From a virus: a DNA stretch of 64,000 nt. Shown here in pieces: positions 1-64,000 of this stretch (position 1 is its first letter; every line of letters starts with the position of its first letter). Position numbers and translations under genes: made by a program. The notes below the pieces were generated by a model. That model was not told the origin of the DNA. It saw nothing but the letters and a program-made list of their open reading frames with translations, and did no database searches. The DNA is taken from IMG/VR virus record IMGVR_UViG_3300044634_002252, positions 1 through 64,000 of that record. The stretch is one strand, 5' to 3'.

Positions 1-2
1 AG

Positions 3-173
3 ATGACTGGTGATGAAATGAGAAAGCAAGTCATGGAGTGGTATCAGAAGTCTTGTGGCCTAAGGTTTATTTCAGCTGTTTCTACTAATCCTAGTTTTGG
101 TGAGGATGGTTGGGTTCACATTATTAGTCAGTTTGAAGATACTGATGACGATGAGGACGACGAAGACATGTAG
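3..173 (+). CDS. hypothetical phage protein, C-terminal part (probably starts before window)
   Basis: Open frame 3 to TAG at 171-173 (WYQKSCGLRFISAV...acidic tail), followed by a hairpin. Confidence 0.6.
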   Translation: MTGDEMRKQVMEWYQKSCGLRFISAVSTNPSFGEDGWVHIISQFEDTDDDEDDEDM

Positions 174-366
174 CGCATTCCCTTACTTCCTTTCTGGAGT
201 GCACTACGGTCCTGGCTATGACCTAAAACTGGCTACAACTTTAGGCGCACCACATAAATGGATCAGTATCAACAGTTTAAGAAGAATTAAGAAAACGTCC
301 CGAAACCCCTTGATAATGTCGGTGGGTAGTAGTAAAATGATACTACCCGAAAAGAAAGGAACCCCA

Positions 367-870
367 ATGGGAACCAGAAACCTAACAGTAGTAAAAGACA
401 AAGCAGGGAAAAACAAGATTGCTCAATACGGACAATGGGATGGCTACCCTAGCTATTCAGGTGTTCAGGCTTTAGAGTTTCTAAGAGATGAAGGAAACCA
501 GGCCTTGCTATCAGCTAAGCTAGACCTTGTACAGTTTGTTGGTGATGAGGAAGTAGACACATTGTATAAACAGTATGAGTCTACTGATTGGGAGAATAAA
601 GATTTCCTAAACGCATACCCTGGACTTCACAGAGATACTGGTGTCGGTATCCTATCGGTAGTTGCTAACGCCATTACACCTATCAAGACTGTTGATAATA
701 CAGAGTTTGCTAAAGATGAACTGTTTTGTGAAGGCATCTATGAAGTAGACTTCAAGACTAATAAGTTTATTACTACCTATGCTGACAAGAAGGTTGAGTT
801 TGACCTTTCCAATCTGCCAACAGATGAAGAATACCTATCCCAGTGGGAAGTACAACAAGTTGCTGGATAA
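367..870 (+). CDS. hypothetical phage protein (YGQWDGYP motif)
   Basis: RBS AGAAAGGA then ACCCCA-ATG at 367 inside ORF 97..870; MGTRNLT...YGQWDGYP is a recurring phage early-gene pattern. Confidence 0.8.
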   Translation: MGTRNLTVVKDKAGKNKIAQYGQWDGYPSYSGVQALEFLRDEGNQALLSAKLDLVQFVGDEEVDTLYKQYESTDWENKDFLNAYPGLHRDTGVGILSVVANAITPIKTVDNTEFAKDELFCEGIYEVDFKTNKFITTYADKKVEFDLSNLPTDEEYLSQWEVQQVAG

Positions 871-1039
871 TCTAGATACTAAATACCTAACAGGGGACAT
901 CGCAAAGGATGTTCAGTTTATCAAAGATAGCCTTAGTATTGATGACAAAGAGTTCTTTAGAAGGGCTATGGCTAACATAATGTCTGAGGGTAATGCTAGA
1001 ATTGACTTACTTACTGGAGAGGAACTAGAACAGCTATGA
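860..1039 (+). CDS. hypothetical protein
   Basis: TTG start overlapping previous gene within ORF 779..1039. Confidence 0.55.
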   Translation: MLDNLDTKYLTGDIAKDVQFIKDSLSIDDKEFFRRAMANIMSEGNARIDLLTGEELEQL

Positions 1040-1230
1040 TGAAACTAACAAGCACAGACCTAAAGACTTGGCAAGTAGAGTATTCGGCTGCTTACTGGGT
1101 AGAGGCTACAAGTGAAGATGAAGCTATTGAAAAGGCTATGGAGATACACGCTGATTTGCCAGACGGTAGTTGGGAAGCTATGATTGACCCCTATGATAGC
1201 AACAACTTCAATACCCTTGGAGAAAAGTAA
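1036..1230 (+). CDS. hypothetical acidic protein (VEAxSEDEA motif)
   Basis: ORF with overlapping ends; motif shared with 1635..1814. Confidence 0.7.
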   Translation: MMKLTSTDLKTWQVEYSAAYWVEATSEDEAIEKAMEIHADLPDGSWEAMIDPYDSNNFNTLGEK

Positions 1231-1424
1231 TGGCAAAGGCTAAGATAAGCATTGTTCTAGAGTATGACCTAGATAACCACTTTGAAAGTTTGGGGTATAG
1301 AGACCTAAAGCCTGAAACTATTATTGATGACCTAGAAGATAATGTGTATGAGGATTTGATTGACCTTATGCGTAATGATAAGCTAAAGTCTTGGGCTTAC
1401 TATGAGATAGTAGATGGGAAATGA
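1230..1424 (+). CDS. hypothetical acidic protein
   Basis: TAATG overlap, RBS GGAG. Confidence 0.7.
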   Translation: MAKAKISIVLEYDLDNHFESLGYRDLKPETIIDDLEDNVYEDLIDLMRNDKLKSWAYYEIVDGK

Positions 1425-1569
1425 TGGAGCACGAATGCGTTCCACTTCTCGATGGAGACACTTGGTGTCTATGTGGAAAAGATCTGGAAACCTAGCCAGA
1501 CCCCGAAAGGGGTGCGCCAGCTTTATGTATATATAAACTATTAGATCTAAAAAATTAATTACGAAGCAC

Positions 1570-1598
1570 TTGACTTTCCCCCCAGATTCTGAGATAAT
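1570..1598 (+). promoter_or_regulatory. sigma70/SigA-type promoter
   Basis: TTGACT-N17-GATAAT upstream of 1635. Confidence 0.7.
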
Positions 1599-1634
1599 TG
1601 AGTATCAAAATCCAAAGACCCCTTAGGAGATAAA

Positions 1635-1814
1635 ATGCCAGAATTCAAAGTACAAAGAGAATACACCAACTGGGAAGAGATTACAGTTGAAGCTGATTCA
1701 GAAGAGGAAGCTCTATCTCTAGCAGAAGATGAAAGTATTTGGGAGTACGCCTATGACGTAAACTCATACAACTACACAGGTGAGACTTGGATTGGAGATA
1801 TTGCAGATGAGTAA
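1635..1814 (+). CDS. hypothetical acidic protein, 59 aa (not in ORF track)
   Basis: RBS AGGAG, MPEFKVQREY...VEADSEEEALSLA...; resembles 1036..1230. Confidence 0.7.
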   Translation: MPEFKVQREYTNWEEITVEADSEEEALSLAEDESIWEYAYDVNSYNYTGETWIGDIADE

Positions 1815-1910
1815 GAAGCATGTTCATTACTATAGCTATGGAGCTTGCACATGGTGTGGCAAGGCAGTAAACAAAGGCCTTGGCGTAGACTTATTAAGAG
1901 GGAAGAAAGT

Positions 1911-2144
1911 ATGAGCCAGATTTATGCTGATAAGAAGCCTAGTGTAAAAGATACTACTTGGACAAGGATCTTCCACTACAATACCGTCCAGGTTATGGAA
2001 TCAGATCGATACTACGACTTTTATAAGTTAGTTATTGATGGACAAAGACCTAAGTATTTCTTTGGTGAGACAGCTTGGATGGATTGCCAGAGAGCAGCAG
2101 TTGACAAAGTTGGCATGTCAGGCTATAATATATTTAGGAAATAA
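1911..2144 (+). CDS. hypothetical protein
   Basis: ATG 1911 (MSQIYADKK) in ORF 1845..2144. Confidence 0.65.
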   Translation: MSQIYADKKPSVKDTTWTRIFHYNTVQVMESDRYYDFYKLVIDGQRPKYFFGETAWMDCQRAAVDKVGMSGYNIFRK

Positions 2145-2166
2145 CCCCAAGTAGAAAGCAGACCCC

Positions 2167-2709
2167 ATGCATGTATTACAGTGGATAGCTACACAAGCTG
2201 AAGATAAAGATGAAGCATATCGTAGAGTAGAAGATACTCTACAGACTATGCTAGGCGACTTTGAATCACCAACCCATACTTGGTATGATTGGTTTGTTGT
2301 TGGTGGTGGACGGTGGAACATGACCGAGGAAGACGACAACGATGAGGCCTATACTGAGGGCAAGACTAATATGATTCTTTCATATGACGAAGACCCAGAA
2401 CCTTTCCTAACTCGTATCCTAAGGACTATGGAAGACCGTAAGTCAGAGTTTGACGGATATGCTAAGGATGTGGATAGCAGTATCTTAGATAAGATAATCA
2501 AAGACTATAATCCCAAAGAGTTCGACTTCCCTGCATTTCAGTCTCTTTATCCTATCAAGAAGCTAATTGATATGGCTTATGGTACTTGGGACTTCAATTC
2601 CTATTTCTATGACATGGTCAATGATACAACTACTTCAAAATATTTGTATGATTCTATTGACACAGGCAACAAAAACTGGTATCTTGTACCTGTAGACTTT
2701 CACTTCTAA
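2167..2709 (+). CDS. hypothetical phage protein (WYDWFVVGGGRW ... VPVDFHF)
   Basis: 180-aa ORF; WDW-GGRW and terminal VDxH pattern seen in phage early proteins. Confidence 0.8.
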   Translation: MHVLQWIATQAEDKDEAYRRVEDTLQTMLGDFESPTHTWYDWFVVGGGRWNMTEEDDNDEAYTEGKTNMILSYDEDPEPFLTRILRTMEDRKSEFDGYAKDVDSSILDKIIKDYNPKEFDFPAFQSLYPIKKLIDMAYGTWDFNSYFYDMVNDTTTSKYLYDSIDTGNKNWYLVPVDFHF

Positions 2710-2719
2710 GGAGACCCCA

Positions 2720-3112
2720 ATGACAAATTATGTATCCCTAACTTGGAAAGAGTTTGAGGAACAGTTCAAGCCTATCAAGAATCACTTAGTTCCTGACCCC
2801 AACCAGCAGATGTTTGAGACCTACGGTGATGAGGTAGAGTTTGTTATTTCTCAGGTTGTAGATAGAAAGGTCTGGACCTATGCTGACGGAGACTACTGTA
2901 GCTTTGTTAGCAATGGCTATCACTATGTAAATAGGATTGGCTATTATGTTTGTGAGGTTCCTTATGACGAGGATACCGAGTATGAGATTATCACTAGCAC
3001 CGAGGAAGAATGTGAGTGCTACAACGAAGATGGTTATGAAGATGGAGAGATGGGCAAAGCAGATTGCCCCAATTGCGAAGGGTATGGACTTGTCACTAAA
3101 TACAATGACTAG
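2720..3112 (+). CDS. hypothetical protein with C-terminal Cys motif (CPNCEGYG)
   Basis: RBS AAGGAG, ORF. Confidence 0.75.
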   Translation: MTNYVSLTWKEFEEQFKPIKNHLVPDPNQQMFETYGDEVEFVISQVVDRKVWTYADGDYCSFVSNGYHYVNRIGYYVCEVPYDEDTEYEIITSTEEECECYNEDGYEDGEMGKADCPNCEGYGLVTKYND

Positions 3113-3458
3113 AAACAAGAATGCAGGCCGAGAGAGGCATGTGTATGATTTGAACATTTACCAGCTGGAACAGCTTAATGGGGATGGTGAGTATGAGTAC
3201 ATGGGGCCATGGTATATACACATCTATGACTACTATGAAAAGAATATCACGGAGGTATCTGCTCCGATCGAATTAACACCACAAGAGACTGAAGCGCTTA
3301 TCACTAATGATTCTTACTATGATGAGTTGGACGTCTGGTATGGCCTAGATGGGTTTATGTTGGAGAAGTGGAATGTAATGTCAGACAGGCTAAAGATGAT
3401 TTTTGAAACCCTCCCCAAGTACCGTGACGACGTAGAAGGATATTTAGTATATAACTAA
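3105..3458 (+). CDS. hypothetical protein
   Basis: ATG 3105 overlapping upstream gene, in ORF 2937..3458. Confidence 0.65.
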   Translation: MTRNKNAGRERHVYDLNIYQLEQLNGDGEYEYMGPWYIHIYDYYEKNITEVSAPIELTPQETEALITNDSYYDELDVWYGLDGFMLEKWNVMSDRLKMIFETLPKYRDDVEGYLVYN

Positions 3459-3559
3459 ACAAGGAGTGATGCGTCGAGCCTAGCTCCGCATCATGGATAG
3501 CTGGTTAGGGGTAGCCAGGGTATCCAATCGGGGTGTCAGGACTTTTCCTACTTTCAGTC

Positions 3560-3588
3560 TTGACACCCCACCTAATTTTTGGTACAAT
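3560..3588 (+). promoter_or_regulatory. sigma70/SigA-type promoter
   Basis: TTGACA-N17-TACAAT, then RBS AGGAG and ATG 3606. Confidence 0.8.
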
Positions 3589-3605
3589 GACATAGGAGAA
3601 TAATA

Positions 3606-3806
3606 ATGAGACACATAAAGCCAACAAAAGAACTGCGAGTGGCAAAGACAATGTCGGACTTGGTAAATGACCTAACGCTTGACCTTGAGCAAGTTGGAAT
3701 CTACTTAGCAACCAACAATGGAATCTCGTACAGGCGTATTCAGATGATAGCTGAATCTGCTAAGCACGAGAGGGAAGAAGCTTGGAGGGAAATTTCAATT
3801 GACTAA
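3606..3806 (+). CDS. hypothetical protein
   Basis: Promoter, RBS and ORF. Confidence 0.75.
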   Translation: MRHIKPTKELRVAKTMSDLVNDLTLDLEQVGIYLATNNGISYRRIQMIAESAKHEREEAWREISID

Positions 3807-4071
3807 GTTTTCGGATAAATGTGGCATCCTAGGTGAGCTATGGATGGACTACAGAGATGACGAAGAGTTCCTAGACTTCATAGAATATAATGACCTAGGA
3901 CTTCCTTTGGGTTACATGATTTCTGCTGGCATAGTTCAGACAGCAACGCCTAAGGGTGAAGAGATTATCGAAGAAACGTTCGACCTATTTCTAGGTGCTA
4001 TGAACATCAAGGATACTGGGTTCGACACTTTGGATGATGTTTTCGACAAGGCTTCAGAGGCAAAGGACTAA
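3799..4071 (+). CDS. hypothetical acidic protein
   Basis: TTG start overlapping upstream gene, GGAGG upstream. Confidence 0.7.
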   Translation: MTKFSDKCGILGELWMDYRDDEEFLDFIEYNDLGLPLGYMISAGIVQTATPKGEEIIEETFDLFLGAMNIKDTGFDTLDDVFDKASEAKD

Positions 4072-4289
4072 ACTAAATGATCTGGCTTCGGCCAGGCATT
4101 TGGCGCACCACATCTTTGCCTATTTGTCAAGGGTATTAAGATAACGATTTGATTACGATCGATCTATATTTTTCCCTGAAATATACAAACCTTTTTACCC
4201 TATAGACATTACGATCCAAACCTAAAAAATCCCAGAAAGTTGGATATAAGGTTTGGGGGTATCAATGAATACACTGCTATACTTGATAT

Positions 4290-4484
4290 ATGAGCCCTAG
4301 AAGATACTTCCAAGTATTTAGCAATATGCCTATACCTGACTATGATAAAGATCTAGGTACTACTCTATGGTCTGCCTTTACTGCTATCAGTGGTTTTGAT
4401 AAGTTATTTAGATTTACCCCGCCTACAATCACTAATGGTTTGGATAATGATAAGGCATCTACAGATCAAGATCAAGATAAATAG
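4290..4484 (+). CDS. hypothetical protein (leaderless)
   Basis: TATACT-N6-ATG, 64-aa ORF. Confidence 0.5.
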   Translation: MSPRRYFQVFSNMPIPDYDKDLGTTLWSAFTAISGFDKLFRFTPPTITNGLDNDKASTDQDQDK

Positions 4485-4621
4485 ACATTACGATAGTCTA
4501 AAAAATTTCGGGGAATAACCAAATCATTCTGACAAATATCCCCTATATATATAACAATAACAAACCATTTATCCCTGATATCTGGATATTTTTATAGGGG
4601 TTTTTAGCTACAAATATACAA

Positions 4622-4698
4622 GGTTTGGAGCTATAAAGGTTTGATATTTATATGGTTTGGCTATTGACATTATGATGGTTTGAGTGTATAATGGTTTG
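4622..4698 (+). repeat. iteron-like GGTTTG array
   Basis: GGTTTG at 4622, 4638, 4654, 4677, 4693 (mostly 16-bp spacing); more copies on both strands from 4186 to 4868. Confidence 0.7.
4664..4692 (+). promoter_or_regulatory. perfect consensus promoter in non-coding region
   Basis: TTGACA-N17-TATAAT. Confidence 0.7.
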
Positions 4699-4797
4699 AG
4701 AAAGATTACGATCCTTGATATTATAGGTTCCATTACACTATACTAATATCAAAACCTCTCTTCGCTATCCAAACCAATACAATCAGTAAGATCTATC

Positions 4798-4849
4798 TGT
4801 GGATAACTCTGTGTATAACTATGTTAATATGTGGATAACTTGTGTATAA
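4798..4849 (-). promoter_or_regulatory. four tandem DnaA boxes
   Basis: TGTGGATAA 4798-4806, TGTGTATAA 4810-4818, TGTGGATAA 4830-4838, TGTGTATAA 4841-4849 = TTATCCACA/TTATACACA on minus strand. Confidence 0.8.
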
Positions 4850-4949
4850 AAATGGGGGTATCCAAACCTCTATATGGGGGGATATGGGGCTATGGGGATA
4901 TCGCCTATCATGGTTTATTATCACTAGGGATAAGTGTTATACTTAGGAT

Positions 4950-5495
4950 ATGATTGTTGATATAAATACCCCAGATTTTTCTGTAGTCCATTTCCCTAGG
5001 TCAGGTGGAAAATACTTTACTCTTAACTATTGCTCTATGAGCAATGTTGAAGGGATTCATACCCATGATATGTCCAAACTTGAAAACAAGAATGTTCTTT
5101 CTATAGTAAGAGATCCTGTAGACTGCATTGCCTCCACTGTGATAGTTGCAATTTCTAGTAATCCATTAATTGATCCAGCAAGACTGGTTGATGAATGGAT
5201 AGAGGAATACCTGGAAGCGTATAGTGCCATTTTAGACTCTAGCTCTATTTTGGTTAGGTTTAACCACGTCATAAATAGGTTTGAAGTAATTGCCAAACAG
5301 CTCTCTAGTATATTTGGACACACCATCTTAAATAACTTTAGGAATGTTGCAGCTGAGAGCATAGCCAACTATTTGCCTAGTTCAAAGCCAAATCCCAACT
5401 ACGATGATGTACGTCAGCTAGTCTCTGCTAATCCACGTATTGAGCTATGCTATGAGATATACAATGAAGCATTATCTAAGTGCATGCGGATATAA
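4950..5495 (+). CDS. sulfotransferase-like protein
   Basis: HFPRSGGKY (5'-PSB loop-like) and VRDPVDCIAS (3'-PB-like); leaderless TATACT-N6-ATG. Confidence 0.6.
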   Translation: MIVDINTPDFSVVHFPRSGGKYFTLNYCSMSNVEGIHTHDMSKLENKNVLSIVRDPVDCIASTVIVAISSNPLIDPARLVDEWIEEYLEAYSAILDSSSILVRFNHVINRFEVIAKQLSSIFGHTILNNFRNVAAESIANYLPSSKPNPNYDDVRQLVSANPRIELCYEIYNEALSKCMRI

Positions 5496-5531
5496 AAAGG
5501 ATTACGATGCTTGAGCTTTGTTCCCCGAAAT

Positions 5532-5735
5532 TTATTTGATCTTTACGAACTTAGCCCAGATGCGCTCATGGATAAAGTATCCAACAGCTTCCCAAGCAAT
5601 GTAGAGCAAAGCTCCTAGAGTGGCATACTCCCATTCTCCTGTAAATAGGTAGATTACTCCAGCTACACCAATAAGGTGAAATGCTTCCCAGCTTAGGGTC
5701 TTAATCAAACTTCTCTTTGTGGTTTCCATACTCAT
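5532..5735 (-). CDS. DUF2061-like small membrane protein
   Basis: ETTKRSLIKTLSW...YFIHERIW. Confidence 0.75.
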   Translation of the reverse strand: MSMETTKRSLIKTLSWEAFHLIGVAGVIYLFTGEWEYATLGALLYIAWEAVGYFIHERIWAKFVKIK

Positions 5736-5736
5736 C

Positions 5737-6087
5737 CTATTCTGTGACCAGCCAGTCCATAAGTTCTGGATTATCTCTCATGAACATGAGCAAAGCGTTC
5801 TCATAGATACCGATAAAGTAGTGCTCCCACTTTTCATACTCTGAATCCTTCTCTGGCAAACCATTCTCAAAGATCATACGCATAGCATGAAGAATCTCAT
5901 GCATTAGTACTACCTTCTGTTTGCTTAATGCTATGTCGTTTGCTACGACAATTAAATTACCCTGGTCAAGAGTATATCCCTGAGAACCATCGTTTAGCAT
6001 ACCATCTAAATTGGTATCACGATATTCTACTTCATACGTCTGTGGCCCAACCTTGACAGACTTGGGTCTTGCATCTTTTACGACCAT
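5737..6087 (-). CDS. HExxH zinc-metallopeptidase-like protein
   Basis: LMHEILHA and a downstream E. Confidence 0.65.
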   Translation of the reverse strand: MVVKDARPKSVKVGPQTYEVEYRDTNLDGMLNDGSQGYTLDQGNLIVVANDIALSKQKVVLMHEILHAMRMIFENGLPEKDSEYEKWEHYFIGIYENALLMFMRDNPELMDWLVTE

Positions 6088-6114
6088 GATTCTTCCTTAG
6101 CTTAATTTACTACA

Positions 6115-6144
6115 ATTATACCGTATTTGGGGGTTGGCTGTCAA
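6115..6144 (-). promoter_or_regulatory. sigma70/SigA-type promoter
   Basis: TTGACA-N18-TATAAT on minus strand. Confidence 0.75.
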
Positions 6145-6147
6145 GGA

Positions 6148-6348
6148 CTAAAATACCCCCCATTTAACCCTTAGCCAGAACCTCTCGTGGAGGTAATATA
6201 AAATGAAATTAATAAGGTTAGACACTATGGACAGGGAGGCAGCAACTTCCCAGCTTCCAGTCATTACATATCCAACCAGGAAAGTCACTACAACGGCTAT
6301 CAGCCTCCAGGTAATGGATTTAGCTAGCGAGCGTCTCTTACTTACCAT
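6148..6348 (-). CDS. DUF2061-like small membrane protein
   Basis: SKRRSLAKSITWR...YYLHERFW. Confidence 0.8.
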   Translation of the reverse strand: MVSKRRSLAKSITWRLIAVVVTFLVGYVMTGSWEVAASLSIVSNLINFILYYLHERFWLRVKWGVF

Positions 6349-6547
6349 CTAGATCCCAGTCTCCAGCATACCCAAAGCATACCCCACCTGTAGTCATATC
6401 CCAGACAGCGATCTCTCCAAGCTGTAGATACTTTGTCTGGTTAGGAGACGTAATGTGGAACATCCACTTACCCTCTGGTATAGCAAACTCAGTATCAACA
6501 TCACTCATTAGGTTAATGTGTGTGTCCCTCTTAGCTGTTGCAAACAT
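6338..6547 (-). CDS. hypothetical protein
   Basis: ORF packed in operon. Confidence 0.6.
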   Translation of the reverse strand: MFATAKRDTHINLMSDVDTEFAIPEGKWMFHITSPNQTKYLQLGEIAVWDMTTGGVCFGYAGDWDLDGK

Positions 6548-6548
6548 G

Positions 6549-6827
6549 CTAGAAGATAGTGTTTTCGTCTTCGGAGATTACGATAGGTACAATAATCTCC
6601 TTAATCTTATTAAGCATGATTACGTCTGTACCCTTGCCAGATTCCAATGCCCATTGGATATGCATATCTAGGATAGTCTGGATCCTTTCTCGCTCAGCCT
6701 CAGCACCTGTGTTAAATGCCTCTAGGGCATAGTTGTCTCTGTAGTCAGCAAACCCAGCATCGTACCCATTGGAGTAGTATCTATTAGCGTACTTCTCAAT
6801 CTTCTTGGTTATTTTTTTTATGTTCAT
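6549..6827 (-). CDS. hypothetical protein, paralog of 11598..11915
   Basis: Leaderless promoter; shared RIQ.ILD.HI.WA.ESG.G. Confidence 0.75.
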   Translation of the reverse strand: MNIKKITKKIEKYANRYYSNGYDAGFADYRDNYALEAFNTGAEAERERIQTILDMHIQWALESGKGTDVIMLNKIKEIIVPIVISEDENTIF

Positions 6828-6833
6828 ATAACC

Positions 6834-6900
6834 ATTATACCTGGGACAGTAGAGAATGTCAAGACGGAGTCTTGTATTAATCTCTTATTTTCGCCGAACT
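6834..6900 (-). promoter_or_regulatory. repeated promoter cassette, copy 1
   Basis: AGTTCGGCG...AATACAAG...TTGACA-N17-TATAAT-N6-ATG. Confidence 0.8.
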
Positions 6901-6901
6901 C

Positions 6902-7660
6902 TTAGTTATTAGTTTCAATAATGCGAGTGTAGGTAATTTCGCTGTTACCGTTACCTTTGGCCCAGCCCTTAATAGAACGTATCTCGGTCCTGTCTCCTGG
7001 CTTACCGCCTGCGTGAATCATCTCATCGGGGCCTATGTAGATTCCGATGTGATAGGCGCTACCATAGCTTTGGTAATTAAAGGATACAAGGTCTCCGATC
7101 TTGGGCTCAGTTACTATAGCTCCAGACACTCTTTGAACAGAAGCTCTGTGCTCAAGGTCAACGCCAAGATGGGCATAGGTCCACTTAACAAGTCCTGAAC
7201 AATCCCAGGCTTCTGGAGTGGATCCACTAAAGACCCAGGGGGTTTTGCCAACCTGCTTCTTGACCAAGACTAAGGTTTCGTTTAATGTCTTAGTATCGCT
7301 GGCAACCTTCTCCAGCCTAGCAATCTCTGCTTCTAGCTCATCCTGCTTTTTTTCAGCATCGGACTTGAGCTTATCCTTTGCTGCCTTTTCCTGGGCCATC
7401 CAATCGACTGAGCCGACAAGGGGTGGATCTGAAGCCAGGACTGGCCCAACAGCCAGCTCTAGAGCCTTCACTGGCCCTGAGAAGATAACTTCCTTTGTTA
7501 CTGGAGAATCAATTATCGGTGTTGGTTTTGTTACTTGTGTTACTGGTTGTTCTTTGTTCGATGTTTCTGTGGTTTCTAGCATAGCTCCAAAAGCTACCCC
7601 AGTACCACTTGTAAGTAGCAATGCAATCATACCAATTGCGATGAACCTTTTTCTTTCCAT
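6902..7660 (-). CDS. secreted NlpC/P60 cell-wall peptidase
   Basis: Signal peptide, coiled coil, GKTPWVFSG..WDCSGLV, HIGIYIG, MIHA. Confidence 0.9.
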   Translation of the reverse strand: MERKRFIAIGMIALLLTSGTGVAFGAMLETTETSNKEQPVTQVTKPTPIIDSPVTKEVIFSGPVKALELAVGPVLASDPPLVGSVDWMAQEKAAKDKLKSDAEKKQDELEAEIARLEKVASDTKTLNETLVLVKKQVGKTPWVFSGSTPEAWDCSGLVKWTYAHLGVDLEHRASVQRVSGAIVTEPKIGDLVSFNYQSYGSAYHIGIYIGPDEMIHAGGKPGDRTEIRSIKGWAKGNGNSEITYTRIIETNN

Positions 7661-7800
7661 TTGGCGACCTCCTTATTTATTTCTTGGTCGTTTATTGTTA
7701 GCGGGGGGTTCCCCTATTAAATTATAAACCCTCGTGGTTGAATAAATCCAGTCCAAAAGGGATACTACTATTTTACCACGAATTATGCAAAAATGGCATA

Positions 7801-8055
7801 TTACTTGGTGCTATCCTTCACCTTTGGCTTTAGGGTTTTAACTCTCTTTAGCCAAGGCTTTTCCGAATATCTAGCCCACTCATAGATAAAGATACAAACT
7901 GCAATAAGAAGCCCTAGTGAACCAGACTGTACAATGTAGTAGGTGCTTGGATCAATTAGATAGGTTTCCCATGGGAAGCTGTATGCTACTACTGGGAAGG
8001 CAATGATATTACCAAATACCACGGCAATTACAATACTCTTGTAAACGTTTTTCAT
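7801..8055 (-). CDS. small two-TM membrane protein
   Basis: Two hydrophobic segments, RBS AAGGAG. Confidence 0.65.
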   Translation of the reverse strand: MKNVYKSIVIAVVFGNIIAFPVVAYSFPWETYLIDPSTYYIVQSGSLGLLIAVCIFIYEWARYSEKPWLKRVKTLKPKVKDSTK

Positions 8056-8086
8056 TTGTTCTCCTTGTTATAAAATCTTATCTACC

Positions 8087-8154
8087 ATTATACAGGGGCT
8101 ACTAGAGGATGTCAAGTGCTTGCACTTGTATTTAGCTCTATTTACCGCCGAACT
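8087..8154 (-). promoter_or_regulatory. repeated promoter cassette, copy 2
   Basis: AGTTCGGCG...AATACAAG...TTGACA-N17-TATAAT. Confidence 0.8.
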
Positions 8155-8166
8155 TTATGGCGAATC

Positions 8167-9213
8167 TTAGCCAGTTTTTCTTGTAGCCTTTGTAACAGAA
8201 GTTTGCCTCAAACTCCTATTTGTTGGACGTTGGACATTAGCGATGAAGTCTTCAAACTTTTCCAACTCTTGAGACTGACGGTCCTGTAGCCATTCGGCCC
8301 TGGCCCTGGCAGCTTCACTGTAAGCCTGATAGTTGCTCTCTATAAGCTCTATTCCCCTAGCTGTTTCTTCTACGCTCGGACTAACCAAAACTGCCGCCTC
8401 TCCAATGCCCTCACGAACATGGGGGGTATCTACGTGAACGCAAGGTATTCCATAGCCAGCTGCCTCAATCGCAGACATTCCATAAGTTTCATACCTGGAT
8501 GGTACTAACAATATTCTTGTTTGCTCAAAATATTTATATACTTCTTCTGGTGGGACCCTGGGGTGCAGCTCTAAATTAGGTATTTCAGATGCTATTTCTT
8601 CTAAATCAGCAAGGCCGTGTGTTGGCTCAGCAGGCGATCTAACAACAATAAATCTTTTGTTGGGATATCTTTTTGCTAGCTCAATCACTACATTGATACC
8701 TTTGTTCAATAAAGAAGATAATACAGTATATGCATCACCATTAGTACTAATACTGTTAGGGATTTTGCTAATAGGTGGATGAAGGACTATGGCGTTTGGT
8801 TCTCCCCACTCTTTTGCAGAAGCCTCAGTATTGTATATGGCATAGTCGGCCTGAATAACTGCTTGCCTAATGCTTCTTCCATACTTTGGTGGGGCATGGA
8901 CGTTTATAATAGAGATGGCTCCCGCTGCTCTAGCGGCTAGCACTGCAGGAAGGGAGAGTTCGCTTTGACCTATTACAACTCTTGCATTAAGTTGCTTAAG
9001 CTGTTCGGCAATTGGCCCTGGACTTGAATTAATGTTTAGAACATTTGGAGTGTTTACTTGTTTTACCTTTACGCCCTCGAAAGAGTAGTCTTTTTCTGTA
9101 CTAGTAAGAACAACAACTTCTTCTTTTAATGATGCCAAAGTTCTATGTAGAGATACTTCTCCGCCCATGTTCCAAAGTGGAGGGTATCCATGAGATATTC
9201 CAACAATGGTCAT
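8167..9213 (-). CDS. GT4 (GT-B) glycosyltransferase
   Basis: HGYPP..GGE, KGI, LLVPSRYETYGMSAIEAAGYGIP. Confidence 0.85.
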   Translation of the reverse strand: MTIVGISHGYPPLWNMGGEVSLHRTLASLKEEVVVLTSTEKDYSFEGVKVKQVNTPNVLNINSSPGPIAEQLKQLNARVVIGQSELSLPAVLAARAAGAISIINVHAPPKYGRSIRQAVIQADYAIYNTEASAKEWGEPNAIVLHPPISKIPNSISTNGDAYTVLSSLLNKGINVVIELAKRYPNKRFIVVRSPAEPTHGLADLEEIASEIPNLELHPRVPPEEVYKYFEQTRILLVPSRYETYGMSAIEAAGYGIPCVHVDTPHVREGIGEAAVLVSPSVEETARGIELIESNYQAYSEAARARAEWLQDRQSQELEKFEDFIANVQRPTNRSLRQTSVTKATRKTG

Positions 9214-9869
9214 TAGCTTTTATACCTTTCATGTCTTGTATTTATCCAAATTTGGTCTTGAAGGCTCCATCCCCACTGATAGCTAACGTTTGCCAAAGAA
9301 AATCCAAGATCTTGCATGACATTCATAACTTTTAAATTATTTGAAGGCTCTCCCCAAGCTTTTCTTTCTGGGGTTTCAGTCTCTATGTGAGCCAAAAGAA
9401 CATCATGCATCCTTTCACCCATACCAGAAATAACTGGGACAGACTGACCTTCAACATCAATTTTTAAAATGTCTATGGTTCCTGAAGGGATAATTATATC
9501 TAGTCTGGTTACTGGAACAGTAATTATTGCGTTTGGTGTTGCATAAGCAGTTTGTCTTTCCATCATTAAAGAAGATGATCCAGAAAACTCTTCTTCCGTC
9601 ATTTCAACAAACTTAGAGCTTCCGACAAAGTCAGATACTGCTGTAGCAAAAACTAAAAAGTTTGGATATTTTTCTTGGATAGCTTCGGCTGCGTTCTTTC
9701 TTGCTTCTACACAAATAACCTGAACATCTTCTTTAGCAGGCAGCCTTTCTAAAATCCATTGTGCATCATCGCCATCTCTAGATCCTGCGTCAACAATCTT
9801 AGAAATTGGGCCGTCAAAATACTTTTGATATTCTTCAACAATAGGCTGAAGCCAAATGCCACTATCCAT
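9213..9869 (-). CDS. FkbM-family methyltransferase
   Basis: IVDAGSRDG, VTRLD, DILKIDVEG. Confidence 0.85.
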   Translation of the reverse strand: MDSGIWLQPIVEEYQKYFDGPISKIVDAGSRDGDDAQWILERLPAKEDVQVICVEARKNAAEAIQEKYPNFLVFATAVSDFVGSSKFVEMTEEEFSGSSSLMMERQTAYATPNAIITVPVTRLDIIIPSGTIDILKIDVEGQSVPVISGMGERMHDVLLAHIETETPERKAWGEPSNNLKVMNVMQDLGFSLANVSYQWGWSLQDQIWINTRHERYKS

Positions 9870-10542
9870 TATTATTTCTCAAGGCTTGTTTAGCAATCTG
9901 CAAGCCCTCTCCGTCTCTCCAAGTTTCAAATGCTAGCCTATCATCTTCACGTTTTTTCTTATCGTTTGCTTCTTGATAAGTCTTGTCGTCAGGGGCTGCT
10001 TTGTTCCAACGATGTAGGTGGCTTAGTTTTACCTCTGGAAGATAAATAAACTCAGTTAGCTTTCCTAGCTCTCTCCAGGCATTGTCAAGAAATAGATGTC
10101 TGCTTGTTGGCAGTCCTAGCCAACCCAAACGACGGTACATCTCCATAGGAACCACAACGTGTGTTGGCAGATCTTGACCGTGCAAGTGCTCTAATCCATC
10201 ACTACCGTATACCACACCAAGCTCAGGAAGGGCTTTTACCATTGCTTCATCCCATCCAACTGTTTCTGGAAGAACATCATCTCCGAGAATCGCAACGTGC
10301 GTAAAGTCTTCTCTAGAGGCTATTTCTGCCAATTCATTTAAAGATGCTGTAAAGAATATTCTTGGGCCAGTGAAATACCTAACTTTTTCCAGGGCTGGAT
10401 AGGCAGACTTATCATCTTGGTCTATTCTTGCAAGAATTTCGTAATCTAATTTACAGGTTTCTTTTACAGCTTTTGCAAGTCTTTCTAGGTTGTGTGGTCT
10501 GCCACGTGTGGGCACGGTAATTGCCAATTTAATTTTAGTCAT
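9862..10542 (-). CDS. GT2-like (GT-A) glycosyltransferase
   Basis: ITVPTRGRP, LGDDV, GWD. Confidence 0.75.
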   Translation of the reverse strand: MTKIKLAITVPTRGRPHNLERLAKAVKETCKLDYEILARIDQDDKSAYPALEKVRYFTGPRIFFTASLNELAEIASREDFTHVAILGDDVLPETVGWDEAMVKALPELGVVYGSDGLEHLHGQDLPTHVVVPMEMYRRLGWLGLPTSRHLFLDNAWRELGKLTEFIYLPEVKLSHLHRWNKAAPDDKTYQEANDKKKREDDRLAFETWRDGEGLQIAKQALRNNNG

Positions 10543-10589
10543 ATTTTCAGTATACCATGGTCCTTTCAGCTTTATGCTATAATTTACCT

Positions 10590-10703
10590 ATGTCAGGTAA
10601 GAAAACTAAGGGCGAACGTAATTCAAATCGCCAGAACGGCAAGGCTCAAAAGAAGCATCCTAAAATGTTTGACCCAGCCAAGCGTCGTTTGGTCAAAGCT
10701 TAA
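10590..10703 (+). CDS. 37-aa basic peptide (not in ORF track)
   Basis: TATAAT-N6-ATG; MSGKKTKGERNSNRQNGKAQKKHPKMFDPAKRRLVKA. Confidence 0.6.
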   Translation: MSGKKTKGERNSNRQNGKAQKKHPKMFDPAKRRLVKA

Positions 10704-10798
10704 TCTATTAGAATCTCTTCTAAAATTTCAGCCAGTTCAAGATCTTCAAGGTCTTTGTCTGTATAGCCTTCAGCGTGTAGGCTTGCCATTTTAGCCAT
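10700..10798 (-). CDS. 32-aa acidic peptide (not in ORF track)
   Basis: MAKMASLHAEGYTDKDLEDLELAEILEEILID at end of minus operon. Confidence 0.5.
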   Translation of the reverse strand: MAKMASLHAEGYTDKDLEDLELAEILEEILID

Positions 10799-10812
10799 GG
10801 TGCATCTCTTTT

Positions 10813-11034
10813 CTAAACCTTAGCATCTTCTCTCCAATGTAAATAAGATCTAATATACACTGCAGCGTAGGCTACAGCAGATACTATAAATCCATACTGC
10901 TCTGTAATGATAGCATATGCTACCCAAAGAGTTTCATTAAACAAGAGGACAAGCCAGCCCCAAATGGTTTTCTTTCCAACAAAGTAAATGCCAGATACAC
11001 CAATGGCAGCGAGAATCCATGACCAATACTCCAC
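10813..11034 (-). CDS. PnuC-like small membrane protein
   Basis: Three TM segments, KKTIWGW, Y..W at C-terminus. Confidence 0.6.
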   Translation of the reverse strand: MEYWSWILAAIGVSGIYFVGKKTIWGWLVLLFNETLWVAYAIITEQYGFIVSAVAYAAVYIRSYLHWREDAKV

Positions 11035-11036
11035 GG

Positions 11037-11231
11037 CTACCCCTTATGCCAGATCTCTACACCCATGAACAGGTTGAAGATTTCAAGACTAATAGATCTA
11101 TCATAGAAATTGACTGCAGCAGCAATTCCCCAATGATCTGTTCTACCTGCGTATATGCAAATAGTATTAAAGATTACGATGGACCCAGAAAGTCCCCAGG
11201 AACTTTTGTCAAATCTAATCCACTTGCTCAT
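11037..11231 (-). CDS. hypothetical protein
   Basis: ORF in operon. Confidence 0.55.
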   Translation of the reverse strand: MSKWIRFDKSSWGLSGSIVIFNTICIYAGRTDHWGIAAAVNFYDRSISLEIFNLFMGVEIWHKG

Positions 11232-11581
11232 TTTATAATCTCCCTTATTTTAGCAAACATAGTTTCTTGATATAGCGGTGTTCTTGTTGCATGAGACTGA
11301 TCCTCTAGTTTTTTGATACCTTGCAAAATCCTATATCGCTCATCCAATGTTCCAGCCTGGTATCCAAGATTATAATCTTCCATGTCATCATCGTCCAAGA
11401 AGCTGTCGTCGTCAAACATATCTTCATCGATAGCATCTAAAACTGGCAAAAGATAGCCACCACCACGAAGGTAGTCGTCTCCACCATCGATAAAGGATTT
11501 ACCACACTTACACTTTACAAAGTCATGCCTATGCTTAGACTCTATGATGTCCTCACACTCTAAACACTGGCCCCTACTCAT
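11228..11581 (-). CDS. zinc-binding phage protein fused to a GYxAG..ER.RI domain
   Basis: CLEC..IESKHRHDFVKCKCG..IDGG. Confidence 0.7.
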   Translation of the reverse strand: MSRGQCLECEDIIESKHRHDFVKCKCGKSFIDGGDDYLRGGGYLLPVLDAIDEDMFDDDSFLDDDDMEDYNLGYQAGTLDERYRILQGIKKLEDQSHATRTPLYQETMFAKIREIIK

Positions 11582-11597
11582 ACCACTACTTCGCTAT

Positions 11598-11915
11598 CTA
11601 AAAACCGTCTTTTTCCAAAGACTCTTGGTATGCTTCTTCTGAGTAGTCTATCTTTATTGGAATTATAATTTCTTTAATTTTAGATAGTGTGATGGCTTCG
11701 CCGCCTCGTCCAGATTCCATAGCCCACTTGATGTGAGTATCTAAAATAAACTGTATTCTTGACTGCTCAGCTGAGATTCCCTCAGAAAACTTCTCTGGAT
11801 CCTGCTCTAGCAGATTAGCAGCCTCATAGCCAGTGTCATAGCCATCGTTCCAGCCATCCTGGTATGAGCTAAGTACTTCTTGCTTTATTAGCTTCTTTAT
11901 TTTTTTTATTCCCAT
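11598..11915 (-). CDS. hypothetical protein, paralog of 6549..6827
   Basis: TTGACA-N17-TAAAAT-N6-ATG; shared sequence. Confidence 0.75.
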   Translation of the reverse strand: MGIKKIKKLIKQEVLSSYQDGWNDGYDTGYEAANLLEQDPEKFSEGISAEQSRIQFILDTHIKWAMESGRGGEAITLSKIKEIIIPIKIDYSEEAYQESLEKDGF

Positions 11916-11946
11916 AAATATATTTTATACTAAAGGAAGCAGGTTG

Positions 11947-12522
11947 TCAAGGCTTTTTGGGAAACTGAGAGATCCAATAAACAGTCTTATCAGTCATTCC
12001 TGCCCAGGCTGACCAGTTCTTTCCACCATCAGACATCTGATATGCAATCTCAGCATTACGAACTGGATCAAATAGATCCTTGTTTGATTCTAGCTCATAC
12101 TTTTCTAGCCTAGCAGGACCTAGACTGCCAATCATATTAATCTGGAATAGTCCATAGGAGTTGTCCCCCGTATCACTGTTTTTATTATGTGATCTTGGCC
12201 TGCCAGTAGATTCCTTCATGGCTACCGCCCAAGCCTGGACCAATGCCTCTCCATGAAATCCAACGCTAGATAACATATCCCTCAAATCTACTGGAGAAAG
12301 CTGTTCATTTCTGGCATAGTCTTTTTTTTCAACCTCAACAATCTTGACACTCTCAAGCCTTGTAAAGCTAGGTGATACAGCCTCTGACGATATGCTCAAG
12401 TTTTGAGTATTGCTAGTATTATCTAGCATGGTTAGGCTAGTGATAACCATAAAAGCTATTCCAAGCAAAGAGTACGTGATAATTTTTTTAACAGGCTTAT
12501 CGCCTTCTACTTTATTAAACAT
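11947..12522 (-). CDS. membrane-anchored lysozyme-like/lytic transglycosylase protein
   Basis: N-terminal TM; AVAMKESTG, SYGLFQIN, DPVRNA, NWSAW; start set by leaderless promoter. Confidence 0.85.
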   Translation of the reverse strand: MFNKVEGDKPVKKIITYSLLGIAFMVITSLTMLDNTSNTQNLSISSEAVSPSFTRLESVKIVEVEKKDYARNEQLSPVDLRDMLSSVGFHGEALVQAWAVAMKESTGRPRSHNKNSDTGDNSYGLFQINMIGSLGPARLEKYELESNKDLFDPVRNAEIAYQMSDGGKNWSAWAGMTDKTVYWISQFPKKP

Positions 12523-12529
12523 AACGTTA

Positions 12530-12591
12530 ATTGTACACACAAAACAACAACCTGTCAAGAGCTTGACATTATCACCAAGTTTTGCTATTAT
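12530..12591. promoter_or_regulatory. back-to-back divergent leaderless promoters
   Basis: TGTCAAGAGCTTGACA gives two -35 boxes; TTGACA-N17-TACAAT (-) and TTGACA-N17-TATTAT (+). Confidence 0.75.
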
Positions 12592-12597
12592 GTAGCT

Positions 12598-12765
12598 ATG
12601 AAAGAATATGATAAAGAAAAAGTGCTGTTTGTAGAGGGTGCTAAAGAAGACCTTCAAATATTCCTTGCCACTGCTGGCAGAGATACTACAGAAAAAGAAT
12701 TAGAGGCTTGGCAAGTTGGTTACTTAGCTGGTGTCAATCGAGCGATGGGGATCCGTGGTGTCTAG
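12598..12765 (+). CDS. hypothetical 55-aa protein (not in ORF track)
   Basis: Leaderless start; TEKELEAWQVGYLAGVN shared with next gene. Confidence 0.7.
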   Translation: MKEYDKEKVLFVEGAKEDLQIFLATAGRDTTEKELEAWQVGYLAGVNRAMGIRGV

Positions 12766-12928
12766 GCAGCATAGGCGCAAGGCTGTACGAGAAACCAAAG
12801 TCCTTGTAGAGAAAGCAAAGAAAGCTATGGCTATTTGGATGACTAGCCTTGAAGAGATTCCAACAGAAAAAGAAGTTCGTGCATGGCAGGCTGGGTATGT
12901 TGCAGGGGTAAATCAACATGACAACTAA
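12758..12928 (+). CDS. hypothetical protein, tandem paralog
   Basis: TEKEVRAWQAGYVAGVN. Confidence 0.65.
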   Translation: MSRQHRRKAVRETKVLVEKAKKAMAIWMTSLEEIPTEKEVRAWQAGYVAGVNQHDN

Positions 12929-13328
12929 CTTCCAAGCTGAGTCCACTATATCTGGCAACAAGTTTGAGGATATAGTTTTGAACGATTTAAAAAGAATGGG
13001 CTTTAAGAATATTCAAAAAAGAATAGTCCTAGAAGATCTTGGAATTGAAGCTGACTTTGGTCACAAGAGCTATGCTGGCAATCAGGTTTATGTTGAAGCA
13101 AAGGGTGGCGAAGCTGGCTACAAGAAAAGACCAGGGGCCAGAAGAACTGACAGTGTAAAAAAAGCAATAGCAAATGGAGCCTTAATTAAGTCGCAGTATC
13201 CAGATGCTCAGTTTGTTATATATTTTTCCGAACTCCCCAAGCATGGCAGCTTTTCTCATAAGATGATTAAGAATGCCATTATTGCTGGCTATGTAGATGC
13301 GGTTAGGTATCTAATTAATCTCAAGTAA
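12918..13328 (+). CDS. PD-(D/E)xK endonuclease-like protein
   Basis: GNKFE, EADF, VEAKGG, RTDSVKKA. Confidence 0.7.
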   Translation: MTTNFQAESTISGNKFEDIVLNDLKRMGFKNIQKRIVLEDLGIEADFGHKSYAGNQVYVEAKGGEAGYKKRPGARRTDSVKKAIANGALIKSQYPDAQFVIYFSELPKHGSFSHKMIKNAIIAGYVDAVRYLINLK

Positions 13329-13377
13329 GCTTACCACTCTGAGTCAGGGCACTTGGAATGTGGTATATAATATTACT

Positions 13378-13638
13378 ATGACTCAAAAAGAGATTCTTGA
13401 AATTAACCTGCAGCGCTCTGATGTCACAGAGGAAATCCCAGCAGAGATTGATAAAATTTTATCGGAAGATCCAGAAATCATTTATACTAAATTAAATTAT
13501 GAGGATGATTCAAATCTTATAAAGAGCATAGTTAGCTCTAGTCAGCCAATAGCATCCCCATTTTTCTTGGCACTTCGTGATGGCAAGGTATTTAATTCGT
13601 TTACGAATCCAAGCCTTATAACTAATTCAGATATCTAA
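13378..13638 (+). CDS. hypothetical protein (degenerate thioredoxin-like fold?)
   Basis: Leaderless start; SPFFLALRDGKV, no CxxC. Confidence 0.5.
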   Translation: MTQKEILEINLQRSDVTEEIPAEIDKILSEDPEIIYTKLNYEDDSNLIKSIVSSSQPIASPFFLALRDGKVFNSFTNPSLITNSDI

Positions 13639-13658
13639 TCTATTGCCACAAAGGGCAA

Positions 13659-13826
13659 CTAAATAACTTCTGGCTCTTGACAGTGTAAACAAAAATAATT
13701 GTAGCCCTTTTCCTTTGGACCACCCAAGACAAGCTTATCTTCACGGGCTAGGAATATCTCATTACTGGTTGGCATACCATACCAAATTGGCACAAGGCCA
13801 GACTGACTACAAATCGAACATATCAT
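13659..13826 (-). CDS. small zinc-finger protein (not in ORF track)
   Basis: CSIC..LVPIWYGMP...LGG...CLHC; TAAAAT-N6-ATG. Confidence 0.65.
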   Translation of the reverse strand: MICSICSQSGLVPIWYGMPTSNEIFLAREDKLVLGGPKEKGYNYFCLHCQEPEVI

Positions 13827-13913
13827 GTATTAATTTTAGCATACATGCTAGGATTATGTGCTAGATTTGTGGCAAATTGATAATAAATTTTATAATAGTG
13901 ATAAAATGTTATT

Positions 13914-14195
13914 ATGACTATACATTCCCTAACCACACTTAGTAGCTCAACTGCTACTCGCCTAACTCCTCCTGGACTTCACTCTGGGATGGACATTACC
14001 ATTCAAAATGTTCACGAATCTGCTACCGTTTATGTTGGTGGAGAAGGTGTTACTTCCTCTAACTACGGATACCGCCTTCTAGCTGGTAACGCCATCTCAT
14101 TTGAACTTCCAGGAAGGGATGCCCTTTATGCAATCACATCTACCAACAACTCTCAGGTTGCTATCATTAAGACAAATCTGGAAGCTGGTAACTAG
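13914..14195 (+). CDS. small beta-rich virion-associated-like protein
   Basis: IQN..VYVGG.GVT..NYGY.L pattern; precedes collagen-like gene. Confidence 0.65.
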   Translation: MTIHSLTTLSSSTATRLTPPGLHSGMDITIQNVHESATVYVGGEGVTSSNYGYRLLAGNAISFELPGRDALYAITSTNNSQVAIIKTNLEAGN

Positions 14196-15478
14196 TGGCT
14201 AGGTTTAGTGGCAGCTCTGGTAGTGGAGAAGGTACCGTAGGACCACAAGGGCCTGCAGGTGCTGACGGTGCAGACGGAGCTGATGGTGCTGACGCTCTAT
14301 GGAGCTTTGAAGGCGAATGGGTAAATGGAGTTGACTATGCTCCTGGATCTGTAGTCCAGCTTGAAGGATCATCTTACTACCACCCAGATGGTCAGTTTTC
14401 TTCATATGCCCCTCCAGGATATGGTTGGCTCTTGGTGTCTGCCAAGGGTGCAGATGGAGCAGACGGTGCCGATGGTACTAACGGTAGCCCAGGACTTGTC
14501 TATTTAGGTAACTATGTTTCAGGCAACGGATACCTTGCAAACGTTGCTGTTGTAAAGGGAAGCGATGACAATCTGTACATTGCAACATCAAGCGGTGGAC
14601 TAAGCGATCCAGTTGGAAATAGTGCAGAGTGGAGCATCTTCCTACCAAAGGGTGCCCCAGGTGCTGATGGAGAAGATGCAGTTCTTCCACAGGATTTGTC
14701 AACAACAGACAGCCCAACATTTAGCAAGATCATACTTACAAACAACGGCACAATAGACAATATAACAATTGGCGATGATGTACTCCTCGGTGACGGAAAT
14801 GTTGCAAACCACCTAGTAATTGTTGGAAATCAAGATGCAACGCAGGGTGGTATTGTTCTTGGTAATAATAAAACTGAACAGGTTTCATCAGATGGATCTA
14901 ATTTAAATCTTGAAGCAGACAATGATATTATTCTTTACCCAGGAAGTTCATATGCCTATGTTGGTACACCGACTGTTGGTGGGGAAACAAGAATTGCTAC
15001 ACGTGGAGATCTTAGTGCTGCATCAACTACATTGTTTGAATCAGTTAGATACACTCCAACATTTACCGCAACTGGTTTAACATTTACTGGAACAGGTGCA
15101 ACTCATCCTACCTATAACTCTTACTATGTCAAGGCAGGTAAATTAGTTAGCTTTGTTATTGAGGTTGACCTATCTACCGTGACAAATTTCGGAACTGGAC
15201 AGTACAAACTACAGCTTCCGTTTACTCCAGCGGTTGGATTTAACCACTTTACTGGTTGGGCCTGGGCTGACCCAGATGTGGACCCAGATACTGGAACTGG
15301 GCACACAATTATTAATGCTGATACTGCAGGAGTCACTGACGTTCTAGATTTGCACTACCTTAAGTCAGCAGGTGGTGCTAATGCTCCAATTAGAGAGGGC
15401 CTATTTGTCCAGGGTACACCAGTAACACTGTCAACCATTAGCAAAATTTACATTAACGGTACTTACATAGCTGCTTAA
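14195..15478 (+). CDS. collagen-like fibre / putative receptor-binding protein
   Basis: GADGAD Gly-X-Y runs, carbohydrate-binding-like W/Y modules, fibre-tip-like C-terminus. Confidence 0.75.
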   Translation: MARFSGSSGSGEGTVGPQGPAGADGADGADGADALWSFEGEWVNGVDYAPGSVVQLEGSSYYHPDGQFSSYAPPGYGWLLVSAKGADGADGADGTNGSPGLVYLGNYVSGNGYLANVAVVKGSDDNLYIATSSGGLSDPVGNSAEWSIFLPKGAPGADGEDAVLPQDLSTTDSPTFSKIILTNNGTIDNITIGDDVLLGDGNVANHLVIVGNQDATQGGIVLGNNKTEQVSSDGSNLNLEADNDIILYPGSSYAYVGTPTVGGETRIATRGDLSAASTTLFESVRYTPTFTATGLTFTGTGATHPTYNSYYVKAGKLVSFVIEVDLSTVTNFGTGQYKLQLPFTPAVGFNHFTGWAWADPDVDPDTGTGHTIINADTAGVTDVLDLHYLKSAGGANAPIREGLFVQGTPVTLSTISKIYINGTYIAA

Positions 15479-15493
15479 CGGAGGCAACGCCTT

Positions 15494-15694
15494 ATGGATA
15501 ATCCTAATGAAATAGATATGGATATCTCCAAAAATATCGACGGTATCGATCCAATGACCGTTGAATTAATTAGAATGTCTGAAAGAATTAAGCTTTTCTC
15601 TAAGCTTCGTAATCTTATTTATGAAAAGCAATATGAGAATGACCATGTTGCTGAAGAAGTACTTGGCTGGGCATACGAAAGATTATCTGATTAG
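15494..15694 (+). CDS. hypothetical protein
   Basis: RBS GGAGG, ORF. Confidence 0.65.
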   Translation: MDNPNEIDMDISKNIDGIDPMTVELIRMSERIKLFSKLRNLIYEKQYENDHVAEEVLGWAYERLSD

Positions 15695-15737
15695 CCCTAC
15701 CCCTTGATTTTTACCACAACTTAAGGTAAAATAATGT

Positions 15738-15890
15738 ATGGAAGATTTCCTAAAAGAAATAAAAGAAATATCTCAAAAGCTTGACGCCATTGAGATAGAG
15801 TTATTTATGAACCAAGAAGCTGCCGAGTCTATAGAAATGGATCTTAGATTTTTAAAAGCACAATTAGATTATGAAACTGAGGGGCAGTAG
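15738..15890 (+). CDS. hypothetical 50-aa protein overlapping tRNA 5' end
   Basis: TTGATT-N17-TAAAAT-N5-ATG; coiled-coil-like. Confidence 0.5.
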   Translation: MEDFLKEIKEISQKLDAIEIELFMNQEAAESIEMDLRFLKAQLDYETEGQ

Positions 15891-15954
15891 CTCAGCTGGT
15901 TAGAGCAGCGGACTCATAATCCGTCGGTCACGGGTTCAAGTCCCGTCTGCCCCA
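15881..15954 (+). tRNA. tRNA-CAT, probably Ile2 (lysidine-modified)
   Basis: Cloverleaf GGGGCAG/CTGCCCC, anticodon arm GCGGA-CTCATAA-TCCGT, TTCAA loop; no initiator features. Confidence 0.85.
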
Positions 15955-15955
15955 C

Positions 15956-16028
15956 GTCCCTGTATCCCAATGGCAGAGGAAGTGGACTTAAAATCCATTC
16001 AGTGTCAGTTCGAGTCTGACTAGGGACA
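15956..16028 (+). tRNA. tRNA-Leu(TAA), short variable loop
   Basis: GTCCCTG/TAGGGAC, GTGGA-CTTAAAA-TCCAT, TTCGA loop. Confidence 0.85.
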
Positions 16029-16049
16029 CAAATAGTGTATAATAAAACT

Positions 16050-16646
16050 ATGAGCATAAACGCATGGGGAAGCATTAGCCCAAGACGCAGAGAAAGAATG
16101 CAGAGGCTATCTCCAGAGACTGCTGTCCAAGCTACCAAAGATAAGGTAGAGGACCAGATGCGCAAGCGCTATGAGGCACAAGAAGCTAAACGTGCACCAA
16201 AAATTCAGGTAGATCAAAAGATTATCCTTTGGACCTGGCTTATTGGAATCTTAGCTGCATTCATATCTTCTGCTGTAGTGTCTTTTAATGGGATTACTTC
16301 TGTGGCTGCTTTTGTTGGGTTATCTCAATCTTGGATGGCTGGATTGTTCTTTTTCTTTATTGAGCTTATGTACCTACTGTTCCTTGTTGCTTACTTAGTT
16401 TTGGCTTCTCGTATTGATGAAGATGGGAAGAAGGAAAAGACTGGCGGTGCACTAATTGGAATGATTGCCTTCGGCGCTATTGCTGTTCTTGCTAATGCGT
16501 TCCATACCTTTGATTTTTGGGAATGGGATTATCTTGAGCCAAGGATGTGGGCTGGAACAGTTCTAAGTATTGCTGCTCCAATTGCAATCATTGCTGCATC
16601 TAAAATGGCTTCAAGAGTTGTGTTTGCAAAAGCTATCAAGCTTTAG
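16050..16646 (+). CDS. four-TM membrane protein (DUF2637-like)
   Basis: Four hydrophobic helices; TATAAT-N6-ATG. Confidence 0.7.
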   Translation: MSINAWGSISPRRRERMQRLSPETAVQATKDKVEDQMRKRYEAQEAKRAPKIQVDQKIILWTWLIGILAAFISSAVVSFNGITSVAAFVGLSQSWMAGLFFFFIELMYLLFLVAYLVLASRIDEDGKKEKTGGALIGMIAFGAIAVLANAFHTFDFWEWDYLEPRMWAGTVLSIAAPIAIIAASKMASRVVFAKAIKL

Positions 16647-17341
16647 ACCTCCAAGTAACTCTTTTGACTAAACATACCTTTTAAAAGATCTCGCTCTATT
16701 AGTTTAAAAGAAGAGTCATTTGTTGATAAGAATGGCGATTCCCCAGAGTAATAGTCATAGTCCTTGAATTCCATATTATCAGTTAAATAAACTTTTACAT
16801 CGGACATCATGTCTCCACCTACATTAAACATGTTTCCATACATTGATCTCCACAGCAAATTTTTATATTTAACAACTTTAGAAAGCTTTTCTTTTTCTAC
16901 TAAAAATGGAATATGCAACTCATAGGACAGGGGGTCTTGAATCCCAACTCTGACAAGCTTATCGTGTGTGCTTGTTATTTTTTTCACATATGAGTAGCTA
17001 GCATAAGCGTTTAAGTATTTCTTGTATTTGTCTTTCAAAGTACCCTCGTGGATATAGCCTATGCTGTCAATCTTTTCCATAATATAGAAATCATCGTTCA
17101 TAACTACAAACTTATCATTTATTTGTGGTGCAGCAATCGCAGCTTCTAGATTTTTGTGTACATTTGCATACTTTGTCTCATCCTGACTTACAGATATAAA
17201 ATTCCCAGTATACCAAGGTGGGATGTTGCCTATTAACACTATGTTTGGATCTTTAAAGTTTTTAATTAATGATCTTATTGAGTACTTAAGCTCCTCGGCC
17301 GTCCCAGGCCCACACAAGTAAACAAACTGCATACCACTCAT
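16643..17341 (-). CDS. Stealth-like hexose-phosphotransferase / glycosyltransferase
   Basis: EELKYSIRSL, PPW, FVVMNDDFY. Confidence 0.7.
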   Translation of the reverse strand: MSGMQFVYLCGPGTAEELKYSIRSLIKNFKDPNIVLIGNIPPWYTGNFISVSQDETKYANVHKNLEAAIAAPQINDKFVVMNDDFYIMEKIDSIGYIHEGTLKDKYKKYLNAYASYSYVKKITSTHDKLVRVGIQDPLSYELHIPFLVEKEKLSKVVKYKNLLWRSMYGNMFNVGGDMMSDVKVYLTDNMEFKDYDYYSGESPFLSTNDSSFKLIERDLLKGMFSQKSYLEV

Positions 17342-17434
17342 CATACAATTATATCCTATCGGAAAGGGCTAGAGGCTTATATGCAAATTAGGGGGGTATA
17401 TGTATACCCCCAGCAACTATAAGAGCCCTATGGC

Positions 17435-18430
17435 TTATCTGAAAAGCTCTGGAAGCCCACGTGAGGTAGTCCAGTCTTTGCCAAAGTTAGAGAACAAAGC
17501 TTTATTCTTTGCACTTTCAGCGATCCTGCGAGACCAGGAATATCCTGCATCTCCACCCCACGCTAGCCACATGATGTATCCGTTAGAAGGATTGGCCTGG
17601 TTCCCCCAGTCCTTGCCCTTCTTATCTACCTCATGACGGGAGAAATAAGAATACATACGCTTTACGGTGCTGAGCGATAGCGTCTCTCCATTAGCCAACT
17701 GTCTAGCTCTTGTCCATCCAACTGCAGTTCCTGCTCCTGTTGCTTTACCGTCTTCTTTGAACTTGATAGCACGACGAGCAGCACTCCTAGCCCCAGCAGG
17801 AGGGCTGTAGCCTTCAGCTTTGTCCATGTATTCATTATCATTATCCTCATAATCTTCCATACTAATGTTTGGCATGTTAATTCTTTCAACGTCTGACATC
17901 AATGCACCAATTGAATATGGTGTGTAATAGTAGACTCCATCGTCTTCTTCTAAAATTCTAATTGCTACCGCTGGGTTTTCTGGAGTAGACTCTACTGCAT
18001 AAGGATTTCCTGGCTCTCCATATGTGCCACCTTCAATCATGATATGCTCTACCTGACCTACGATCATACCTTCGGTAGTTCTTGCCATTACAAAGTCTCC
18101 TTCGGTCAGGGAAGCGTCGGCCTTTGATACTGGAACACAGTTAGGAACCATCCTGCCGTTATCCCCTGGCTTCATGCCACGCTGAGTGTATCCTTCCCAA
18201 CAAGGGTCTGCTTTCTTTACTGGCCATTCATCTGGATTCTTAACACTCATGCCACCGTCATTGGTAATCATTTCTTTTTCGTCAATGTTGTCCTCAGATT
18301 GATTGATAGCATAGATTTGATTAGCAGCTTCTTCAGCTGTGGTGTGGCAACCCATTACGGTGCCGTCATCTTTTAGTGCAGGGTATCCCGAGCAACCGTA
18401 CGATCCCTTTTCTCCAACGTGATATGGCAT
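17435..18430 (-). CDS. multi-module phage protein, possibly head-associated
   Basis: GCH.T..EA, DPCWEGY..GMK..VPNCVP, RARQLANG..TVKRMYSYFSRH..WLAWGGDAG modules. Confidence 0.7.
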   Translation of the reverse strand: MPYHVGEKGSYGCSGYPALKDDGTVMGCHTTAEEAANQIYAINQSEDNIDEKEMITNDGGMSVKNPDEWPVKKADPCWEGYTQRGMKPGDNGRMVPNCVPVSKADASLTEGDFVMARTTEGMIVGQVEHIMIEGGTYGEPGNPYAVESTPENPAVAIRILEEDDGVYYYTPYSIGALMSDVERINMPNISMEDYEDNDNEYMDKAEGYSPPAGARSAARRAIKFKEDGKATGAGTAVGWTRARQLANGETLSLSTVKRMYSYFSRHEVDKKGKDWGNQANPSNGYIMWLAWGGDAGYSWSRRIAESAKNKALFSNFGKDWTTSRGLPELFR

Positions 18431-18516
18431 ATAAATATTATAGCACATAGCATAAAAAACCCCTACACAGGATCGTCAAGACCTTTGAATAGGGGTTTTA
18501 TTATAATGCTTTTAAG

Positions 18517-19218
18517 CTACTGAGCTTGCTTTGGCTTTCCGCCGCCACTAGAATTTTTACCAGCTGCTTTCTTTGGAGCCGATCCAAAACCTGGAACTGG
18601 GTTTACTAGCTTAGCTCCCTTTCCTGGCTTTGGCTTAGCTGCAAGCTTGTCGACATCTAAACTAGGAAGTGCTGTGCTGATAACTCCATCATCTGGGGTA
18701 ATGTCCTTTGCAGAATCCCTTAGCTTTTCCCAGGCCATTACAGCCTCAACAAACTCAATAGGGCTAACAAAGCCCTTGCCATTTAGATCCCAACGGTGCA
18801 CCTTACCCTCTACAATTTCAAAGTGAAGGTGACGACCAGCAGATGCTCCAGTGTTTCCCATGACGCCTAGGATGGTTCCAGCTTCAACCTTCTGACCAGT
18901 CTTAACCTTTAAAGAACCTTCGGCCATGTGTCCATAGCGAGCTACATACAACTTACCATTAATCTGGCTTCTTATGTCTACATACCATCCAACTCCACCA
19001 ATAGAGCCATCTGCATTCTTTAGTTTAGACGGACCTGCATAAACTACCTTGCCATCATGCCAGGCTTCGCAATAAATTTTTGGGTTAGGGCCCCAAAGGT
19101 CCGTGCCATTATGATGCTTCTTAATTTTCTCTATAGGATGCACCCTCCATCCGAAGGGACTTGTAATCTTCCAGTCCTTGCCCTTTTTCCCATCGATAGG
19201 GTATTGTGTCTTTGCCAT
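18517..19218 (-). CDS. M23 peptidase (putative endolysin)
   Basis: ITSPFGWRVHP, HNGTD, YGHM, HLHFE. Confidence 0.85.
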   Translation of the reverse strand: MAKTQYPIDGKKGKDWKITSPFGWRVHPIEKIKKHHNGTDLWGPNPKIYCEAWHDGKVVYAGPSKLKNADGSIGGVGWYVDIRSQINGKLYVARYGHMAEGSLKVKTGQKVEAGTILGVMGNTGASAGRHLHFEIVEGKVHRWDLNGKGFVSPIEFVEAVMAWEKLRDSAKDITPDDGVISTALPSLDVDKLAAKPKPGKGAKLVNPVPGFGSAPKKAAGKNSSGGGKPKQAQ

Positions 19219-19302
19219 AAAATCTCCTTATTAAGCGTTGTAATTATTAAAATTAACGCATATATATTATAGCATATGGTAAAATAGAACAAAAGGAACA
19301 AT

Positions 19303-19992
19303 ATGCCTAAAATTCCAACCAGATGGCTAGACCCCTCTGATACTGTCAACTTTCCAGACGATCGGGTTGAGAGTGCTAGAGAGATTTCAGAATCTCAATT
19401 AAAAAATTGTAAGATTATACCAAGCAGAGAACACTTTATAAAATATCTTCCAGAAAATCTTAGATACTTAGAGATAGGCGTTGCCTGGGGATATTATGCT
19501 GATCTAGTCTGCTCTAAAAATCCCACAGTATTTCACTTAATGGACACCTACAACCAGGATCTAAAGTGCTGGTCTTGGAGAAAGTTTGAAGAATGTAAGT
19601 GTGAGGGCAAGAAGCATGAACTTCTTTACTCTCCCGAAACACATCAAGATTATATAAATAAAAGATATAGTGCGCATAATGCCTTGACTATAAAAGGCAA
19701 AGCTCCTGACCAAATTGATGACTCTTACGAGTACGACTATATATATATTGATTTTATTAATGAAAGATTTGCAATTCGTGACACTCTTAACAAGTGTAAG
19801 GACATGGTTCCTATTGGTGGCTACCTTGGCGTTAATGACTACTTAATCTATGATGGAGTTATTGAGGACTCTCTCTATGGCACATACCAGGCAGTAAATG
19901 AATTTCTACACTTTAATAAAAATTGGTCAGTGGTCGCTTTAGCTTTACATCCCTTGGGATTTTATGATATCTATTTGAGGAAAGATCTATGA
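19303..19992 (+). CDS. class I SAM-dependent methyltransferase
   Basis: YLEIGVAWG, YDYIYID, GGYLGVNDY. Confidence 0.75.
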   Translation: MPKIPTRWLDPSDTVNFPDDRVESAREISESQLKNCKIIPSREHFIKYLPENLRYLEIGVAWGYYADLVCSKNPTVFHLMDTYNQDLKCWSWRKFEECKCEGKKHELLYSPETHQDYINKRYSAHNALTIKGKAPDQIDDSYEYDYIYIDFINERFAIRDTLNKCKDMVPIGGYLGVNDYLIYDGVIEDSLYGTYQAVNEFLHFNKNWSVVALALHPLGFYDIYLRKDL

Positions 19993-20891
19993 AAGAAAAA
20001 ATACTTACAGATGATTTTGAAATAATTCCAAGCCATTCCTCAGTTGTAAATGAAATATTCCAAAATGATTTTGACATAACTTGGCATGATGGATATAGGG
20101 CCAGCGGCTCTACTCAGAGAGTATGGGGTATCATTCCAGGAGAAAATGCCAAGGATGATGGAACGATTTCTTACCATTATAATAATAATTACTTTAGGTC
20201 TGATGAGTTTGTGGCGGAGCACAGTGGAAGGCATGTTCTTTTTGCAGGATGCTCAGAAACTGAGGGTCAGGGTGGGGATATAGAAAGTTCTTGGGGAAAA
20301 ATACTTTTAAATAAAATAGAAAATGTTTCTGGATTTTATAATCTGGGAAAGTCTGGATATGGCTGGCAAAAAGTAATTAGCCAATTACGGATATATATAA
20401 ACAAGTATGGAAAGCCAGACAATCTGTTTGTTTTATTACCCAACATAGGCAGATCAATAGAGTGGTCTGAGGAAGACAAGGACTGGTATGCTAAGCAGTT
20501 TTATCCAAGACTTGGACCAACCAAGGCTTTAGGTTTTCAAAGCATGTACCTATCTGAACAATCAGTTGAGCAATATAAAAAAACTTTTATAGATTTTGTA
20601 ATATCTTGGAGATTATTTGAGGATTTTTGCGAAGCTGCAAACATAAAATTAGTTTGGGGTACCTGGCAATCAATAGATGATTATAACTTTAGCAAGCTTC
20701 AGTTATTTAAAAACTTTGTCCCCTTGCCTAAGCAGCAACTTCCAAGCCTAATTGACAGATATAGAGAAAACGCTAAGCTAGAAAAGTTTGACCTAGACAA
20801 AAGGGATGGGCATCACGGAAAACTTTTCCACGAGTACTGGGCAGATATTATGTTTGAAGAAGCCAAGAAAAAAGGATTTTTAAATGATTAA
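19989..20891 (+). CDS. SGNH-hydrolase-like protein
   Basis: FAGCSETEG, YNLGKSG, RDGHHG. Confidence 0.7.
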   Translation: MKEKILTDDFEIIPSHSSVVNEIFQNDFDITWHDGYRASGSTQRVWGIIPGENAKDDGTISYHYNNNYFRSDEFVAEHSGRHVLFAGCSETEGQGGDIESSWGKILLNKIENVSGFYNLGKSGYGWQKVISQLRIYINKYGKPDNLFVLLPNIGRSIEWSEEDKDWYAKQFYPRLGPTKALGFQSMYLSEQSVEQYKKTFIDFVISWRLFEDFCEAANIKLVWGTWQSIDDYNFSKLQLFKNFVPLPKQQLPSLIDRYRENAKLEKFDLDKRDGHHGKLFHEYWADIMFEEAKKKGFLND

Positions 20892-20964
20892 AAAAATTAT
20901 TAAGTGGTACAGAATTAGAAAAATAAAAAAGTCTTTAAAGAAAAAAAGAAATTTTATATATTAA
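20884..20964 (+). CDS. 26-aa Lys-rich peptide ending FIY (not in ORF track)
   Basis: MIKKIIKWYRIRKIKKSLKKKRNFIY, overlapping upstream stop. Confidence 0.5.
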   Translation: MIKKIIKWYRIRKIKKSLKKKRNFIY

Positions 20965-21242
20965 TTTTCTGAATCTTCGCCAGCAAACATTTTGGCAAGT
21001 CTTACCTCGCACAGTTTTCCCTGGTGCTTGTCGGTAATTACACCATCGATCTTAGCTGTGAATGCAGGGGTCGCACTAAATCTCCAACCGTCAGATAGCT
21101 TGGCAAACTGATCTTCATCCTGCCCAGCCCTGAGTCTAATAATAGATACTTCTGGGTGCTGCTGGCTAAATAAATCAACCTTTTCCTGCACCTCTTCTGA
21201 GGCAGAGCAGTTATCTCCACTTACAAAAATTAGTTCTTTCAT
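20961..21242 (-). CDS. thioredoxin-like protein (CxxS)
   Basis: NCSAS, ATPAF; RBS GAAAGGA. Confidence 0.65.
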   Translation of the reverse strand: MKELIFVSGDNCSASEEVQEKVDLFSQQHPEVSIIRLRAGQDEDQFAKLSDGWRFSATPAFTAKIDGVITDKHQGKLCEVRLAKMFAGEDSEN

Positions 21243-21318
21243 GAGTGTTCCTTTCATATTGAACAATTAATTGTATCAGGTTTTGTGATATAATTTTTAT
21301 ATAATTGAGAGGTAATAA

Positions 21319-22026
21319 GTGAACAAAGAACGTTTAGAAAATGCTCAAAATAACGTTACAAAAAGTCGTAAAGATAACGTATTCCCATACGAGTCTCCAA
21401 TTCCTGGTGTACACATTTATAGTAATGTCTGGCCAAACTCTATAGACTTCTTTAATAAAATTGAGAATGATGAGTATTGGGATCAAAATCCCAACGGAAA
21501 CAGGAAATGGGTTAGGGAGGATTACCTTGACGAAGATACTGGTAAAAAAAGTAGCACATGTTGGATTTGGAGCGATCCAGAGGTTACAGAAAACCTTGAG
21601 GAAGTTATCGACTCTTATCTATACCACTGGAATCTGGGTCCAAAAAGCAGGGAAGATTTAAGAATAACAAAATTTACTGGCCCAGGAGAATTTTTTGGAT
21701 CACATTCTGACGACACCTTTGCCACACCAAGAACGGTGTCCTTAGTTTACTATCCTAATGATGATTATGATGGTGGGGAGCTAGAGTTTATTCATTTTGG
21801 CGTAAAGGTTAAACCTAAGGCTGGACAGCTATTTCTTTTCCCATCTGGATATAGCTATGAGCACAAGGTTTACCCTGTAAAGAGTGGTACTAGAATTACT
21901 ATGGTCTGCTTCTTTAATGAAATTACTTTTAGTGAAAGAGAACAAAGACAGGGTCTGCTGGATCCTAACAAGTACTACCAGCCAAAAGTTGAGTATGTTT
22001 TCAGCCCCACTTTTGGAAACAATTAA
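21319..22026 (+). CDS. 2OG-Fe(II) oxygenase (P4H-like)
   Basis: HSD, YPNDDYDGGEL, LFPS..YEH.V..V.SGTR. Confidence 0.85.
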   Translation: MNKERLENAQNNVTKSRKDNVFPYESPIPGVHIYSNVWPNSIDFFNKIENDEYWDQNPNGNRKWVREDYLDEDTGKKSSTCWIWSDPEVTENLEEVIDSYLYHWNLGPKSREDLRITKFTGPGEFFGSHSDDTFATPRTVSLVYYPNDDYDGGELEFIHFGVKVKPKAGQLFLFPSGYSYEHKVYPVKSGTRITMVCFFNEITFSEREQRQGLLDPNKYYQPKVEYVFSPTFGNN

Positions 22027-22047
22027 GCTAAATAAACAATAAGAAAA

Positions 22048-22073
22048 AGCGGCCTACAAAAATGCAGGCCGCT
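22048..22073. terminator. bidirectional intrinsic terminator
   Basis: AGCGGCCT...AGGCCGCT with A/T flanks between convergent genes. Confidence 0.7.
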
Positions 22074-22088
22074 ATTCTTTATTTTAAA

Positions 22089-22436
22089 TTACTGAACTTG
22101 CTTTGGCTTTGTGCCACTTCCCGAACTTGGCTTCTTGGCTGCTGGCTTCTTCTTTGCACTGCTTGATGAAGATGCCTTAGCGCTATCGCTAAGCTTCTTG
22201 GAAACAGAGGAAGCCACTACGGTTGCAACAGCACCGAAGGCTGGATCTGCCTTGTTAACCCAACGAAGAATTACTGGGATAAGAGATGCCCAGAGTGCGT
22301 TCGCTACTAGTAGCCACTCGCTTCCCCCAAAATCAATTGGTGAGCTAACTCCAGATGTTTGCATCACAATCATGATGGCTCCAATGACCTGGCCGAGGAG
22401 GTTCCTCAGGTAGGACTCAATTACTGCTTTATTCAT
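22089..22436 (-). CDS. holin-like membrane protein
   Basis: SYLR, two TM, LRWVN..DPAFG, basic tail; RBS AAGGAG. Confidence 0.65.
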   Translation of the reverse strand: MNKAVIESYLRNLLGQVIGAIMIVMQTSGVSSPIDFGGSEWLLVANALWASLIPVILRWVNKADPAFGAVATVVASSVSKKLSDSAKASSSSSAKKKPAAKKPSSGSGTKPKQVQ

Positions 22437-22453
22437 TTTTCTCCTTATTATAT

Positions 22454-22642
22454 TTACCACAATACCTCCGAAGAGATAGTCGTGTAATGTATTTTACAAA
22501 ACGGCAAAAACCGCTTTTCTGTATTTTGGTATACCTTATATACACCGCTATCACAATTAAAGATGCAGCATACACCATCTTCGCCTTTGAAAAAATCAGC
22601 TAGGCTGGTGTCTATATTGCTTGGATCTTTTAGTGGTAGCAT
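22454..22642 (-). CDS. hypothetical Cys/His protein
   Basis: CCIFNC...FCKIH. Confidence 0.55.
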   Translation of the reverse strand: MLPLKDPSNIDTSLADFFKGEDGVCCIFNCDSGVYKVYQNTEKRFLPFCKIHYTTISSEVLW

Positions 22643-22644
22643 CT

Positions 22645-23031
22645 TTATTCCGCCACTCCTGAATTTTCAGATGGCAGAAGACTAATTAGTTTTTTATAGC
22701 AGGCATCCACATCTGAGGCTGATCCATCAGAATCAACTAGTGACTTCAGCTCTAAAAGCGTGGCCTGCACATCCTCTATATATTCATATGCGCTAGATCT
22801 TGAGTCCGACAAAAACTTAATAAAGTCATTCTCAATGCTAGGAGCATTGTTTGCCATAAAAGAAAGCTTCTTTATCTCATCGGACATAATCTGCTTATCT
22901 ACAACAAGCTGTGCAATTACAGAATATAGCTTAGTATTCTTAGTTTTGAGAATAACAGAAAGTATGAAAAGGCCAAGCAGTGCAGCTACAAGAAAGCCCA
23001 TGACAATTATTTCAATTAGATCGAAGCTCAT
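22645..23031 (-). CDS. membrane-anchored hypothetical protein
   Basis: N-terminal TM; FIKFLSDSR..AYEYIE. Confidence 0.7.
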   Translation of the reverse strand: MSFDLIEIIVMGFLVAALLGLFILSVILKTKNTKLYSVIAQLVVDKQIMSDEIKKLSFMANNAPSIENDFIKFLSDSRSSAYEYIEDVQATLLELKSLVDSDGSASDVDACYKKLISLLPSENSGVAE

Positions 23032-23498
23032 GCGACTCCTTCATGCGTTACCCAATAATACTGGCACTTATCACAACAAGGGTTGGCTTTGTCATGAACA
23101 AAGTCCATATAAAATTCTGGATCTTTTCTATATAGATTTGCCCTGTGTGATTCTGTTAGCCTGTTTATAATAGGCGTATTGTTGAGCCAGAATGGCTTGT
23201 TGGTGCCCCACCTGCCCCTAGTGGCATTACGAAGGTTATTTATATTCTCTAAATTCTTATCTGTCTTGATGCCCCTGGCAGTTGCAACGCTAGCCATAGC
23301 CAATACGTATTCGTAAAGGGTAGACTCTGCACCCTTCCACATCTTAACAGCTGGGTGGTTTCTCCAAGCAGCCCTGGGGTCGTCGCTATTTAAAACCTTG
23401 AGAATCTGATAGCCCTCTAGGATTTGCTTGTTGAGGCGTTTATTATCTAGTACCTCAGCAGACTCTCTAAAGTCTCTATATGGTAGAAAGGTTTGCAT
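23028..23498 (-). CDS. pyrimidine-dimer DNA glycosylase / endonuclease V family protein
   Basis: MQTFLPY..LD.KRL.KQ..E, WRNHPAVKMW, SHRANLYRKD. Confidence 0.85.
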   Translation of the reverse strand: MQTFLPYRDFRESAEVLDNKRLNKQILEGYQILKVLNSDDPRAAWRNHPAVKMWKGAESTLYEYVLAMASVATARGIKTDKNLENINNLRNATRGRWGTNKPFWLNNTPIINRLTESHRANLYRKDPEFYMDFVHDKANPCCDKCQYYWVTHEGVA

Positions 23499-23740
23499 TA
23501 CTGTTCTACTCCACCTTCTCGTACAAGTAGTACGATTGCTCCATTATCCTCGAGAGCCTTTTTGACCCTTACCATATATTCTACAGCACGGCGCTTGTCT
23601 TCGTCAACCAGCTTCATAAAAATATCTTCTTTTGCCTTTACGGTAACAAAGTTGTCATTATCTATAACCTGCACCCCAAATCCTTTGGGAGCAAAGTGAT
23701 CTAGAGATCTAAAGGCTCTTTGCATTGCATCTGTATACAT
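23498..23740 (-). CDS. hypothetical phage protein
   Basis: ORF with 1-nt overlaps. Confidence 0.7.
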   Translation of the reverse strand: MYTDAMQRAFRSLDHFAPKGFGVQVIDNDNFVTVKAKEDIFMKLVDEDKRRAVEYMVRVKKALEDNGAIVLLVREGGVEQ

Positions 23741-24024
23741 TAGTTATCCATCGTTAAATATTTCCAAGTTTCTGCCCACTCGGATTTGCTTCTATGTTTA
23801 TTAAACTCTCTAGAGATTTTTCCACCTTCTAGATAAACCCCACCCCAAACTCCCCACTCTTTTTGAGAAATTCCAACAGCAAAACATTGTGTTGCAACTG
23901 GGCATTTAGAGCATAGCTTATCTATAGCAGGTCTAAGAGTTAAGTCTTCTTCATATTTATCAAAAAATAAATTTGAATCGTAGTCTTGGCACGAAGCCTC
24001 GTTTTTCCATTCATTGGGTTGCAT
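23740..24024 (-). CDS. whiB: WhiB-family transcription factor
   Basis: W...ASC...LFF, CSKCPV..QC, GVWGG. Confidence 0.9.
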   Translation of the reverse strand: MQPNEWKNEASCQDYDSNLFFDKYEEDLTLRPAIDKLCSKCPVATQCFAVGISQKEWGVWGGVYLEGGKISREFNKHRSKSEWAETWKYLTMDN

Positions 24025-24028
24025 TTAG

Positions 24029-24244
24029 TCACCCCATGAACTTGTTTGGAATCTCCCAGCCATTGGTGGACAGAGCAAATATCTTTTGAATGTGCCACCT
24101 ACCCTTGACATAGGCACCGTCTGGCCTTGACCAGGCAGCAGGGTTTGGAACAAGATATACTACATCCCATCCGTTCCAAGAAAGAGATTTGTTAGATTCA
24201 ACAATCTTTTCCATTTGTTCAAGTGATTTGATTATCATCATCAC
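24029..24244 (-). CDS. hypothetical protein
   Basis: ORF in operon. Confidence 0.65.
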   Translation of the reverse strand: MMMIIKSLEQMEKIVESNKSLSWNGWDVVYLVPNPAAWSRPDGAYVKGRWHIQKIFALSTNGWEIPNKFMG

Positions 24245-24630
24245 TCCTTATAATAGATACTATCTTTTTTATTTTGTTTTATTTCGTGATATCTATGAAT
24301 CTGGACATCTACATCCTTTGACTCTAGAAAATTTACAAGATCTGGCAATGATTCTTTGCTGTTACAAAAAAAAGAAAACATTTCTAGTTTGTAAAAATTG
24401 TTTTTAAACCATGACTCAGGAACGCTGACAAGCTTTACCTTTATGCCACGGGACTTGAAGTTTGAAACATTTACAAACTCAAGTGCCATATCTTTTATTC
24501 TCTTTGGACCGCCACTAAAAATTACTAACTCTTCGTCTAAATCTTTTAGCCTGCGCAATACCATTGCCATGCCAGAAAGGAAAATAGCATAGTCATTAAA
24601 GGCCTTTGAACCCTCTACCCCTACCATCAT
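24241..24630 (-). CDS. SLOG/YspA-like protein
   Basis: VEGSKAFNDY, IFSGG. Confidence 0.5.
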   Translation of the reverse strand: MMVGVEGSKAFNDYAIFLSGMAMVLRRLKDLDEELVIFSGGPKRIKDMALEFVNVSNFKSRGIKVKLVSVPESWFKNNFYKLEMFSFFCNSKESLPDLVNFLESKDVDVQIHRYHEIKQNKKDSIYYKE

Positions 24631-25030
24631 TTTTCTTGCCTTCCGTAAGCTTTTGAACAATAAAAAACATCTTGTCTAATTCTACCTTATTCATACCCAT
24701 TGTGTCAACTACTTTTTTAGAAAAATCATCAATTTTTCCTTCAATAACGTTGGCCTGGTAGAAGCAGTTATCTTTAACCCAGTAGGCAAGGCCATCTACA
24801 AAGACAACTCGCAGCTCATCGTTTGACACAAGGTTCCTGGACTGCGTGTTTTTAGCTTTAGGAAAGCTCATTAGTCTATTTATCTCAGAGCCAACCAGGT
24901 CATGGATATGACTTTGCCTATATATCACTTTGTTAATAAGATACTTTTTTTCAAAGTTTGACCTTAACAACCCAGACCTTATTAAAATAATTAATACTAT
25001 TGTAAAAATGGATCCCGCTAAAAATTCCAA
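24596..25030 (-). CDS. membrane-anchored hypothetical protein
   Basis: N-terminal TM, ORF. Confidence 0.65.
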   Translation of the reverse strand: MEFLAGSIFTIVLIILIRSGLLRSNFEKKYLINKVIYRQSHIHDLVGSEINRLMSFPKAKNTQSRNLVSNDELRVVFVDGLAYWVKDNCFYQANVIEGKIDDFSKKVVDTMGMNKVELDKMFFIVQKLTEGKKNDGRGRGFKGL

Positions 25031-25049
25031 GAGAGCACCCCGCTATACA

Positions 25050-25382
25050 CTACCATTGTCTTAAAACCTCGGTAATACTTATTAGCGATGTCCTGTGAAT
25101 TTCTGGCAAAAGAGCAACCTCGTTAGGATCTAAAGCTTTTTCTTTTAGAGTTACTGTAGGATTATCGGACTCGATGTCCATCTCTAAAAATCCGTGCTCC
25201 CATAAATAGGTTATTGACTGGTAGAATTCTTCATCTAGCTGTCTTCTAAGATCTGGAATTACTCTTTTAGCCTTTTCTGTAAAAGAGTATAAGAAATTTT
25301 TAGTTTCCGAATCTATTCCAGAAACCTCTACATATCCATTTAGAATTAAATATTCTAAGGATTCTTCTGAATTATTTTCCAT
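25050..25382 (-). CDS. hypothetical protein
   Basis: ORF in operon. Confidence 0.7.
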   Translation of the reverse strand: MENNSEESLEYLILNGYVEVSGIDSETKNFLYSFTEKAKRVIPDLRRQLDEEFYQSITYLWEHGFLEMDIESDNPTVTLKEKALDPNEVALLPEIHRTSLISITEVLRQW

Positions 25383-25773
25383 TTCTTTTAGCTAGGAGTG
25401 CGTCAAAGTCTTTTACTTTTGTGTCTCCCAGATACCCCCAGGCATAACCCTTCTCAATCATTTCGTGGTTTACAGAGTTACCCTCACCATCAAGATAAAT
25501 CCAACCAAGGATACGACCATACTTCTCAGAGCTATCAAGCTTCTCAGTCTTAATAATAACATTCTTTGCTGACTTAATCCTGGTCTCAAGATACTTCTTT
25601 GACTCTAGGCCCAGAGCTTTTTCTTTCTTATCAGTAGTGCGAGATTCTGGGGTATCAATGCCAGCTAGTCTAACCCTAGAGGCAAACATAATATCAAAAC
25701 CTAGATCAATAACAACATCAATGGTGTCTCCATCAACAACCTTTACAACTTCTTTTACGTAATACTCATACAT
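25372..25773 (-). CDS. thermonuclease (SNase-like)
   Basis: VVDGDTI, VRLAGIDTPE, KYGRILG. Confidence 0.9.
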   Translation of the reverse strand: MYEYYVKEVVKVVDGDTIDVVIDLGFDIMFASRVRLAGIDTPESRTTDKKEKALGLESKKYLETRIKSAKNVIIKTEKLDSSEKYGRILGWIYLDGEGNSVNHEMIEKGYAWGYLGDTKVKDFDALLAKRNGK

Positions 25774-26272
25774 TTCTAGTCTCCTTAATTTTATCTAGAA
25801 TAACTCTTACCCAATAGCTTGAGGAATTGTCATCGTCGTTTCCAAAATTAGTTATGTGGATGTCATACTCGCTAGGGTCTGGCTCTTCCCAGTAGTTTAA
25901 CTCTTGAAATTCTATGTTGTCGTGGTTATCTACTAGCTGAACCTTACGCTCAAGATACCCAGGAATCTTGTCAAAGTCTTCGTGTGGGATGCTATCTACA
26001 TAGATTGCCAAGTCTGGCATCGCCCTGCCTTCTTCAATTTTATATTGTTCTCTGGCTTCTGCAGTGGCAAAATATCCGCTAGTAATAATATCTCCATGAT
26101 AGTTTCTATCAAATAGTTTGGAGACCACTCGAAGCCATCTGGCCTGTTGGGGTTGCGTATGCCCCATTGGAAGATCTGTACTATCTAAATACCAAGCATC
26201 TAGCTCTTTTGCGAGCTGTTTGCCAATTATATTCCTGGCATTTGCATCCATGCCAAACATTTGAATAATCAA
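25766..26272 (-). CDS. adenylylsulfate-kinase-like protein with degenerate P-loop
   Basis: MIIQMFG...LAKEL.A.YLD and WEEP; GxxGxGKT absent. Confidence 0.45.
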   Translation of the reverse strand: MIIQMFGMDANARNIIGKQLAKELDAWYLDSTDLPMGHTQPQQARWLRVVSKLFDRNYHGDIITSGYFATAEAREQYKIEEGRAMPDLAIYVDSIPHEDFDKIPGYLERKVQLVDNHDNIEFQELNYWEEPDPSEYDIHITNFGNDDDNSSSYWVRVILDKIKETRNV

Positions 26273-26511
26273 TTTTCACCAACCAAACGATTCTCTATTA
26301 ATCTTTCACGCTCATCTACGATCTCATATGCAAATTTCATCATCTTGTCATAGCCAACTGCATTGTCTACAATTTTTTCATAATGGTGACCACAAAACAT
26401 TAGGTCTCCAGAAACTCCAGTAACCTGGACATAGGCCTGAGCTCCACAACTATCGCATCTATCGGACACCGCTAGCTGCCACTCAACTTTATCATTTACC
26501 ATAGTTTCCAT
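26269..26511 (-). CDS. small zinc-binding protein of actinobacterial type
   Basis: DRCDSCGAQAYV...LMFCGHH...VDERERL. Confidence 0.75.
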   Translation of the reverse strand: METMVNDKVEWQLAVSDRCDSCGAQAYVQVTGVSGDLMFCGHHYEKIVDNAVGYDKMMKFAYEIVDERERLIENRLVGEN

Positions 26512-26513
26512 GA

Positions 26514-26696
26514 CTATCCTTTATTATCTGTTGAATAAAATCCGCCGCCATTAAAGGCAACACCTATAGGAGAGTATACCCTAGTTAGGGGAATTTTGCA
26601 AGACTGGCACTGTGGAAGAGATTCCTTGTCTGAAATGCTTCTAACGACAGTTTTAGATAGGCCGCAGGTCTTACATTTGTATTCGTAGAGAGCCAT
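26514..26696 (-). CDS. FmdB-family zinc-ribbon protein
   Basis: YEYKCKTCG...CQSC...F.GGGFYSTD. Confidence 0.85.
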   Translation of the reverse strand: MALYEYKCKTCGLSKTVVRSISDKESLPQCQSCKIPLTRVYSPIGVAFNGGGFYSTDNKG

Positions 26697-26798
26697 AATT
26701 TCCTTGTTTTTAATTTATCTTTGTCACATTATTAATATTGACATATACATTATATACTAGAATAGGTCAAAAGTCAACGCTTATGCTATCATTATTAA

Positions 26799-27383
26799 GT
26801 GACCGCCTACACTCCAGAAATTATAAGATTTCTCAATTTAATCCCAGAACCCTTTGAGGCTATAATAGTTTGCTACCCAAGATCTGGGTCAACCTATTTG
26901 GGCAGATATATGGACCAAAGAGCTATGGTACATTTAAAAAAGTCTCATGCTTGCGAGGTAGTGCCTGGATACAAGATAGTAGGAACCTTTAGGAAACCTG
27001 AAGAGTCCATAACATCTTTTGTCTCTATGGAAAGTTACTATCAAAATAGAACCGACTATCAGGTTATGATAAACAAAGAGATAGCAAAATATAATCAAAT
27101 GTTAGATTTTTTAATTAAAAACGCTGACATCATGGTTGATTACCAAAGAATGATTATGGCCCCAGAAGAATCTATAAAACTTGTCTGCAATGCTCTAGGC
27201 ATTAATGTTAAATATCATTTTGACTACATAGATCAGATAGAAGATATGCCAAAAGACAAATTCCTAAAATCTAGTAAGTATTTAAAACAATACAGGCAAA
27301 TCGAAAATATGGTTTTAGAGTCTGATCTAGAGGCTTCCAAAAATCTATATAGCATGGCCTTAAAGCTAGATAAAACTATTTAG
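26799..27383 (+). CDS. sulfotransferase-like protein
   Basis: YPRSGSTYL, KSH, RKPEESITS; resembles 4950..5495. Confidence 0.65.
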   Translation: MTAYTPEIIRFLNLIPEPFEAIIVCYPRSGSTYLGRYMDQRAMVHLKKSHACEVVPGYKIVGTFRKPEESITSFVSMESYYQNRTDYQVMINKEIAKYNQMLDFLIKNADIMVDYQRMIMAPEESIKLVCNALGINVKYHFDYIDQIEDMPKDKFLKSSKYLKQYRQIENMVLESDLEASKNLYSMALKLDKTI

Positions 27384-27409
27384 ATTTATTATAGCAATCT
27401 TGTGCTTTT

Positions 27410-27937
27410 TTAGATATTAGACAACTGCTCTGCCTCTTCTGAGACAGAAAGTTCTAGCTTTATTCTTTCATCAATTACGCTGTAGTCATCGGACATTTTT
27501 CTTCCATTTGATAGATATCTAAAGAAAAGTTTTCTATAATGAAAATTGCAAAAAAAGCTGTGGTGTCCGTTATCATGTCTTGTTGCTTTTACAAGACTGC
27601 TGTATCCACACCAGCACTTTCCAAAACTATTTGAAATGCCTTTTCCAGATATTTCTGGAAAGCTTTCTCTTATTAGCTCTCTCTCGTCTATGACTATTTT
27701 AGCTATCTCATCCCATTGGTCTGGTGTTCTACGAAGAGTTATATCCTTCTCGTAATAATAGTGATAGTCGCACAAAAAACGTTTACCCCTGCTACCCTCA
27801 ATATAAACAGAAGCTGGAGCAACACAAGATGTATTTGCTTTCATTGGATCATCAATAATATAGTTAGTTTTTTCTGGAATAATCATTATTGGGTCAAACG
27901 CTTGGCACAGCTGATCCTCTGAGATAGATCTTGTCAT
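27410..27937 (-). CDS. protein with two tandem zinc-binding repeats like 26269..26511
   Basis: FLCDYHY..IDEREL and FFCNFHY..IDERIKL. Confidence 0.65.
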   Translation of the reverse strand: MTRSISEDQLCQAFDPIMIIPEKTNYIIDDPMKANTSCVAPASVYIEGSRGKRFLCDYHYYYEKDITLRRTPDQWDEIAKIVIDERELIRESFPEISGKGISNSFGKCWCGYSSLVKATRHDNGHHSFFCNFHYRKLFFRYLSNGRKMSDDYSVIDERIKLELSVSEEAEQLSNI

Positions 27938-27948
27938 TCTTTACTTCT

Positions 27949-28593
27949 TTATTCCGCACCCGTGGAGCCTAGCATATTCTCAGTATTATGATACCAATGT
28001 GGCATTGAGTACCTTAGTCCTGATTTTATAGGCCATACCTCATGTACATACAAAAAGTTAGACGGGAAAAATATAATACTTCCAGCTTTTGGCTTTAGCT
28101 TTACTCCAGAGTTTACAAACTCAATTTCTCCGCCATCGTAGTCATCATTCAAATACATTACCGAAGACAAAACTCTTGTTGAAATTCCCTGATCTTGATG
28201 AGCTGGAAGGTGACCACCTGGGCCATACTTTAACAAATGAATGCTTTCCTCTCTAGATTTTATGTTTTTTTCTGCAAATGGATAAATTTCTTTAGAGTAA
28301 TGACTAAAAGCTTGTTCTAAAGATCCATATAGAATCTTTGAAATTTCTTTCATTTCTTTAGCATAGTAGTCATCATCAGATACGTCCTGCTGCTCTGGAA
28401 AAAATTTTTGCATATTAAAAACAGTATCGCCATACATCCAGGGAGACCACGTCTTAACAAAAGTATACTGGTCTCCATGCTCATTTGCTAAAAATCTTTT
28501 ATCAATATCTTCTATTAGCTCAATAAGCTTGTCGGGATTTTCAATAGCTTCTTTGTAATATACAAGACCTAAATCTAAAATTTCATACTTCAT
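27949..28593 (-). CDS. 2OG-Fe(II) oxygenase (P4H-like)
   Basis: HQD, YLNDDYDGGEI, FPS..YVHEV..IKSGLRY. Confidence 0.85.
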   Translation of the reverse strand: MKYEILDLGLVYYKEAIENPDKLIELIEDIDKRFLANEHGDQYTFVKTWSPWMYGDTVFNMQKFFPEQQDVSDDDYYAKEMKEISKILYGSLEQAFSHYSKEIYPFAEKNIKSREESIHLLKYGPGGHLPAHQDQGISTRVLSSVMYLNDDYDGGEIEFVNSGVKLKPKAGSIIFFPSNFLYVHEVWPIKSGLRYSMPHWYHNTENMLGSTGAE

Positions 28594-30002
28594 CTAATTA
28601 TTTCCGTTCCGTAAGTCTGCTCCCAATCAATTATATCATTTTCATCATTGAGAAGTGGCTGTCCTTTTATGTTCAGGCTAGTATTTAAAAGCAGCGGAAC
28701 TCCAGTTTTTTCATAAAACATCTTGAGCAAATCGTATAGTCCTGGGTGCTGAGATCTATTAACCGTCTGTACCCTGGAAGTACCATCCACGTGGACCACA
28801 GATGGAATTAGCTCTGGCTTTAAACACCTAGGAGTGTATTGCATATAAGGGCTTGCATAGTCCATGTCAAACCATTCGGAGGCATGCTCCTCCATTACCA
28901 CTGGAGCAAATGGCCTGAAGAGCTCTCTCTTCTTTATTCTGTTAACCTTATCCTTGATGTTTGGGTCACGTGGGTCTGCCAGGATGCTTCTGTTTCCCAG
29001 TGCTCTTGGTCCAAACTCTGCCCTACCGCTGGCTACTGCAGCAATCTGGTTTGTCATAATCTCATTAAAAATCTTGTCTACTGGATATTCTCCGCCAAGA
29101 TCGTATCCAAGATAGGGTCCCTGCCAGTTTAGGTGCTTGCCGTATAGTGCAGCTGCTGCTCCAAGAGAACTTCCAGCATCTCCTGGATTTGGCATTATCC
29201 AGACATCTGGGAATATATCCCAAAGCATTGTATTAGCCTTGCTGTTCAGGGCACAGCCGCCCATAAATACTAGATTAGGACTATCTAGTTCCTGTCTGAC
29301 TATGTACATAAAGTCCCACAGCCTTTCTTCGTAGACTCTTTGAACTGCTGCTGCGATATGAAACTTATCGTTGTCTGTGACATCCTGACCCCAGTCAATA
29401 ATCCCTTTGTGGAAGTTATACTTTTGCTTATATACTGATGGAAAGTACTCAGAAACTCTTTCAAAGTACAGGTCTGGATCACCATATCCTGCCATCCCCA
29501 TCATGATGTACTCTTCCTCATTGGGTTTTAGCCCAAGCAACTGTGTGAATGCAGAATAGAATAGTCCAAAACTAAATGGGTATTCCCACTTCTTGTGAAG
29601 ATTAATTTTTTCTCCATCACCAATCCATACGCTAGAAGTGGCAAACTCTCCTATTGCATCCAGCACTACAATAGCTGCCTTATCAAATGGGCTCGTGTAA
29701 TATCCTGCGCAAGCATGAGAGTAGTGATGCTTAAAGGCTTTATCGTATCTGTGCCATGGCTTCCAGTCCGCCTTCCCACCGTGTAGCAATAGCCTTAGCT
29801 GCTTTAGTCTTGGCTTTTCATAATATGCTATGGCATCTGGATTTCCAAACTTTAAGCCGTCATCCCAAAGAGCTTTGTTCGTGTACCAGTCATTCTTCTT
29901 CTTGCTATATCTTTCGGCATGACCTGCAAATAAAATTGTATCCCCTTCAATTACTGCAAGTGCAGCATCGTGAGATGTCTCGTTAAATCCAAAAACTTTC
30001 AC
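28590..30002 (-). CDS. carbamoyltransferase (NodU/CmcH family)
   Basis: HDAA, ERYS, HHYSHA, DAIGE, GGCALN, EFGPRALGNRS, FRPFAP, LNTSLN; GTG start inferred. Confidence 0.92.
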   Translation of the reverse strand: MKVFGFNETSHDAALAVIEGDTILFAGHAERYSKKKNDWYTNKALWDDGLKFGNPDAIAYYEKPRLKQLRLLLHGGKADWKPWHRYDKAFKHHYSHACAGYYTSPFDKAAIVVLDAIGEFATSSVWIGDGEKINLHKKWEYPFSFGLFYSAFTQLLGLKPNEEEYIMMGMAGYGDPDLYFERVSEYFPSVYKQKYNFHKGIIDWGQDVTDNDKFHIAAAVQRVYEERLWDFMYIVRQELDSPNLVFMGGCALNSKANTMLWDIFPDVWIMPNPGDAGSSLGAAAALYGKHLNWQGPYLGYDLGGEYPVDKIFNEIMTNQIAAVASGRAEFGPRALGNRSILADPRDPNIKDKVNRIKKRELFRPFAPVVMEEHASEWFDMDYASPYMQYTPRCLKPELIPSVVHVDGTSRVQTVNRSQHPGLYDLLKMFYEKTGVPLLLNTSLNIKGQPLLNDENDIIDWEQTYGTEIIR

Positions 30003-30004
30003 TA

Positions 30005-30607
30005 CTACTCCTTGACGTACGGATGCTGCTCTGCATGCCAAATACTTCTGTCAACTTCTGGATGAAATTCTGGATCTAGATGTTTGGGAATGCTAGTATG
30101 CATATATAGCGCAGTATGTCTTGACCCAGACTTGATAGTTGTGATGCCATGAATGTACTCAGAGCCTGATGATGGGAAGAATACAGCAGAATATTTCCTT
30201 GGCTTGTACTCAAAATTTTGATTGGGGAAGTATATAACTCCACCATCATACTCGCTAGGATCATTTAAATAAATGATTGTGCTCCACTCTATAAATGGCT
30301 CAGGGTCTTGAGCATCTATGTGTAGATCGCCTTTAGTTCCTGGATTCCACCAAGAGCCAAACGCCTTGAATACATAAATAGGATTAGCAAATCCATTTAA
30401 TTCTTTATGAACATCATTAGATTTGTGCCCATACTTGATTAACAAATCCATTACCCTTTTATTGTATGGAAACGCTGTACCACCATACCTTTCAGAGTAG
30501 TACTCTGGGTATGGGTTTCTTTCAGATGGATTCTTTTGTTCATCAATAAGTGCCTGGGCATCCTCTGGTGTTATAAAATCATCAATGATAGTTATTCTAT
30601 GCGTCAT
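30005..30607 (-). CDS. 2OG-Fe(II) oxygenase
   Basis: HID, IYLND..YDGG, HGI..IKSGSR. Confidence 0.85.
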   Translation of the reverse strand: MTHRITIIDDFITPEDAQALIDEQKNPSERNPYPEYYSERYGGTAFPYNKRVMDLLIKYGHKSNDVHKELNGFANPIYVFKAFGSWWNPGTKGDLHIDAQDPEPFIEWSTIIYLNDPSEYDGGVIYFPNQNFEYKPRKYSAVFFPSSGSEYIHGITTIKSGSRHTALYMHTSIPKHLDPEFHPEVDRSIWHAEQHPYVKE

Positions 30608-30620
30608 TTTTTCTCCTTCT

Positions 30621-31430
30621 TTAGTGTATTGACTTTACGTTAGATATAAACTTTCTAGAATCTATATCGTTTATCTTAAGACTATTTGGATTGTAGGGTA
30701 CATCATCATTTGCATAAGGCAATGGTAGGATTGGACACTTATCTAAACCTATGTGCCTCCAAAAGCTGAGTGTAATGATGTCAAGTACTTTGCCATATTT
30801 ATGTTCTATAGAAAATGTCCTATACTTATTTTCTATGGTTCTTTGATTTAAGTCTGAACCAAGACTGCTGGGAGCATTATAAACAGTATATCCATTCTCA
30901 AAACATCTGAAAGACAATAGCTCGTCTTCACCCAGATACTTAACATATATAGGATAGCTAACTGGCTTTAGTGTGCTGGTCTTCGAAAAAATTAAATTCT
31001 TGCTTACTATATTGCTTTCATTAAACTGATCTGACTCTTCGGATTCGGAGATCACTGTAAATAAGTCTCTGTTTTTAAAGCGCTGCCTCCCAATTCCAGA
31101 GACAATAGTTTTGTCATCTTTAATAAAATCTATTAAAATATCGTCCCAGCCTTTTCTAACTAAGATGTCGTCTGATAATACCAAGAAATACTCTGAAGAG
31201 CTTTCGTGAATTGTTTTTGACTTGTACTCGCAAGGACTATTTAGGTAATCCCAAAAGATATGAGTATAGGATATTTGTGGGCCAGAAAACATTTCTTTTC
31301 TGTCTAAAGGGTGTTGATCATAAACGTATATGTGAATATCATTACTGGTTGACGCAATAAGATTGTCAACAATCTCTTTTAAAAATTTATTTTTATACGA
31401 ATAAATAACGGCATCAATCGTTGTCATCAT
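30621..31430 (-). CDS. GT-A glycosyltransferase-like protein
   Basis: YFLVLSDD..GWD, LGEDELLSFRCFENGY. Confidence 0.6.
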   Translation of the reverse strand: MMTTIDAVIYSYKNKFLKEIVDNLIASTSNDIHIYVYDQHPLDRKEMFSGPQISYTHIFWDYLNSPCEYKSKTIHESSSEYFLVLSDDILVRKGWDDILIDFIKDDKTIVSGIGRQRFKNRDLFTVISESEESDQFNESNIVSKNLIFSKTSTLKPVSYPIYVKYLGEDELLSFRCFENGYTVYNAPSSLGSDLNQRTIENKYRTFSIEHKYGKVLDIITLSFWRHIGLDKCPILPLPYANDDVPYNPNSLKINDIDSRKFISNVKSIH

Positions 31431-32181
31431 GACTTACCTCTGGAGATCTCTTATTAAATATGCCAAAATTCTTTTTTCTCCAAGCAAATTTTTTATAATA
31501 TCCATAAAGCATTGATCGCCTATTTTCAGCCATAAGTTCATGCTTATCTAGCTCTTCGTCAGTATCTATAACCTTTGATTCCCAGTCTTCTCTTTTAAAT
31601 GGAATTATTTGAAATATTGGCGTACCCTTGGGAATCACACCTCTAAAATTTCTCTTAAGAAAAAATGCAGTAAAGACTGGAAGTCCCCAAATATCAGACT
31701 CTACAATTCCAGATAGGGTATAAAACGGAAGGTCATGCCTGTTCATTGGTTGTGTAACTAGTACAGAGTACCCTGGAGGAGTTTCATAATACCAGTTCAT
31801 CCTCCAGCCATAGTGAATTGGATGGCAATTATCTGGAACTGGAACCTCTATCGTTGGCCTAGTGTCGACAATCATTACATCGCCCTTCCAGGACAAGACT
31901 GGGACTCCGTTTTCATCCAAGTCTACATACAGATCATCCTCTAAAACATACTGGTATCCAGCGGTTAGCGCATCAAAGAAGGGCATGCACATCTTTGTAG
32001 CTACCTGCGCTCCATCTGTTCCTAAAGAGTTTTGGGGGCTTAGGGTTTTATCACTATTTGATTTTTCAAACTTTGCCAAGCTTCTATACCATTCTGGTAC
32101 ATGCTTTGTAGCTGGTTGTGGTGCCGTTAGCCGATCGCCAGGCATTCTAAAAGATGGAACAAAATTAATTATGTTAGACAT
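31414..32181 (-). CDS. DUF6065-like / dUTPase-like jelly-roll protein
   Basis: PEWY, TKMCMPFFDA, TPPGYS, GIVESD, KGTPIFQIIPFKR. Confidence 0.7.
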   Translation of the reverse strand: MSNIINFVPSFRMPGDRLTAPQPATKHVPEWYRSLAKFEKSNSDKTLSPQNSLGTDGAQVATKMCMPFFDALTAGYQYVLEDDLYVDLDENGVPVLSWKGDVMIVDTRPTIEVPVPDNCHPIHYGWRMNWYYETPPGYSVLVTQPMNRHDLPFYTLSGIVESDIWGLPVFTAFFLKRNFRGVIPKGTPIFQIIPFKREDWESKVIDTDEELDKHELMAENRRSMLYGYYKKFAWRKKNFGIFNKRSPEVSHDDND

Positions 32182-32903
32182 TAATTATATTCTTTCTTTG
32201 ACCTAAAGATAAGTTTATATCCATTTGCAAACATACTACGCAGCTTAAGTCTCTGGTTTGATAAAGTTTTCTTTGAGTCTTCGGCATCAACGACCTCGGA
32301 CTCCCAGCTATCTCTTTTAACTGGGATGACTTGTACTAGAGGAGTGCCACGTTTGATTACACCCTTAAATCCCTTTTCTACAATAAAAGATAGGTGACCT
32401 TCTGTAATAAATTTATCAGAGTCGACAAAAGCTGGTATTGCAGTTAATGGATAGGTGTCTCTGTGAACTGGATTTAAAAATAGGGTGCTATAGCCAGGCT
32501 CTGTCTTCATGTACCAGAAAGGCATTACCCTAAATAATGTTTCGTGTTGACGACTTTTATCTATTGGGTATTCGTCATATTGCTGTTTTTCATGGGAAGA
32601 AAACATATCTGCTTGGAATTGTTTAATTGCAATTGGTATAGACCATGTTAACTTTTCTGGATCAGTAGCGTCTAAATAAACATCGCATGGCATAGTGATC
32701 ATATAGCCAGCTGTCATTATATCAAACACTGGCATACATCTTTTAACAGTTGAAGTAGAGTAGCCTTTTGGAAGAGTCTCGGAATCATTTACTGTGCCCT
32801 TTTGCTTTTTGTACCAATCTGGAACAAACTTTACTGCTGGCTCAGGCGGGTCTGTGTATGCGGAGGTGCCTTCACTATGTTGATAAAATCTAATCTTTGG
32901 CAT
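32181..32903 (-). CDS. DUF6065-like protein, tandem paralog
   Basis: PDWY, TVKRCMPVFD, TEPGYS, RGTPLVQVIPVKR. Confidence 0.7.
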   Translation of the reverse strand: MPKIRFYQHSEGTSAYTDPPEPAVKFVPDWYKKQKGTVNDSETLPKGYSTSTVKRCMPVFDIMTAGYMITMPCDVYLDATDPEKLTWSIPIAIKQFQADMFSSHEKQQYDEYPIDKSRQHETLFRVMPFWYMKTEPGYSTLFLNPVHRDTYPLTAIPAFVDSDKFITEGHLSFIVEKGFKGVIKRGTPLVQVIPVKRDSWESEVVDAEDSKKTLSNQRLKLRSMFANGYKLIFRSKKEYN

Positions 32904-33561
32904 AAAACTCCTCAATTCCTAAATCTATTATAGCATTCCTGGGAATTATCATATCGTAAATAGGCGATAGTCTTTTGACTTTTCCAAACTCATTATCTAT
33001 CATATGACTGCCTTCTTTTTTAAATCTAAAAGGTATCATAAATGGCTCTAAATACCTTGTGTCTTCAGGAATTTTAATGCAATGTCTTGTAGTTTCAAAT
33101 ATCTTAAATGCAGACTCTTCTTCTGGAACTACAAATCTAACCTCACAGCTTGAATCGATTATCCAAGGAGTATAGGCCACAAAAGTATCTTCAAAGCACT
33201 CCGAGTCTAGGCCTGCAACATATGACGATCTATAAAATTGTCGCAACCATGGCCTATCTAAAAACTTTCTCTCTTTATTATTTACTAAAATAAAAACTTC
33301 TGCATGACTATATTGCCTCAGTCTAATAAAATTATCATCAATGCCGATTAGCTTTGGTGCTGGATAAAGAGCCTCTGCGTATTTATTAATTGGCTTTATT
33401 ACGCTGTTCTTGTATTTTTCCAATGACTTTATTTTTTGAAAACTTAGCCACTTTTCTGGAACTCTAGAATTAAAAGAAATTTCTACAAAGCTTGGATCAT
33501 ATGTTGACTTCCATATTCCAAAATCATAGTCAGTATTATTAAGTATTTCTGGTTTATCCAT
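32890..33561 (-). CDS. hypothetical protein, possibly a divergent third paralog
   Basis: PEKW, PWIID, SPIYDM. Confidence 0.55.
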   Translation of the reverse strand: MDKPEILNNTDYDFGIWKSTYDPSFVEISFNSRVPEKWLSFQKIKSLEKYKNSVIKPINKYAEALYPAPKLIGIDDNFIRLRQYSHAEVFILVNNKERKFLDRPWLRQFYRSSYVAGLDSECFEDTFVAYTPWIIDSSCEVRFVVPEEESAFKIFETTRHCIKIPEDTRYLEPFMIPFRFKKEGSHMIDNEFGKVKRLSPIYDMIIPRNAIIDLGIEEFYAKD

Positions 33562-34267
33562 TAGGGCCTGCAATTAAAACAGATATGAAATCTGACTGGT
33601 TAATCTTCATGCTAAGAACTTTATCAATAACGGCAGACACGCTATCTCTGACTATTGTTTGATCTATCATGGTGACATTAATTCCAATTCCTACGGGATG
33701 ATGCTTTCCAAAAACAGTTTGAATATCTTTTAAAATTTCTATGATTTTAGAGTTGTCGTCTTTTCTATTTTTAACTAAAAATAAATATGAAGTATGACTT
33801 TGCTTAACCCAATCAAACTTTTCTAGCCTGCCTTTTGAAGACGAACCTGGAACATCATCTTCGAATATAAAAGACTTGCCACCTACTCCAAGTATAGCAG
33901 GCAAGGCTGAAATAATTGATGGTCCTGGAATTACCTCAACTGGAAGGCCTTGCTCATGAGCAATAACAATTATTTTGCCACCTGGATCTGCTACTCCTGC
34001 CATCCCATCGTCTGGGCAGATCAAAACATTTTTGTTGTTTTTTAGTGCTTGAATAACTTCCAAAATTATTGGAACCTCAGACTCTTCGTCCATTGGGGCG
34101 TAGTACTCAATTATAGCGCCAGACGGAACAATAGCTAAGTCTTTGCAAAGATTGTCAAACATATATCTATTTTCTACTAAAACAATGTCACAATCTTTTA
34201 TCGCAGATATCATCCTAAGACCAACGTCTAGCCTATTGCCAATGTCTACTCCGCCAACGATTAACAT
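33554..34267 (-). CDS. RsmI-like SAM-dependent methyltransferase (tetrapyrrole-methylase fold)
   Basis: IGNRLD..RM....D..LVE, DDGMAGVADPG, VIPGPS. Confidence 0.75.
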   Translation of the reverse strand: MLIVGGVDIGNRLDVGLRMISAIKDCDIVLVENRYMFDNLCKDLAIVPSGAIIEYYAPMDEESEVPIILEVIQALKNNKNVLICPDDGMAGVADPGGKIIVIAHEQGLPVEVIPGPSIISALPAILGVGGKSFIFEDDVPGSSSKGRLEKFDWVKQSHTSYLFLVKNRKDDNSKIIEILKDIQTVFGKHHPVGIGINVTMIDQTIVRDSVSAVIDKVLSMKINQSDFISVLIAGPNG

Positions 34268-34282
34268 CTGTTCCTTTCTTTG

Positions 34283-34354
34283 AGCCTCCTGTCAGGATTG
34301 AACTGACGACCTACGCATTACAAGTGCGTTGCTCTACCACTGAGCTAAAGAGGC
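34283..34354 (-). tRNA. tRNA-Thr(TGT)
   Basis: Cloverleaf, ACGCA-CTTGTAA-TGCGT. Confidence 0.92.
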
Positions 34355-34355
34355 G

Positions 34356-34428
34356 TACTCCCAACGGGATTCGAACCCGTGCTACCGCCGTGAAAGGGCG
34401 ACGTCCTAGGCCACTAGACGATGAGAGC
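34356..34428 (-). tRNA. tRNA-Glu(TTC)
   Basis: Cloverleaf, TCGCC-CTTTCAC-GGCGG. Confidence 0.92.
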
Positions 34429-34432
34429 AGTG

Positions 34433-34506
34433 CGACCCTGACCAGACTTGAACTGGCGACCTCCTCCGTGACAGGGAGGCGCTCTAACCAACTGAGCTAC
34501 AGGGCC
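34433..34506 (-). tRNA. tRNA-Asp(GTC)
   Basis: Cloverleaf, CCTCC-CTGTCAC-GGAGG. Confidence 0.92.
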
Positions 34507-34560
34507 CTTGTCCACTTTTATCCCTTCTCTCTGCGGGAGTGGTGTAGACTAAACCATTAG
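34507..34560 (-). ncRNA. inter-tRNA pseudoknot element, copy B
   Basis: UGGU/ACCA, UCCC/GGGA, pseudoknot GUCUAC/GUGGAC; covaries with copy A. Confidence 0.65.
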
Positions 34561-34631
34561 AGCGAATGGAGAGAATCGAACTCTCACCGTCAGTTTGGAA
34601 GACTGAGGCACTACCACTATGCAACATTCGC
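34561..34631 (-). tRNA. tRNA-Gly(TCC)
   Basis: Cloverleaf, TCAGT-CTTCCAA-ACTGA. Confidence 0.9.
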
Positions 34632-34684
34632 ATTGCCCATTTTTATCCTTATACCCTTAGGAGTGGTATGGGCCACACCATTAG
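34632..34684 (-). ncRNA. inter-tRNA pseudoknot element, copy A
   Basis: UGGU/ACCA, UCCU/AGGA, pseudoknot GCCCAU/AUGGGC. Confidence 0.65.
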
Positions 34685-34756
34685 CTCCCCTCCGTGGATT
34701 CGAACCACGAACCGACGAGTTAACAGCTCGTTGCTCTGCCATTGAGCTAGAGAGGA
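34685..34756 (-). tRNA. tRNA-Asn(GTT)
   Basis: Cloverleaf, ACGAG-CTGTTAA-CTCGT. Confidence 0.92.
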
Positions 34757-34788
34757 TTGTGCCCGTTAAGGATGGGCTTCCATTTTAT

Positions 34789-35826
34789 TTAATTATTATA
34801 CACTGAGTCGAGCTGGCTTGCAAGATCCCTAAGGGTCTTTGCTAGTTCAGATGCAGACGCTCTATCTAAAGTGTCGGTAGAAGCAGCATTGGCACGAACC
34901 TTTTGAATCAAAGATGCCAAACTGTCTAGCGATCCCAGCAAAAGCTGTCTTGAAGATACAGTGGATGTTGTTGCTGGTGTTTCAGCTACCACTCCTACAA
35001 CCTTAGAAACTGTAGGTTCTGGAGCTTTTGCCTTAACTGTAGGAACTGAGGCTACTGCAGCAGTCACCGTTGCTACTGATGTTGTAAAGCCAACCATAAA
35101 TGGATTAGGGCCTGTAGTGGTAATTGGAAAAGAGTCGTGCAACCCCTGAACGGCAGTCCTAATAGACTTTAAACTCTTACTAGTATATGCATTGCCAGAT
35201 AGCACTAGGTCAGATCGCTGAGTGCTGCCTGCAAACTGAGTAGAACCAACTGCAACAGAGTCTGAAATACATGCTGGATAGTCAATGTTGTTTCCGCTTC
35301 CATAGTTTCCAGATGAGGCATAAAAATCAATCTTGGATGCCTTGAGTACGGCGATTGCATTAACAACATTGTTATGAGTTGTCAAAATATTTACACCTGG
35401 AGATGCTGGCGTACAGCTTGAGCCTTTTCCAGCATTGTAAGAAAATGACACTGCTTTAATATTATACTTAGCTGAATTAGCAATTACCCAATTAAGAGCA
35501 TTGGATAACTGAATTCCAGTAATTACACCAGTCTTGTCTGTTCCTGCCTCAATTAAAACTAAGGGAATATTTGCGTTATTTGATCTAGCAACATCTGCCA
35601 TGATTGTGCCATGATTAAATGCCTTAAACTGTGAAGTGTTTCTTGGAGTTGGAGCTGAGCTACACACCGAAGGTGCAGCCAAACAAATCTCTGTTACCTC
35701 TCCACTAATTAAAGTAGATTCAAAATTTACATCAATAATTGCAACGGCCCCAGTTGTTTCTGCCTGAGCTGGAACAATTCCAACAAGTGCAAGGATTGTG
35801 ACAAATGCAATAGCTAGTTTCTTCAT
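34789..35826 (-). CDS. secreted subtilase (S8)-like protein
   Basis: Signal peptide, VAIID, HGTIM, ASSGN, YPAC, TTSVA (GTS variant). Confidence 0.75.
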   Translation of the reverse strand: MKKLAIAFVTILALVGIVPAQAETTGAVAIIDVNFESTLISGEVTEICLAAPSVCSSAPTPRNTSQFKAFNHGTIMADVARSNNANIPLVLIEAGTDKTGVITGIQLSNALNWVIANSAKYNIKAVSFSYNAGKGSSCTPASPGVNILTTHNNVVNAIAVLKASKIDFYASSGNYGSGNNIDYPACISDSVAVGSTQFAGSTQRSDLVLSGNAYTSKSLKSIRTAVQGLHDSFPITTTGPNPFMVGFTTSVATVTAAVASVPTVKAKAPEPTVSKVVGVVAETPATTSTVSSRQLLLGSLDSLASLIQKVRANAASTDTLDRASASELAKTLRDLASQLDSVYNN

Positions 35827-35839
35827 ATTATTTTTCTTT

Positions 35840-36058
35840 CTATTGACTGATTAATTTAATTACTGGGGCACACGGGTCTCCGCCGTCTTCCCATTCTTTT
35901 TCTTCTTCTTCTGTCATGTACGGATCTCCGTCATGAGTATAGCAGAATGGCTCAGTTACCCAACCATTGCTAATGCCAATCATAAGCCATTCATCAAAGT
36001 CAGGCAAAGATGGCTCATTGTCTATAATGTTTTTCATAGAAAAACCCCTTTGAGTCAT
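35840..36058 (-). CDS. hypothetical protein (FCYTHDG...GGDPC)
   Basis: TTGACA-N17-TATAAT-N6-ATG. Confidence 0.7.
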   Translation of the reverse strand: MTQRGFSMKNIIDNEPSLPDFDEWLMIGISNGWVTEPFCYTHDGDPYMTEEEEKEWEDGGDPCAPVIKLISQ

Positions 36059-36097
36059 ATATATATTATATACAATCCAAAGGGGCTTGTCAACTAA

Positions 36098-36364
36098 TTA
36101 CTTAGCGTTTTTATCTACCTTGGAAAAGGCCTGGTTGATCTCTTCTAGGGTTAACTTTCCATCATCCAAGAATGCTCTAGCTAGTCTTTCAACTACTGAT
36201 GCTACTCCAAGAATACCTGCCATAAGTACGGCAGAAATCATGTCAACGCCTACAACTGCTCCTGCACCCAGAACGGTAAGTCCTGATGCTGCGAATACAG
36301 CTAAGATTCTCCAGAATACATTCTTGATGGTTGCCCATCCTCCTGCTACTCCTTGTTCTTCCAT
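36098..36364 (-). CDS. small membrane protein
   Basis: Two TM, DDGKLTLEEINQAF; RBS AGGAGG. Confidence 0.7.
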   Translation of the reverse strand: MEEQGVAGGWATIKNVFWRILAVFAASGLTVLGAGAVVGVDMISAVLMAGILGVASVVERLARAFLDDGKLTLEEINQAFSKVDKNAK

Positions 36365-36378
36365 GTTATCCTCCTATT

Positions 36379-36564
36379 TTATTTATCTTCTTTTTCATAA
36401 CGAAAAATCGGAAATGTTACTATCCATACTAATAGTGTTATTAGTATTAGGTTTCCTGTAAGTTCCTTGGCGGAACCCTCAAGAACAAGCCAAGCGATAA
36501 CCATTCCAAGCAATGTCCATGCTTGCTCTAGAATATCCTTAGCTAATGCTGTTAAGAATTTCAT
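36379..36564 (-). CDS. small membrane protein
   Basis: QAWTLLGM..AW.VLEGSA. Confidence 0.65.
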   Translation of the reverse strand: MKFLTALAKDILEQAWTLLGMVIAWLVLEGSAKELTGNLILITLLVWIVTFPIFRYEKEDK

Positions 36565-36565
36565 C

Positions 36566-38545
36566 TTAAGATCCACTCCTTATGTTTACTGTTGTTGCAA
36601 TACCGCTTATTGAAACTGCGGATAGGGCTGCTTGCACTCCAACGATTGCTGCGACCACTACCTTTTCTGATTGCTCTCTAATCTGGGGACTCATATCTGC
36701 CCCAGCATTTCCCAAAAAGTTAACAAGTTCTGTAGCTCCCCCAAGAACGTCTCCAAGGAGCGGGATAGCTGCTAGCGACTCATCTAGAACTATGTCATCC
36801 TGTTGAGCGGCCACAAACAGGGCCTCCAAGGCCTGCTGGTACTCCTCTGAGCCCTGCTCAGCAGTTTCAAAGGTTTCTATGGCTGCGGCCACTAAAGCCT
36901 CTGCCTGAGCCTCTGAAAGCTCTGTAGGGTCTATTTGAGCTAGGTCTACCTGCATCAATTCTTCAGCAGAAAGCTCCTCTGGTAATTCTTCCGCAGATGT
37001 GATAGACTCTTCTTCTGGTTCTATAATAGGAGGTTCAATTGGTTCAGGTTCAATTGGAGAGGGTTCTACAGGTTCTGTGGTTGGCTCTTCTGGTTGCTCT
37101 AATTCCTCTGGCTCTGGTGTGGGCAGTACTTCTGGCTCTGGCTCCAGTGACGGTTCTGGTTCTGGGATTACTGGTATGGAGGGCTGTGGCTCTGGTACAA
37201 CGGGCACGACTGGGGATGGCTCGGGAAGAGTCTCAATTGGAATATCTTCATAAGTAATAAGAAGAATCAATACCTTTACAGTCCCCCCTGCTGGATCATT
37301 CTGAAAAGTGTCGTTTGATACTTCTACTGTTGCTGAGGTTTCTCCAGCCAGTAGTTCAAACAAAATAGAAGAGACGTCTTGTCCACGAGTGGAGTTATTG
37401 GGGTCTCCGTAATAACCAACTGCGCTCGCAATCCTTTGACCTTCTGGCGCAACTATCTCGACGAATGATCCTTCATTTGTAACTGTTGCACCATTTGGAA
37501 CTGTAGGTGCAGGAGGTGGAGGAGACGCCACTACTGTCGAAGCAGTTGCGGAGAATGAAGAGTAGACGGCAGCTGTGTCGTTGTCAGAACGAATTCTGAA
37601 TTGGTAAGTCTGATCTAATCCACCTGTAGTTGCAAATGAATCTCTAGGTATGGTGATGCTGTTTGTGGTTGAAGCAATTCCCCATCCTGTATCAAAGTTG
37701 TTTGTAGACCAACTAATTGCATAACGCTCTACGGCAGTGTTGCTTTGCACTGGAACATCCCAAGTAAGTTGAACTGAGCCATCTGAAAGCTGCGTAGCTG
37801 TAACGTTTGTTGGTGCGTTAAGTACTAGAGGTTCTGGGGTTGGGGTAGGTTCTGGTGTTGGTTCTGGGGTGGGGGGAGTGAACGGTGCCTCTTCTGTTGG
37901 CTCTGGAGCTAGCTCTGGAGTCTCTTCTGTTTCTTGGATTCCGTAAGTCTCGAAGTCAACAACTGAGCCATCGTTTAGACGAACTCCAGTTCGTGGGTTG
38001 TTCTGTGGGTACTCTGGGCCACTGAGGGTATAAGCCATAGCAACTGTTCCATCTGAGAGGATAGCTGCAGTAATTACGATATGAGTTGGTTCTGCTGTGC
38101 CTTGTAGCCAAATAGGTCTAGCTGAAATATCTACCTGGAATCCACCATCTGATGAACGAATGATTAAATGTTCGTCAGATCTCCACTGTGGGTAGACAAC
38201 CCAGTCGAAAGAGTATAGTGAGATAGACGGTGTGGTTGGGTATGTCCAGTAAGTTCCATCTGGCTGACCAAAGGTAATTACTGAGTTAGTGGTGGCATAA
38301 ATATTGCTGTAAGTTACTCCGTCAAAAGTTACGGTAGTTGTCAATGGGATCTGGTAAGAGACGTCATCTCCACCGCAGGTGGCTATTTCAGTGACTACTG
38401 GCTCAGTTGAGCCGTTTTGCTGAGCGGCTGCTACGGCAGCAACCTGTCCAGGATTGACACAGTTAGCGTGTGCAAAGCTAGAGCCCATAAAGGATGGGAA
38501 AAAAGCTAAAGACAATGCTATAAAGATTTTAAGTGGGGTTTTTAT
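36566..38545 (-). CDS. exported multidomain surface protein (FN3-like, lectin-like, Pro/Glu-rich, C-terminal anchor)
   Basis: APTNVTA..LTW..YQFRIRS; YYGDP..NDTF..DPAGGTVKVL; PEP repeats; start ATA 38545 (inferred) or TTG 38515. Confidence 0.75.
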   Translation of the reverse strand: MKTPLKIFIALSLAFFPSFMGSSFAHANCVNPGQVAAVAAAQQNGSTEPVVTEIATCGGDDVSYQIPLTTTVTFDGVTYSNIYATTNSVITFGQPDGTYWTYPTTPSISLYSFDWVVYPQWRSDEHLIIRSSDGGFQVDISARPIWLQGTAEPTHIVITAAILSDGTVAMAYTLSGPEYPQNNPRTGVRLNDGSVVDFETYGIQETEETPELAPEPTEEAPFTPPTPEPTPEPTPTPEPLVLNAPTNVTATQLSDGSVQLTWDVPVQSNTAVERYAISWSTNNFDTGWGIASTTNSITIPRDSFATTGGLDQTYQFRIRSDNDTAAVYSSFSATASTVVASPPPPAPTVPNGATVTNEGSFVEIVAPEGQRIASAVGYYGDPNNSTRGQDVSSILFELLAGETSATVEVSNDTFQNDPAGGTVKVLILLITYEDIPIETLPEPSPVVPVVPEPQPSIPVIPEPEPSLEPEPEVLPTPEPEELEQPEEPTTEPVEPSPIEPEPIEPPIIEPEEESITSAEELPEELSAEELMQVDLAQIDPTELSEAQAEALVAAAIETFETAEQGSEEYQQALEALFVAAQQDDIVLDESLAAIPLLGDVLGGATELVNFLGNAGADMSPQIREQSEKVVVAAIVGVQAALSAVSISGIATTVNIRSGS

Positions 38546-38607
38546 TTGTTTCTCCTTGTTAGTGGGGTAAGACTAACAAGATAAGTATACCATTTTATTT
38601 AGATATA

Positions 38608-41661
<3,054 letters not shown>

Positions 41662-41675
<14 letters not shown>

Positions 41676-42081
41676 ATAGAATCCTCATCCTTTGTTTTAC
41701 TTTGTCTACGTCTTCGGGTGTGCCGAATATTTCTATCCTGGCAACAATTGGTACTCCAGTTTTTTTAGAGATTAGTTCTGCAGCTTTGCAAAAATGTTCT
41801 CCAAAGTTTGTATTCCCAAATCCGACTACTCCTCTAAGGAGGTCTCTATTTTGGGGTACATTTAAAAATTGTCTGACTTGTCTGGGAATCGCACTACGTT
41901 CGGATCCTCCACCGTAAGTCGGTACAAAGAGTATATAAGGAGCACTGGAAATAAAAGGAGCATTCCCAATCCCAGAACTAATAGGAATCCTAGCAATATT
42001 AAAGCTTCCATCATCTACCTTATTTACAAATCTTTTTGTATTCTCAGAGTAGTTTGAGAAATACACAATGTTTATGGACAT
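41662..42081 (-). CDS. nrdI: NrdI flavodoxin
   Basis: [25 protein letters not shown]. Confidence 0.95.
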
Positions 42082-42119
42082 TAATTATACCTCTCTTTTT
42101 TTACTTGGGGATAAACAAA

Positions 42120-42143
42120 GGGAAGGGCAAAATAGCCCTTCCC
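42120..42143 (-). terminator. intrinsic terminator
   Basis: GGGAAGGGC/GCCCTTCCC then TTTGTTT on minus strand. Confidence 0.7.
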
Positions 42144-42162
42144 CAAGTCTATCTTGTTTCAA

Positions 42163-43047
42163 TTACTTAATTAGCTTAACTCGCTTGTTCTTTTTTACCA
42201 GCTTGTTGTACTTGGTAGCTAGCTTGTTAAAGTCGCTCTTTAGCTTTGCATTCTCTGCATTCAAAAGAGCTACCTGAGTAACTAGATCTGCAGTTGCAAT
42301 AGAGAAAGAAGTTTCTGTTACTGCCTTTGGCAAACCAGTCACATCTGTAGCAGAAATGTTTGCAATACCAGCAACTGTACCAGCAGTAGCAGGAGTGGTA
42401 ATTACACCCTTGTATAGCTTGGCGGTTGAGCTCCAGGTTAGTGCTGTCTTAACAGTTCCACGAAGAAGTGTTGTTGTAATTGTTGCATTTTCAACTGCGT
42501 TACCAAAAACGTCAGTAGCGGTTGCTGTAAAGTCCACATCGGAGCCGAGGCCAGCAACAGTTGGAACTGAAACTGACAGGTTGTATGCAGAGCCAGCAAG
42601 ACCCTTTAGGTAATAGGTGGAAGATGATCCACCAGCTGTAACAACTACTGAGCCAGTAGTAGTCTTAGTTGTAAACGCATAGAATGTAGCGGTAGTTCCT
42701 GAACCAGTGTTAATCTCAACACTAGAAGTTCCTGCCGAAGCTGAAACCTCAGCACCCACTGCATCCAAAGCTGTTACTAGCTTTGCATCGGTTGCTGTTG
42801 CACGAACAACTGTACCAGTTGGCACTGTAACAACAAACTTAACAGTGTCAGCAAGGTCGACCTTGTTGTCTGATGGAACTGTTGGTGTTGCTGGAGTTGT
42901 TGATACCTTAGATGTAGTTGCTACGTCTGTTGCACCTACGGTTACTGCTGCATTTACTGTTGCGTTAGCTGGAACTGCCAGAATAGCAGTTGCAACTAGA
43001 GCTACTGCTGAAGCAATAGCAATTAGTGGCTTCTTTAATGAAGTCAT
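42163..43047 (-). CDS. secreted Thr/Ala/Val-rich Ig-like surface protein
   Basis: Signal peptide (PANA), ATDVFGNAV, basic coiled-coil C-terminus. Confidence 0.75.
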   Translation of the reverse strand: MTSLKKPLIAIASAVALVATAILAVPANATVNAAVTVGATDVATTSKVSTTPATPTVPSDNKVDLADTVKFVVTVPTGTVVRATATDAKLVTALDAVGAEVSASAGTSSVEINTGSGTTATFYAFTTKTTTGSVVVTAGGSSSTYYLKGLAGSAYNLSVSVPTVAGLGSDVDFTATATDVFGNAVENATITTTLLRGTVKTALTWSSTAKLYKGVITTPATAGTVAGIANISATDVTGLPKAVTETSFSIATADLVTQVALLNAENAKLKSDFNKLATKYNKLVKKNKRVKLIK

Positions 43048-43061
43048 GTTTGTTCTCCTTA

Positions 43062-44837
43062 TTATAATAAATTGAATCTATCCAAATACTCTTTAACATC
43101 GTTTGGCATAGGCTTATATTTTATCACATCTGGCCTGTCTTTGTCAAGATCTGATTTTGACCTATCACTAAAAGTATGAATCTCTACTTCAAGGTTTTGG
43201 TCTTTTGGAGTATGGGACAGGGCACCAAAGATAGCCCCACAAACGGCGTCTGCAAGGTCTTTAGAAGACTTTCTTGGGTGGTCAACTCTATTATTTTTCA
43301 TAATCTTTAACTCGGTAAGCTCTTCAAACAAAAGCTCAATAGCTGGCATTGCAAGTCTTTCTTCATACATTAGCATTGCCATGTCTTCGTAATGCTTTTT
43401 AGCTACCGAAACAGTCTCTGTTCTCATACCCACAGACTTAAGTTCATTCTGGATATCAAAGGACTGCCAGCGGTCAAATGATACCATTCCGATATCAAAC
43501 CCTTGTCTACGCAAATTCTGGATCCACTGTTTAACCTCAGACAAGTTCACTGGGCCCTCTACCTTTGGCTCCCAGTAAACAACAGCATCAACAATTACCA
43601 TGGGAACCACCTGCTCGTAATCTTTCATAACCTGAACAGATACCCACTTTTCTACGTGAGCAATCGCTACCGCACACTTGTCATGCTTTTGTGCAAGGTC
43701 AGCATGAACAAAATATTTTTTATTTGGATCTGGCTTAAAGGTTTCGTCAAATCTTTTTGCAGAATCAATGGGGTTTCTTATTGTCATGCAGGCACGAACT
43801 TTTTCCTGCTGTTTAAAGAATGCATCTGAAGCGAAGGTTGGAACACAGGCAAAGCGTTGCATGGCATCGCCTATGTCTGTATAAAATGCAAGCTTAAAAT
43901 CATCAATTTTTCTAGTAGGATTGACTTCCCATGTTGGCTTTTTTAGTGCAAACATTCCTGGATACTTGTAAGAAATTATGTTGTCTTCGTCCCAAGAAAT
44001 TTCCATAGAGTTTCCTGGAGAATCTTCTGGAAGATCTTCGTTCATGATGAACTTGTGGGTCTTAGAAACTACTTCCTTCTCCATAATAACATCATCATAT
44101 CTTTTAGAGATAAAGTCTCCTGGATATCTTGGAAATGATAGCAGTGCTACTTTTCCAAGGTCTGGGAATCGTGAATCTACAGATGCACGGAAAGCTTTAT
44201 ATATGTTGTCGGCTGTCTTCCCCTGGTCATTACCAGTACCAATCTCTTGAGCAAATCCTGAAATCTCGTCGAGTACTGCTAGGATAAGGTTGAGCCCTTC
44301 GTGAGACTCTCGCTCCGAATGTCCAGAGTAAACTGTAATGGCTTTGTCAAACTCAACGCTGTCTGCCTTTGCATAAAACTTTCCAGCAAACCATGGCGAC
44401 TTTTCTATCTTGCTTTTAAATCCTTTAAAGAAAACATTCTTAGCCTGTTGAGCGTTAATAGCAACGTTAATAATATCTATAGCATCTCCACTTGGCTTTC
44501 CAAAATACCTGGACGGATCTTTTAGACATAGAAGTTTATAAACAATATATGCACAGGCAACCGTAGATGTAAAGTCCTTTCCAGACCCTTTACCAAGCTG
44601 CAAGATTACTTCGTTCTTTGTATACTTCTTATAATAGCGGCGGCCCTCTTCTTCTCCCATAAGGTCGATTAGATCTTCTACCCTATAGATTTGACTCATG
44701 GCTTCAACGATATCGTACTGAACTTGAGAAAGTGGAGGCTGCTGAAGAAAGTCATCCCCTTCAACAAATGTCTTGGCGTCTACTGGCTTCTCTTCAAAGT
44801 TATCTGCTTTAAGAACTTCTAAGAACTCATCAAACAT
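43062..44837 (-). CDS. terL: terminase large subunit
   Basis: GKGSGKD Walker A, AVLDE Walker B, VHADLA and KDLADA nuclease motifs. Confidence 0.88.
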   Translation of the reverse strand: MFDEFLEVLKADNFEEKPVDAKTFVEGDDFLQQPPLSQVQYDIVEAMSQIYRVEDLIDLMGEEEGRRYYKKYTKNEVILQLGKGSGKDFTSTVACAYIVYKLLCLKDPSRYFGKPSGDAIDIINVAINAQQAKNVFFKGFKSKIEKSPWFAGKFYAKADSVEFDKAITVYSGHSERESHEGLNLILAVLDEISGFAQEIGTGNDQGKTADNIYKAFRASVDSRFPDLGKVALLSFPRYPGDFISKRYDDVIMEKEVVSKTHKFIMNEDLPEDSPGNSMEISWDEDNIISYKYPGMFALKKPTWEVNPTRKIDDFKLAFYTDIGDAMQRFACVPTFASDAFFKQQEKVRACMTIRNPIDSAKRFDETFKPDPNKKYFVHADLAQKHDKCAVAIAHVEKWVSVQVMKDYEQVVPMVIVDAVVYWEPKVEGPVNLSEVKQWIQNLRRQGFDIGMVSFDRWQSFDIQNELKSVGMRTETVSVAKKHYEDMAMLMYEERLAMPAIELLFEELTELKIMKNNRVDHPRKSSKDLADAVCGAIFGALSHTPKDQNLEVEIHTFSDRSKSDLDKDRPDVIKYKPMPNDVKEYLDRFNLL

Positions 44838-45366
44838 CTGTATGAACCACCGTTATAATTTCTTGTTTTCTAGATACATCTGAAAGCCTTCTCATAATCT
44901 TGTCTCTAATTTCTGGATGCTCAGACGCAATGTCCTTAAGTATCCCGACTAAAATCTCTTGCTTGTTTTCAATCTCTAGCATTTCTTCTGCTAGTTCTTT
45001 ATTTTCTAGAAGACCAGCCTTTTGTAGCATTTCAATTCTAGTTTTTTCAATATCCATAACTAATTTAATTGAAGCATTCTTTGCACCAAGATTTGCAGTA
45101 GTAGTAGCATCATCCATAACCTCATAGGCTTTTTGAATTAACTTGTTATAGTGAGCGTCTGCACCTGCCAGAGCTTCCCTGGCACGTCCTCGAATAGCCG
45201 CATTGTCTGCAGCCATAACTCTCCACTCATTTATATATGCAACAACCTTTTGTCTTGGCATATCTAATTCTTTAGAGATTTGGGTTGGCTCATTTCCAGC
45301 CAAGTATTTCTCGACTACCTTGTTTACTTCATCAAGGTGCTCTACGGTTAGGTCTTCAAATGACAC
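44830..45366 (-). CDS. putative terminase small subunit (HTH)
   Basis: N-terminal HTH, directly upstream of terL; GTG start inferred. Confidence 0.6.
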   Translation of the reverse strand: MSFEDLTVEHLDEVNKVVEKYLAGNEPTQISKELDMPRQKVVAYINEWRVMAADNAAIRGRAREALAGADAHYNKLIQKAYEVMDDATTTANLGAKNASIKLVMDIEKTRIEMLQKAGLLENKELAEEMLEIENKQEILVGILKDIASEHPEIRDKIMRRLSDVSRKQEIITVVHTDV

Positions 45367-45640
45367 GTTTGGCTCTCTTTCCTCTTTGTGGTATACGCTT
45401 AATACTATCAGACTTGAAGCTCCTGTATGCCCCAACTTGTCCACGCTGGACCTCAAAGCAGTCTATCCACTGAGCACCAGTATCAAGATTAGTTGTAAGG
45501 CTTTGGAACTTAAACTTGGACCCATGCTCGCCTTTAACCTTGACTAGGTCTCCTTTAGTAATTAAAAATCCATCAAGCATGATCTCTGGATTTTTCTCAA
45601 ACCTTGTGGGCTGCTCTGTTGTGGGGTTACGCCTTCTCAT
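45356..45640 (-). CDS. hypothetical SH3-like protein
   Basis: GDLVKVKGEHG.KFKF, WIDC, RSF. Confidence 0.65.
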   Translation of the reverse strand: MRRRNPTTEQPTRFEKNPEIMLDGFLITKGDLVKVKGEHGSKFKFQSLTTNLDTGAQWIDCFEVQRGQVGAYRSFKSDSIKRIPQRGKRAKRVI

Positions 45641-45899
45641 TGGCTCCTCTTTCTTTAGAAATTTTAAGAAGAATTAGATATCCGATCAAGTCATCGATGT
45701 CATTATCTCCTGGGTATTCGGTCCCCCTTGCAAACCTAGATAACTTATCGTCAATCCTGACTAGCAGCTGTTCCATGCCATTTGATTTAGAAAAAATTCT
45801 AACTGGATTTAGGGCTGAGTCTCCATATGCTAGATTTTTTTCCATTAGCATACGCTTAATCTCATCGCATATTCTGTTAATATCATTTATAGTATTCAT
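45627..45899 (-). CDS. nucleotide-modification-associated (Nmad1-like) helical protein
   Basis: KNLAYGDS, VRIDDKLSR, DLIGY. Confidence 0.7.
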   Translation of the reverse strand: MNTINDINRICDEIKRMLMEKNLAYGDSALNPVRIFSKSNGMEQLLVRIDDKLSRFARGTEYPGDNDIDDLIGYLILLKISKERGANEKA

Positions 45900-46051
45900 C
45901 TGCGGGATTTCCTTAATCCGAACTTAGCAAGATAAACGTAGACTGTTTCTACGCTCGTCCCGCATTCTTTTGCAATTTCTTCTGGGCTTTTCTTGTCTAG
46001 CCAGTAGCGTTTCTTTAGCCATGCTTCATTAGTGTATAGTTTAGCAGCCAT
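45896..46051 (-). CDS. small HTH protein (not in ORF track)
   Basis: WLKKRY..SPEEIAKECGTSVETVYVYL.KFGL. Confidence 0.7.
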   Translation of the reverse strand: MAAKLYTNEAWLKKRYWLDKKSPEEIAKECGTSVETVYVYLAKFGLRKSRR

Positions 46052-46062
46052 GATCTTTTCTG

Positions 46063-46638
46063 TCAATCCCCCAGCTTGTCCCAGTTTCGCAATGCGTAAT
46101 GACCAATTCCAATTGCATCTGCAATATCATTGTCGGTAATTTCTAAATCATAATTAATATTAATAAAGTTTATAGTCTTTTGCTTTCTTGCCTCACGTTC
46201 GTGTTGCTTATACCAAGACTCTGATCTTTCTGGATTTTCTTTTCTCATTAAAAGTTTTGCATCTTTTGTGACTTTGCCATTTCCAATATATGTTTGCCAG
46301 GCTATAGGGTTTGTCCCCTTAAAAATTTTGATTCCTGCCAATGAGGCTCCAGCTAAGATTGCACCCTGTACCATAGAAAGTTCGGACATTGTTTTTGGAC
46401 TATTTATAAAGATTGCTCTTTCTATAACTAGTGCTTCTGGAGCAATGTCTTTTATAACATCTACAACGGATCCTATTGCACTAGATATCTTTTGGTAAAC
46501 GTTTTTCCCTAAAAACTCAACTTTACCATTAAGAATAAGTTTTTTATCTTCGAAGACTGCGTAAGCTATGCTTGTTGTGCTAGCATCAACTGTAATAATT
46601 TTATTTGGAATAATAGAGAACTTAGTCAAATTTACCAT
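46063..46638 (-). CDS. RuvC-like resolvase
   Basis: VDASTTS, VIE, DIADAIGI. Confidence 0.8.
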   Translation of the reverse strand: MVNLTKFSIIPNKIITVDASTTSIAYAVFEDKKLILNGKVEFLGKNVYQKISSAIGSVVDVIKDIAPEALVIERAIFINSPKTMSELSMVQGAILAGASLAGIKIFKGTNPIAWQTYIGNGKVTKDAKLLMRKENPERSESWYKQHEREARKQKTINFININYDLEITDNDIADAIGIGHYALRNWDKLGD

Positions 46639-46915
46639 CAGAAAGACCTTTTATTTCTTTTATGGCTTTTTTAACGTCTAGCGGATTGACAAGGCACTTA
46701 ACGCACAGAGGATCATCATTGTAAACTGACAACGAAGCATTACAGCTTTTACAAAGTCTTTCCTTGCCTACCCTTTTAGCTCTTCTATTTTGAGCATACT
46801 TCTGGGCCATCTTCTCTTTGGTTGCAGCTTCTCTGCATTCTGAAGAACAGTATATTTGATAAGAAATCTCTGTCTGAAATACAGAGTCACACCAGCTACA
46901 ATGCTTGTTTGTCAT
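46622..46915 (-). CDS. zinc-finger protein
   Basis: CSWC, YCSSEC, CKSC, CVKC. Confidence 0.7.
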   Translation of the reverse strand: MTNKHCSWCDSVFQTEISYQIYCSSECREAATKEKMAQKYAQNRRAKRVGKERLCKSCNASLSVYNDDPLCVKCLVNPLDVKKAIKEIKGLSDGKFD

Positions 46916-47693
46916 CCAGAGGCTCCAAGGAATTAATCTTTATTAGTCCCTTGCCAGCTTCTGCGCATGCCATTTGTATTGGACATGTCTTGCAAATTTT
47001 AGAATTAGATCGATAGTTTTTTTCTGGAAGAGTTTTAGTCTCCCATGCACTACGCACGGTCTTCATCCAATCGAACGCCTGGTTTACCCACCTGACATAA
47101 TAATCATTAATCTCTACTGGGATTACCAGAAGGTCATGATTATTTTTGTTTTCATAAATCAAGACGGCCTTTGTCTTGTTTAAGATCTTCATATAGATAA
47201 GCAGCTGAATGAGGTGACCTAGCTTAGCCTTACCGCTTGCTTTTCTGTACTCAAAGCCTTCGGCTGGCATTGTCTTGATTTCTCCAAGAAGGTCCTCGCC
47301 TGCCCAATCTAAAATAACATCCCCAAAACCAAAAATTGGAGGATCGCTATAAGTAACTTTAAATTCTGAATCCTTTAAGATTCCAGCGTCAGCCATAGCT
47401 TGCTGGATTCTTTCGTGTGACTTTGTTCCAGCAGTCATGTTAGCTCCGCCGTAAGCATCTGCATTATCTTCAAAGGTTGCACCCTCAAAGGCTAGGTACC
47501 AATACCTAGGGCACTCTCCATGGGAGTATGCTATTGTGCTTGGAGCAAATGACTTTTTCTGTGTAAACTTTGGCAGCCGCTTAGAAATGTAGCCATAGTT
47601 AATCTTTTCAATAAGCTCCTTAGTGTCAAGAAATGACGGGCCAGAGTTTTGTACATTTTTTAGCATTACCTGCTGTAATAAATTTTTAGCCAT
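46896..47693 (-). CDS. Cas4-like PD-(D/E)xK exonuclease
   Basis: CPR, D..EIKT, QL.IY, CKTCP...C. Confidence 0.8.
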   Translation of the reverse strand: MAKNLLQQVMLKNVQNSGPSFLDTKELIEKINYGYISKRLPKFTQKKSFAPSTIAYSHGECPRYWYLAFEGATFEDNADAYGGANMTAGTKSHERIQQAMADAGILKDSEFKVTYSDPPIFGFGDVILDWAGEDLLGEIKTMPAEGFEYRKASGKAKLGHLIQLLIYMKILNKTKAVLIYENKNNHDLLVIPVEINDYYVRWVNQAFDWMKTVRSAWETKTLPEKNYRSNSKICKTCPIQMACAEAGKGLIKINSLEPLDDKQAL

Positions 47694-47699
47694 AGCTAA

Positions 47700-48011
47700 T
47701 TAACGAATGATATATTTAAGCGCAGCAACTAAACTATTAATTGATTCTGCTGCAGTATAATAAATATTCTTTTTCGCTCTATCTCCTTTTTCTACGTTTG
47801 TCAACCAGGTTGCACGAAATGCCATTTTAGCTGCAATTGCCTGTAGACGAACGATTTCTAGTGTTACCACACTCATTGGGATGTCTGGTTTTAATATAAC
47901 TTTTGAAATAAAAACTAGAGCAGAAGTAAGCTCTTCGTCATTCATATAATCTGCCACTTCAGACAGCCCATTAATCATATCTATTGTTGAAACGTTATTT
48001 TCCATAATCAC
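47700..48011 (-). CDS. hypothetical phage protein
   Basis: ORF; TAGAAT -10 upstream. Confidence 0.7.
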   Translation of the reverse strand: MIMENNVSTIDMINGLSEVADYMNDEELTSALVFISKVILKPDIPMSVVTLEIVRLQAIAAKMAFRATWLTNVEKGDRAKKNIYYTAAESINSLVAALKYIIR

Positions 48012-48033
48012 TCTATTCTAGCATACCCTGCCA

Positions 48034-48786
48034 CTACTTGCCAATATTTTTAGCAAGTGAATTGTACATATCCCAAGCTGAGGTGAACTCTTCACGCTCT
48101 TTGAGGGTCTCTAAATACTCTCTATGAGCCTCTGGCTTTCTTAACGGATCTATTGGATCCTGTTCTCCAGAAAACGCCCAGTCAGTTGGTGGGCAGTAGT
48201 CAAATGTAACTATCTCTAAAAATTCCCCCTCTTTCCACTCACGCTTTGGACGCCAGTGTACCTGGTTAACTGCACTAAAGATTATAGCGTCTCCAGTTTT
48301 AAGACTATATGGCTTATTGTCTATATAAATATCCCAATCTATATTTCCGTCTAGCTGGTAATTAAAAGTCACCAAGTTTTCTGTGCTATCTATATGTGGT
48401 GGCAAGGATGGCTCATACCTGCCATCACCGTATTTTAAATTATAATCAATGTAGCTATAGTGAGCAAGCTTTATTTCATTTTTATGCAATGGCTTAGAAT
48501 AAGAATCCATAACGCCTTCTACAGATTCTGGGCAGTCAAACTCAACAATGAGTCTAGACATGTGTGTCATAAGCCTAGGCTCTAGCCTGCTCTCTGTGCT
48601 TATGAATTCTTCTTTATCTCCAGGGAGGGGGTGAGATGCTAGAGGAGTTTGTTTGATTAGTTCAATTGCTTCTCTTAGCTCTGAGATCTGCTCTTCAGAA
48701 AACGGTTTTTCTATGTAGATTGGCAGGGTTGCGTTGTAATCTTTAAAGCCCGACAAAAATTTGTGCATCTTTGCAACATTAGCCAT
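48034..48786 (-). CDS. 2OG-Fe(II) oxygenase-like, paralog 3
   Basis: PPHID, NIDW.IY, QVHWRP. Confidence 0.75.
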   Translation of the reverse strand: MANVAKMHKFLSGFKDYNATLPIYIEKPFSEEQISELREAIELIKQTPLASHPLPGDKEEFISTESRLEPRLMTHMSRLIVEFDCPESVEGVMDSYSKPLHKNEIKLAHYSYIDYNLKYGDGRYEPSLPPHIDSTENLVTFNYQLDGNIDWDIYIDNKPYSLKTGDAIIFSAVNQVHWRPKREWKEGEFLEIVTFDYCPPTDWAFSGEQDPIDPLRKPEAHREYLETLKEREEFTSAWDMYNSLAKNIGK

Positions 48787-49363
48787 TTGCTTCCTCCAAC
48801 TTTAAACGCCATACTTCTGACTTGTCATCCATTAACTTCGTGTGTTCTGGACCAAGCTGATTGATGTTCTCTTTAAGATATAGATGGCAGAATATCATTT
48901 CTAAAAACTCACCAACAACAAAACTTCTTTCTGGCCTCCAGTGTATCTGATGTGTTCCACTAAAAGTTAATGCCTGGTTATTCTTTAAAACAAATTCCTT
49001 GCCTTCTACGTATATTGGCCAATCAATGTTTGACCCAAGCTGGTAGTCAAATGTGAATCGTGGCTCGATAAAGGCGTCAAAGTGTGGACGTAAATTTGGG
49101 ACTTCTACTTTTCCATCGATGTCTAGCAGCTCATATCTAGAAAATTGATATTCTAACTCAAAGCCAGAAAGCCCTGTTATGTTTTCAACATGAGAAATTA
49201 TTTTGTCTTCTATGCTTTTTGGCATTCTAAAATCTGAAATTTGTTGCACATGAAGGTCCATAACATAATTGTTATAAGGCTTTTTAATTGAGCTATACAG
49301 GTCAGAAATTTCTGAGTCTGTCAATAGGTTCTCTATGACTACATTTTTTTCATCAAATTTCAA
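48779..49363 (-). CDS. 2OG-Fe(II) oxygenase-like, paralog 2
   Basis: RPHFD, NIDWPIY, QIHWRP. Confidence 0.75.
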   Translation of the reverse strand: MKFDEKNVVIENLLTDSEISDLYSSIKKPYNNYVMDLHVQQISDFRMPKSIEDKIISHVENITGLSGFELEYQFSRYELLDIDGKVEVPNLRPHFDAFIEPRFTFDYQLGSNIDWPIYVEGKEFVLKNNQALTFSGTHQIHWRPERSFVVGEFLEMIFCHLYLKENINQLGPEHTKLMDDKSEVWRLKLEEANG

Positions 49364-49991
49364 TTGATTCCTCCATACTGTTAATGCCAGTCTTATTAAT
49401 TAAAAAGTTGGCTCGTTCTCTTAACACTTCATCCTGATCATTCTCTAGTGGCAAATCAGCTGTATACTCTAAATGACAAAATATCATGTCGATTTCTGCA
49501 TCATCTGCTATTTGCTTGTCTTCTCTCCAATGTATCTGCTGAGTTCCTGCAAAAACTAATGCCTGATTATCTTGTAGGTTATAGACATCTTCTTCTACGA
49601 CAAGCGCCCATGGCTCTGATGTTTTTAATTGAATATCAAATGTTACCCTCTGGCTTGGTCTAGTGTCATAGTGTGGGAAAAGCTTGGCCTTGTATCCAAA
49701 CTTAGGGGAGTATCTTGCAAAAGAATAATCTTTTCTAAGTACTAGATGGTCCCCCAAAGAGTTTTTGACAACTTCGTTAATCCTATCTTCAATCTCCTGG
49801 CCCAAAGATACATCCCAAACCTTGTGGCTAGCCCAAGGCTGGACCCTAGTCTGATCTTCAGAGGTATTATCAATAACTTTATAAATCTTATCGATATGAT
49901 CCTGCTCAAATATATGATCTACTACCATCACTTCAAAGTCTTGATTAGAAATATGTCTTTGAGCTGCCTTAAAGTCTTTATAAGATGTCAT
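49353..49991 (-). CDS. 2OG-Fe(II) oxygenase-like, paralog 1
   Basis: FPHYD, QIHWRE; TATAAT-N6-ATG. Confidence 0.75.
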   Translation of the reverse strand: MTSYKDFKAAQRHISNQDFEVMVVDHIFEQDHIDKIYKVIDNTSEDQTRVQPWASHKVWDVSLGQEIEDRINEVVKNSLGDHLVLRKDYSFARYSPKFGYKAKLFPHYDTRPSQRVTFDIQLKTSEPWALVVEEDVYNLQDNQALVFAGTQQIHWREDKQIADDAEIDMIFCHLEYTADLPLENDQDEVLRERANFLINKTGINSMEESIEI

Positions 49992-50011
49992 AATTAAATT
50001 ATACACTATAC

Positions 50012-50620
50012 CTAGTAGACTTCAGTTGCCTCTATGATAGCCTGCTTCTCTTTGCTGGATACCCTGCCACTAGTAACAAACCATGGCAACAGAATGTCGT
50101 ACAAATCTATTAGCAGGTTAACGTCCTGGATCTGATACTTTTTCATTTCTTTCCAAGAGTCCTTGTCACCAGCCATACATCCAAGCCATAATCTAAATCC
50201 AGAGTGCTTGACCTTCGCTCCAACCTCAAGCTTTTGTGCCACATAATCTAGCTTGTTTGAAGGAAACATAAAGTTTGCTTTTGTGACGCTCATTAAATCT
50301 AGATCCTTAACTGGTGATGGCGGTAGCATGCCATTTTCCAAGAATTCTCTATTTATATGTTTGTGATCAAATGATGCTGAATTCCAGCCAACAAGAACAT
50401 CTGCCTCCTCCATAAGTTCATGCAGCTCTTCTAGCATTGCCTCTTTGCCGTCATGGTGAACTGACTTAAAGATAACCTTCTTGCTACCAAGCCACCTGGC
50501 TCCGAAGCAAAGCATTTCAGTACTCTTAATGATTTGGTCTATGCTAATGTTTTGGTCCCATAGCCCCCAGGTATAAACCTGCATTGGTGTAGTTTCAATA
50601 TCTAAAAATAATGTTTTCAT
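50012..50620 (-). CDS. RNase H-like 3'-5' exonuclease
   Basis: FLDIET, WNSASFD, YQIQDV. Confidence 0.85.
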   Translation of the reverse strand: MKTLFLDIETTPMQVYTWGLWDQNISIDQIIKSTEMLCFGARWLGSKKVIFKSVHHDGKEAMLEELHELMEEADVLVGWNSASFDHKHINREFLENGMLPPSPVKDLDLMSVTKANFMFPSNKLDYVAQKLEVGAKVKHSGFRLWLGCMAGDKDSWKEMKKYQIQDVNLLIDLYDILLPWFVTSGRVSSKEKQAIIEATEVY

Positions 50621-50904
50621 AATTTATCCTCAATTAGTTGCTCTAATAGAGATAGCTCTATTATTGCTAGTCTAGTTTTTTTATTGCCTTCCCCCAGTAC
50701 CACGATGATAGCTGGGTCATTTTTATTTTTCATTGCATCTGTAGTTGCTTTTGCCCAGTTATCCTGGTTTACGGTAAATCCTTTTGGATACTCCTTAAAA
50801 TCCACTGTAAAGTTTTCAAAGACTGCATCGCCCTTAGTTGTTCCTCGACCACTATTTTTTATAGCTTTGGCACCTAAGCGTTTAATCTCAGACCTCTCGC
50901 TCAT
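50617..50904 (-). CDS. Holliday-junction-resolvase-like nuclease
   Basis: NSGRG..KGD, VDFKE. Confidence 0.65.
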   Translation of the reverse strand: MSERSEIKRLGAKAIKNSGRGTTKGDAVFENFTVDFKEYPKGFTVNQDNWAKATTDAMKNKNDPAIIVVLGEGNKKTRLAIIELSLLEQLIEDKL

Positions 50905-51064
50905 AGTCTTTCTTCGTTTTAGGTTTTAAAGAAACTTCGCTTAAATGCTTTTCAGAGCATAGCCAAGTTATCAATTTGTCTGTCGCATAGTGCCTAAGAC
51001 TAGTGACCTCGGCATTGCAAACTTGGCATTTAAACTTTCCCTGATAGACTGTATATTTAGACAC
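50888..51064 (-). CDS. small zinc-binding protein
   Basis: CQVC...WLCSEKH. Confidence 0.6.
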   Translation of the reverse strand: MSKYTVYQGKFKCQVCNAEVTSLRHYATDKLITWLCSEKHLSEVSLKPKTKKDYEREV

Positions 51065-52067
51065 TGTGAACCTTTTTGTATAAGGAGTCATATAGCTCTT
51101 TATCTTCTCTAACTTTTGTCACAAAAGCATCACGACCTTGCAACTTAGATCCGTCATCAAGCTGGTACCATGCACCAGTCCTATTTACAAACCCAAGCAT
51201 CTCTGCAGTATCTACTAAATCTCCTACAGAGTCGATACCTATCATGTCTCCTCTATAGTAGAAGTCGTACTCGGCAGAATCTCCTGGAGCTGATGTCTTA
51301 GAATTAAGAACTTCCCATCGAACCTTTCGACCAATTTTTTGCTCTATCAGCTTGTCTCCAGATTGGATCTTAGCTTTAATTGCTTGAGAGTCCGAACTAG
51401 ATGAGAACAGCTTAACTATTGTAGATGACATAAACTGCGTTGTCAGTCCTCCTGTTGGAGCTGCCTGAGTATACGTAGCCTGGATGTTATTCCTGGCCTG
51501 AGAGATTGCAACTATAAGAGCTGGCTTCTCACGATTGTTAGCGTAGTTAAGCATTAGCCAAGCATGCTTAAGGTCTTTAGACTCTGCGCCAATTTGCTTA
51601 GTCTGGTCTAGAGCCTTTAGCTCATCTGAGTCTTTTTCAAAGTAAACCGCTGGTAGCAGAGAGCTAATGCTGTCGATTACAATAATGTCAACACCTGCTT
51701 GAAGAAGTGCAACACCTACGTCTACCATGTCATTTATACTTCTAGCTTCAGAGTATATTAGCTTGGATGTATCTACCCCCAGCTTTTTTGCCCACTCTTC
51801 ATCGTAGGACATTTCTGCGTCTACCCAAGCACAGAGCTTTCCTTCTTTTTGCGCCATTGCAATCATTTGCAAACATAGCGATGACTTTGCGCTAGACTTA
51901 CTACCCCAAAGAAGGACCTGCCTGCCATAGGGAAAGCCACCGCCTAGAGCACGGTTTAACCCAGCGCTTGGCGTAGGCTGCATCTCTGTTTTAATACCAA
52001 CACCAGTAGTTAGTCTTTTTCTAATTTTTGGATCTAGCTGAGCCATAGCCTCTTCGATAGTAGTCAT
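51057..52067 (-). CDS. recA: RecA/UvsX-like recombinase
   Basis: LNRALGGGFPYGR, WVDAE, IVIDS, GAWY. Confidence 0.9.
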   Translation of the reverse strand: MTTIEEAMAQLDPKIRKRLTTGVGIKTEMQPTPSAGLNRALGGGFPYGRQVLLWGSKSSAKSSLCLQMIAMAQKEGKLCAWVDAEMSYDEEWAKKLGVDTSKLIYSEARSINDMVDVGVALLQAGVDIIVIDSISSLLPAVYFEKDSDELKALDQTKQIGAESKDLKHAWLMLNYANNREKPALIVAISQARNNIQATYTQAAPTGGLTTQFMSSTIVKLFSSSSDSQAIKAKIQSGDKLIEQKIGRKVRWEVLNSKTSAPGDSAEYDFYYRGDMIGIDSVGDLVDTAEMLGFVNRTGAWYQLDDGSKLQGRDAFVTKVREDKELYDSLYKKVHSV

Positions 52068-52288
52068 TAGCTCACCAATCCTGAAATCTTATCTGGATTA
52101 AACCCTGACCAGGACTCGCTATCAGTAATAACTACTGGTGCTGCTCTAAAGCCTTTAGAAACTATCAAGTCTAGCGCCTCTTCGTTTACTGTAATATCTA
52201 CAGTCGTATACTCAATATTCAACTTGTCCATCATTCTTTTAGTTGCATCGCATTGTACGCACGATGGCTTTGTATATACTGTAATCAT
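52067..52288 (-). CDS. nrdH: NrdH glutaredoxin-like protein
   Basis: YTKPSCVQC, WSGFNPD. Confidence 0.93.
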   Translation of the reverse strand: MITVYTKPSCVQCDATKRMMDKLNIEYTTVDITVNEEALDLIVSKGFRAAPVVITDSESWSGFNPDKISGLVS

Positions 52289-55200
52289 TATTTTATATCC
52301 TCCAAGATAATTGTTCCGTCTTTTGTTTTTCCAAACTCAAAAGTATATGCTGCCCCTTCTTTGATATTCATGTATGCCTTTGGAAAGGCTGTTGGGAATA
52401 CCGTTACGGAGTGAAGATTTCGGGAAGTGTCTGCCAGTGTTAGAGATGCCATCTTTTTACCAGCCTTTGTAACCCTTGGCTTAAAGGAAATAACAAACAT
52501 CTCATCTTCCTTATATGGCAACATCTTATAGTTTAAGAATTTAACTAGGGCTGATTCAGAACCCTTAATCTCGTCAACTCCGATGGCACTAACAATCCTA
52601 TTATCATTACATAAAAGAAGGTAGGTTCTGCCAGTTTCAATAGTAGTTTGCTCTTCATCAAAGATCCCGACGCTTCCTGTCTTGTCTAAAATTTCTACAC
52701 GTGACCAGCCCTTGCCACGCTTAACTGTTTTAACCATTCCCATAAGAACGTATGCGCCCTTTTCCTCGAACTCTTCTACATCATTAATAAATGCATAGTA
52801 GTGAGATGGAATATCTATGTTGAACTCTGGAAGGTTTAGATATTCATAAAGATTTTCTCTTACTTCATGCTCGTCCCTGGGATTATCTTCAAAGGTGGCA
52901 GCACCAACAAGCTTTAGGGCCTGTAGCGCACGACTATTAACTCCATTACCCTTACCAAAAGTAAAAGCCTCTAGGTCCTTATAAGAAGAGAATGGCCTTC
53001 TTGCAATATACTTTTTTGCAATATTGTCTGAGATATACTTAATCGAGCTTAAGCCAAATCTAATCCCCTTGCCCTCAATCTTAAAGTCCATGTCAGACTC
53101 GTTAATGTGTGGCAAACGAATAGAAATATTCATCCTTTTAGCCTCAATCAAATATTCAGTACGAGCATCCTTGTCCTTTTCGTTCTTAAGAACCGAATAC
53201 ATAAACTCTATCGGATAGTACTTTTTTAGCCATGCAGTCCAATAAGATAGTGTTGAGTATGCTACTGCGTGAGACTTGTTAAACGAGTATCCTGCGTGAG
53301 CTTCAAAGTCTGTCCAAAGATTTAGAGCATCATTTGGAGATAGGTACTGAGATGCTCCCTTAACAAACTTTTCCTTAAACTGATCAAACTCTTTAGCATC
53401 TTTTTTCTTACCAATAATCTTACGAACCTTGTCAGCTTCTGCCATAGTCATTCCGCCAAGCTCTGTACAGGCTTGCATAACTTGCTCTTGGTATAAAATA
53501 CATCCATAAGTTTCTGCAGTAAAAGCTTTCATTACTTGGTGGTGGTAAGAGATGTTCTGCTTACCGTGCTTACGAGCAATGTAGTCTTTACCAATAGTGT
53601 TGGCAGCACCTGGACGAACCAAAGCGTTAGATGCAGCAAGCTCTGCAAAGTTTTTAACACCCATCTTTACTAGCAAGTTTGTATATGGAGTAGCTTCACA
53701 CTGGAACACACCCTTGGTATAACCAGAAGAAAGCATTTCGTAAACTCTCTCATCTTCCATGTCAATCTCTAAAAGATTAATATCTTTTCCGCTTCTATCT
53801 TTAATAATATCAAGCGTATCTCTCAGAACAGACAATGTCTTTAGACCTAGAGCATCAATCTTGATTAGCCCAATACGCTCTGCCTCTTCCATATCTACCG
53901 CAACTACTGGGATTCTTTCTCCGCTTCCAGGAGAAGTTCTTGTTTCCATTGGAGCGTACTTGAATATCGGAGACTTTGATGTTACAACACCTGCAGCATG
54001 AATTCCTGTTCCACGAATTCGACCTCGAAGCTGCTCTCCATATTTTTCAATTTCTGGATACTTCTCACGGAACCAGACTGCCTGCTTTGATGTGCAGTAG
54101 TCATCCCAAGTATCTACAACTTTCATAACCTTATTAACATCGGTTAGAGGTATATTTAAAACACGAGCAATGTCTCTTACAACACCCTTGTCTTTAAACT
54201 GCAGAAATGTAGCAATAGATGCTACGTGACGATATTGACGAACAAGGTAGTCCTTTACCTCTTCACGACGTGAGTCCTGGATATCGGTATCGATGTCTGG
54301 AAAGTCGTTACGCTCGGGATTAATAAAGCGAAAGAAAAGCAATCCATGTGGGATAGGATCAATGTCTGTAATCTCAAGTGCATAGCACAGAAGCGAGCCA
54401 GCGGAAGATCCACGACCTGGACCAACCATGATGCCTTCCTTTTTAGCCCAAGAAATCATATTACGAACAACTAGGAAGTAAGGCCCAAAGTTCTTATCCT
54501 CAATAACCTTTAGCTCTTCATCTAGTCTAGCTAGATACTCGTCTGTATGTACACCACGTTTCTGAAGACCTGCCACTGCAATATCTCTAAGCTCTTTATT
54601 AGGATTCTGATACTGAACTGGCAATAGGTCTAGGTGATCTTGAATGTCATAGGAACTAATCTTTTCAGAAATTTCTAGTGTGTGCTGGTAGATATCTTCT
54701 CTGTCGATTTCCTGAGACTTCATTGCAGCCTTCATCTCTTCATAAGATAGAAGGTGAATCTCAAACTTGTTGAACGACATCTGACGATCAGCACCGTATA
54801 GGTAATCAAGCTTGTCCATAAGATTTTCATGCTTAAGGGACTTTTCGTATGTAGCTTCCTTTGCAATCTTATTTGCATAAGTATTAAGAATTAGCTTTAG
54901 TTCTTGAATTTCTTTTTGTCCAGCATGAGAGTGGTGACAGTCTGGGGTCACTACAGCCTTTACCCCGTACTCATCTGCCAAAGCTAAAAGTTGATGATTT
55001 ACCTCTGCTGGGTTGTGTGGCATAACCTCAATGTAGTAGTCGTCTCCAAAGACACGCTTATGCCATTCAATAATGTGCTTTGCCTCAGCTAGCTCCTCTG
55101 CCTCAATTGCTTTAGCAAGAGCTCCAGATAGACAACCAGAAAGGACTACAAGACCTTCAGAATACTTTTCCAAAACCTCATAGTCAATACGTGGCTTCTT

Positions 55201-55557
55201 GTAAAAACCCTCAGTCCACGCAATCTCATTTAGCTTATTTAAGTTTTCCAAACCAACATCATTCTTAGCAATAATGATAATGTGGTTGTAGACTAGGTCA
55301 AGCAGGCCCTTTCTTTCTTCTTTATCTCTTTGATCGAATCTGTCTTGAGTAATGTATCCTTCTACTCCTAATATCGGCTTAATGCCACTCTCACTAGCAG
55401 CTCTAAAGAACTCCCTGTGACCAGAAAGAGATCCATGGTCAGTGATTGCTAATGCATTCATACCCAGCTCTTTAGCTCGCTCTACATATTCTAATGGAGT
55501 AGCGATGCCGTCAAACAAGCTGTAATGAGTGTGGACATGTAAGCCAACATAGGACAT
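52288..55557 (-). CDS. dnaE: DNA polymerase III alpha subunit
   Basis: HVHTHYS PHP, GRGSSAGS, PDIDTD, HAAGVV, YSFNKSH. Confidence 0.95.
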   Translation of the reverse strand: MSYVGLHVHTHYSLFDGIATPLEYVERAKELGMNALAITDHGSLSGHREFFRAASESGIKPILGVEGYITQDRFDQRDKEERKGLLDLVYNHIIIIAKNDVGLENLNKLNEIAWTEGFYKKPRIDYEVLEKYSEGLVVLSGCLSGALAKAIEAEELAEAKHIIEWHKRVFGDDYYIEVMPHNPAEVNHQLLALADEYGVKAVVTPDCHHSHAGQKEIQELKLILNTYANKIAKEATYEKSLKHENLMDKLDYLYGADRQMSFNKFEIHLLSYEEMKAAMKSQEIDREDIYQHTLEISEKISSYDIQDHLDLLPVQYQNPNKELRDIAVAGLQKRGVHTDEYLARLDEELKVIEDKNFGPYFLVVRNMISWAKKEGIMVGPGRGSSAGSLLCYALEITDIDPIPHGLLFFRFINPERNDFPDIDTDIQDSRREEVKDYLVRQYRHVASIATFLQFKDKGVVRDIARVLNIPLTDVNKVMKVVDTWDDYCTSKQAVWFREKYPEIEKYGEQLRGRIRGTGIHAAGVVTSKSPIFKYAPMETRTSPGSGERIPVVAVDMEEAERIGLIKIDALGLKTLSVLRDTLDIIKDRSGKDINLLEIDMEDERVYEMLSSGYTKGVFQCEATPYTNLLVKMGVKNFAELAASNALVRPGAANTIGKDYIARKHGKQNISYHHQVMKAFTAETYGCILYQEQVMQACTELGGMTMAEADKVRKIIGKKKDAKEFDQFKEKFVKGASQYLSPNDALNLWTDFEAHAGYSFNKSHAVAYSTLSYWTAWLKKYYPIEFMYSVLKNEKDKDARTEYLIEAKRMNISIRLPHINESDMDFKIEGKGIRFGLSSIKYISDNIAKKYIARRPFSSYKDLEAFTFGKGNGVNSRALQALKLVGAATFEDNPRDEHEVRENLYEYLNLPEFNIDIPSHYYAFINDVEEFEEKGAYVLMGMVKTVKRGKGWSRVEILDKTGSVGIFDEEQTTIETGRTYLLLCNDNRIVSAIGVDEIKGSESALVKFLNYKMLPYKEDEMFVISFKPRVTKAGKKMASLTLADTSRNLHSVTVFPTAFPKAYMNIKEGAAYTFEFGKTKDGTIILEDIK

Positions 55558-55565
55558 AGACTATA

Positions 55566-56222
55566 TTACCAATCTATGTTCGAACTAGCGGTGGATGACG
55601 GTGTGTCAAACCCTAGGTAGAAAGCCTCTTGCTCAGCGTATGGCACCTTGCTCAAAGCAGACTCTAGTGGGTATGGACGGATATCGGCCCATACAAATGG
55701 TTCCTTGTCTGGAGTTGAAGGGATAAGGGTGTAGCTTGTCTCTGTACCCTGACCATTCCTCTTTAGCTTCCAGGTCTGGTTTGAAATGCTTCCAGTCTCA
55801 AGCGCAAACTCACGAATAGTGTTGAATGCAGACTGCTTGCTTACACCCATAGACCAGATAGCAACGTATGGGTCTTCTAGTCCATCGTCAACAAGGACGT
55901 TGCAGTAGAAGCGGAGACGTGCTCTCCATCCAGCCTTTGGATCTTTTCTGTGCATCTCTTCTGCCCAGTCTCGACCTTCGGTGTCCATAGTATCTACAGC
56001 CTTACGTCTGTAATCCTTCGGATTTGTGTGTTCCTTTACAACAAGTGCAAGACCACGCTCTTCAGAATAGCTTGAGCTATCCTCGTCCAGCTCTTCAATG
56101 AAACGAATCTTTACAGACTGTCCATCTGCTAGCTTTAGCCAGCGAACCTTAGCCTTGTTCTCATCATACTTTGGCTTATCAAGTAATGCGTTGATATTCT
56201 TTAGCCCTTTTACTACGCTCAT
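55566..56222 (-). CDS. putative single-stranded DNA-binding protein
   Basis: Between primase and dnaE; KRNGQGTETSY; acidic/aromatic tail. Confidence 0.65.
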   Translation of the reverse strand: MSVVKGLKNINALLDKPKYDENKAKVRWLKLADGQSVKIRFIEELDEDSSSYSEERGLALVVKEHTNPKDYRRKAVDTMDTEGRDWAEEMHRKDPKAGWRARLRFYCNVLVDDGLEDPYVAIWSMGVSKQSAFNTIREFALETGSISNQTWKLKRNGQGTETSYTLIPSTPDKEPFVWADIRPYPLESALSKVPYAEQEAFYLGFDTPSSTASSNIDW

Positions 56223-56245
56223 TTTTTCTCCTATATATTAGTTTA

Positions 56246-57190
56246 TTATTTTAGCATTGAAGCGATTGATTTGTCAAATGATTCGTCCAATTGCTTGATT
56301 TCGTCATCTGACATATCGCCTATATCTTTATATTTTTTATTTAGTTGTATTACGATAACACGAGATCCAAGATTTTCTACAATCTTGTCTTTCATGTTAC
56401 CGCCTGCTTCATCATTATCTGCAATAACGCAAATGTTATTGAAGTATTTTTTGAGTAGGTCTATTTGGTAGTTAGAGACATTCGACCCTAGAGTAGCTAC
56501 CGCTGGGAAGCCACACTGATCTAGCCTAATTGCATCAAAAGATGACTCAACTACGTAAACTTTTTTAGATGCCTTGACCCTGTGGAGATTAAATAGCACC
56601 TTTGCTTTTGGAAGTCTTGGGGTGTTTTTAAAGTCTTTGCCCTCAACTGATCTACCCACAAATCCAACTTCCATACCGTCTGGAGAGTGAACTGGAACAG
56701 TTACCATATCTTGTTTTTCAGAATAACCAAGCCAAAACTTTTTTACAGAAGCTTCTGAGATGAGTCTGCCTTCAAAATACCTCATGGCTCTTGGTGACTC
56801 TAGTGCCTGAGAGTTAAGTCTTTTAATAGACACCTGATCGTACTGAACGTATTCTGGAATATCCACTAGCTTCTTGTTGACTCTATCTAAAACAGAAGAG
56901 CTCTCTTCTTTGCTTTTTATAAATCTAACAGCCTCAAAGTATTTTCTACCAGAGAAATGCATGACCAGCTCAATAAAGTCACAAACGTGGTGGCATGAAA
57001 AACAAAAGAACACTCCAGTGACCTTGTCAACTTCTCCTGCTGGAGTTCTGTTGTTGGCGTGAAATGGACAAAAGATAATAAAGTCAGTATCTACTTCTGA
57101 CTGGACCTCTAGGCCCGTTCCTTCAAGAACTCTCTTAATTTGCTCTCTTGTATATAGATTGGTTTTGTTTCGTCTATTCCCAGTATCCAT
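56246..57190 (-). CDS. dnaG: DNA primase
   Basis: CPFH..CFSC zinc finger; VESSFD, DNDEAG TOPRIM. Confidence 0.9.
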   Translation of the reverse strand: MDTGNRRNKTNLYTREQIKRVLEGTGLEVQSEVDTDFIIFCPFHANNRTPAGEVDKVTGVFFCFSCHHVCDFIELVMHFSGRKYFEAVRFIKSKEESSSVLDRVNKKLVDIPEYVQYDQVSIKRLNSQALESPRAMRYFEGRLISEASVKKFWLGYSEKQDMVTVPVHSPDGMEVGFVGRSVEGKDFKNTPRLPKAKVLFNLHRVKASKKVYVVESSFDAIRLDQCGFPAVATLGSNVSNYQIDLLKKYFNNICVIADNDEAGGNMKDKIVENLGSRVIVIQLNKKYKDIGDMSDDEIKQLDESFDKSIASMLK

Positions 57191-57435
57191 TCGCTTTGTT
57201 TCTTCCCTATATATATTCCGTATAAACTTAGTTTAAATTCAAAAAAATCTTTTAGCTCGTTATAGTATATCGTAAAATCTGGATTGATGTCAAGCCTTGG
57301 TACATACCCAGAAAGCCTCATCTCAGTGACAATCAGCCTTATATACTCGCCTTTGAGTCTAGGAATGGCAGAGTCATCGTGGATATTACCGTCCAAGCTA
57401 AATTTCTTAATTGGCTTGTGGTGTAGATTAAGCAT
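57109..57435 (-). CDS. hypothetical phage protein
   Basis: MRLSGYVPRLDINPDF; leaderless start. Confidence 0.7.
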   Translation of the reverse strand: MLNLHHKPIKKFSLDGNIHDDSAIPRLKGEYIRLIVTEMRLSGYVPRLDINPDFTIYYNELKDFFEFKLSLYGIYIGKKQSEWILGIDETKPIYIQESKLREFLKERA

Positions 57436-57448
57436 GTATTAATTATAA

Positions 57449-58669
57449 CTACTTATCCTCAAAGTCCTTGTATCTGTACCAGCCCTTATCAAAGTCTACC
57501 TGGACCAAAAAGTCGCCCATAAACCCATTACGATTCTTTCTAAATACACACTCAATAATATCGCTGTTTGTTGCACGGCCCAACGCTAAGACCCAGTCTG
57601 CATCGTAAGCAATCTGTCTAGACCAAGCTGTTTGACCAAGCGTTGGAACAGTGTCAAGCTTTGTTACGTCATCTGGAGTTGCTGAAGAGATTGCCATAAT
57701 TGGGACCTGCTCAGAAATTGCCATAAGCTTTAGCTCTCTAGAAAGATTCTTCATCCTAACAGTTTCATTCTCGGACTTCTGGTTTGGAGACATTAGTTGC
57801 AAATAGTCTACGACAACAAAGTCTGGCTTGTACTGATCTAGCTTTCCTCTAAGTACAGAAGGGTTTACATCTCCACCACTATCATTGGAAATAATATGAA
57901 ACTCTGGCTTGCCTTCAAGATTCTTTTCGTGCCACTTAGCTAAGTCTTCTAGATCTACCTGACCACTCGAAAGCTTTCTATGTGACCAAAGGCCTTCGCC
58001 CATGATTGCATAAACACGATTACGAACTTCGGTTTCGCTCATCTCAAGACTTACGATCATTGGAGACTTACCCTGCTTCCAAGCCTGTACCGCAAAGTAT
58101 AAAGATAGCCAAGACTTACCGATACCAGGATACGCAAGAAACACGCCAAGCTGTCCTGGCATAATTCCAGAAGGAAGGTAGTTGTCAAAACCTGGCAAAC
58201 CAGTTTTGATTCCAAGCATACCCAGCTCTTGCTCTCTTTGAAGCTTCTTATAGTATTCTACAGCGGAAGCCAAATCAGTAGCATCAATATCTCGAATTGC
58301 AGAGGTATTCTTTTTAAGCTCTGAGGTCTTTGTAATAAGTGTCTCAAGGGCGTTAACACTACTACCGCCCTGGATCTCTGTCGCTGCAGAAACTAGAATT
58401 TCTTTTATGCTGCTTTCAAGGTACTCCCCTTGCAGCTCTTCTAGGTGGTGCTTGGTGGCACCCACTCCTTCAACTGGAGAAAAGTCTCTAAACTTGTCGA
58501 CTACTACTGACTTGGGCGGAACTGATCCATTAATCTCAGCATACTTACGAATAAACTCCCAAATATCTGTGTGCGTTCTTAGAAGCTTTTCTACGTCTGC
58601 TTGAAGCAGGACGTGCAGCTGCTTATCCTCCAGGACTGCAGATATTAGTTTATCTTCTACGCTACTCAC
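57449..58669 (-). CDS. dnaB: DnaB-like replicative helicase
   Basis: AYPGIGKS, SLEMS, VVDYLQLM, KNRNG. Confidence 0.92.
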   Translation of the reverse strand: MSSVEDKLISAVLEDKQLHVLLQADVEKLLRTHTDIWEFIRKYAEINGSVPPKSVVVDKFRDFSPVEGVGATKHHLEELQGEYLESSIKEILVSAATEIQGGSSVNALETLITKTSELKKNTSAIRDIDATDLASAVEYYKKLQREQELGMLGIKTGLPGFDNYLPSGIMPGQLGVFLAYPGIGKSWLSLYFAVQAWKQGKSPMIVSLEMSETEVRNRVYAIMGEGLWSHRKLSSGQVDLEDLAKWHEKNLEGKPEFHIISNDSGGDVNPSVLRGKLDQYKPDFVVVDYLQLMSPNQKSENETVRMKNLSRELKLMAISEQVPIMAISSATPDDVTKLDTVPTLGQTAWSRQIAYDADWVLALGRATNSDIIECVFRKNRNGFMGDFLVQVDFDKGWYRYKDFEDK

Positions 58670-58970
58670 TTAGCCACTCTTTCGCTTTCTTTCTTCTTTC
58701 AATTCTTTCAACCGTATCTTCTTCGATACGTGATTTAGATTCAATTAGTTTATCTATATTGCTTGCAAAGTTTTTCCAATTTGGAGTTGGGTGCACATCG
58801 AAGTAATACTCTAGCATTTCATAGCATACATGAATTCCATAAGAATCTATGATTGCATCTGCTGCCCAGGCTTCTGCCCATCTGTTAAGGTTTGGCTTTA
58901 TGTCATATTTGAACTTGTAGTGCTTTTCAAATTTGCTGAGCAAGGCCATTTGGTCTTTACGCTCAGCCAT
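58662..58970 (-). CDS. hypothetical protein
   Basis: ORF in replication operon. Confidence 0.7.
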   Translation of the reverse strand: MAERKDQMALLSKFEKHYKFKYDIKPNLNRWAEAWAADAIIDSYGIHVCYEMLEYYFDVHPTPNWKNFASNIDKLIESKSRIEEDTVERIERRKKAKEWLSE

Positions 58971-58971
58971 C

Positions 58972-59181
58972 CTACTTAGCCTCTACCTCAGCTGAAGCTT
59001 CTTTAACCTTGGAGGCAAGCTTGTCTTCAACAAAAGCATAGACACGCTCAAAGGCATCTCCAATGTTTTCGCCATCACGCTTGTTGTCCTGGATCTCTAC
59101 GTCAATTCGCAAAGACTGAAAGTTTCCTAGGTTAAGGGTATAGCCTAAAGCGACCCTTACCTTAGTTTCTTCGTTATTCAT
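58972..59181 (-). CDS. hypothetical protein (TLNLGNFQSLRID)
   Basis: Recurring phage replication-region motif. Confidence 0.75.
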   Translation of the reverse strand: MNNEETKVRVALGYTLNLGNFQSLRIDVEIQDNKRDGENIGDAFERVYAFVEDKLASKVKEASAEVEAK

Positions 59182-59193
59182 ACCCGTTTCTTT

Positions 59194-59724
59194 CTATATA
59201 GATTCTGACCAAATTGGAATGAATCTTCCATCTTCGGTTCTTGTATATGTCAGTATACCATCACCCATCCTTCTTGTCAACTCTTGAGTGGATGGAGTTA
59301 CATCATTTGTAATTAACTTATCTTTCCTAGGTCTTCCCATATGGTAGGATGCAAGTATATCACGAATCTCTCTTATTTGCGACTCTGAGTAGTAGCTTCT
59401 TACTTGCCACCCAGTGCTTCCACCCTTTTGAGATCCAGTTGGATGTGGAATTATACCACGCTTCATTAAATTTGGCAAATACTTTTTGTGACGATTTACA
59501 AGTTCAGCAGTTTGTCCAACAGTGTATGCCCTTTGCCTACTTTTTTTAAAATCTGAGATCAGACAGCTTTCTATTTGATCTTTAGTTATATTATAAACAG
59601 ACATAATTCCATTAGACTTATTTAAATGATGAACTCTTACAAGACTGTCATTTAAAAACCAAACTTTTTTGCTTCCAGGAATAACTGGAGCAGCGTTGTA
59701 GAGACTCATGTCCGTTAGTGGCAT
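59194..59724 (-). CDS. MerR-like HTH DNA-binding protein
   Basis: YTVGQTAELVNR...RSYYSE. Confidence 0.7.
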   Translation of the reverse strand: MPLTDMSLYNAAPVIPGSKKVWFLNDSLVRVHHLNKSNGIMSVYNITKDQIESCLISDFKKSRQRAYTVGQTAELVNRHKKYLPNLMKRGIIPHPTGSQKGGSTGWQVRSYYSESQIREIRDILASYHMGRPRKDKLITNDVTPSTQELTRRMGDGILTYTRTEDGRFIPIWSESI

Positions 59725-59732
59725 GAGTAATC

Positions 59733-60185
59733 CTAGCTTGGAATTCCTATTGCAAGAATATTAATTCCTATGGAGGCAGTACCGCTTGTTCCGAACCTTG
59801 CAACACCTTCTACCCTAGAGGTAGTCACCAAAGTCAGAACAACAGAAACGTCTCCACCACTTGCAGTACCAGATATGTTGATTGGTGTTGCTGTTACAAT
59901 TGGTGGATACTTAAAATCTGCTGCAGGGAAGTTGTAGGAGAAGCTAGCTGTAGACCCAGCAGTAACCTCTGTATTAGGCGATAGCTCATAATACCCACCA
60001 ACCATCCTACTGTCAGTAATACGCACATCCTGCCTACCAATGTTTGCTGCTGGGGTTTCGATTGAGCTAAACTTGTTGGAAGAGTAGGATGCCTGAGTCG
60101 ATAGCTGATTTACTGCATTTGCAAGCTGATAAATGTATGAAAGATCTAGAGGTTGCCCACGCTCTGGTACTGGAATATTTGCCAT
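59733..60185 (-). CDS. putative minor tail protein
   Basis: PERGQPLD, FKYPPIV, NILAIG; RBS AGGAG. Confidence 0.65.
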   Translation of the reverse strand: MANIPVPERGQPLDLSYIYQLANAVNQLSTQASYSSNKFSSIETPAANIGRQDVRITDSRMVGGYYELSPNTEVTAGSTASFSYNFPAADFKYPPIVTATPINISGTASGGDVSVVLTLVTTSRVEGVARFGTSGTASIGINILAIGIPS

Positions 60186-60204
60186 TATTTCTCCTAAACT
60201 AATA

Positions 60205-60627
60205 TTATACCAGAGGTATAACTCCTGATTCATAAATTTCTAATGCTTCGCTTCTGGTCTTGGCTATTCCAGATACCTGAATAGCGAACCTAAAGGAATC
60301 TTCTGCATTATTAATAAATGTATATGTATGAACAGATGATGTTCCATGATAAAAGTAGTTTTCATTATCAAACTTGACAAAGATGTCATACTGTGGACGA
60401 CTTTCCTCGTCTCCCCAAACAAGTGTAACCACTCTTCCATTTATAGAGTATTCTGCATCTACGGTTTGTGGTGGCTTAGCGTTTAAGGAAAAAACTGAAG
60501 ACCAGGAGGAAACCCTGTTTTTGTCGTCTGACACTATCCTATATCTTACTAGATATTTGTTTTCTGAGGTAACATCAGTCAAAGAGGATTTTGGGATTAC
60601 TACCTTTTTGATTCCTGCGTCTGCCAC
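60205..60627 (-). CDS. putative virion protein
   Basis: Beta-rich ORF in structural operon. Confidence 0.6.
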   Translation of the reverse strand: MADAGIKKVVIPKSSLTDVTSENKYLVRYRIVSDDKNRVSSWSSVFSLNAKPPQTVDAEYSINGRVVTLVWGDEESRPQYDIFVKFDNENYFYHGTSSVHTYTFINNAEDSFRFAIQVSGIAKTRSEALEIYESGVIPLV

Positions 60628-61802
60628 TACTCTACCCCAATTGCAATTCTAAACTCTATGTAGTTTGAAGTGTTTGAAGCTTTTACAATAGGTAAAGCTC
60701 CGTCCGACTTGACTACCGAATACCCTGTCAATCCATATAAAGGATTGGTTGTTGTCAAATTTTCAAGTTTCATTCCATCTAAAGCAATATAGTAATCCGA
60801 AGACGGCTCATCGTCTTTTGACACCTGGGCATAAATCCTTGCAGTGTTTGCAGTATTCCAGTTAAAACCAGAAGTATAATAAAGATTTTGAATTTCTTTT
60901 GAAACTACAAAATATCTGTTTTCAGAAAAGTCACCAACTTCGGGATCTTCTTCCTGAGTAGTAACAACACCGTTATCTATATTTACTGAAAAGCTTGCAT
61001 ATTGCTGAGGACTTGCTGATGAAAAGAATTTAACCAAAATCTTAACATTGTCTGGAACATTTGCATCTTCTCCATCTTTATTTATTAAAGAAAACGCAAG
61101 CTTAATTTTATCAGTTGGCGCATTTTTGCTAAAGCTAAATGATGTCTCTGCTCTTTCTATGTAGCTACCAGAAGTAATGGAGACGCCTTCCGTTATGCTA
61201 GATGCTAGCTGAGAACTGTCTCCAGCAATCATAATCATATTATTAAAGAATCTGCATCTTTCATTTCTGCCAACTCTTGTGCTATCTGTAAAGATTCTGT
61301 TATCCGCATTAGTATGGAATGTAGGAGTTTCGACCATTGTTCCATTTACAATATATTCTCCAGTAATTACGTTATTTCCAGCCGTATCTAGTGGCGCATA
61401 AACTGATGGAATCTCGTCTGATCCCTGCAGCTTCCAGCCTTCATTCTGATTAAACAAAAAAAAGTTTTTGCTGTCGAATGAGCCTGCAGAGGGGTTTGAT
61501 TGTGCTGGAAAAATTCCAACTTCTGTAATTTCATATCTCTCTTCTGTGGGCAATTCAGCAGTCAGCACTAGCTTTGTTAAATTATTTTCATTAATATATC
61601 CCTTTGAAATAATTGGAACACGAAACATCTCAAAGTCTAATGATTTTTTTTCTGAATATTCTGTTTTTTGAGAATTGGTAAATCCAGACTCTTCGCTATT
61701 CAGAGCCGATGGCCCACAGCCCACAGCAATATAAGAGGCATAAGCTGGTGCTTGTCCGATAAGGTATTTAGCCAATATACCTTTTCCAGTATTTGTAATC
61801 AT
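60627..61802 (-). CDS. putative tail/baseplate protein
   Basis: MITNTGK..YIAVG..ITEVG tail-collar-like N-terminus. Confidence 0.7.
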   Translation of the reverse strand: MITNTGKGILAKYLIGQAPAYASYIAVGCGPSALNSEESGFTNSQKTEYSEKKSLDFEMFRVPIISKGYINENNLTKLVLTAELPTEERYEITEVGIFPAQSNPSAGSFDSKNFFLFNQNEGWKLQGSDEIPSVYAPLDTAGNNVITGEYIVNGTMVETPTFHTNADNRIFTDSTRVGRNERCRFFNNMIMIAGDSSQLASSITEGVSITSGSYIERAETSFSFSKNAPTDKIKLAFSLINKDGEDANVPDNVKILVKFFSSASPQQYASFSVNIDNGVVTTQEEDPEVGDFSENRYFVVSKEIQNLYYTSGFNWNTANTARIYAQVSKDDEPSSDYYIALDGMKLENLTTTNPLYGLTGYSVVKSDGALPIVKASNTSNYIEFRIAIGVE

Positions 61803-62326
61803 TATGAAGACTCCTCAGAGTATATTGTATCATGTAGCTGGCCTATGTTGGAAATAACTTGCACTTCTACTTGCTCCTCTGGTTTCAGATTAATTAGATC
61901 TATAACCAAATCGCCAGTATTAGGGTCTACATAGACATACTTACAGTTTGGAACCTCAACGTCATCCAGGATATCATAGCCGCTACCGCATTCTGGAGTC
62001 TTGGTATAAATAGAAATTGCAAAATTCTTAAAATAGTCTTTGTCAGTTCTAGATAGCGGAACTATGTTTTCTGATCTATACTGATAGGCCAAGTCTGAAA
62101 GATTTTTTACAAGTTGGTATGTAACGTTTTGACCATTTATAATATCATTTCTAACAACGTTGATTATTTCTTGACCACCAATGTCTTCAAAAATAAGATC
62201 CACCATTACGTCTTCTGTAAGTGTGCTGTCAGAAAAGTTCAGCAGGTCTGGGGTAGCAATTTTTACGGAGCTGCTGGTGTTTGAGGCATAAGCTCTAGTT
62301 TCTGTTGATAATGGTCTAGAATCCAT
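61802..62326 (-). CDS. putative virion protein
   Basis: ORF in structural operon. Confidence 0.6.
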   Translation of the reverse strand: MDSRPLSTETRAYASNTSSSVKIATPDLLNFSDSTLTEDVMVDLIFEDIGGQEIINVVRNDIINGQNVTYQLVKNLSDLAYQYRSENIVPLSRTDKDYFKNFAISIYTKTPECGSGYDILDDVEVPNCKYVYVDPNTGDLVIDLINLKPEEQVEVQVISNIGQLHDTIYSEESS

Positions 62327-63999
62327 TATGCCACCTCACTTAAAAATACAGACATCTCTGGGCCGTCTGAGGATACTGAGTACTCTATCTGATAAACTAC
62401 AAACCTATCGCTATCGTCTGATACTTGATTTATATTGTTTGTATCCTTATAGTTAATATTAACAATATCTCCTAGCTGTAATATTGGCACTCCAAAAACA
62501 TTAACCCCAACAGATTTTCTTGGCTTCATAACTTTAGATATCATCCAAGACATTAGATTTTCTGCATCGTCATGTGACTGTATATATGGTGCATCTAGGG
62601 TAAAATCTTTTTTACCATGAGTTAGTCTGCTAACCTTTATGTCCTGATAATCTTGCTTAAATTTTGTTGGATAACTAACTAATTGCTGACCATCAAATTG
62701 TGGATTAGATAGGTCGCTATTTTTATCAAAGTATTCATCTACAGTTAGCTCGTGAGTAGACTGCTGAGTAAAGGTAACTCCCTGAATTCTTAAGTAGTTT
62801 CCGCTTGTCTCATCTAAACTTAATGCTGTGTCAGTTGCATTAAATATTAAGAACTCTGCTCCATATGCAGTAGCCATAAATCCAGAAGTAGTGTATCCCT
62901 TTATTTGATTAAATGTTGGAGATAGCTTTGCATAAAGAGCTGGAAAAGCTTTGTCATATCTTATATTGAAGTAAGCGGCCTCTCTCATAATTGTTCCAAA
63001 CTCTTCAAAATAGATGTTGTATCTTGGCGGTTCTGATGGGCTAATTCCAGATAGATATGTTGACTGCACTACGCCACTTAGGGCATACTTTCTAAATGAT
63101 TCATTCATGCTTATCTCCTCTCCAGAGAAGACGTCGCTTATTGGAGTATCCAGTGCATACGCTGTATTTTGAGAATAATTATTTGTAATTGCATAAATAT
63201 TTTCAAACATGGCTCTGGATCCACCACGAACAAATAAACACATGTTTCTGTGTATTGGCAATGGATTGTCGTCTACGACTGTAGCTATTAGCTTATTATT
63301 AATATATAAGAAGAATCTTCTAGATGTTCCAATATCCTGGTACTCAACTGCTAGGTCATAGACAGTTGGTTTGTCTTCATTCGCCATTCTATATTGACCA
63401 GTAAAATTACCATCATCTACTAAGATTTGTGCGAAGCCGCCAAATAGCTTTACTGGCATAGCTTTGGTTTCAGAGCTATTGGTTGACTTTGCTACCTTAT
63501 AGAATAATACATTGTGTATTTCGTCTGAGTTATCGTACGAATTTATGTTATTTTCGGTAAGTGCAACTATCTCAAAAAAGTATCCATTGTTTGTTTCTGG
63601 ATTTACTAAAATTCCTAGACCGCCACTGGCACCAGAAATTATTGATGCTTGGCTTGGTGTGCTTGATGATCCTAAATAGTAAGATGACGATCCAATTGGA
63701 GTTTGTGCACTATTTACATTATTCTCAACTTTGCCAACAATCCTCATCCTAGAGCCAAAGTGTTTATACTTATCATCTAAAGGTTTGTATACGTATGATA
63801 TAAAGTCTGTTGGAGTATCGGCAGTTGTGAATGCTGGACCAGTAAATACAAAAGCTGATGACTGGATTGTTCCAGGAGCCATGGACTCTTCTGAAACATT
63901 TTCTAGCTGAGGTTTATAGGTTAGAAAGTTTTTAAGAATTCCAGTTCTAGAAGAATTTTGTGCAAGAGAATTATTAGAACCAATTGCTCCAGAAATAAC
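62326..63999 (-). CDS. large tail protein, C-terminal part (5' end beyond window)
   Basis: Frame open to window edge; PYIQS..A, LQLGDIV tail-hub-like end. Confidence 0.7.
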   Translation of the reverse strand, partial: VISGAIGSNNSLAQNSSRTGILKNFLTYKPQLENVSEESMAPGTIQSSAFVFTGPAFTTADTPTDFISYVYKPLDDKYKHFGSRMRIVGKVENNVNSAQTPIGSSSYYLGSSSTPSQASIISGASGGLGILVNPETNNGYFFEIVALTENNINSYDNSDEIHNVLFYKVAKSTNSSETKAMPVKLFGGFAQILVDDGNFTGQYRMANEDKPTVYDLAVEYQDIGTSRRFFLYINNKLIATVVDDNPLPIHRNMCLFVRGGSRAMFENIYAITNNYSQNTAYALDTPISDVFSGEEISMNESFRKYALSGVVQSTYLSGISPSEPPRYNIYFEEFGTIMREAAYFNIRYDKAFPALYAKLSPTFNQIKGYTTSGFMATAYGAEFLIFNATDTALSLDETSGNYLRIQGVTFTQQSTHELTVDEYFDKNSDLSNPQFDGQQLVSYPTKFKQDYQDIKVSRLTHGKKDFTLDAPYIQSHDDAENLMSWMISKVMKPRKSVGVNVFGVPILQLGDIVNINYKDTNNINQVSDDSDRFVVYQIEYSVSSDGPEMSVFLSEVA

Positions 64000-64000
64000 T

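Follow-up and report, generated by a model that had tools for sequence, protein, structure and literature searches.

A family of covarying structured RNAs, about 50 nt long, between the tRNA genes of uncultured phages

The analysed window comprises 64,000 nt of an uncultured phage (IMG/VR record IMGVR_UViG_3300044634_002252, positions 1-64,000). On its minus strand, ARAGORN and the Rfam tRNA model place tRNA-Asn(GUU), a 53-nt spacer, tRNA-Gly(UCC), a 54-nt spacer and tRNA-Asp, in this order. Each spacer runs from the base after the discriminator of one tRNA to the base before the next tRNA, and both read as given, limits included, in an earlier examination of the letters without database searches (the sequence-only reading; Table 1). 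The compensating stem changes that it described between the two copies, which lie at positions 2 and 6 of a 6-bp helix and position 4 of a hairpin, were confirmed and are extended here by 42 distinct sequences.

Table 1 The two copies of the element and the neighbouring tRNA genes (window coordinates; nt numbers count from the first base of the element)
Feature	Position	Strand	Remarks
tRNA-Asn(GUU)	34685-34756	-	discriminator G at 34685; ARAGORN; Rfam tRNA 64 bits
Element copy 1, 53 nt	34632-34684	-	tRNA-Asn C74, pseudoknot element and 3-nt tail AAU; model R1 73.7 bits, E 2.5e-14
C after discriminator	34684	-	encoded C74 of tRNA-Asn, not element-specific
Copy 1 UGGU, nt 5-8	34677-34680	-	proposed 5' strand of pseudoknot helix S1; complementary to ACCA; invariant 42/42
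Copy 1 GCCCAU, nt 12-17	34668-34673	-	5' strand of 6-bp helix; 6/6 pairs covary across the family
Copy 1 ACCAC, nt 18-22	34663-34667	-	ACCA, proposed 3' strand of S1; invariant 42/42
Copy 1 hairpin B, nt 23-39	34646-34662	-	UCCU / 9-nt loop with GGGUA / AGGA; 3/4 pairs covary
Copy 1 UAAAA, nt 40-44	34641-34645	-	A-rich strand; invariant 42/42
Copy 1 AUGGGC, nt 45-50	34635-34640	-	3' strand of 6-bp helix; covariation
Copy 1 tail AAU	34632-34634	-	first A invariant in the family
tRNA-Gly(UCC)	34561-34631	-	ARAGORN, Rfam tRNA
Element copy 2, 54 nt	34507-34560	-	begins with tRNA-Gly C74; model R1 63.6 bits, E 4.5e-12
Copy 2 order: C74, UAA, UGGU, UUA, GUCUAC, ACCAC, UCCC / 10-nt loop / GGGA, UAAAA, GUGGAC, AAG	34507-34560	-	
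Copy 2 GUCUAC	34544-34549	-	5' strand of 6-bp helix; pairs with GUGGAC at 34510-34515
Copy 2 hairpin B	34521-34538	-	UCCC / GCAGAGAGAA / GGGA; folding, covariation
Copy 2 GUGGAC	34510-34515	-	3' strand of 6-bp helix; folding, covariation
tRNA-Asp(GUC)	34433-34506	-	begins directly after copy 2; ARAGORN, Rfam tRNA

The 6-bp helix enclosing a 4-bp hairpin (hairpin B) is a real, selected RNA fold. Based on an alignment of 42 distinct sequences (A2), standard pairs occupy 585/585 cells, and compensatory changes occur at 6/6 pairs of the 6-bp helix and at 3/4 pairs of the hairpin. The covariation score is 0.527, compared with 0.274 +/- 0.015 in shuffles, of which 0/500 reach 0.527; when partners are slid by 1-3 columns the score drops to 0.04-0.135. 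Among the 50 distinct elements used for counting variants, the long helix occurs in 10 distinct versions and the hairpin stem in 8. The case for the fold rests on covariation, because minimum-free-energy folding gives unimpressive z-scores of only -0.61 and -1.89.

A third helix, formed by UGGU and ACCA (S1), may close a pseudoknot. The UGGU, ACCAC-U and A-UAAAA strands are constant in 42/42 sequences and 0/4 of the UGGU/ACCA pairs vary, also in a scan that left those letters free. Since its strands never vary, this pairing lies beyond the covariation test. Of the pseudoknot proposed in the sequence-only reading, the 6-bp helix thus stands, and the crossing UGGU/ACCA helix gained no support from covariation. 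With UGGU/ACCA closed, the fold would be an H-type pseudoknot: its helices would stack quasi-continuously over 10 bp, loop 1 would have 3 nt, loop 2 would be absent, and the A-rich loop 3 would carry hairpin B. The UAAAA strand may occupy the minor groove of S1. A GGU in the hairpin loop was considered as a universal partner of ACCA and ruled out; UGGU is the only universal partner, because 10/50 loops lack GGU.

About 20 of the ~50 positions are invariant (U2, U5-A21, C22, U23-A and UAAAA), and these gather at the meeting point of hairpin B, the proposed helix S1 and the strand that leads in from the tRNA. The unpaired A just 3' of the 6-bp helix is likewise invariant (42/42). Elsewhere the 50 distinct elements differ. 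Loop 1 is variable (GUG, UCC, UUA, UCA, UCG), with C, A or G at nt 11, and the loops of hairpin B fall into two classes, GGGUA or GAGAG/C. The first four nucleotides are CUAA in 44 elements, CUAU in three, CUGA in two and CUUA in one, so that positions 3 and 4 are A/U/G and A/U. Of the linkers described as invariant from the two copies, C and UAAAA therefore hold across the 50 elements and CUAA does not. A peptide reading was also rejected: the AUG at nt 4 of copy 1 opens a frame of 11 codons, but in copy 2 a stop follows after only two.

We compared segments of 651 nt and 196 nt with all 4227 Rfam 15 families using cmscan (E <= 10). On the RNA's own strand no family matches either spacer at this threshold, apart from a weak match to the DUF2815 RNA (RF03084; 17.3 bits against a gathering threshold of 41.2, E 0.66-2.2), which we rejected, as the aligned hairpin differs from the covarying structure. 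At E <= 10 there is no match to the HDV-type, twister, pistol, hatchet, hammerhead, twister-sister or hairpin ribozyme models, none to preQ1-II and other riboswitch models (the element lies between tRNA genes), and none on the spacers to the Rfam tRNA and tRNA-like models. Together with the covariation, this bears out the earlier view of a selected structured RNA of no recognised family. Full-text literature searches turned up no description of the motif; supplementary descriptor and hit lists for theta ribozymes could hold related sequences.

A search with the family model R1 returned 47 matches at 62.7-75.1 bits in 42/42 phage records, with one to two copies per genome. The next R1 score is 16.8 bits, so there is no grey zone. 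In total we collected 84 instances from 75 sources, every one an uncultured phage or metagenome contig; we conclude that these sequences make up a new RNA family, structured and ~50 nt long, in phage tRNA arrays. The carrier phages form an uncultured group with genomes of about 100-116 kb, and the sequencing runs that contain the window are mostly labelled as lake-water metagenomes. Their nearest cultured relatives are Streptomyces phages; R1 found no match at E <= 10 in the records of two of these, BillNye and Blueeyedbeauty (0/2). Looser viral scans gave mostly chance matches among the matches listed, and a scan with ACCACUCC left free gave no additional variant among the matches listed. A scan of prokaryote genomes yielded at least 120 matches; among the 121 that were re-examined (loci from L368 onward), none with helix pairing of at least 5/6 had tRNA-like sequence upstream. 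Scanning metagenomes with a query lacking nt 1-11 returned 59 stretches, 32 of them with 6/6 helix pairing, and none of the true matches in that scan starts inside the element, as a truncated form would.

The tie to the tRNA 3' end that had been noted for the two window copies extends to the family. The junction is identical in 79/79 instances with a called upstream tRNA, which ends exactly at the element's first base. Across the 84 instances the upstream gene is tRNA-Asn (64), tRNA-Gly (9), tRNA-Met(CAU) (6) or an odd tRNA-like sequence (2; L338 and L359), with a contig end in the remaining three, and the discriminators are G, U or A. The tRNA genes of these phages almost all encode C74, without C75-A76: a C follows the discriminator in 175/179 distinct tRNA genes whatever comes next, and it does so in all seven tRNAs of the window. 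The element's leading C is the tRNA's own encoded C74 and, because 175/179 genes share it, is not specific to the element. The C of CUAA, which the sequence-only reading had likened to the catalytic C of HDV-like ribozymes, is this generic C74. On the other side, a downstream tRNA begins 3-5 nt past the 3' strand in 73/84 instances, and in 8/84 there is no called tRNA within 110 nt downstream. The 3-nt tails (mostly AAU, with ACU, ACC in 7/50 distinct elements, AAA and others) resemble the ordinary 3-nt inter-tRNA spacers of these arrays (ACT, AAT, AAA, TAT, TCT), which start one base past C74, a base that ARAGORN counts with the tRNA.

To our knowledge, the only structured RNAs published to date from this exact position in phages, the tRNA 3' end, are the HDV-like theta ribozymes of gut phages. 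The element would represent a second solution at this position, in another fold, phage lineage and habitat, and one with unusually clean covariation around its ~20 invariant positions. Theta ribozymes are described as minimal HDV-like ribozymes adjoining phage tRNAs (Kienbeck et al. 2024, PMC10879173). According to that description they are small pseudoknotted RNAs on Caudoviricetes contigs that start at the 3' end of a CCA-less tRNA gene; the element has the same setting and would share the pseudoknot. In theta ribozymes, however, G1 of P1 opens at the tRNA 3' end and the HDV helix order is kept, with the catalytic C in J4/2, whereas the element has C74 and an unpaired U-N-W before a first helix that would start at nt 5. 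Its strand order is different, its 'P2' does not vary, and it has the invariant UAAAA in addition. The theta phages described are gut phages associated with Bacteroidota, whereas those carrying the element come from lakes and are nearest, among cultured phages, to Streptomyces phages.

Our preferred reading, to which we give a probability of only about 0.4, is that of a tRNA-punctuated pseudoknot cassette set free by host tRNA-end nucleases. The cassette would be transcribed within a polycistronic tRNA precursor and released by host protein or RNP tRNA-end nucleases, its putative 5' end arising from an endonucleolytic cut at the upstream tRNA 3' end and its 3' end from RNase P acting at the next tRNA. 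The compact knot would resist exonucleases, and it would either fix where the upstream tRNA 3' end is made or persist as a stable small RNA with its own partner. The element would be one of several interchangeable structured cargoes of the arrays and not a general requirement of tRNA maturation. In favour of this reading are the covarying fold, the exact tRNA junctions, the varied content of the Gly-Asp gap in sibling phages and the near absence of ribozyme-style helper genes. Small RNAs linked to tRNAs and released by RNase Z and RNase P are familiar from eukaryotes and herpesviruses, where the products are known; like the element, they abut the tRNA 3' end exactly, and the element mostly abuts the next tRNA's 5' end too. 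The GOLLD and ROOL RNAs, as presented in PMC12286853, are phage-encoded RNAs of unknown function often found near tRNA islands; at hundreds of nucleotides and forming multimeric cages, they are unrelated to the element in sequence and size.

Several observations speak against the cassette. The cluster of invariant nucleotides resembles an active or specific binding site more than a passive block. The same junction on at least four kinds of tRNA is also what a self-cleaving maker of 3' ends predicts. A stable knot right behind C74 would hinder 3'-to-5' trimming instead of helping it, and RNase P cannot set the 3' end in the 8/84 instances in which no tRNA is called within 110 nt downstream.

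As an unlikely alternative, the element may be a small self-cleaving ribozyme of a new kind, one that produces the upstream tRNA 3' end as theta ribozymes do but with a different fold. Its cut site would be C74|U2. The exact junction in 79/79 instances across discriminators G, U and A suits it, since cleavers that cut at their own 5' edge show such indifference to what lies upstream, and so do the many invariant unpaired nucleotides beside the tRNA end; the theta ribozymes abutting phage tRNAs provide the precedent (as reported in PMC10879173). It is at odds with the lack of a match to any Rfam 15 ribozyme family at E <= 10, and with a would-be catalytic C that is the generic C74 of 175/179 tRNA genes, next to positions 3 and 4 that vary. 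The gene content of the carriers also counts against it: among the 42 phage records the CCA-adding enzyme (PF01743) and the RNA ligase PF09414, which we take to be the Pfam family of the DRB0094-type ligase, were found in 0/42 each and RtcB (PF01139) in 1/42. These missing helper genes weigh little because most of the records are fragments (>=90% complete in 4/42). In comparison, theta-ribozyme phages are enriched for such genes, with a CCA-adding (tRNA adenylyltransferase) gene in 20.6% and an 'RNA ligase, DRB0094 family' gene in 54.5% of genomes according to the figures in PMC10879173. The base rate of success is low as well: of ten new motifs (HRIMA) from a hairpin-ribozyme-based search for new ribozymes, the account in PMC10085705 gives 0 that cleaved out of 10 tested.

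The ribozyme reading has a more specific form, which treats the element as a circularly permuted HDV fold. If so, J4/2 would be C-U-N-W, P2 would be UGGU/ACCA, P1 the 6-bp helix, P3 hairpin B and P4 the tRNA acceptor arm, and the cut would fall directly 5' of the 6-bp helix, at nt 11|12. HDV-like ribozymes have a nested double pseudoknot with L3/P1.1 pairing, and their P2 is a freely covarying helix. The order of the element's helices matches this fold, only as a circular permutation. Its would-be P2, however, is invariant, the invariant UAAAA stands where HDV has no linker, and no HDV-like L3/P1.1 complementarity was seen; by inspection, loops and tails show no consistent complementarity (GGU is missing from 10/50 loops, and the tails are mostly AAU). 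We consider it improbable that the element is a new self-cleaving class, possibly a natural circularly permuted HDV fold with the tRNA acceptor arm as P4, that replaces a protein nuclease in tRNA maturation. Were it to self-cleave, it would be a new class of self-cleaving ribozyme or the first natural permuted HDV fold; for natural circular permutations of self-cleaving ribozymes, PMC10085705 names only hammerhead and twister as of 2023. If it does not self-cleave, it offers a compact RNA from which to learn how phages punctuate and mature tRNA arrays.

We also searched sequencing runs, kept as contigs, for the window. RNA runs contain merely 4-7% of sampled words from it. Among three RNA runs and one DNA run that were compared, run X17 contributed a single RNA contig, of 112 nt, which is from a relative. 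Read in the RNA sense, its start coincides exactly with nt 12, where the 6-bp helix opens, and its last bases are the tRNA-Gly discriminator plus C. The position nt 11|12, the cut site of the permuted-HDV idea, had been noted before this contig was seen. We rejected the contig as evidence on RNA ends: RNA ends cannot be read from contigs, there is only this one case (n=1), and both of its ends fall where relatives diverge (nt 11 is variable, and the sequences part after C74), so that strain variation limiting a de Bruijn contig on both sides would give the same picture.

Less probable again, the element may copy a tRNA acceptor arm by way of its pseudoknot, as a mini tRNA-like structure. The 6-bp helix and UGGU/ACCA, stacked on each other, would then take the place of the acceptor/T stack, the invariant A would stand for the discriminator and RNase P would cut immediately 5' of the 6-bp helix; the product could be a decoy or a substrate for tRNA 3'-end enzymes. 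In viral tRNA-like acceptor arms a hairpin loop pairs with a 3'-proximal strand that is followed by a short single-stranded tail. The element would share this topology, its unpaired A 3' of the helix is conserved in 42/42 sequences and its tail measures 3-5 nt, reading ACC in 7/50 distinct elements. However, the second base of the tail is C in only 16/50, compared with C74 in 175/179 tRNAs, the Rfam tRNA and tRNA-like models find nothing, the stack would measure 10 bp instead of 12, and we see no T-loop-like motif. This reading would also leave the invariance of UGGU/ACCA and UAAAA unexplained.

A switch that senses a ligand or protein and keeps the upstream tRNA inactive in a 3'-extended ('caged') form, built on a pseudoknot like that of preQ1-II, appears very doubtful. 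In riboswitches of the preQ1-II type, stem 1 is followed by a short loop 1 and then by stem 2; loop 2 is absent, and the long, A-rich loop 3 holds a hairpin. The H-type topology of the element, with a hairpin embedded in loop 3 and an invariant A-tract, would agree with this. The neighbouring tRNA-Asn and tRNA-Asp have GUN anticodons and belong to the set of tRNAs that receive queuosine, a link weakened by the occurrence of the element behind Gly and Met tRNAs. Loop 1 lines the ligand pocket in such riboswitches and is unconserved here; moreover, the element lies in a tRNA spacer and not in a 5' UTR, there is no expression platform, and no riboswitch model matches at E <= 10. Finally, a DNA-level or neutral feature without RNA function (recombination scar, mobile spacer or homing-endonuclease target), which would suit one to two copies per genome that moved between tRNA genes, is extremely improbable, given that 100% pairing is kept in 10 bp over 42 distinct sequences, which only selection on RNA structure explains.

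The same array slots also hold manA RNA and other RNAs. What lies between tRNA-Gly and tRNA-Asp differs among sibling phages: some have this element, others manA RNA or a 52-nt hairpin, and in others again the gap measures 90 nt or no more than 3 nt. The more distantly related L492 carries different hairpins behind tRNA-Asn and gives no R1 match (best 6.9 bits). The manA RNA (RF01745) has been described, mostly from 5' UTRs, in cyanophages of the T4 type and in marine metagenomes (Weinberg et al. 2010, PMC2864571). Like the element, it is a structured RNA in the Gly-Asp gap; at ~185 nt it has a different architecture and shares no sequence or model similarity with the element. It was found in L019, L022 and L027, and in the latter two it fills the gap almost to the base: in L022 it spans 12051-12235, between tRNAs at 11973-12043 and 12237-12310.

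The Asn-Gly and Gly-Asp spacers of the window are 53 and 54 nt long and share the layout C-UAA-UGGU-NNN-[6 nt]-ACCA-C-[4 nt]-loop-[4 nt]-UAAAA-[6 nt]-ANN. Re-reading of both gaps returned the same sequences as the sequence-only reading had given. The parent record is a 90,139-base IMG/VR virus estimated to be 79% complete. A TP_methylase-family (RsmI-like) gene begins 15 nt past tRNA-Thr, and its position beside the array is conserved in L490, L491 and L492.

Coordinates of features in the window and in related loci
Feature	Sequence	Position	Strand	Basis
tRNA-Asn(GUU)	window	34756-34685	minus	ARAGORN, Rfam tRNA match
tRNA-Gly(UCC)	window	34631-34561	minus	ARAGORN, Rfam tRNA match
tRNA-Asp	window	34506-34433	minus	ARAGORN, Rfam tRNA match
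tRNA-Glu, then tRNA-Thr	window	after tRNA-Asp in array	minus	ARAGORN, Rfam tRNA
TP_methylase-family gene	window	33554-34267	minus	Pfam E 4e-17
manA RNA	L022	12051-12235		RF01745 covariance match
manA RNA	L027	4904-5088		RF01745 covariance match
manA RNA	L019	657-838		RF01745 covariance match
weak tRNA match	L019	846-913		
weak tRNA match	L071	297-365		
weak tRNA match	L025	2507-2574		
weak tRNA match	L492	2104-2171		
hairpin-bearing Asp spacer	L492	2664-2819		
RtcB RNA ligase	G012 (contig of L028)	31738-32835		382 bits, full-length

Fixed-pattern scans started from IMG/VR, and later scans freed different parts of the motif one by one; one metagenome scan used the motif without its first 11 nt. 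The first IMG/VR pattern returned 29 stretches, comprising 16 true elements directly 3' of a tRNA and 13 chance matches elsewhere. All scans and the window together gave at least 84 instances from 75 sources (two collections may share some contigs) and 50 distinct sequences. The runs holding the stretch are mostly labelled as lake-water metagenomes, the rest as freshwater, subsurface or unspecified.

In an alignment of 42 distinct elements, 585 of 585 cells of the proposed pairs hold standard pairs. The compensating stem changes first noticed between the two copies extend through this alignment, with double changes at all six pairs of the 6-bp helix and at three of the four pairs of the inner hairpin. 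The covariation score is 0.527 compared with 0.274 +/- 0.015 for shuffles (0 of 500 reach 0.527), and it is 0.04-0.135 in a control with slid partners. Among the 50 distinct elements the long helix occurs in ten versions and the stem of the hairpin in eight. At the level of sequence, two of the three helices of the fold (the 6-bp helix and the hairpin) are demonstrated, together with the invariant strands. The covariance-model search that had been suggested, run with a model built from the alignment, found 47 matches, which score 62.7-75.1 bits and together cover 42 of 42 phage records; the next best match in these records scored 16.8 bits. Based on this gap and on the number of matches per record, we conclude that the element is a sharply defined family with one or two copies per genome.

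The proposed start right behind a tRNA also holds across the family: the end of the called tRNA coincides with the first base of the element in 79 of 79 cases. The upstream gene of the 84 instances is tRNA-Asn (64), tRNA-Gly (9), tRNA-Met(CAU) (6) or an odd tRNA-like sequence (2), and is cut by the contig in 3. Downstream, 73 of 84 instances are followed by a tRNA that begins 3-5 nt past the 3' strand; in 8 no tRNA was called over the next 110 nt, and the remaining 3 are cut by contig ends. The element tails (AAU, ACU, ACC, AAA and others) look like the ordinary 3-nt spacers of adjacent tRNAs in the same arrays. In loci L338 and L359 the pseudoknot element lies behind the odd tRNA-like sequence, a near-identical copy of which ARAGORN calls 'tRNA-???' in L295 and L312.

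Among 179 distinct tRNA genes of the element-bearing loci and L492, 175 have a C right after the discriminator, regardless of what comes next, and only 3 have CC. The same C follows all seven tRNAs of the window (15955, 16029, 34282, 34355, 34432, 34560 and 34684). Nearly all of these genes encode C74 and not C75-A76. Between several tRNA neighbours (Met-C-Leu, Glu-C-Thr) a single C is the whole gap, so that RNase P alone would leave tRNA-N73-C74. From these counts we conclude that the first C is the tRNA's encoded C74, outside the element, and that the element proper begins at U2. This C is generic to tRNAs, which takes away the chief argument for a catalytic C like that of HDV, as first proposed. 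CUAA, described at first as invariant, is present in 44 of the 50 distinct elements, the others having CUAU (3), CUGA (2) or CUUA (1).

None of the four pairs of the proposed UGGU/ACCA pseudoknot helix, S1, varies in the alignment, and no variation appeared even in a scan that left those letters free. Support for the pseudoknot is indirect, coming from complementarity, a sole universal partner for ACCA, and fitting geometry. UGGU alone is universal, since the rival partner, a GGU within the loop of the hairpin, is absent in 10 of 50 loops. The geometry would suit a classical H-type pseudoknot with a 3-nt loop 1, no loop 2 and an A-rich strand. Loop 1 is variable in sequence, its length being fixed by the detection patterns, and the invariant A-rich strand could occupy the minor groove of the 4-bp helix.

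A cmscan search covering the 4227 families of Rfam 15 (E <= 10) gave, for both spacers on their own (minus) strand, only a chance-like hit to DUF2815 RNA; we rejected this identity because its score (17.3 bits) is far under the gathering score (41.2) and its hairpin differs. Theta ribozymes have G1 at the tRNA end and the HDV helix order, according to PMC10879173, whereas the element has neither. Full-text literature searches gave no account of the motif. As far as they show, this is a real and unpublished RNA family, of the known kind of structured RNA that adjoins tRNAs in phages.

The contents of the Gly-Asp slot differ among sibling phages: some have this element there, others manA RNA, a 52-nt hairpin, a stretch of 90 nt or a mere 3 nt. 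Of 10 loci searched, 3 gave matches to manA (RF01745), with scores of 64.5-75.8 bits. The copy of L022 lies 7 nt past tRNA-Gly and 1 nt ahead of tRNA-Asp, and in both L022 and L027 the RNA spans the gap almost to the base. PMC2864571 describes manA in a 5'-UTR context for cyanophages, whereas here it stands in tRNA arrays of lake phages. The 52-nt hairpin, seen in L033, L048 and L057, differs from the window's copy in that slot. L492, a more distant relative located via the RsmI-like methyltransferase (TP_methylase) beside its array (60% identity), carries different hairpins behind tRNA-Asn together with a weak tRNA-like sequence, and the covariance model found no element in it. The varied slot contents and L492 indicate that the element is one of several interchangeable structured cargoes of these arrays, and is not generally required for maturing tRNA-Asn or tRNA-Gly.

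The DnaE-type polymerase of these phages shares 55-57% identity across its whole length with those of Streptomyces phages of the Stanwilliamsviridae, two of which gave no match to the covariance model. Helper genes are enriched in theta-ribozyme phages; in contrast, among the 42 element-bearing records (only 4 of them at least 90% complete) we found the CCA-adding enzyme in none, RNA ligase PF09414 in none and RtcB in one. PF09414 is what we take as a stand-in for the DRB0094-family RNA ligase enriched in theta-ribozyme phages.

Our leading, still tentative reading (probability about 0.4) is a tRNA-punctuated cassette freed by host tRNA-end nucleases. The element would be transcribed as part of the tRNA precursor. 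A host endonuclease cutting at the 3' end of the preceding tRNA would free it upstream, and RNase P, acting on the following tRNA, would do so downstream. Because the knot would withstand exonucleases, it would either fix the point of upstream 3'-end formation or persist as a small stable RNA with a partner. Unlike these predicted processing steps, the exact position of the junction right after C74 and the exchangeability of the slot are direct observations. Among assembled contigs, one RNA contig of a relative begins at nt 12 and ends at the C74 of tRNA-Gly; strain-bounded assembly explains these ends equally well, so we do not count it as evidence.

A new self-cleaving ribozyme is an unlikely alternative that the conserved cluster where S1, the hairpin and the tRNA-derived strand meet keeps alive, as it does a specific-binding role. 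A circularly permuted HDV fold is one way to read the helices, but the would-be P2 is invariant, UAAAA is an extra invariant strand, no L3/P1.1 pairing is seen, and the 'catalytic' C is the one common to tRNAs. As of 2023, hammerhead and twister are the only self-cleaving ribozymes for which PMC10085705 lists natural circular permutations. We consider it improbable that the element mimics an acceptor arm through its pseudoknot and is cut by RNase P, and slightly more improbable that it acts as a sensing switch holding the tRNA caged. That it is neutral, or a feature at the DNA level, can practically be dismissed, and part of the probability stays with no named reading.

Beyond the cassette proposed here, a conserved hairpin-bearing spacer of ~156-172 nt separates tRNA-Asp from tRNA-Thr in L011, L020, L022, L027 and L030, and L492 has one between tRNA-Asp and the next tRNA. 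The ~156-172-nt spacer has no Rfam match at gathering score and may be another structured RNA outside Rfam families. A conserved two-hairpin sequence lies behind tRNA-Gly in L006, L011, L019, L025 and L071, and tRNA-like sequences of low score (42-46 bits) occur close by.
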